The notes under the pieces: model-generated
Database searches by the model: none
Told to the model about the DNA's origin: nothing
What the model saw: the letters and a program-made list of their open reading frames with translations, nothing else
Assembly: GCA_005191425.1 (NCBI GenBank)
Contig: SUPR01000025.1
Location: 6,207-38,206 of the forward strand
DNA from: Candidatus Helarchaeota ASGARD archaeon Hel_GB_B
GTDB taxonomy: Archaea > Asgardarchaeota > Lokiarchaeia > Helarchaeales > HEL-GB-B
DNA: 32,000 nucleotides
Direction of reading: 5' to 3'
Translations under genes and position numbers: made by a program
Part shown: positions 1-32,000 of the stretch, piece by piece
Layout of the letters: each line of letters opens with the position of its first letter
How positions within the stretch are numbered: the stretch's first letter is position 1

Positions 1-391
1 TAAGCGCCACATTTGCCTCAACTAATATTTGGTTCATAGAATTTAATATCTTTTTAAAATTATTCATTAAAAAACCCTCTTCCATTATAATTGCCGATGT
101 TATGGCGACTGGCTTGGCGCCCATCACTGCGACATCATTAATTGTCCCGCAAACCGCTAACTTTCCAAGATCTCCACCCGGAAAAAAAAGCGGCGTTATT
201 GTATGTGCATCGGTTGAAACAACAACTTCATAATCCTGAACTGGAATTGTCGCCCCATCATCTAGAGCTTCAAGTCCAATACCACCTTTTACAATTTTAT
301 TTTTAAAAGTGGGTACGATAATCTCATCCAATAATTGTTGCGTTAACTTTCCACCAGCTCCATGAGCCAACTCTATCTTATCAAATTCCAT
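1..391 (-). CDS. hypE: Hydrogenase maturation protein HypE (N-terminal part; runs off the window edge)
   Basis: Manual translation from ATG at 391: MEFDKIELAHGAGGKLTQQLL...LDDGATI...STDAHTITPLFFPGGDLGKLAVCGTINDVAVMGAKP. These are the HypE signatures (HGAGG, DDGA, PLFFPGGDxGKLAVCGTxND). Open to the window edge; absent from the ORF track. Confidence 0.95.
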   Translation of the reverse strand, partial: MEFDKIELAHGAGGKLTQQLLDEIIVPTFKNKIVKGGIGLEALDDGATIPVQDYEVVVSTDAHTITPLFFPGGDLGKLAVCGTINDVAVMGAKPVAITSAIIMEEGFLMNNFKKILNSMNQILVEANVAL

Positions 392-833
392 ATATGTCAG
401 ACCTTAAAATCATAAAAAATCAATTAAAATGAAAATAATATAGAAGAATTAGAATAAAAACTTTTTATCCAGTTTTATTATTTTTTGAAATTAATATTAA
501 TTAAAGAATTTTATAGCAATTAAGTTGTAATTTAAAAAGAATTATGATTGACAAATCATTATATTAATTATTTTTACTCGTGAAATCTCTTTTTAAGTTA
601 ATAAATTAATAACTCTTAATATTTTACTAAAAATATAAATTATGTTCGATATTCAAATATAAACTTTAAAATATCCTCAATAATTTATGCCAAATTTCTG
701 CTTTTTTAATGGTAACTTTAAATATTATATTATATTTTATTTGACTTTAAATAAAATTTATAAAATGAATTTATTAATATCTCTATTACAAAAAAGTAAT
801 AACAATTATTGAAATTATCTTGGTGAATTTAAT

Positions 834-1721
834 TTGGTTAAAAAACAATTCTATTTACTTATTCTGTGCTTTATTCTTATAATTACATTATTTATTTCAA
901 TAATTGTTCTTGGAATAATTTCTGATATATCTCATCTGCCACTTATTCCTATACAATATATTTTTGATTTTATAAAAATTTTACCAGGACCTATTTATAC
1001 TGATATTTTTTTATTATTTTTCATCTCTATTGGCTTTTACTTTTTAAATCATCTGCTTTATCCCTATTATATTAAAATATGGTATTATTTTCATAAAATT
1101 TATAGAAGAAAATCAAAATACGGATTTATGGTGATTGGAAAAAAGGTATCCTTTTATAAACTCTTTATAAGAGCATTTTATATGGGATTATTCGCGTTTA
1201 GCATTACAACACTCATTTCAAGTTTCTCGGGGGACTATTTTTTCAGGGCTGGTTTACCATTGCCTGGTCTATCAGCTCTTTTCGTTTGTGAAGATATTTT
1301 TCTAGGGACATTTCTAATTTGTCCAATTACTATTCTTATTTTCTTTCCTATTTTTCAAATGGAGGATTCAGGTTTTATAACATACAGACATCTGCCCAAT
1401 TATATGCGGACTCCAGAAATTGAGGGTGTTCATGCTCTTTTATATAGATTATTGAAAGGTTATTCCGGACTTTCAACTATAATTACATTGATATACTATA
1501 TTTACGCCGCTTTTGAAGCTGTAGACTGGAATTTCGGTAACCCTGCAATTCTAACTCCATTAATATTGATCGGGCTACCGTTTCTTATGATTGGTCTGTT
1601 ATTTATTCCTTTTTTGCTTTATGATAAATATATTGAAAAAAATTCAGAACGATTACGCAAGAAATTTAAAAAACTTCCCTCAGTTATTGTCCCAAATTTT
1701 GATGATATCATTAGCAAATAA
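834..1721 (+). CDS. Hypothetical multi-pass membrane protein
   Basis: 295 aa with about 6 hydrophobic segments. TTG start preceded by a GGTGA Shine-Dalgarno-like motif. No family recognised. Confidence 0.75.
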   Translation: MVKKQFYLLILCFILIITLFISIIVLGIISDISHLPLIPIQYIFDFIKILPGPIYTDIFLLFFISIGFYFLNHLLYPYYIKIWYYFHKIYRRKSKYGFMVIGKKVSFYKLFIRAFYMGLFAFSITTLISSFSGDYFFRAGLPLPGLSALFVCEDIFLGTFLICPITILIFFPIFQMEDSGFITYRHLPNYMRTPEIEGVHALLYRLLKGYSGLSTIITLIYYIYAAFEAVDWNFGNPAILTPLILIGLPFLMIGLLFIPFLLYDKYIEKNSERLRKKFKKLPSVIVPNFDDIISK

Positions 1722-1969
1722 AACTACAAGTATAAAAACAAACGGATTAATAATAAAAGTTAATATCATAACTGGAATAAGTATTAAACGTCTAAAAGAG
1801 TCAAATATAAAAACTAATAATTTGTATGTCTTTAGAATAAATTTTTTAAAGTAAACGAATAAGAATAATCATTAACTTTTTATATGATTTTTCAATTCAC
1901 ATAATAATAAATAATTAAATATAATTTACAAAATATACAAAATAAATAGAACAAGATATGGTGTAATAA

Positions 1970-2353
1970 ATGTCATATTGGCAAGGTAGATCAAAAAGAA
2001 AACCAAGTGGCGGTCGTTTAAAAAAACGGTGCAAGAAAAGAAAATATGAAATGGGCAATCCACCTACAGAAACTATTATTGGCCCACCTACTAAAAAATT
2101 TGTACGTGGTAGAAGTGGTATCATAAAGATTAGGCTAAAAAAAATTGATACAGCAAATGTAACCGATAAAAATACTGGAGTCACAAAAAAGGTCAAAATT
2201 TTAAAAGTTATCGAAAATCCAGCCAATGTCGAGTATACAAGAAGAAGAATAATAACAAAAGGTGCAATAATTGAAACTGAATTAGGCATAGCAAAAGTAA
2301 CAAGTAAAATAAATCAAGTAGGTATAGTCAACGCCGTGCTAATTAATGAATAA
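1970..2353 (+). CDS. rps8e: 30S ribosomal protein S8e
   Basis: WQGRSKRKPSGGR N-terminus; KKRKYEMG; ENPANVEYTRRRIITKGAIIETELG; NQVGIVNAVL C-terminus. Confidence 0.98.
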   Translation: MSYWQGRSKRKPSGGRLKKRCKKRKYEMGNPPTETIIGPPTKKFVRGRSGIIKIRLKKIDTANVTDKNTGVTKKVKILKVIENPANVEYTRRRIITKGAIIETELGIAKVTSKINQVGIVNAVLINE

Positions 2354-2389
2354 TTGAATATAGTTAAAAAATATTTAATATAGAAATGT

Positions 2390-2767
2390 TTATGTTTCGA
2401 CCCTGATATTTTTAATATTTAATTCGTGTCCTCCTATTATTTCTAAATCTCTTTCTCCACATTTTGGACACTGCGATAGACTTAATTCCATCATCAATGT
2501 ATCTCCTGAAGATTCTAAATTTAATACGCCTTTATATTTACATTTAGGGCAGAAAACTTTTGCATTTACATGTGTAATTCTAATGTTTGCTCCCTCAGCG
2601 ATTGTTCCCTTAGATGCAATATCAAACGAAAATTTAAGTTGTTCTGGTACCAAAAATGTCAAATCTCCAATTTCTAAGTGCACTTCTGTTATTTTTTTTG
2701 CACCATTTTGTAAGCCTACTCTAGTAATTGTCCTAACAATTTGTTGAGCTGTAGCAAATTCATGCAT
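2390..2767 (-). CDS. hypA: Hydrogenase nickel incorporation protein HypA
   Basis: MHE Ni-binding N-terminus, two CxxC zinc motifs (CPKC, CPKC), and a GGHELNIKNI C-terminus. Confidence 0.96.
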   Translation of the reverse strand: MHEFATAQQIVRTITRVGLQNGAKKITEVHLEIGDLTFLVPEQLKFSFDIASKGTIAEGANIRITHVNAKVFCPKCKYKGVLNLESSGDTLMMELSLSQCPKCGERDLEIIGGHELNIKNIRVET

Positions 2768-2996
2768 ATTAATCAGTTAATTTCATTTATAATTTAAAGA
2801 AAAACTTTTGGGCTAAATTTTATATGGATAAAATTAAATTTACTTAATAAATTAATCTCGTCAATTAATTATAATCCAGCCCAATAAATAATATTTAGGC
2901 AAATAATTCATAAAATATTGATCAAATGAAATCAAAGTAATTGAAGTTATACTGGACATTTTTACTTAAATTACTTGATATATTTCCCATAAAAAT

Positions 2997-3311
2997 ATGA
3001 TAAAAATGAAAAATAAAGGATTTTATATTATATGGCCCCAATATTTTGATTCAAGGCTTACTAGAAAAGAGGGCAGGAGAGTAAATAAGAAATCTCTTGC
3101 TGTAAAAAAGCCTAATATAAAAGATCTCATAGAAGCAGCACAATCTCTAGGCTTTGAATTTAAAATTAATCCTGAAGCTTTATATCCCCGCTTCTGGTAC
3201 ATGGGTAATTCAGGATATCTATTAATAAAAATTGATAAAAATTATAATAAAACTGATATAATAAAAAAAATTGCTTTAAAATTAAAAAAATTAAAGAAAA
3301 AAGAACGATGA
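2997..3311 (+). CDS. srp19: Signal recognition particle 19 kDa protein
   Basis: IIWPQYFDSRLTRKEGRRV, A..P...L..AA..LG and YPRFW motifs. Start may be the second ATG at 3006. Confidence 0.95.
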   Translation: MIKMKNKGFYIIWPQYFDSRLTRKEGRRVNKKSLAVKKPNIKDLIEAAQSLGFEFKINPEALYPRFWYMGNSGYLLIKIDKNYNKTDIIKKIALKLKKLKKKER

Positions 3312-3318
3312 CCTTTTA

Positions 3319-3355
3319 ATTAATTAGAAAGATTTTAATTTTTTTTCTAATTAAT
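3319..3355. repeat. 12-bp perfect inverted repeat (ATTAATTAGAAA-N13-TTTCTAATTAAT); possible operator or terminator
   Basis: Arms at 3319-3330 and 3344-3355, between the srp19 stop (3311) and a TATA-like TTTATATT at about 3363 upstream of the 3425 ORF. Confidence 0.45.
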
Positions 3356-3424
3356 CCTCTAGCTTTATATTAAATCAATATAATAATAAAATTTTAAATA
3401 TTTTGGAGTGTTTAATAATTAAAT

Positions 3425-3715
3425 ATGGGTTCAGATATTTTAAAAAAAAGAAATTATTCCCGAAATGAACTATTTTTAATTAGAAAAGAAAAATTAATAT
3501 CTGCAATTATATCAGCAAAAAAAATACTAAAGGCTTCAGAACCACTTGAGATAGCAGATGAATTTTTTCATAATAGTTTTAAATTAATGGAGAAAATATA
3601 TCACATTAAATATCCAAATATGAATCAAGAAGAAATCCAACAAATAATAAAGAATAATTTACAACTATCGTATAGACTTAAGCACTTAAGAAAACGAGGG
3701 ATAAATTCATGGTAG
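3425..3715 (+). CDS. Small helical protein, putative MenA1 (Rv0078B)-like antitoxin
   Basis: 96 aa. Its stop overlaps the next start by 7 nt (ATGGTAG). The segment IADEFF...KYPNMNQEEIQQII resembles the MenA1-type antitoxin pattern as recalled. Confidence 0.6.
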   Translation: MGSDILKKRNYSRNELFLIRKEKLISAIISAKKILKASEPLEIADEFFHNSFKLMEKIYHIKYPNMNQEEIQQIIKNNLQLSYRLKHLRKRGINSW

Positions 3716-4290
3716 AGTTAGAAAAAATTCTATCGCGTCTGGTTAAAATTTTCAATTCCATTAATATAAAATATGTTATTGTTGGGGGAATAGCAATTAT
3801 TCATTATGGTCATTTAAGAACTACTCAAGATATAGATCTTATTCTTGAAGATAACAAAAAATATTTCCCAAAGCTATTAGGTCTTTTTAAAAAAAACAAT
3901 TTTGATGTTAATGATGCTGATTTTTATCGAGCATATCAAGAAAAGACCCATATAACAATTTTTGATAATAAAAGCTATTATAGATTAGATATTAAAATTG
4001 CATCAAAAAATATAGATTATGACGTGTTAAATAATGCTATTAAAGAACAAATTTTTAATTTTAACTTAAATTTTGCTCCTTTAGAATATGTCTTAATAGG
4101 TAAATTATTATATATTGGGAATATTGATGATATTCCAGATTCTGAGCTTTTAGAATATCAAGATATCTTAGATTTTTTAGTATTATATCATGCAAATAGA
4201 AATAGAATTAATGATGATTTTTTAATGAAAAAAGTAGTAGAAATTAATTTAGGACCAACCTTAAAGAGACTAATTTCATTTAAATTCTGA
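3709..4290 (+). CDS. Nucleotidyltransferase, MenT1/AbiEii-like putative toxin
   Basis: VIVGGIAIIHYGHLRTTQDIDL motif (GG..A...R.T.D.D), a central LDI strand and a C-terminal LIGKL...QDILDF motif. Confidence 0.8.
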   Translation: MVELEKILSRLVKIFNSINIKYVIVGGIAIIHYGHLRTTQDIDLILEDNKKYFPKLLGLFKKNNFDVNDADFYRAYQEKTHITIFDNKSYYRLDIKIASKNIDYDVLNNAIKEQIFNFNLNFAPLEYVLIGKLLYIGNIDDIPDSELLEYQDILDFLVLYHANRNRINDDFLMKKVVEINLGPTLKRLISFKF

Positions 4291-4727
4291 TTATACAATT
4301 AAAAAAAAGTAGAAAAAGAAATTTGAATTTATTAAAAGCAATCAAATTAAATAATAAATCCCAAAATATAAAGAATGTCAGAAACTATTAATATTAAAGA
4401 CGCAGATTAATAAAAAAACCAACGGAAAATGAGAAAATTCAAACTTTTTTATAATATATTTCTCTTTATGGTATGAAAATTCATAATTTATTAAAAAATT
4501 AAATTCGAACTCTAGAAACCAAAATTAAAAAAGACTTTATAAACAAATAAAAAAATCGAAAAATCTTTAAAAACTAAATCAAAAATATCAAATCTATTTC
4601 TTATGTAATAAAATTCTAGATTATTTATAAAAGTTTATAAAGTATCCAAAAACTTATAAACATTTTTTAGTAAATAATTATAAGAAAAAAGCTAAGGGTA
4701 CTATATAATTGTAAGGGAGTCCTTTTT

Positions 4728-4979
4728 TTGAAAAGATTAGGAAAAGTATTACATATTATGAATAATAAGAAAATAGCAATTGTGCATTGTGATAAAATTT
4801 ATAATAAAATAATTGGAAAAAAGGTAGTAGATGAAAAAGTTATGAATATTGGCACTGTTTATGATATTTTTGGTCCAGTACAAAATCCATATATAGTAAT
4901 AAAATTAAATGAAAAACAAAAAAATGCGGATAAACTTCCAGGTAAATTATTATACATATATACAAAAAGAAAAAGGTAA
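4728..4979 (+). CDS. gar1: H/ACA RNP protein Gar1/Naf1 (archaeal type)
   Basis: MKRLGKVLH N-terminus and IGTVYDIFGPVQNPYIVIK motif; directly upstream of tfb. TTG start after GGGAG. Confidence 0.92.
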   Translation: MKRLGKVLHIMNNKKIAIVHCDKIYNKIIGKKVVDEKVMNIGTVYDIFGPVQNPYIVIKLNEKQKNADKLPGKLLYIYTKRKR

Positions 4980-4986
4980 TAGTTAA

Positions 4987-5922
4987 ATGACGAATTTAGA
5001 TAAAAAAACTGATGAAATTCCGTATTATTGTAGTGAATGTGGTGGGCGGATTATTCAAAATTATCGGGAAGCAGAGTTAACGTGTAGTAATTGTGGACTG
5101 GTGATCAGAACACAAATATTTTTAAAAGGCCCAGAATGGCGAGAATTTGATACTGAACAAAAAGAGAAGAGATGTCGAGTAGGTGATCCCTTTACATGTA
5201 CTATACATGATTATGGCCTTGCAACAATTATTAGTGAAAAAAATAGAGATTATTTAGGACGTGTTTTATCTCAAAAATATAATTCACAGATCTATCGTCT
5301 CCGAAAACTAGATAAACAATACAGATATACAAATTCTAGTCAAAAAAGTATGATGAAAGCTTTTACAGAACTTGAACGATTAGAGTCATCGATTAATTTA
5401 CCAATATCAAGAAAAATTAAAGAAGAGGCAGCAATTTTATATAGAAAATTGCTTGAAAAAGGGTTAACTAAAGGTCGTTCAATTGATTTAATAATAACAA
5501 CAATTTTATATATTACATGCCGTCAAAATGGTCTACCAATTACTCTTAAGGATATTTGTCAAAACTCAAAATTTAGTGAAAAATCAATAAATAGGATGTA
5601 TAGATTTATTTGTAAAGAATTGAAATTAGAAATTTTACCTGTAAACCCAATTAATTTCATTTCTAGATTTGCTTCTGCTTTGGACGTAAGTATTGAAGTC
5701 CAAAAACTAGCAATTGATATTATAAATAAAGCAATAAAAATGGGGATTAGTTCTGGAAGGGGACAGATGGGCTTAATTGCTGGAGCTTTGTATATTGCTT
5801 GTATTTTAAAGGACCAACATAGATCTCAAAAAAAGATCGCATCAATTGTTAATGTAACTGAAGTTACGATTAGAAATAGATATAAAGAACTAGTAAAAAA
5901 ACTTAATATAGAATTACCGTAG
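4987..5922 (+). CDS. tfb: Transcription initiation factor IIB (TFB)
   Basis: Zn ribbon CSEC...CSNCG, B-reader GPEWREFD, two cyclin repeats, VTEVTIRNRYKEL C-terminus. Confidence 0.97.
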   Translation: MTNLDKKTDEIPYYCSECGGRIIQNYREAELTCSNCGLVIRTQIFLKGPEWREFDTEQKEKRCRVGDPFTCTIHDYGLATIISEKNRDYLGRVLSQKYNSQIYRLRKLDKQYRYTNSSQKSMMKAFTELERLESSINLPISRKIKEEAAILYRKLLEKGLTKGRSIDLIITTILYITCRQNGLPITLKDICQNSKFSEKSINRMYRFICKELKLEILPVNPINFISRFASALDVSIEVQKLAIDIINKAIKMGISSGRGQMGLIAGALYIACILKDQHRSQKKIASIVNVTEVTIRNRYKELVKKLNIELP

Positions 5923-5935
5923 GTTTTGAATTGTT

Positions 5936-6298
5936 TTAGCCTTTTTTAGAAACTGATTCTTCCATCCACGCCAATAAATCTTTACAGGTAATAATCTTGT
6001 CGATACCACATATTTCAAGGTTGCTGCATAAAAAGCATGGACAATTATCTAGAGTATCCCATTCTATTTTTTCAGGCTCTTTTTTTGTATAATAAAGCCG
6101 ATAGGTCCATCTTCCTTTATTTAATTCTTTTTCTCTCCTTATTAATCCATCTTCTTCCAACTTTACGGCTATTCGAGATCCGAGTCGGCTTGTTGCCCCT
6201 AAAAACTTCCACAATTCAGACTGTAATACTCCTTTTGCTCCATATTCCTTAATAAATTCTAATGCTTTAAGTTCTTGAGGGTCTATCATTTTTATCAA
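5936..6298 (-). CDS. tfeB: Transcription factor TFE-beta (RPC34/RPC39-like): winged helix plus Fe-S cysteine cluster
   Basis: N-terminal wHTH (GVLQSELWK.LG..SR.GSRI..KLE..GLIRRE) and C-terminal PC-x2-C-x5-C-x7-C..L..W (CPCFLCSNLEICGIDKIITCKDLLAW). Adjacent and convergent to gar1-tfb. Confidence 0.8.
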   Translation of the reverse strand: MIKMIDPQELKALEFIKEYGAKGVLQSELWKFLGATSRLGSRIAVKLEEDGLIRREKELNKGRWTYRLYYTKKEPEKIEWDTLDNCPCFLCSNLEICGIDKIITCKDLLAWMEESVSKKG

Positions 6299-6351
6299 GC
6301 TAACTCCTATCAGTGAATTTATTATATGTACAAAAAAATATTAAATTTTTT

Positions 6352-6963
6352 TCATTCAATTTTTATAAAATTTTTACATATTAAATACATTTCACGACTT
6401 GTATCTAAACTTGCTTTTGGTTTAGTAAACCGCACAAATTTAAAATATAATTTGAATTCTTTTTTAATATTATTTATATTTGAACCTTGAAAAACTTTGC
6501 TAATAAAGTGACCATCTTTCTTTAAAAATGGTTTTACAATATACTCAAAGGCGCACTTTATCAAATAATTTTGCCGTTCTACATCTAGGTTAGAAATGCC
6601 ACTAGTATGCATAGAGCAATCGGAAATGATTAAATCAGCTTTATTAGGAAGTAATGGTCCTATTTTTTTAGTAATTTCCGGGCTTGTAATATTAAATTTT
6701 AAAAATTTTACATTTCCTGGAATAGGTCTTATATCGTTAATATCTATTCCCAGTATCAATATATTTTTACCTTTTATTGATTGAATTGCTTGTATCCAAC
6801 TTCCAGGAGCACAGCAAATATCTATTACAATTGATATATTCCTTAAGAATTTATATTTTTGATTTAATTGTAATAATTTATAAGCTGCTCTAGATCTATA
6901 TTTTTCTCGTTTAGATCTTCTATAATATATGTCTTTTTTCCTTTTATTTATCCAATTTGACAT
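6352..6963 (-). CDS. rlmE: 23S rRNA 2'-O-methyltransferase RlmE/FtsJ family
   Basis: YRSRAAYKL, SAM motif DICCAPGSW, K-D-K-E tetrad motifs (AYKL, ISDC, SKVF, SREMY). Confidence 0.93.
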   Translation of the reverse strand: MSNWINKRKKDIYYRRSKREKYRSRAAYKLLQLNQKYKFLRNISIVIDICCAPGSWIQAIQSIKGKNILILGIDINDIRPIPGNVKFLKFNITSPEITKKIGPLLPNKADLIISDCSMHTSGISNLDVERQNYLIKCAFEYIVKPFLKKDGHFISKVFQGSNINNIKKEFKLYFKFVRFTKPKASLDTSREMYLICKNFIKIE

Positions 6964-7253
6964 TTTTAATACTGAACTTTTTTTGTTAATAATTTATAAA
7001 ATTCACAATAATAATATAATCTATTATAGTTGATAATAATTTCATAAAATGGTTTATAATTGAAGTTAATTTTGATTTTTTTATTTTCAAATTTTATTAT
7101 ACTTTAATAATTAAACCTATTTGATATTAATTATATCAATATAAAACATTAGCAATTTTTTCCCAATTTAATTATTTTTGTCCAAATTTTATTACAAAAA
7201 ATTCAAATATTTCAATGCATTTTGTTTTTATAGAAATTGATAAATATAATTAA

Positions 7254-9245
<1,992 letters not shown>

Positions 9246-9253
9246 AATAATAA

Positions 9254-11872
9254 ATGGATTTGTTAATTTTGAGAGAAGGTAAAATACTAAATGTAAAAGC
9301 TATCACTGAGGAAATGAAAGATGCCTATATGGACTACTCAATGTCTGTAATAATTGGAAGGGCACTACCTGATGTGAGGGATGGGTTAAAACCAGTGCAT
9401 CGCAGGATACTTTATGCTATGCATGAAATTGGTATGACTAATTTCAAAAAATCGGCTAGAATTGTAGGAGCAGTATTGGGTCAATATCATCCCCATGGTG
9501 ATACCGCAATTTATGATGCTGTAGTAAGAATGACTCAAGATTTTTCATTACGGTATCCCCTAATTGATGGTCAAGGAAATTTCGGGAGTATCGATGGTGA
9601 TACTGCTGCAGCAATGAGATATACCGAAGCCCGACTATCCGCTATTTCTAAAGAAATGCTTGAAGATATTGATAAAGATACAATTGATATGACTCCTAAT
9701 TTCGATGATACACTAAAAGAACCTACCGTTTTACCAGCAAAAGTACCTAATCTACTAATTAATGGCGCGTCCGGTATTGCAGTGGGAATGGCTACTAATA
9801 TACCACCTCATAACCTCTCAGAAGTCATTAATGGTATTATCGCAACAATTAACAACCCAGATATTACCAATGATGAACTTATGGAATATATTAAAGGGCC
9901 TGATTTTCCAACTGGTGGCGTGATTAAAGGTATTAAAGGTATTAGAGATGCCTATAATCAAGGAAAAGGTAAAATATTTATCCAAGGACAATATTTTGTT
10001 GAAAATTTTAAGGGCGGCGATAGAAAGAGAATCATCATTACCGAAATTCCTTATATGGTTAATAAATCCAAACTAATTGAAAAAATAGCTGAATTGGTAA
10101 TCAATAAGAAAATTACGGGAATTTCGGATATAAGAGATGAATCCGACCGCAATGGTATGCGAATTGTTATTGAATTAAAATCAGGTGTGAATCCTGATAT
10201 TGTTATCAATAATTTATATACTCATACGAATCTTCGTACTACTTTCGGTGTTATTAATCTCGTTTTAGTGAAGTCGAATGACGGGAAATTGGTACCCAGA
10301 ATTTTAAAACTTAATGAACTTATTAAGGAATATATTAAACATCGAGTAGAAGTAATTGAACGGAGAACAAAATATGAGAAAAATAAAGCTGAAAAAAGAA
10401 TTCACACATTAGAAGGTCTAATTTTTGCAATTAATCATATCGATAGAGTAATTGAAATCTTAAAGAGCTCGCCTTCAACGGAAGCTGCACGTATTTCATT
10501 AAAATCAATTAAAGGTGTAGGTCAAACTGAATTAACTGATAAGCAAATTAATGCAATTTTTGATATGCGACTTCAACAATTAATTAAACTTGAAAAAGAT
10601 AAATTGATTAATGAATTAAATGATTTAAAAAAGAAAGTAAAGGAATTTAATATAATTCTGACCAGTGAAGATAAATTAAATGAAGTTATTATCAAGGAAT
10701 TAAAGGAATTAGATAAAAAATATGGTGATAAAAGACGGACAGAAATAGATATTGAAGACTATTTTATAGAAAGCCCGGGCGAATTAATACCTGAAGAAAA
10801 AGTAGTATTTCTGTTGACGAGAGAAGGTTATGTTAAAAGTATTTCTATAGAAAGCTATAAAAGCCAGAAAAGAGGGGGAAAAGGAATGACTGCAATGAAA
10901 ATTGGGGATGAAGACGAAATTAACGAAATATTTGCATGCTCAAACCATGATAAAATGTTTTTCTTTACTAATAAAGGCAAAGTCTTTAGTATTAATGTCT
11001 ATGAAATTCCACCTTCTAAAAAAAGAATGACAAAGGGGATCATCGTCAATAAATTAGTCCATCTTGATAAAGATGAAAAAATTAATGCCGTATTACCAGT
11101 AAAAGAAGAAGATTTCAATGAAGATTATTATCTGACGATTGCCACAAAATTTGGTCTAATTAAAAAGACTGAAATTAAAAAATTAAAAAATATAAGACAA
11201 AATGGAATAATTATCATTACATTAAAAGAGGGGGATGACTTAATCGATGTAAAAATGACTAACGGCGAAAATGATATTATACTTGGCACAAAAAATGGCT
11301 TTGTAATCCGGTTTAATGAATCTGAAGTCCGCCCTACTGGTAGAACATCTCAAGGTGTAATTGGAATTGACCTTAGACCTGGCGATGAAGTCATTGAAAT
11401 GGCTATTGTTAATAACTTAGGTTCCTTATTAACTATTACCTCTACAGGATTTGGAAAGAGGACAACATTTAAAAAATATAATAGGATTCATAGGGGCGGA
11501 AAAGGAGTTTTTAATATCCAACTACGGTCTAAAAATGAAGAAGTCGTCTCAATTAAAACTGTAAATCAGAACGATGAAATAATGTTAATGACTTATTATG
11601 GCAATATTATACGAATTCCTGTTTCTGATATTAGAATAATTGGTCGAAGGACCCATGGAGTAACACTTATTCGATTTAACAAAGAAAATGAAAAAGAAAG
11701 AGTAGTAGCTGTTGCTAAAATTGATGAAAGTTTAATTTCAAAAGTCGAAAACATGGAAAAAAGAAATTTTGGACAAAATGAATTGGAAACCGAATTAGAT
11801 GAAGATTATAATCTTGAATTTTATAGCGATACCAATGATGAAAATAATTCTAATATAGGTCAAAAAGATTAA
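9254..11872 (+). CDS. gyrA: DNA gyrase subunit A
   Basis: [21 protein letters not shown], catalytic AAMRYTE, GyrA-box QKRGGKG, beta-pinwheel repeats and an acidic tail. Confidence 0.98.
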
Positions 11873-11910
11873 ATTCAAATATTTTATAATCCACCTATTC
11901 CTTGAATTAA

Positions 11911-13089
11911 ATGAATTTTCCAATAAAAAAATATAAAGAAGGAAAAACATTTTTCTATGCACCCGATTTAGACAAATATGGAATTCCTCAGAATGCTCCA
12001 GCATTTTATAATCCTAATATGAAATTTAATAGAGATTGTTCACTAATAGCAATTCAAACATATCAAAAATTACTTAATAAAAATATCATAATATGCGACC
12101 CATTATCTGGAGTAGGAATAAGAGGACTAAGATATGTTAATGAACTCAATGGGGTAAACTTTGTTTTTGTTAATGATTATAATAAAAATGCTTATGAATT
12201 AATTTTGCGGAATATTAAATTATTAAAAAATAACCTCATAATTAAAGCTTTTAATAAAGAAGCAAATAATTTTCTTAATGATTTTAGTATTTTACCTAAA
12301 GTTTTGGATATCATCGATATAGACCCATTTGGATCACCTACTTGTTTTATTGATACTGCTGTAAGGGCTCTAAAGAAACGTGGTTTAATTATGTTAACCG
12401 CCACAGATATGAGGATTCTTTGTGGGATACAACCCAAAGTTTGTGCTAGAAAATATGGCGGATACTCACTCAAAACTAATTATTGTCATGAAATTGCAAT
12501 ACGATTACTTTTAGGTTGTTTGATGAAAATTGCGAATCGGTTCAATTTTTATATCCATCCCCTGATGTCTTTTACTCAAATTCATTATATTCGGACTATT
12601 GTTGAGTTAATTAAAAATAAAAAAGAAATAAGTAAAAATTTGAAGGATTTTGGATATATATCTCATTGTTTCAAATGTAATGGTAGGTTAATTTTTAAAG
12701 AATTAGATATTAAAATACCGAAAACATGTCCTTTTTGTGGTAGTAAATTAATAAGTATAGCTGGTCCCTTATGGTTGGGTAAAATTCAAGATAAAAACTT
12801 TTTATCAAATTCATTAGAAATTATTAAAAATATTGAACTAACTAACAAAAAGAAAATCGAGTTGTTCTTTTCTACTCTATTAGCAGAATCTGAAATGCCT
12901 CCTACTTATTATAACATCCATAAAATATGTAAAAATATCAAAATTTCTGCCCCTAAACTTGAATCAATAATTAACAAATTACATGAATCAAATTTTATAG
13001 CAAGCAGGACTCATTTTTGCCCTATTTGTATAAAAACTGATGCTAATATAAATTTAATAATAAAAACAATAAAAGACTTAAAAACTTAG
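11911..13089 (+). CDS. trm1: tRNA (guanine-26-N2)-dimethyltransferase Trm1
   Basis: FYNPNMKFNRD, DPLSGVGIRGLRY, DIDPFGSP, TATD, Zn motifs CFKC/CPFCG, AGPLWLG, SRTHF. Confidence 0.96.
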   Translation: MNFPIKKYKEGKTFFYAPDLDKYGIPQNAPAFYNPNMKFNRDCSLIAIQTYQKLLNKNIIICDPLSGVGIRGLRYVNELNGVNFVFVNDYNKNAYELILRNIKLLKNNLIIKAFNKEANNFLNDFSILPKVLDIIDIDPFGSPTCFIDTAVRALKKRGLIMLTATDMRILCGIQPKVCARKYGGYSLKTNYCHEIAIRLLLGCLMKIANRFNFYIHPLMSFTQIHYIRTIVELIKNKKEISKNLKDFGYISHCFKCNGRLIFKELDIKIPKTCPFCGSKLISIAGPLWLGKIQDKNFLSNSLEIIKNIELTNKKKIELFFSTLLAESEMPPTYYNIHKICKNIKISAPKLESIINKLHESNFIASRTHFCPICIKTDANINLIIKTIKDLKT

Positions 13090-13092
13090 TTA

Positions 13093-14124
13093 TTATTTTT
13101 TCACCCATTCGATGTCCTGCCCTAATTTGTCCAAAAAGCTGGCAAGAATTGTCCTCGGGATATTCATTTTTTTAGAAATTTCTTTTAATGAATGATTACC
13201 ATTACAATAATGTATAATTTCTGAAAATAATTTATTGAGGTCTGGGTCTATATCTATCGATTTTAAAAGGTTAAAGTTCGTTATTACTGGATATATCCTA
13301 ACTGGTCGTACCCAACCCTCTTTCATACAAAATGCCACAATCTCTTTTACTTTGTCCAAATCTACATTTAATTTTAAATGGATCCCATTTATACTGATTT
13401 TTCCCTCCTTCATTAAAGTTAATATATCTATTCCTTTTTTACCAAAATTATTCATTATAGTTTCATATACATAAGAAATTTTCTCAAAAATATTTTTTCC
13501 TTCCTCTGTTAAGATATAGATATCTGTATTTTTAATCATCTCACTTAATTGCCCTCCTATTTGAATTATCCCAAGTTCTTGAAGATATGCAAGTTTCTCA
13601 ATTACCGATTCTATTGGTTCATTTAAACGGTTAGAAATTTCTTTTACATCTGATGTATTGTCTATAGCAACTAATAGATTTAACGTAGACCGATCAATGA
13701 AATCCTCTGATAAAATAGGCACGTCATTCATTGATATGAATTCTGGAGCAAATTTTTTTACAATTATTTCTTTATATGGATCAAAAATTACTGTATCTGC
13801 AGCTGGATCTATCTCATAAATCTCTTCAAATAATTTAATTGTCTCTCTTAATATTCTTCTTATATTTGGAGTGTCTGTTTTCGCTAAAAGTAAACCTATG
13901 ATTTCCTTCCCGGGTTCTATCAATATCTTAAAATCTCCCCTATCTACAGCTCTGATTATTTTATTTGAATTTGAATTGGGCATTATAAAATTTAAAAAGG
14001 ATGAGATCGCGGATAAGAAACCCGATACCATCTGCTCATCTAACGAAGAACCTATGAAACTATGGTGAAGTATACATGTCCCAACATTCTTTATTACAAA
14101 AAATATTTCAAATATTCTAGCCAT
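13093..14124 (-). CDS. Longin-domain plus winged-helix protein, NPRL2/Npr2-like (Asgard eukaryotic signature protein)
   Basis: N-terminal longin-type motif (FFVIKNVGTCILHHSF...DEQMVSGFLSAISSF...GDFKILIE), followed by three HTH-like segments. Confidence 0.75.
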   Translation of the reverse strand: MARIFEIFFVIKNVGTCILHHSFIGSSLDEQMVSGFLSAISSFLNFIMPNSNSNKIIRAVDRGDFKILIEPGKEIIGLLLAKTDTPNIRRILRETIKLFEEIYEIDPAADTVIFDPYKEIIVKKFAPEFISMNDVPILSEDFIDRSTLNLLVAIDNTSDVKEISNRLNEPIESVIEKLAYLQELGIIQIGGQLSEMIKNTDIYILTEEGKNIFEKISYVYETIMNNFGKKGIDILTLMKEGKISINGIHLKLNVDLDKVKEIVAFCMKEGWVRPVRIYPVITNFNLLKSIDIDPDLNKLFSEIIHYCNGNHSLKEISKKMNIPRTILASFLDKLGQDIEWVKK

Positions 14125-14429
14125 TTATCTCATTTTTTTTCTTTATTGATTTTAATTCTTTTAAGTTATTCATCTGACTTGAAAAATATCCCAAAACTAT
14201 TTTCTATGTTCATTTTTTAAATTTTTGAGGCGATCAATAATTTAATAATTTTTGAAATTATATTCAATTTTTAAAATAAAAGTTTTAATCTCTTTAAAAA
14301 TACTTATTTAATTAAACTCACTATAAATTTAAAAAAAATTTATCCATTTTAAAATAATAAAATATGTATATTTTATTATTATAAAGTAATATTTTTTAAG
14401 TAAGTTAAAAAATTGGATGTTAAATAAAA

Positions 14430-14906
14430 ATGACTAAAGTTCAAATACAAACTTCTAAAGGAAATATAAATTTAAAACTCTTTGACAATGATGCTCCACT
14501 TACTGTTGCTAGTTTTTTATTTTTAATTAAGAATGGTTTTTATGACGGACTAACTTTTCACAGAGTGATTAAAAATTTTATGATTCAAGGAGGATGCCCC
14601 CTTGGAACTGGAACTGGTGGGCCTCTTAGTAAAGGAATTAAAGAATTCCCTTATAAGGGTAAAATGGTAAAATATCCTTTTAAAGATGAATTTCATAATG
14701 GTCATCTTTTTGATAAACCTGGAATATTAGCAATGGCTAATGCCGGACCTAACACAAATGGTAGTCAATTTTTTATTACTCATGTGGTTACCGATTGGCT
14801 TAATAATAAACACACAATTTTTGGAGAAGTCGTAGGGCCCGAAGATCAAAGTATCGTCAATGCTATTGAAAAAGGAGATAAAATTAATAAAATCATTGTC
14901 TTGTAA
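14430..14906 (+). CDS. Cyclophilin-type peptidyl-prolyl cis-trans isomerase
   Basis: [47 protein letters not shown]. Confidence 0.97.
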
Positions 14907-14936
14907 TTTATTCTTTTTATTATACGAACTAATTTT

Positions 14937-15497
14937 TTATTTTTTTATTAAGGACGCTAAAGAATTTTTAAGAAAATCCAAAATTTGATTTCTGTTTTCT
15001 TTTGTTATCTGAAATATATTTATATCATTTCTTGACTTAATTTGGTCGATAAATTCATGTTTAATTGAGATTCCCATCGATGCTAATACAATTTTTTCAG
15101 AATTTAATGCGTTAATTACTGCTTTTTGAAAATCTTTGGAAAAAAAAATTTCCATTTTTCCTATTTCGTCAATTATGATTATGTCACAATTATCAATCGC
15201 AAAATTAATTGCATTTACTCCAATTTTATTCAAATCAAATAAATTAATGCGATATTTACCCACACGAGGGCCTGATTTTATAAAAACGCTTGATAATGTA
15301 CCTTTAATATTATTAAATATATCTATTATACTAAAACCCTTCCTTATATTATCTTGTCTTATTTCTGGGGTTAATATACCACCAATTTTTAATTGCTTAT
15401 TTTTAAAAAAATCAATTAAATTCATCAACAATGTACTTTTTCCACTCCCAGGTTTTCCCATAATAATTACATTTTTGTAAATTTGCTTATTGTTCAT
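14937..15497 (-). CDS. NTPase, THEP1/NTPase_1 family
   Basis: Walker A GKPGSGKST, GGILTPEIR, GPRVGKYRI, Walker B IIIIDEIGKME. Confidence 0.93.
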   Translation of the reverse strand: MNNKQIYKNVIIMGKPGSGKSTLLMNLIDFFKNKQLKIGGILTPEIRQDNIRKGFSIIDIFNNIKGTLSSVFIKSGPRVGKYRINLFDLNKIGVNAINFAIDNCDIIIIDEIGKMEIFFSKDFQKAVINALNSEKIVLASMGISIKHEFIDQIKSRNDINIFQITKENRNQILDFLKNSLASLIKK

Positions 15498-15683
15498 AAA
15501 TTTAATGATATTTTCTTTATTTAAAAAATCTTTATAAATTTTGATTAAAAAAATTTGAATTGACCAGTTTCTATAGTCTAATTTGAAAAATATCTGGTCA
15601 TTTAATGTATATAATTATACCAGAAAAGTAAAAATATTTAGTAAACAAAAAAATGTTTTAATAAAAAGAATAGAAAATTAAAG

Positions 15684-16787
15684 TTATAGACCAATTTTCT
15701 TTAAATTTTTAATTGCTTCTACTTGTTTTGAATTTAATTTTTCTGGAATTGCTATATCTACCTTTATTAATAAATCACCATATCCTCGACCTCTTAACCG
15801 CGGCATACCTTTACCTGGAATTCGTAAAATAGTGCCACTTTTTGTTCGAGGTGGTATATTTAAAGTAGCAGTCCCATCCAAAGTATCAACTTTAATAGAA
15901 TCACCCAGTACAGCTTGAGAATAAGTAATTGGTATTTCTCTGTAGAGATATTCACCTTCTCTTTTAAATATTTTATGTTTATCGACATGGATTATTACAT
16001 AAAGATCTCCTGCTTCTCCACCAAGTCTTCCAGCTTGACCTTGACCTCTAACTTTCAAACTAATGCCTGTTTCAATTCCCTTAGGTATTTTCACTTCAAT
16101 TTTTCGTTCGACTTTAACAATCCCCTCACCATTGCATTTTGGACATTTTTTTCTAATAATTCTACCAGTCCCTTTACATCTTTTACAATCTGTTATTGTG
16201 ACTACTTGGCCCATAAATGATCTTTGTACCGTTTGTTTTTGGCCAGTTCCATTACAACTAGGGCATATTTCTGGCTGATAACCTGGAGCTGTTCCCTTTC
16301 CTGCGCATTTCATACAAGTTTCATAGTGTGGCACTGATATTTCTTTCTTAACCCCAGTATATGCCTCTTCTAAAGTTATATGCAAGTTGTATTTAATATT
16401 TGCTCCCTTTTCAGCTGTCCTACGTCTAGATGATCTAGATCGTCTCCCGCCCCCAAAAAATGTATCAAAAATATCGCCAAAACCACCAAATCCTCCGAAA
16501 ATACTATTCATTAAGTCGTCCAATCTAATACTACTAAAATCGACAAAATTAGCACCTTTTAGTCCCTCATGGCCAAATTGGTCATAAATCCTTCTTTTCT
16601 CTGGATCTGAGAGTACTTCATATGCTTCTCCGATCTCCTTAAACTTTTCTGTCGCTTCTGGTGAATTATTTCTATCTGGATGATATTTAAGAGCTAATTT
16701 TCTGAATGCTTTCTTTATTTCATCGCTTGAAGCATTTCTTGAAACGCCCAATACTTCGTAATAATCTCTTTTATTCTTGCTCGACAA
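15684..16787 (-). CDS. dnaJ: Chaperone DnaJ (type I)
   Basis: J-domain with HPD, G/F region and four CxxCxGxG motifs. Start reassigned to TTG at 16787, which follows a GAGGT motif (track start 16841). Confidence 0.97.
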
Positions 16788-16956
16788 TGTAGGTTTGACC
16801 TCAATTAATATTTCTAATGTAATAATTTTGATAAAACCCAATAAATTTAATTATATAATGTTTAAAAACTTGTTTTAAATGTATTGAAAAATGGTCAAAA
16901 ACATAAATTTTACAATTAGAAAAAAGAATTAAGAATTTTTAAAAAAATATAAAAAA

Positions 16957-18861
16957 TTATTTCTCATCATTATCGTCCACGACATCATATTCTGCATCTA
17001 CAACGTCCTCTTCTTCAGGTGCTTGAGTTGTTGCTTGACCAGTTCCATAGTATTGTCCAGCTCCTGGCGTACCACCTACTCCGCCTGGCATACCACCCGG
17101 CATACCCCCTTGCTGATAAATTTTTACCGATAATTCTTGGACTGCTGCAGTTAATTTTTCTATTCCTGATTTAATTTTTGCCACATCATCAGTATTCATA
17201 TCTTGTTTCAGTTGGTTAATAGCGCTTTCAATTTTACTTTTTAATGCGTCATCCATTTTATCTTGGTGTTCCTTCATTAATTTCTCAGTTTGGTAAATTA
17301 AAGATTCAGCTTCATTTTTTGTTTGGATTTTTTCGAGGATCTTTTTATCTTGCTCAACAAATTTTTCTGCTTCTTTTATCTTCTTTTGAATTTCTTCTTC
17401 AGATAATTTTGTTGAAGCTGTTATTGTTATTTTCTGTTCTTTTCCAGTACCGAGATCTTTTGCAGATACATTTAGAATACCATTTGCATCGATATCAAAT
17501 GTAACTTCAATTCTAGGGACGCCTCTCGGGGCAGGTGGGATACCTACTAGATGAAATTTACCCAATGTGATATTATCTTTTGCCATTGGTCTTTCTCCTT
17601 GAAGTACATGTATTTCAACTGCTGGTTGATTGTCTGCAGCGGTCGAGAAAATTTCACTCTTTCTAGTTGGAATTGTAGTATTACGTTCAATAAGTTTTGT
17701 GAATACACCACCCAATGTTTCAACTCCAAGAGAGAGTGGTGTAACATCCAGTAATAATAAATCCTCGACTTCACCTGTAAGGACTCCAGCTTGTATTGCT
17801 GCACCCATTGCTACACATTCCATGGGGTCTATCCCACGTTCGGGCTCTCTTCCAAAGAAATCAGCGAATCGTTTTCTAACTGCAGGCATACGAGTTGGCC
17901 CTCCAACCAAGATTATATTGTTTATTTCATTTACACCGATTTTTGCGTCTTCAATTGCTCTCTTAATAGGGCCATCAAGTCGTTCAAGGACGGGTTCAAT
18001 TAATTCTTCAAGTTTAGCGCGAGTCAATGTCATATTTAAATGTTTAGGGCCACTTGCATCAGCGGTTATATATGGTAAATTAATAGTTGTTTCTAAGACA
18101 GTTGATAGTTCAATTTTAGCTTTTTCTGCAGCTTCTACTACTCGTTGCATAGCCATTTTATCGTTTCTAATATCCACTCCTTCCTGTTTTTTGAATTTTT
18201 CGGCTATGTAATCTACTAGAATTTTGTCCATATCAGTTCCACCTAACTGGGTATCACCAGAAGTTGATTTGACCTCGAAAACGCCATCACCCATCTCCAT
18301 AATTGTTACATCAAAAGTGCCACCACCAAGGTCTAAAATTGCAATTGTTAGATTTTTTCCTTTTTTATCAAGTCCATATGCCAAGGTAGCAGCAGTAGGT
18401 TCATTTACAAGCCTTTTAACATCTAACCCAGCTATTCTACCCGCATCCTTTGTAGCTTGGCGCTGATTATCATTGAAATAAGCTGGGACTGTTATTACTG
18501 CTCCAGTTACTGGTTCTCCGAGAAATGCCTCCGCATCTTTTTTAATTTTCTGTAAAATCATTGCAGAAATGTCTTGTGGGGTGTATTCTTTTCCATCAAT
18601 TGTGATTTTATAATTGGTACCCATTTTCCTCTTAATTGCAGTAATTGTTCGTTCGGGGTTTGATATCGCTTGTCTACGAGCAGGTTCGCCCACTAATCTC
18701 TGTCCATCTTTTGTAAATGCTACAATACTAGGAAATGCTTTGCCATATAAAGTTGTGCCTTCTGCAGAAGGTATAATTACTGGTCTACCACCTTGTAATA
18801 CAGCTGCTGCTGAGTTTGAAGTTCCCAAGTCGATTCCAATTATTTTTCCCATTATTCTCAT
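16957..18861 (-). CDS. dnaK: Chaperone DnaK (Hsp70)
   Basis: [25 protein letters not shown], linker [15 protein letters not shown] repeats. Start probably ATG at 18852 (MGKIIG). Confidence 0.99.
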
Positions 18862-18896
18862 CTCTAACTTAGTTTTTATTTTTTATTTATTACATA

Positions 18897-19616
18897 TTAA
18901 TTATTTTTATTAACATCATTTTCTTTATTTTCATTATTTTCTCTTTTCTTTCTTGCTACTTTGACCATTGCTGGTCTTAAAATTTTATCTTTAAACATAT
19001 ATCCTTTTGAAAGAACTTCAATGATATCATCTTCATTATAATCATCGCGCTCTTCTGTTATTAAACATTCGTGTTTAAATGGGTCGAATTTTCCCGAGCT
19101 ATCGATTAATTTTAAACCTTCTTTTTCTAAAATATTATAAAATTCTTTATAAATTGACTTTATACCTTCTATAAATGGGTCATCATTTTTTTTGTCCACT
19201 GAATCTAATGCCCGCTCAAAATTATCCAATACATTTAAGAGCTTTTTTACCAATTGACCTGAAGCATAACTAATTGTTTCACTTTTCTCTTTCTCTAAAA
19301 ACTTTTTATAATTATCGAAATCTGCTTGAACTCTCTGAAATCTGTCAAATAATTCATTATATCTACTTTTTTCATTTTGTATTTCTTGTTTTAAATCATT
19401 ATATTCTTGTAAAGATATTGTAATTTCTTTTGGAACATTTTCATCTTCCTGTTTTTTCTCATCTATCTCTTCATCTTCAATTAAAATTTCTTCAATAGCG
19501 TCATTGTCTAAACTAACATCGGAAATACTACTATTACCTTCTTCACTGTGCAATAATTCTTCATTTTCATTGATACAATCTACATCAATATTATCGTCTT
19601 CGTCATCATGACTCAA
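18897..19616 (-). CDS. grpE: Nucleotide exchange factor GrpE
   Basis: Acidic N-terminus, RVQADFDNYKK, LDNFERAL, FDPFKHE, KGYMFKDKILRPAMVKV. TTG start after GGTGA. Confidence 0.96.
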   Translation of the reverse strand: MSHDDEDDNIDVDCINENEELLHSEEGNSSISDVSLDNDAIEEILIEDEEIDEKKQEDENVPKEITISLQEYNDLKQEIQNEKSRYNELFDRFQRVQADFDNYKKFLEKEKSETISYASGQLVKKLLNVLDNFERALDSVDKKNDDPFIEGIKSIYKEFYNILEKEGLKLIDSSGKFDPFKHECLITEERDDYNEDDIIEVLSKGYMFKDKILRPAMVKVARKKRENNENKENDVNKNN

Positions 19617-19735
19617 CCAGTTTCACCATCAACATTTTTTAATCAATTTATAAATTACTAACTTTAAATTGTGTTATTTTTTTAATGTTTTATCAATAGA
19701 GTGTCAATACTTGAAAATGATGTTTGTTATTTTAA

Positions 19736-19780
19736 AGTCACATATTTTTAGTCACATATTTTAGTAATCACATTTATTTA
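19736..19780. repeat. Three imperfect direct repeats (AGTCACATATTTT-like) upstream of grpE
   Basis: AGTCACATATTTTT / AGTCACATATTTTAGT / AATCACATTTATTTA, abutting TTTATAAA at 19777-19784. Confidence 0.6.
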
Positions 19781-20193
19781 TAAAGTTTTGGCATATATTG
19801 TACCTTATTGTTTATAATTGTTTAAATAATATTTTTAGTTAATATCCTAATAATTTTATCAATATTGGAAAAAATTTGATAACAAAATCAATTTTAGACA
19901 TAAATAGAACAAAATAAATTAATCATTAAACAAGTGAAATATTTATTATTTTTATCCTCAATTATTCCGTTAAACAATTAAACCATTTTTTGAAAATTAT
20001 GCACTAATTTAAGAATAATTTACAATTTTTGTCAATTTTTTAATTAAAGAATTTAATATTTGATCAATATGATATGATTTATTGGCTAAAAAATAATTGT
20101 TTAATATAATTATAAGTAAAATTTAAGAATTTTGGTCATTATTACGGAATTTTAAAATATATCTATCATAATATTCTTTAAAAATTAAGATTA

Positions 20194-20868
20194 TTATTCA
20201 ATAAAAGTATCTATTTTTCTTTGCTTAATTTCTCGTTTAATATTTGATATCGTTTTCCAACTTTTTCTCACAAAATCTGGAAATTCTCTATTTTTTAGAT
20301 AATAATTTTTTAAAAAAATTATAGTATTTTTATCTGAAGTATATCCACTCCCAAAATTAACATTGTATTTGATTTTAATTTTCTCAATTTCACTATCCCG
20401 TATAACTTTGGCAATAATTGATGCAGCTCCTACTATAGGATAATTTTCATCGGATTTATGTTCACAAATTATTTCTATATTTTTTTTTATTAATTTTTTA
20501 AAAAAATTCTCATACGCAGAAATATTATTACTGGGACAATCTAAAAATATTCTTTTAATGTTATGCTTTTTCAATAATTCGTTTGTCAATTGAGCTGAGA
20601 TTTCTGCTTCAAGCCAATTAAGGTTTGAATTGTTGTCTTTTAAACATGCATCTATTTCTCTTGCTGAAATTATTCGATATTTATATATTACTTCTTTTTT
20701 TAAAATTTCATAAAGTTGCTCGCGTTTTTTGGGGCTTATTTTCTTACTATCCTTAACCCCCCAAAATATTAAATCGTTGATCATTGATTCTTTAGCCGCT
20801 ACAATACACATGACCATCGGTCCAATTGCTGGACCTCTTCCACATTCATCAATTCCAGCTATAAGCAT
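20194..20868 (-). CDS. rnhB: Ribonuclease HII
   Basis: GIDECGRGPAIGP, GVKDSKK, HKSDENYPIVGAASIIAKV, FGSGY, VRKSWKT. ATG start at 20868 (track start 20886). Confidence 0.96.
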   Translation of the reverse strand: MLIAGIDECGRGPAIGPMVMCIVAAKESMINDLIFWGVKDSKKISPKKREQLYEILKKEVIYKYRIISAREIDACLKDNNSNLNWLEAEISAQLTNELLKKHNIKRIFLDCPSNNISAYENFFKKLIKKNIEIICEHKSDENYPIVGAASIIAKVIRDSEIEKIKIKYNVNFGSGYTSDKNTIIFLKNYYLKNREFPDFVRKSWKTISNIKREIKQRKIDTFIE

Positions 20869-21028
20869 TGTTATAAAGCGCCCCAAACAAAATATTTATT
20901 TTTTTCTTTTATGGAATAAATAAATATTAAAAATTAATAAATAGATTTCGGAATATTTTGGACTCTCATTATTGAAAATATAATAGCATACTAATTGTAT
21001 AAATATTTATTAGAAATTAAAAACGAAT

Positions 21029-22373
21029 TCATTTGCTTTTATATTTTAATTTTAATTCCTCTATATATGTCGTTATTTGAGGCAAAACCTTAAGTCGTGG
21101 ATAAAAATATTCATTGATCAATTTAACTATTTGGTATCTTGATTCTGCAATTAAATTATTCCATTCATTGTCTGAAATATCACATATACCAAGCACATCA
21201 TCTCTTAATTTCATTAAAGCATCAACAATTTTTTCTTCTTCAGGGCCTTCACAGACTTTAATTACATTTTTTATGAGAGTATAAATTTGATTTGATACTA
21301 CTTTTCTATCGATAGGTGATTTTGGTAATCTTGCATCATTAATGGCATTAAGAAGACTCCAAACTTGGTATAATGCAGATGCTGGTTCATCAAACAATTC
21401 CCTAGTAAATAATGCTTCCTTATGTGCACCTTTAAGACGGAAAATATTATACAAACGTTTTGCTACTTTGCCATAATTTTGGTTCTCTTCTTCTAAATAG
21501 TGTAAAACCTGCTTTTCTAATGCATTTAAATAATCATCAAGTTTTTTAGGTGTAAGATTTTCTTTTAATTTTGTAAATAGCGGAATTGAACTAGCTTCCA
21601 AATAGACTTCTTGAAAATAAGGGTCTATCTGCCCATCAAGTGGAATAATTTCTCCTTTAGGGCTTTCCCGGGTAATATCTAACATATTACTAACATTTAT
21701 TACTCTATTTCTATCTGGCTCTACAATTAACCAATCTAACTTGCACCAACCAGGATCTAATTCTCCATATTCCCAATTTAACTTACGATCTTTATTTTTG
21801 TCTTGGACTATCATAAACCCTTGTTGTACTTCATCAGCATTCCCAGAATTTGGTGTGCCTGCTTTTAACAATCTTCCATTTTTTTTTTTGAAATTTGATT
21901 TAAAAGTCCCCCATTTTGCTTCAATTAATTGGTAAACCGGAGAATATAATTTGTCCAAAGCTTTTTTTTCTAATTATTTGACCACTTATTTTACATGCTT
22001 CCTCTTTTGTGGGGGCAATTATGTTTACTCTTTCAAAATAATCTAAATCTCCTGGAAACCTCTGAACTTTACCTTGAGCTGCAGAACCGGATAAACTTAT
22101 TGCCGTTTCTATTCCCTCGCTATTTGGAATTCCTACTATTTCTGCTATTTTCCTAAACCGTTCTAATTCCTTTGAATCGAAATCAATTAATTGGAACTCA
22201 TGCCCATAAATACCTTGAGATTCATCTATAATAAGATCTTCTGGAGTTTCTTCTGCAGATTTTATATCTTTAAGCCATTTTATCGCTTTATCTTCATTTA
22301 TTTCAACTCCTAGACGTTTAGCAGCTTCAATTATCTCCTTTATTTCATCTATATTTATATCTCCATTTTTCAT
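21029..22373 (-). pseudogene. Uncharacterised Pol-beta-superfamily nucleotidyltransferase split into two ORFs by a +1 frameshift (pseudogene, phase-variable gene or sequencing error)
   Basis: ORFs 21921-22373 and 21029-21958 overlap. Removing one A from the A8 run (T8 at 21962-21969) fuses them into 447 aa. Contains a GS-x11-DLD motif. Confidence 0.65.
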
Positions 22374-22805
22374 TTTATTAAAAACTCCATTTTTTAAATG
22401 TATTATAAAATATCTTTCCCTTTTTCTAATATTTAAATTTTAATATATTGAACTTAAAATTCGGGGAAAAAAATGATATTTTTTTATCAAATAATATTTA
22501 TTCCAGTTAATAACTTATATTAAATAACATAAAAGCAATAATACATAATTTATAAAAATGAAATACCTAATTATTATATTTAATTGGTCATTTTTTGATT
22601 TTTTAATGAATCTTGATGCCGCAACACAAAAATTAACTTATATTCTTAACAATAAAGCATTTAAAAATTAAAAATTTAAATTCATTTTTTAATTAAATTG
22701 ACTAAAAAAGAAAATATTCAAGTATCTAAAATAATATTATAGAAAATATCTATAAATTTTTATTAATTATGTCTCATTTAATCGAAGAAAAAAAGAGGTA
22801 AAAAT

Positions 22806-23546
22806 ATGGTCTGGAATAATTTTCATTATTTTTTGGGTTGTACCTCTATTGCATATAAAAAAACAGCATTAAATATGATCAAAATACTTGATGAGGCTAA
22901 AATTTCATATAAATTATTTGAAAATGAACCTTGTTGTGGTGGAATATTATTTTTACAAGGTAATTTGGAAGAAGGAATTAAAAAAGCAAAAGAAAATTTT
23001 CAATACTTCAAAAATAATAATGTATCTAAATTATTAGTTAATTGTCCAGAATGTTTATTAACATTAAAACAAGAATACCCTAAATATTTAGAAAATTGGA
23101 ATATTGAAATTAAACATACAACTGAATTGATAGCTGAAATTATTAAAGAAAAACTAATAAAACTAAATCCAATAAATAAAAAGGTTACTTATCACGATTC
23201 ATGCCATTTGGGACGATTTAATAATATTTATGAAGCTCCCAGATTTATAATAAAAAGTATACCTGAACTTAAATTTAAAGAAATGGATTTAAGAGGAGAA
23301 TATTCTCAGTGTTGCGGTGGTACCATTAGAGACCCCTATTTTGAAGTAAGAAATGACCTAACACTTGATATTCTTAAGAGTTCAAGGCGAAAAGGTAAAA
23401 TAATATTAACTGGATGCCCTACATGTCGATATAACTTTAATGCAGTTGCAGAACATTTCGAGCAAAAAATGAGGTCTGTTGATATAATTGACCTTGTCGC
23501 CTATTCTGCAGGTCTAATTTCCGAATTACCAATGAATAATGAATGA
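22806..23546 (+). CDS. CCG-domain Fe-S protein (LutA/HdrB-like)
   Basis: Two cysteine-rich CCG domains: GC...CCGG...CPEC and HDSCH...CCGG...CPTC. Confidence 0.88.
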   Translation: MVWNNFHYFLGCTSIAYKKTALNMIKILDEAKISYKLFENEPCCGGILFLQGNLEEGIKKAKENFQYFKNNNVSKLLVNCPECLLTLKQEYPKYLENWNIEIKHTTELIAEIIKEKLIKLNPINKKVTYHDSCHLGRFNNIYEAPRFIIKSIPELKFKEMDLRGEYSQCCGGTIRDPYFEVRNDLTLDILKSSRRKGKIILTGCPTCRYNFNAVAEHFEQKMRSVDIIDLVAYSAGLISELPMNNE

Positions 23547-23561
23547 TATGAGGTAATTAAA

Positions 23562-24836
23562 TTGGATATATTTGATTTAGTTATGAATAAAATTGAAAAA
23601 GGTTTGAATTCACCCACTGATTTTAAGACAATTTTTAATATTGGTTATACAAATAAAATAGTTAATAATAAACGGGTCGAACCGCTAAAAAAGGAATTTA
23701 CAAGAATTAAAAGATATTTTGTAGATCATTTTAACGAATTGACAAAAATTGCGATAGAAAATTTAGAAAAAAGAGACTGTAATGTAATATTAGCCAAAAC
23801 CCAACAAGAAGCTCTTGATTATATTTTAAAAGAAGTAGAAAATGAAGACTTAATTGTAAAATCTAAAACTGAAACAGGCAAAGAAATTGGGTTAGTAGAA
23901 TTTTTAGAGAAAAATGGCTTTAAAGGGAAAATAGTCGAAACCGACCTTGGAGACCGAATTATACAATTACTGAATGAGCGTCCATCAATTCCAATGGGAC
24001 CTGCAGTTCATTTAAGTCCAAAAGAAATATCTGACCGACTTTCTCAAATTTATAACATCGAGGTCGACCCCACTCCCCAAACTCTTGTAAACTTGGGGCG
24101 AGAAAAGCTCAGAAAGGACATTCTACGGGCAAATGTCTGCATTACGGGCGCAAATGTGATAGTAGCAGAAGATGGAATGATCGGTCTGATTGAAAATGAA
24201 GGTAATATTTCATTGATTACACGACTTGCTGCTAAACATATTTGTTTAACTGGTATAGATAAGATAGTACCTACCTGGTATGATGCAGTTACTATTCTTA
24301 AAATGGCCGAAGCATCATTAGATTTAATGGGCGCTTACATTTCATTTATAAAAGGGCCCAGTCGTACTGCAGACATCGGAGGTGTAGAAGTAATTCAAAT
24401 GCAAGGCGCTAAGGAAGTTCATGTTGTTCTTTTGGACGATTACAGGTCTAAAATTCTAGGGACCGAGTTTGAACAAGCCCTTCAATGTATTAATTGCGGA
24501 AGGTGTTTTTTGGCATGCCCATTAATTAAATCGATGGGACTCGATATTTTATCATCTAAATATTCGCGAGGACCTATTGGCCTTATAAAAACTTACTTAT
24601 TAGCAGAAAATGGCCTGGAAGAATCTATTAAAATGGGACTATTTGTTTGTACTTTATGCAAAAGATGCCAAATTAATTGTCCAAGTGAAATTAATATCCC
24701 TGAAATGATTTTAAAACTTAGAGAAATGGCTATTCAAAAAGGTCTAATAATGAACACTTATAAAAACACACTTGCTTCTATTAAAAAATTCGACAACCCT
24801 TTTTCTAAAAAAATGATGAAACAACTAAAATTCTAA
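23562..24836 (+). CDS. LUD-domain plus 2x[4Fe-4S] protein (LutB/YkgF-like)
   Basis: VETDLG, GPAVH, ITGAN, ENEGN, GIDKIVP, GPSRTADI; CINCGRCFLACP and CTLCKRCQINCP. Confidence 0.9.
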   Translation: MDIFDLVMNKIEKGLNSPTDFKTIFNIGYTNKIVNNKRVEPLKKEFTRIKRYFVDHFNELTKIAIENLEKRDCNVILAKTQQEALDYILKEVENEDLIVKSKTETGKEIGLVEFLEKNGFKGKIVETDLGDRIIQLLNERPSIPMGPAVHLSPKEISDRLSQIYNIEVDPTPQTLVNLGREKLRKDILRANVCITGANVIVAEDGMIGLIENEGNISLITRLAAKHICLTGIDKIVPTWYDAVTILKMAEASLDLMGAYISFIKGPSRTADIGGVEVIQMQGAKEVHVVLLDDYRSKILGTEFEQALQCINCGRCFLACPLIKSMGLDILSSKYSRGPIGLIKTYLLAENGLEESIKMGLFVCTLCKRCQINCPSEINIPEMILKLREMAIQKGLIMNTYKNTLASIKKFDNPFSKKMMKQLKF

Positions 24837-24934
24837 GAAATCCTTTTAAATTAGACCTTTAACAACAACAAATTTAATAGAAATTGAATTATAAATTTTT
24901 AACTTAAATTTAATATGACACTAACAAATATTGA

Positions 24935-26245
<1,311 letters not shown>

Positions 26246-26731
26246 TTACACATCCATTACTGACAAATTAAATTATTTTAATATTTTTCTTTTCTTGAAT
26301 TATTAATCCAAAATATATGAAGATTATTTATTATAAAAAAATTTAGATTCTTTTTATTCCTTTATTTTTAAAACTTCATATTTTTTTAAATCTTGAACTA
26401 TAATAATAAATAAAAATTAAAAATATTAAAAAATTCGTTAACTTCTTTAACAAATTGTAAAATAAAAATTTAAATATGCTGATAAAAGCTAAAAATTGTG
26501 ATAATATTTTAATAATGTGTAATGAATTTTAATAATAATAATCTTTAAATATATGATTTTCTATGTCATCATAATCACCCTAATTTAAATTAATTGATAT
26601 CACAAAATTAATATTTTTTTAAAAAACAGAAGTAAATTTTGGTTAAAATTTGAAATTAAAAAACAAAAATCAATAATTATGATAATTTATCACCATCATG
26701 TGTTTTTAATAATAAATTAAAACTGGTATAT

Positions 26732-28261
26732 ATGGCAGAAAAATTTGAAAATTTAATACTAACTTTAAATAGATTAACTGGTAAAAAATATCCCGAAATT
26801 GAAAAAATAATCCAAAATGCTATTAATGAGTTAGATATCCCGTTATTAACTGATTTCTTTCATTTATTAGATGACTTTAAAAATATATTATATAATATGG
26901 ACCAGGATATTAAAAATAAAAATAAAAATAAAAAGTATTTAATGTTATTCCAGAAATTTAATGATTTACAATATTTAGACCACTTAATGGTAATTCATAA
27001 CTCTGGGATTGCCATTTATAATTATTCTTTTACAGAAAAATATTTCGACCCACAACTGATTTCTGGCTTTTTAACAGCAATTCTCTCTTTTCAAGAATCT
27101 ACAATGATAAAAAGTGAGATTTCTTCAAAAGTAATTTCACAGTCAAGTTTCGAGCTATTATATGCCAATTTTATTATCTTATTGAATTCCAGTAAATACT
27201 TTAAAGTCGCCTTAATAATGGAAAAAAAACCTTCCAATTCAATCCGTAAATCACTTTTTGAATTCATTTCAAGATTTCAAAATAAATATGATAAATTAAT
27301 TCAAGATTATTCCGGAAATGTAGAAGTATTTAAAGATGTCGATAAATTAGTCGAGGAAATTTTTAGTGTATCATTGGGTTGGCCCCATAGAATAAAGTCT
27401 GAAATAAATATCAAAAAGATTGAAAAAAATTTGACCAACTTACAAAACCTTATTTTAAATGTCATTAATGATTTGCAAGAAGAAACCGAGTATTTTTTAA
27501 TTTCAAATATTATTGAAATAATTAAAAAACAAAAAAATATTCCTGAAGATAAAATTTTCAGCGCCTTTTGCGAACTCGACCAAAAAGGTCTATTTTTAAA
27601 ATTCCCACCAGAAAAAATGGTCGAAACTTTAGAAAAAGAAAAGGAAAAAATTAGTATAAAAGAAATTGATGCATCTTTAGACGATAAAATAGAAATCATC
27701 TCATCAATTGAAGGCGTACCAAAAAAACTTATTGAAAAAATAAATAATCATTTAGTTAAAACTAGCTATATCTATCAGAAAATGATAATTGAAAATATCA
27801 TTTCAATCCCAAAAAAGGAGAAAAATAAATTTTTAAAAGATAAATATAATAAATGGACTGAACTAGAAAAACAAAAAAAGTTTATTGCTAACAAATTAGC
27901 TAAATACGAAAAAAATAATAATAACAACATAAATATTTCAGAAAAAATAAACTATTTAATCGAATATAAAGAATTATGTGAAGAATTAGGTTATGAAGAG
28001 GAGGCTGATATAATTTCTGAAAATATTTACGAATCTTTAAACTTTCTAAAAAATTCAAATTTAAATGAATATAAAAATTTTTTAAACCAATTCAATAAAT
28101 TGTTATCAAAATATATTGAAAATGCCGAATTTGATATCATAAATAAAAAAGTTCTAAATGGGGCATTTAATTATAATAAAGCAGTAAGAATTGCTAAACA
28201 AATCGGTAACATCGAAATGGCTAATACGCTCTCGAAAATCGTCTTAGGAATTGAAAAATAA
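26732..28261 (+). CDS. Asgard-type longin-domain protein with central winged helix and C-terminal helical region
   Basis: aa ~82-210 carry HLMVIHNSGIAIYNYSF...DPQLISGFLTAILSF, then a wHTH-like segment (FLISNII...KIFSAFCELDQKGLF) and a helical, TPR-like C-terminus. Confidence 0.7.
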   Translation: MAEKFENLILTLNRLTGKKYPEIEKIIQNAINELDIPLLTDFFHLLDDFKNILYNMDQDIKNKNKNKKYLMLFQKFNDLQYLDHLMVIHNSGIAIYNYSFTEKYFDPQLISGFLTAILSFQESTMIKSEISSKVISQSSFELLYANFIILLNSSKYFKVALIMEKKPSNSIRKSLFEFISRFQNKYDKLIQDYSGNVEVFKDVDKLVEEIFSVSLGWPHRIKSEINIKKIEKNLTNLQNLILNVINDLQEETEYFLISNIIEIIKKQKNIPEDKIFSAFCELDQKGLFLKFPPEKMVETLEKEKEKISIKEIDASLDDKIEIISSIEGVPKKLIEKINNHLVKTSYIYQKMIIENIISIPKKEKNKFLKDKYNKWTELEKQKKFIANKLAKYEKNNNNNINISEKINYLIEYKELCEELGYEEEADIISENIYESLNFLKNSNLNEYKNFLNQFNKLLSKYIENAEFDIINKKVLNGAFNYNKAVRIAKQIGNIEMANTLSKIVLGIEK

Positions 28262-28339
28262 TATCAAATGACTTAATTTCTCATTCTCGAATTAATTATT
28301 AATAAAAAATAACAATTTTTTCCCAATTGAGGTAAAATA

Positions 28340-29599
28340 ATGGGTGAAGTTGAAAAAATTTGGCATCTAAATTTTAATCTTTATGAGCCAAAAGATTCAC
28401 ATCCTAATTGGGCTAAATTAAACGCTGAAGCAACTGAACTTGCAACCAAAATTTTAAAAAGAATTACATTACAAAAGAATCCATTACAAAGGACTATATT
28501 ACAAAAGCGAAAAATCTTGGCACTAATTAGGACAATAAAAAACCTCCTTTTAAATAAATGGCGTGTCAATAAAGGTAATTATAATTTTATTCCGCTTTTT
28601 TATATCTGGACAATGACTAATAATTGCAATTTTGTTTGCGATTATTGTAGTAACCACCGAGGTGGTAAATACCCTTTATTATTTAAAGATGGTCTGCGGG
28701 ACGACCTTACTACGGAACAAGGAAAACAATTGATTAATATCATGAAAGAAACATCTACAATATATTATTGCGGAGGTGAACCAACTTTAAGAAAAGACTT
28801 ACCTGAACTACTTGCCTATTCGACTAAAAAAAATATGTTTAATATGATCAATACTAATGGGTCTCTAATTGGAGATTTACTTCTTAAACCTGAATATAAA
28901 AATTTTTTACTACAGATGGACGTCATTATTATTTCTCTTGATAGCTTATCAATTTCTAAATTGTCTCAAATTTACCACGTCAAAAAAAACCTTGCTAAAA
29001 AGGTAATAAGAAATATTCTTACATTGAGAATTTTACAAAATTATGTTCCCTTCAAATTAGTGGCCAATACGGTTATAACAAAAGATACTATTGATGACTG
29101 CTATTCTATTTTAGATTGGTGCAACGATCTAAATATTGTTTTTTCTCCAGTTTCAGCAAATATTGGTAATATGCCTGATTACGAACTACTTAATGCCCCA
29201 CTATATAAAAATTTGGTATCTAAAATCCTAAAACGCGCCGACCAAGGATTCCCAATGATCGCATCACGAAAAATGCTTGAAAAATTACTTTTAGCTAAAG
29301 ATATTCATTGCTATCCCACTGTTTTTGATCATGTAGATTACAATGGTGATTTATTTTGGCCATGTAAAGCATATTTTAAATGTAAAAAAATAAACGTTTT
29401 AAAATATAAGAATATCAAACAAGTCCATAAAATTGCTAGTAAAATGATAAATCCCCGAAATTTTCATGGTGATGGTGCTAATCAATGTCAAGGGCATTGC
29501 AGCTGGATGCAAAATTGTGTTACAGATACCTACGGAAGAGCTTTAATTGAAGGTTTTTTCGATAGTGGAATATTTAAGGAAATAATAAATTTAATTTAA
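28340..29599 (+). CDS. Radical SAM protein with C-terminal Twitch/SPASM-like cysteines, function unknown
   Basis: CNFVCDYC, GGEP, INTNG, ISLD; C-terminal CYP...GDLFWPC and CQGHC...C. Confidence 0.9.
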   Translation: MGEVEKIWHLNFNLYEPKDSHPNWAKLNAEATELATKILKRITLQKNPLQRTILQKRKILALIRTIKNLLLNKWRVNKGNYNFIPLFYIWTMTNNCNFVCDYCSNHRGGKYPLLFKDGLRDDLTTEQGKQLINIMKETSTIYYCGGEPTLRKDLPELLAYSTKKNMFNMINTNGSLIGDLLLKPEYKNFLLQMDVIIISLDSLSISKLSQIYHVKKNLAKKVIRNILTLRILQNYVPFKLVANTVITKDTIDDCYSILDWCNDLNIVFSPVSANIGNMPDYELLNAPLYKNLVSKILKRADQGFPMIASRKMLEKLLLAKDIHCYPTVFDHVDYNGDLFWPCKAYFKCKKINVLKYKNIKQVHKIASKMINPRNFHGDGANQCQGHCSWMQNCVTDTYGRALIEGFFDSGIFKEIINLI

Positions 29600-30064
29600 A
29601 TATTAATTCATCATCCTTCATAATAAAATTAAAGAATTGAAAAATTTACAAGATAATAGTACTTATCTGTGTCATAATAAATTTAAATGATAAAATGACA
29701 TAATTACTTAGGGTAGATAGAATTGATATTTCTATTTTCCTTCTTATTTAACGCATTTTAAAAAAGTCAATTGAATATTATAACCCAAAATTCAATATGG
29801 TGTATTATCAAAAAGGTATCCATGTTAAAATTATATTATAAAAAATATTTAGTATTATCCTCTCTTTATTTAATTAATACTTTTCATTTAAAATCATAAT
29901 AATCGGTTGAACAGTAATATTCACCTGTAAAAAAGTTATAATATTTATGCTAATTATAGGTAGTTAAAATATATAACCCAATCAACTTTTATAACTGATA
30001 ATAATTAAAAATACTCATATTTTAATTTAAAAGTATAATTATTTTGTATATATTGGTGTAATTA

Positions 30065-30604
30065 ATGGAAAATGAAACAAATACTATGCGTTATAAAATG
30101 GTATTATTTGGCAACGAGAAAGTGGGAAAAACAAGTTTAGTTGAAAGATTTATCAATAATCGGTTTATTGAAGATTATCTTTATAATTTGGGGTATAACA
30201 TTTATGAAAAAATCATTAGTTACCAAAAATATTTAATTTCGTTAATGATCTATGATATTGGTGGACAAGAAAAATTCGATGTCGTAAGAAAAATATATGC
30301 GAGGGGCGCAGATACCGCATTTATAATTTATGATATAACAAATAAAAAGTCATTCAATAATCTAAAAAAATGGCGCGATGATTTGTATAAATATGCGGGT
30401 ATTATTCCTTTTATGATAATCGGAAATAAAATTGATTTAGAAAATAAAAGAAAAGTATCCAAACAAGAATTAATCAATACGAGTAAAGAGTTAAATGCAA
30501 TAGGTTATTTTGAAACTTCTGCAAAAACTGGCGAATATGTCGATATGGCGTTCAATCAGTTAGCGATTGAAACTTTAAAAACACATCTGTCAAAAAACGC
30601 TTAA
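30065..30604 (+). CDS. Small GTPase, Ras superfamily (Rab-like, Asgard type)
   Basis: G1 GNEKVGKTS, G3 DIGGQ, G4 NKID, G5 ETSAK. No C-terminal cysteine motif. Confidence 0.95.
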   Translation: MENETNTMRYKMVLFGNEKVGKTSLVERFINNRFIEDYLYNLGYNIYEKIISYQKYLISLMIYDIGGQEKFDVVRKIYARGADTAFIIYDITNKKSFNNLKKWRDDLYKYAGIIPFMIIGNKIDLENKRKVSKQELINTSKELNAIGYFETSAKTGEYVDMAFNQLAIETLKTHLSKNA

Positions 30605-30642
30605 ATAAAGGGTGTTTTTTATTTTTTTTAAAGGATGGAAAG

Positions 30643-31422
30643 ATGACTGAGAAAATATTTAAGTTTAGGCCAGAAACTCCTGAGCAAAGGATTGTTTGGG
30701 AAGTTATATTCTTAATTATAGTTATTATAGCAATAGGTCTTTTTGGAAGCTTATCATCTATAAATGTAATATATACCATAATTATAACAATTATATTTTC
30801 TTGTCAAATAATTTTAAGATTTATATTTTTTAATCAGAAAGGCGACTGGATATTTTTCTTTATAGGCGTCTTAGCTGGTGGCGGTAATGATTTATCGTCA
30901 ATGCTTAATGGTGTCTATCAATATACCTCTATTACTATTGTCCCGTTCCTTTCAGGTTTATTACCACTTTGGATGATATTTTTTTGGGGTCAAGTTTTTT
31001 TGGTTTTTAGAAAAATTTTCAACCTGAAATGGTTCAAGGGTGATGAATTTAAAAAAGATGGTAAATTATTAGGAGGATGGGTCAATTACAAATTAATTTT
31101 TGATATTATTATATTAGTGATTTTGAGAATTGCTATTTATAGAACATATTATTTAGAATGGTGGATACCTGCTCTTATTTATGGCTTAATTATTGGTATT
31201 AGATTTCTAATTTTTAGACCAAAAAAGAACCAGATATTTATAATAATAATTCTTCCATATGCATTTATTTTTGAAGGTCTAATGGTATCTTTTGGGCTAT
31301 ATATTTATATTAACCCATCATTTTTGGGCATGCCTATTTGGCTGTTTTTATGGTGGATTTTTCTCGTCCCATGTCTTTTAAAAGAAATTTTTGATCGAAT
31401 CGAATATCTGATTAATAAATAA
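30643..31422 (+). CDS. Integral membrane protein with an internal duplication (DUF2878/lycopene-cyclase-domain-like, tentative)
   Basis: Two similar halves ending GVYQY...LLPLWMIFFWG and GLYIY...GMPIWLFLWW; about 8 TM segments. Confidence 0.6.
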   Translation: MTEKIFKFRPETPEQRIVWEVIFLIIVIIAIGLFGSLSSINVIYTIIITIIFSCQIILRFIFFNQKGDWIFFFIGVLAGGGNDLSSMLNGVYQYTSITIVPFLSGLLPLWMIFFWGQVFLVFRKIFNLKWFKGDEFKKDGKLLGGWVNYKLIFDIIILVILRIAIYRTYYLEWWIPALIYGLIIGIRFLIFRPKKNQIFIIIILPYAFIFEGLMVSFGLYIYINPSFLGMPIWLFLWWIFLVPCLLKEIFDRIEYLINK

Positions 31423-31460
31423 AAAATAAATATTCTATTAAATTGTCGCATCAAGATTGG

Positions 31461-32000
31461 CTAATCGATAGTCTTAATTGTAGCTCCTGAATTATTACAA
31501 TTGGTATAAAAAACCCTGCTATTTCTCTCTCCTAAATAATTTTGTATGTTTATCATTAAATTTTCTGCCTGTTTTTTGCCTTTTATTAACCCATATGTAG
31601 CAGGCCCAAATGAGCTCATTCCCGTGCCTACGGCTCCAAATTCTAAAAATTTTTTCATTAAATCAGGAATAATCTTAGGTTGTAAATTTACTTCATATTT
31701 TTTAAATCCAAGATTTTGAAGCTCTGTTAACCCCTCACCAAACAACTCAATAGACTCCTCAAAAATCGCAGGTAATATCTTCATTAAAATTAAATGACTA
31801 ATTTTTTCAACCTGATTTAATGGTATTGGACATTTTTCTTTAAATATATTGACCTCATTCTGCCCATGTGCCCCTTTTTCAATATTTGGAATTGCAATTA
31901 TAAAATACCAATCTTCAGGAAGCGAATGATTCACAAAACACGGAGCAGGGGGGGCATTAGAAGCTGAAGACGGTAAAAAACTGGATTTTTGTGCATTCTT
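31461..32000 (-). CDS. Beta-ribofuranosylaminobenzene 5'-phosphate (beta-RFAP) synthase, GHMP kinase family (C-terminal part; start lies outside the window)
   Basis: The frame is open to 32000: FLPSSASNAPPAP...PEDW, LILMKILPA, FGEGLTELQNLGFKKYE, GMSSFGPATY. Confidence 0.85.
   Translation of the reverse strand, partial: KNAQKSSFLPSSASNAPPAPCFVNHSLPEDWYFIIAIPNIEKGAHGQNEVNIFKEKCPIPLNQVEKISHLILMKILPAIFEESIELFGEGLTELQNLGFKKYEVNLQPKIIPDLMKKFLEFGAVGTGMSSFGPATYGLIKGKKQAENLMINIQNYLGERNSRVFYTNCNNSGATIKTID

Follow-up and report, generated by a model that had tools for sequence, protein, structure and literature searches.

The open reading frame at positions 13093-14124 on the minus strand of the window (the whole stretch of 32,000 nucleotides that was analysed, from contig SUPR01000025.1 of the Asgard archaeon Candidatus Helarchaeota Hel_GB_B) encodes a protein that is very probably a genuine homologue of the NPRL2/NPRL3 superfamily. 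NPRL2 and NPRL3 form the core of GATOR1, a nutrient-sensing complex of eukaryotes that, as the GAP for the Rag GTPases, turns these off upstream of TORC1. The homology, as well as the architecture of a longin domain, a DVP linker and three winged helices, count as established, whereas the function is one that we infer: with moderate confidence, we take the protein to be a cytoplasmic member of the NPRL2/NPRL3 (Npr2/Npr3) group that associates with GTPases as a scaffold or regulator and has no arginine finger.

The frame is open from an ATG start through 343 codons to the stop at 13093-13095. It is convergent with trm1 (11911-13089, plus strand) and divergent from a cyclophilin gene (14430-14906, plus strand), and thus stands alone as a monocistronic gene in an AT-rich window (GC 0.23-0.36) that carries archaeal housekeeping genes (gyrB/gyrA, trm1, cyclophilin, a THEP1-type NTPase, dnaJ/dnaK/grpE, RNase HII and TFB). 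Comparison of its orthologues gives a pN of 0.10-0.18 against saturation at synonymous sites (pS at least 0.75), a pattern that indicates a real gene on which purifying selection acts. In the neighbourhoods of the gene and of three orthologues the sole conserved neighbour is the convergent trm1, so that the frame has no operon partner; these neighbourhoods hold housekeeping genes only, with no GTPase gene adjoining. The DNA sequencing runs with matching sequence are hydrothermal-vent and marine-sediment metagenomes, with no RNA run among those listed.

An exhaustive HMMER search with a 12-sequence family profile gave 714 relatives at E <= 1e-3, of which 150 were built into a larger profile; the AlphaFold model based on this 150-sequence alignment is confident (pLDDT 90.1, pTM 0.77). 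A model built from 12 sequences was discarded as too poor (pLDDT 58). The chain starts with a longin domain (residues 1-133; 13726-14124, minus strand, as for all domains that follow; pLDDT 90), which between residues 4 and 129 has the topology beta-beta-alpha-beta-beta-beta-alpha-alpha (beta1 4-11, beta2 17-22, alpha1 30-47, beta3-5 59-81, alpha2 86-102, alpha3 117-129); its conserved residues, as seen in alignment columns over the 150 relatives, are G15, F23, D29, K/R58, D61, D64, K66, E70 and G72. A linker (residues 134-144; 13693-13725) contains the motif DVPI at 134-137, the D134 and P136 of which are invariant in the close family, and leads into three winged helices at about residues 145-216 (13477-13692), 217-283 (13276-13476) and 284-343 (13096-13275). 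The preliminary description had read a longin-type N-terminus at residues 1 to about 125 and three HTH-like segments from the letters of the sequence, and the model bears out both, the longin fold spanning residues 3-129 and each segment forming a winged helix.

The relationship to NPRL2 is carried by profile, Pfam and fold comparisons. In a search of the PDB sequences, the 150-relative profile matches human NPRL2 (6ces_N) with an E-value of 1.7e-8 in one uninterrupted alignment (profile 137-316, NPRL2 169-352), and yeast Npr2 with 1.4e-4; a designed HTH repeat protein is the sole match that scores better than NPRL2. The best natural generic wHTH protein reaches only 1.3e-3 and wHTH regulators match over shorter stretches, so that no DNA-binding wHTH protein of the PDB comes within about five orders of magnitude of NPRL2, and the collinearity of NPRL2 with the archaeal family exceeds chance. 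When the residues of the query are placed on profile positions and these in turn on NPRL2, D134-V135-P136-I137 falls on D173-V174-P175-V176, I154-D155 on I200-D201, TDIYILT (T200 to T206) on SNVYCPT (S242 to T248), the stretch I262 to V280 on the 'LIQFGLMKNLIRRLQKYPV' block, with '...RIYPV' on '...QKYPV', and G309/H311/S312 on the 'TGCHSY' block. The first winged helix thereby corresponds to about NPRL2 190-250, the start of the middle region (TINI in GATOR1), and the second to about 255-335, including the '...KYPV' block. The preliminary description had proposed a resemblance to NPRL2 along the full length, with collinear blocks among which RIFEIFF was paired with RIECIFF and DVPI with DVPV; from DVPI onward the blocks indeed align in the register that it gave.

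In Pfam, the third winged helix matches HTH_NPRL3 (PF24064), the family of the HTH at the C-terminus of the GATOR1 subunit NPRL3, at residues 293-337 with 29.5 bits against a gathering cut-off of 27.2; it is the sole Pfam family that the protein passes, and genome-wide this is the only locus at which HTH_NPRL3 rises above its cut-off. Pfam NPR2 (PF06218) and NPR3 (PF03666) find no match, either in the protein or in the genome assembly, and NPR2 reaches an E-value of 1.2e-4 in only 2 of 58 relatives. Comparison of the model by Foldseek, which the preliminary description had recommended, extends the resemblance to the N-terminus: against the PDB the top 13 matches are all GATOR1/SEACIT chains of NPRL2, NPRL3, Npr2 or Npr3 (E 3e-10 to 6e-6), and against the Swiss-Prot section of AFDB the top 11 are all NPRL2 or NPRL3, residues 2-343 aligning with human NPRL2 5-380 at E 2.2e-12. 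Among AFDB clusters, archaeal relatives rank first and eukaryotic NPRL2/3 next. Sequence identity to NPRL2 in the fold alignments is 12-15%, and global TM-scores to NPRL2/3 are low (0.26-0.30, with rmsd values of 16-19 A in the PDB and 17-22 A in the Swiss-Prot AFDB), so that relative domain orientations differ from those of NPRL2/3 or are uncertain.

These low TM-scores could also be taken to mean that the likeness arose by convergence or is one of modules only, a generic longin domain having come to precede widespread winged helices, and that the architecture as a whole has no specific common ancestry. The longin domain by itself is indeed generic and archaea are rich in winged helices; moreover, neither the single sequence nor the 12-sequence profile finds NPRL2 significantly among the PDB sequences, the nearest being a weak match to the C-terminal part of NPRL3 (E 0.87). 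Against this stand the 180 residues of unbroken profile alignment, which run through the linker and more than two winged helices with the order of the motifs kept, the separate passing of a Pfam cut-off by the NPRL3 C-terminal HTH, and the fact that all top full-length fold matches in two libraries are NPRL2/3. The matches are thus far from being confined to generic longin and MarR/ArsR-type wHTH domains, the outcome that the preliminary description had named as fatal to its proposal, and we disfavour convergence as highly improbable.

The main rival is a different one, namely that the protein is a transcription regulator, with winged helices for binding DNA and a longin domain for sensing or dimerisation, and that its likeness to NPRL2/3 reflects a shared ancestry of parts and not a function in common. 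The winged helices do come near the threshold of TrmB (24.8 bits, cut-off 25.6), with further sub-threshold matches to MarR (15.4 bits, cut-off 24.6), HTH_45 and HTH_24; the second and third are mildly basic (pI 9.2 and 8.1); and regulator names occur among the relatives, the closest AFDB cluster representative being auto-named 'ArsR family transcriptional regulator' and one relative carrying the name of a MarR family regulator. None of the DNA-binding families, however, reaches its cut-off, and the one family that does, HTH_NPRL3, is a protein-interaction domain; the protein is acidic overall (pI 5.5), as is its first winged helix (pI 4.5), which is moreover buried in the predicted dimer interface described below; NPRL2 outranks the DNA-binding wHTH proteins of the PDB by the five orders of magnitude given above and matches over a longer stretch; and the sister paralogue sits in a GTPase operon, not beside a regulated target. 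Weakened by the overall pI, the Pfam cut-offs and the ranking of NPRL2, this explanation appears unlikely to us.

The longin domain is not specifically NPRL2-like. A rigid alignment to solved longins, which took in residues 1-129 and had the winged helices outside its scope, places Sec22b first (Z 14.4, rmsd 2.6 A over 121 residues), followed by Fuzzy, TRAPP and sigma-adaptins, generic longins thus outranking NPRL2; a longin-only profile likewise finds no NPRL2 in the PDB, and in Pfam it gives only weak matches to Fuz_longin and Sybindin. The NPRL-specific signal therefore resides in the linker, the three winged helices and the overall architecture.

In NPRL2, a loop of the longin domain bears the arginine finger, Arg78 (PMC8534245). 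The matching hairpin of the archaeal protein, in a register drawn from secondary structure, reads FKILIEP-GKE-IIGLLLAK, so that the KKYSRN loop between beta4 and beta5 of NPRL2 is replaced by a turn of three residues, G72-K73-E74, which has no Arg; across 148 relatives, no Arg is conserved at positions 72-74. The absence of this loop, already suspected in the preliminary description, is thereby supported, and with only G-K-E left of the loop, the protein is unlikely to be a GAP of the arginine-finger type. GAP longins further carry a GP motif in the loop before beta2 (PMC12290439). At this place the archaeal protein has G15, just before beta2 and kept in 136 of 143 relatives; the residue that follows is Thr, not Pro, and a Pro is found only at +2 or +3 in a minority of relatives. 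Conservation further extends to position 58, where the residue is basic, and to E70 and G72 at the flanks of the short turn; judging by the longin topology, and not by a measured distance, we place all three with G15 at one end of the sheet. The preliminary description had inferred an ancestral scaffold that may predate GAP activity; since both the GP motif and the arginine are retained in other Asgard GAP-type longins (PMC12290439), the absence of the Arg here could also reflect a loss or an NPRL3-like non-catalytic state.

The nearest relatives, at 69-83% identity, come from MAGs of Candidatus Helarchaeota and Lokiarchaeota, a second group following at about 40-43%; they are publicly annotated only as hypothetical proteins. 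True orthologues (E < 1e-150) occur only in the window's own order, in all 5 of its genomes, whereas the longin family as a whole is present in 318 of 400 genomes of the phylum at E <= 1e-10. Thorarchaeota clusters of about 400 residues are among the relatives, and the matches in the protein atlas are unnamed Asgard clusters. A sister paralogue with exactly the same architecture (26% identity over the full 343 residues, E 1e-39) is present in two genomes of a neighbouring family, with none found in this genus. On four separate contigs, two small GTPase genes lie downstream of this paralogue in the same orientation, separated by gaps of 12-52 nt, one encoding a divergent Ras-like GTPase and the other a canonical Ras/Rab-like one; the operon is the best contextual sign that the architecture of a longin domain and three winged helices works with small GTPases. 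The gene neighbourhood of a 288-residue Lokiarchaeia relative contains no GTPase gene. In the present genome, the two operon GTPases have no clear orthologue, the many Ras-like matches all falling at or below 50% identity.

The genome assembly (3.54 Mb, 93.7% complete) offers many candidate partners of this kind. There are 26 loci above the cut-off of the Rag/Gtr family PF04670, 12 of them with an E-value of 3e-19 or better and most in reading frames of about 305-425 residues; small-GTPase frames number about 53 in all, and about 36-40 proteins have this type of longin. Of 35 longin-family genes, 6 have a GTPase gene within 3 kb, as compared with 9% of other genes, a weak enrichment. The same assembly yields neither a match to Iml1/DEPDC5 (PF12257) at E-values up to 1, nor a second full-length paralogue that could provide a partner of the NPRL2-NPRL3 type.

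Three proteins of this genome, of 1514-1696 residues, end in the same unit of longin and winged helices, which in the public library forms the C-terminus of proteins of 1200-2100 residues. The protein could for this reason be a free-standing form of an adaptor module that Asgard archaea join to giant surface or membrane proteins, coupling to such a protein or to some other partner that is not a GTPase. No large membrane-protein gene adjoins the gene or its three orthologues, however, and it is with GTPase genes that the closest full-length paralogue is linked; an adaptor of this kind is, in our view, improbable.

Modelled as a homodimer, the protein scores 0.43, as compared with 0.00 for the best control, a level reached by 20 of 30 same-chain-pair structures and by 1 of 23 single-chain structures (rough counts, for which a custom alignment was used). 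Three runs share at least 90% of their contacts, with a partner pLDDT of at least 78. In the predicted interface, the DVPI linker of one copy (residues 129-143) packs on the first winged helix of the other (148-190), a region that contains most of the residues invariant in the close family. The pass is narrow and marginal, and the model supports self-binding without showing it; the strand pairing of linker and wing on which it relies is intramolecular in the monomer model, and the homodimer interface may therefore have arisen artificially by a swap. In GATOR1, the corresponding part of NPRL2 is the TINI domain, to which DEPDC5 binds (PMC8534245). A more speculative reading, to which we give a low probability, would make the protein a single-copy, homodimeric NPRL2/NPRL3 of a pre-duplication-like type, in which the DVP linker and first winged helix would be the ancestral surface of self-association; its regulation of a small GTPase would do without an arginine finger, and the arginine-finger GAP mechanism of GATOR1 would be a later addition.

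In the reading that we favour, that of a GTPase-associated scaffold or regulator, small GTPases would be the working partners of the protein. The platform for them would be the conserved end of the longin sheet, formed by the loop between beta1 and beta2 (G15) and the turn between beta4 and beta5 (E70-x-G72) and, as the longin topology is read here, taking in the basic residue at position 58 as well. The winged helices would serve as modules of protein-protein interaction and self-association, not as readers of DNA. More likely than an arginine-dependent enzyme, the protein would be a non-catalytic platform or scaffold like NPRL3, or else a GAP in the style of MglB or a GEF-like regulator; it would act, perhaps as a homodimer, on one or several of the archaeon's many GTPases of the Rag/Gtr-like or Ras/Rab-like kinds.

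Compared with NPRL2 (human; Npr2 in yeast), the catalytic subunit of GATOR1/SEACIT, the archaeal protein is of similar length (343 residues as against 380), has the same order of longin domain, DVP[IV] linker and three winged-helix-like modules, and shows, in the loop that precedes beta2, a conserved Gly at the place of the GP motif of NPRL2. It differs in having Gly-Thr where NPRL2 has Gly-Pro and the G-K-E turn in place of the KKYSRN loop, in the absence of an Iml1/DEPDC5 gene from its genome and in having no Pfam NPR2 match. With NPRL3 (Npr3), the non-catalytic paralogue and partner of NPRL2, it shares the architecture and the passing of the HTH_NPRL3 cut-off by its third winged helix; NPRL3, in contrast, has 569 residues with large inserts and a heterodimer partner of the same architecture, for which no counterpart was found in this genome. 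To our knowledge, NPRL3 is also without an arginine finger, a point on which the text of PMC12290439 is inconsistent; the GP motif is described there as missing from NPRL3.

A platform of longin or roadblock type, a winged-helix part and a small GTPase also come together in the systems of MglB/roadblock proteins with small GTPases and in the actinobacterial conservon (the roadblock protein CvnB, the DUF742 winged-helix protein CvnC and the GTPase CvnD). MglB is a GAP that has no arginine finger. In these systems, however, the fold is of the roadblock and not of the longin subtype, the parts are separate proteins and no significant sequence relation emerged here; weak matches to DUF742 are seen in 6 of 12 close relatives (best E 2.5e-4). 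A further comparison is with the Asgard longins of the FLCN/SMCR8 GAP type (PMC12290439), which are relatives of the longin GAP complexes of eukaryotes and likewise have the conserved Gly in the loop before beta2, but which keep the GP motif and the arginine finger and do not have three winged helices.

Asgard proteins that resemble NPRL2, with a longin domain and an NPRL2-specific C-terminal region as in the protein described here, were reported in 2020/21 by Liu et al. (bioRxiv 10.1101/2020.10.19.343400), together with many fusions of NPRL2-like longin domains, and the 'NPRL2-like longin domain' is an asCOG category in later work (PMC9834061). The architecture, which the preliminary description had thought possibly new, has thus already been described for Asgard archaea, so that the present finding is a refinement and not a discovery; it differs from the published proteins in that the orthogroup is confined to the window's own order. 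New, on a modest scale, are an orthogroup of Helarchaeales whose public annotations go no further than hypothetical, a motif-level collinearity with NPRL2 that runs through the region equivalent to TINI, the absence of the arginine loop, the single-copy status together with a homodimer model that passes narrowly, and the operon in which the sister paralogue is joined by GTPase genes.

The origin of the GATOR1 machinery is a question in eukaryogenesis. The sister paralogue and the two small GTPases of its operon make up a defined set of partners for testing, and the protein itself is compact, with 343 residues, a confidently predicted fold, and neither the catalytic arginine nor a DEPDC5 partner; it is therefore convenient for asking what the NPRL scaffold did before there was a GATOR1.

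The window encodes a second longin-family protein, of 509 residues (window positions 26732-28261, + strand), which is matched by the A3 profile, built from 150 relatives of the NPRL2/NPRL3-like protein; in the profile search, A3 positions 6-323 cover its residues 77-407 (E 1.6e-30), and by BLAST its longin core shares 35% identity with the NPRL2/NPRL3-like protein itself; a Pfam scan of the 509-residue protein returned no family match. Downstream on the same strand lie a radical-SAM gene (28340-29599, +) and then the gene for a Ras/Rab-like small GTPase of 179 residues (30065-30604, +; Pfam Ras, 151.9 bits), followed by that of a 259-residue DUF2878 protein (30643-31422). Elsewhere in the window, neither member of an overlapping ORF pair (309 and 150 residues; 21029-22373, - strand) has a Pfam match, and the gyrB ORF (7404-9245, +), as listed with a GTG start and the N-terminus [13 protein letters not shown], appears short at that end.

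The source genome (G000), an archaeal genome of 3.5 Mb, holds about 53 small-GTPase ORFs, at least 12 of them of Rag/Gtr type (mostly of about 305-425 residues), and about 36-40 longin-family ORFs. In three of its proteins, of 1514-1696 residues, a longin and winged-helix module forms the C-terminus (L022, G000:C134:12321-17411; L023, G000:C106:26849-31849; and G000:C132:2054-6598); the remaining approximately 1250 residues of L022 and L023, the two that were scanned, have no Pfam matches, and comparable proteins of 1200-2100 residues are found in the public library. A further protein of 723 residues (L024, G000:C160:19223-21394) has a PCI domain (53.5 bits) together with a longin module, and at its C-terminus a winged helix similar to those of UFL1/DDRGK1 (E3_UFM1_ligase, 42 bits); an AFDB cluster with the same layout stands at rank 20 in the cluster search.

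A three-gene operon joining an NPRL2-like protein to GTPases was looked for in G000 and not found; it is conserved in related Helarchaeales, where it is present in four contigs (copies at L036:5518-7684, L031:1501-3605 and L030:1501-3934). Its first gene encodes a full-length NPRL2-like paralogue of 347 residues, its second a divergent Ras-like GTPase of about 176 residues (32-38 bits), and its third a canonical Ras/Rab-like GTPase (160-184 bits), with intergenic gaps of 12-52 nt.
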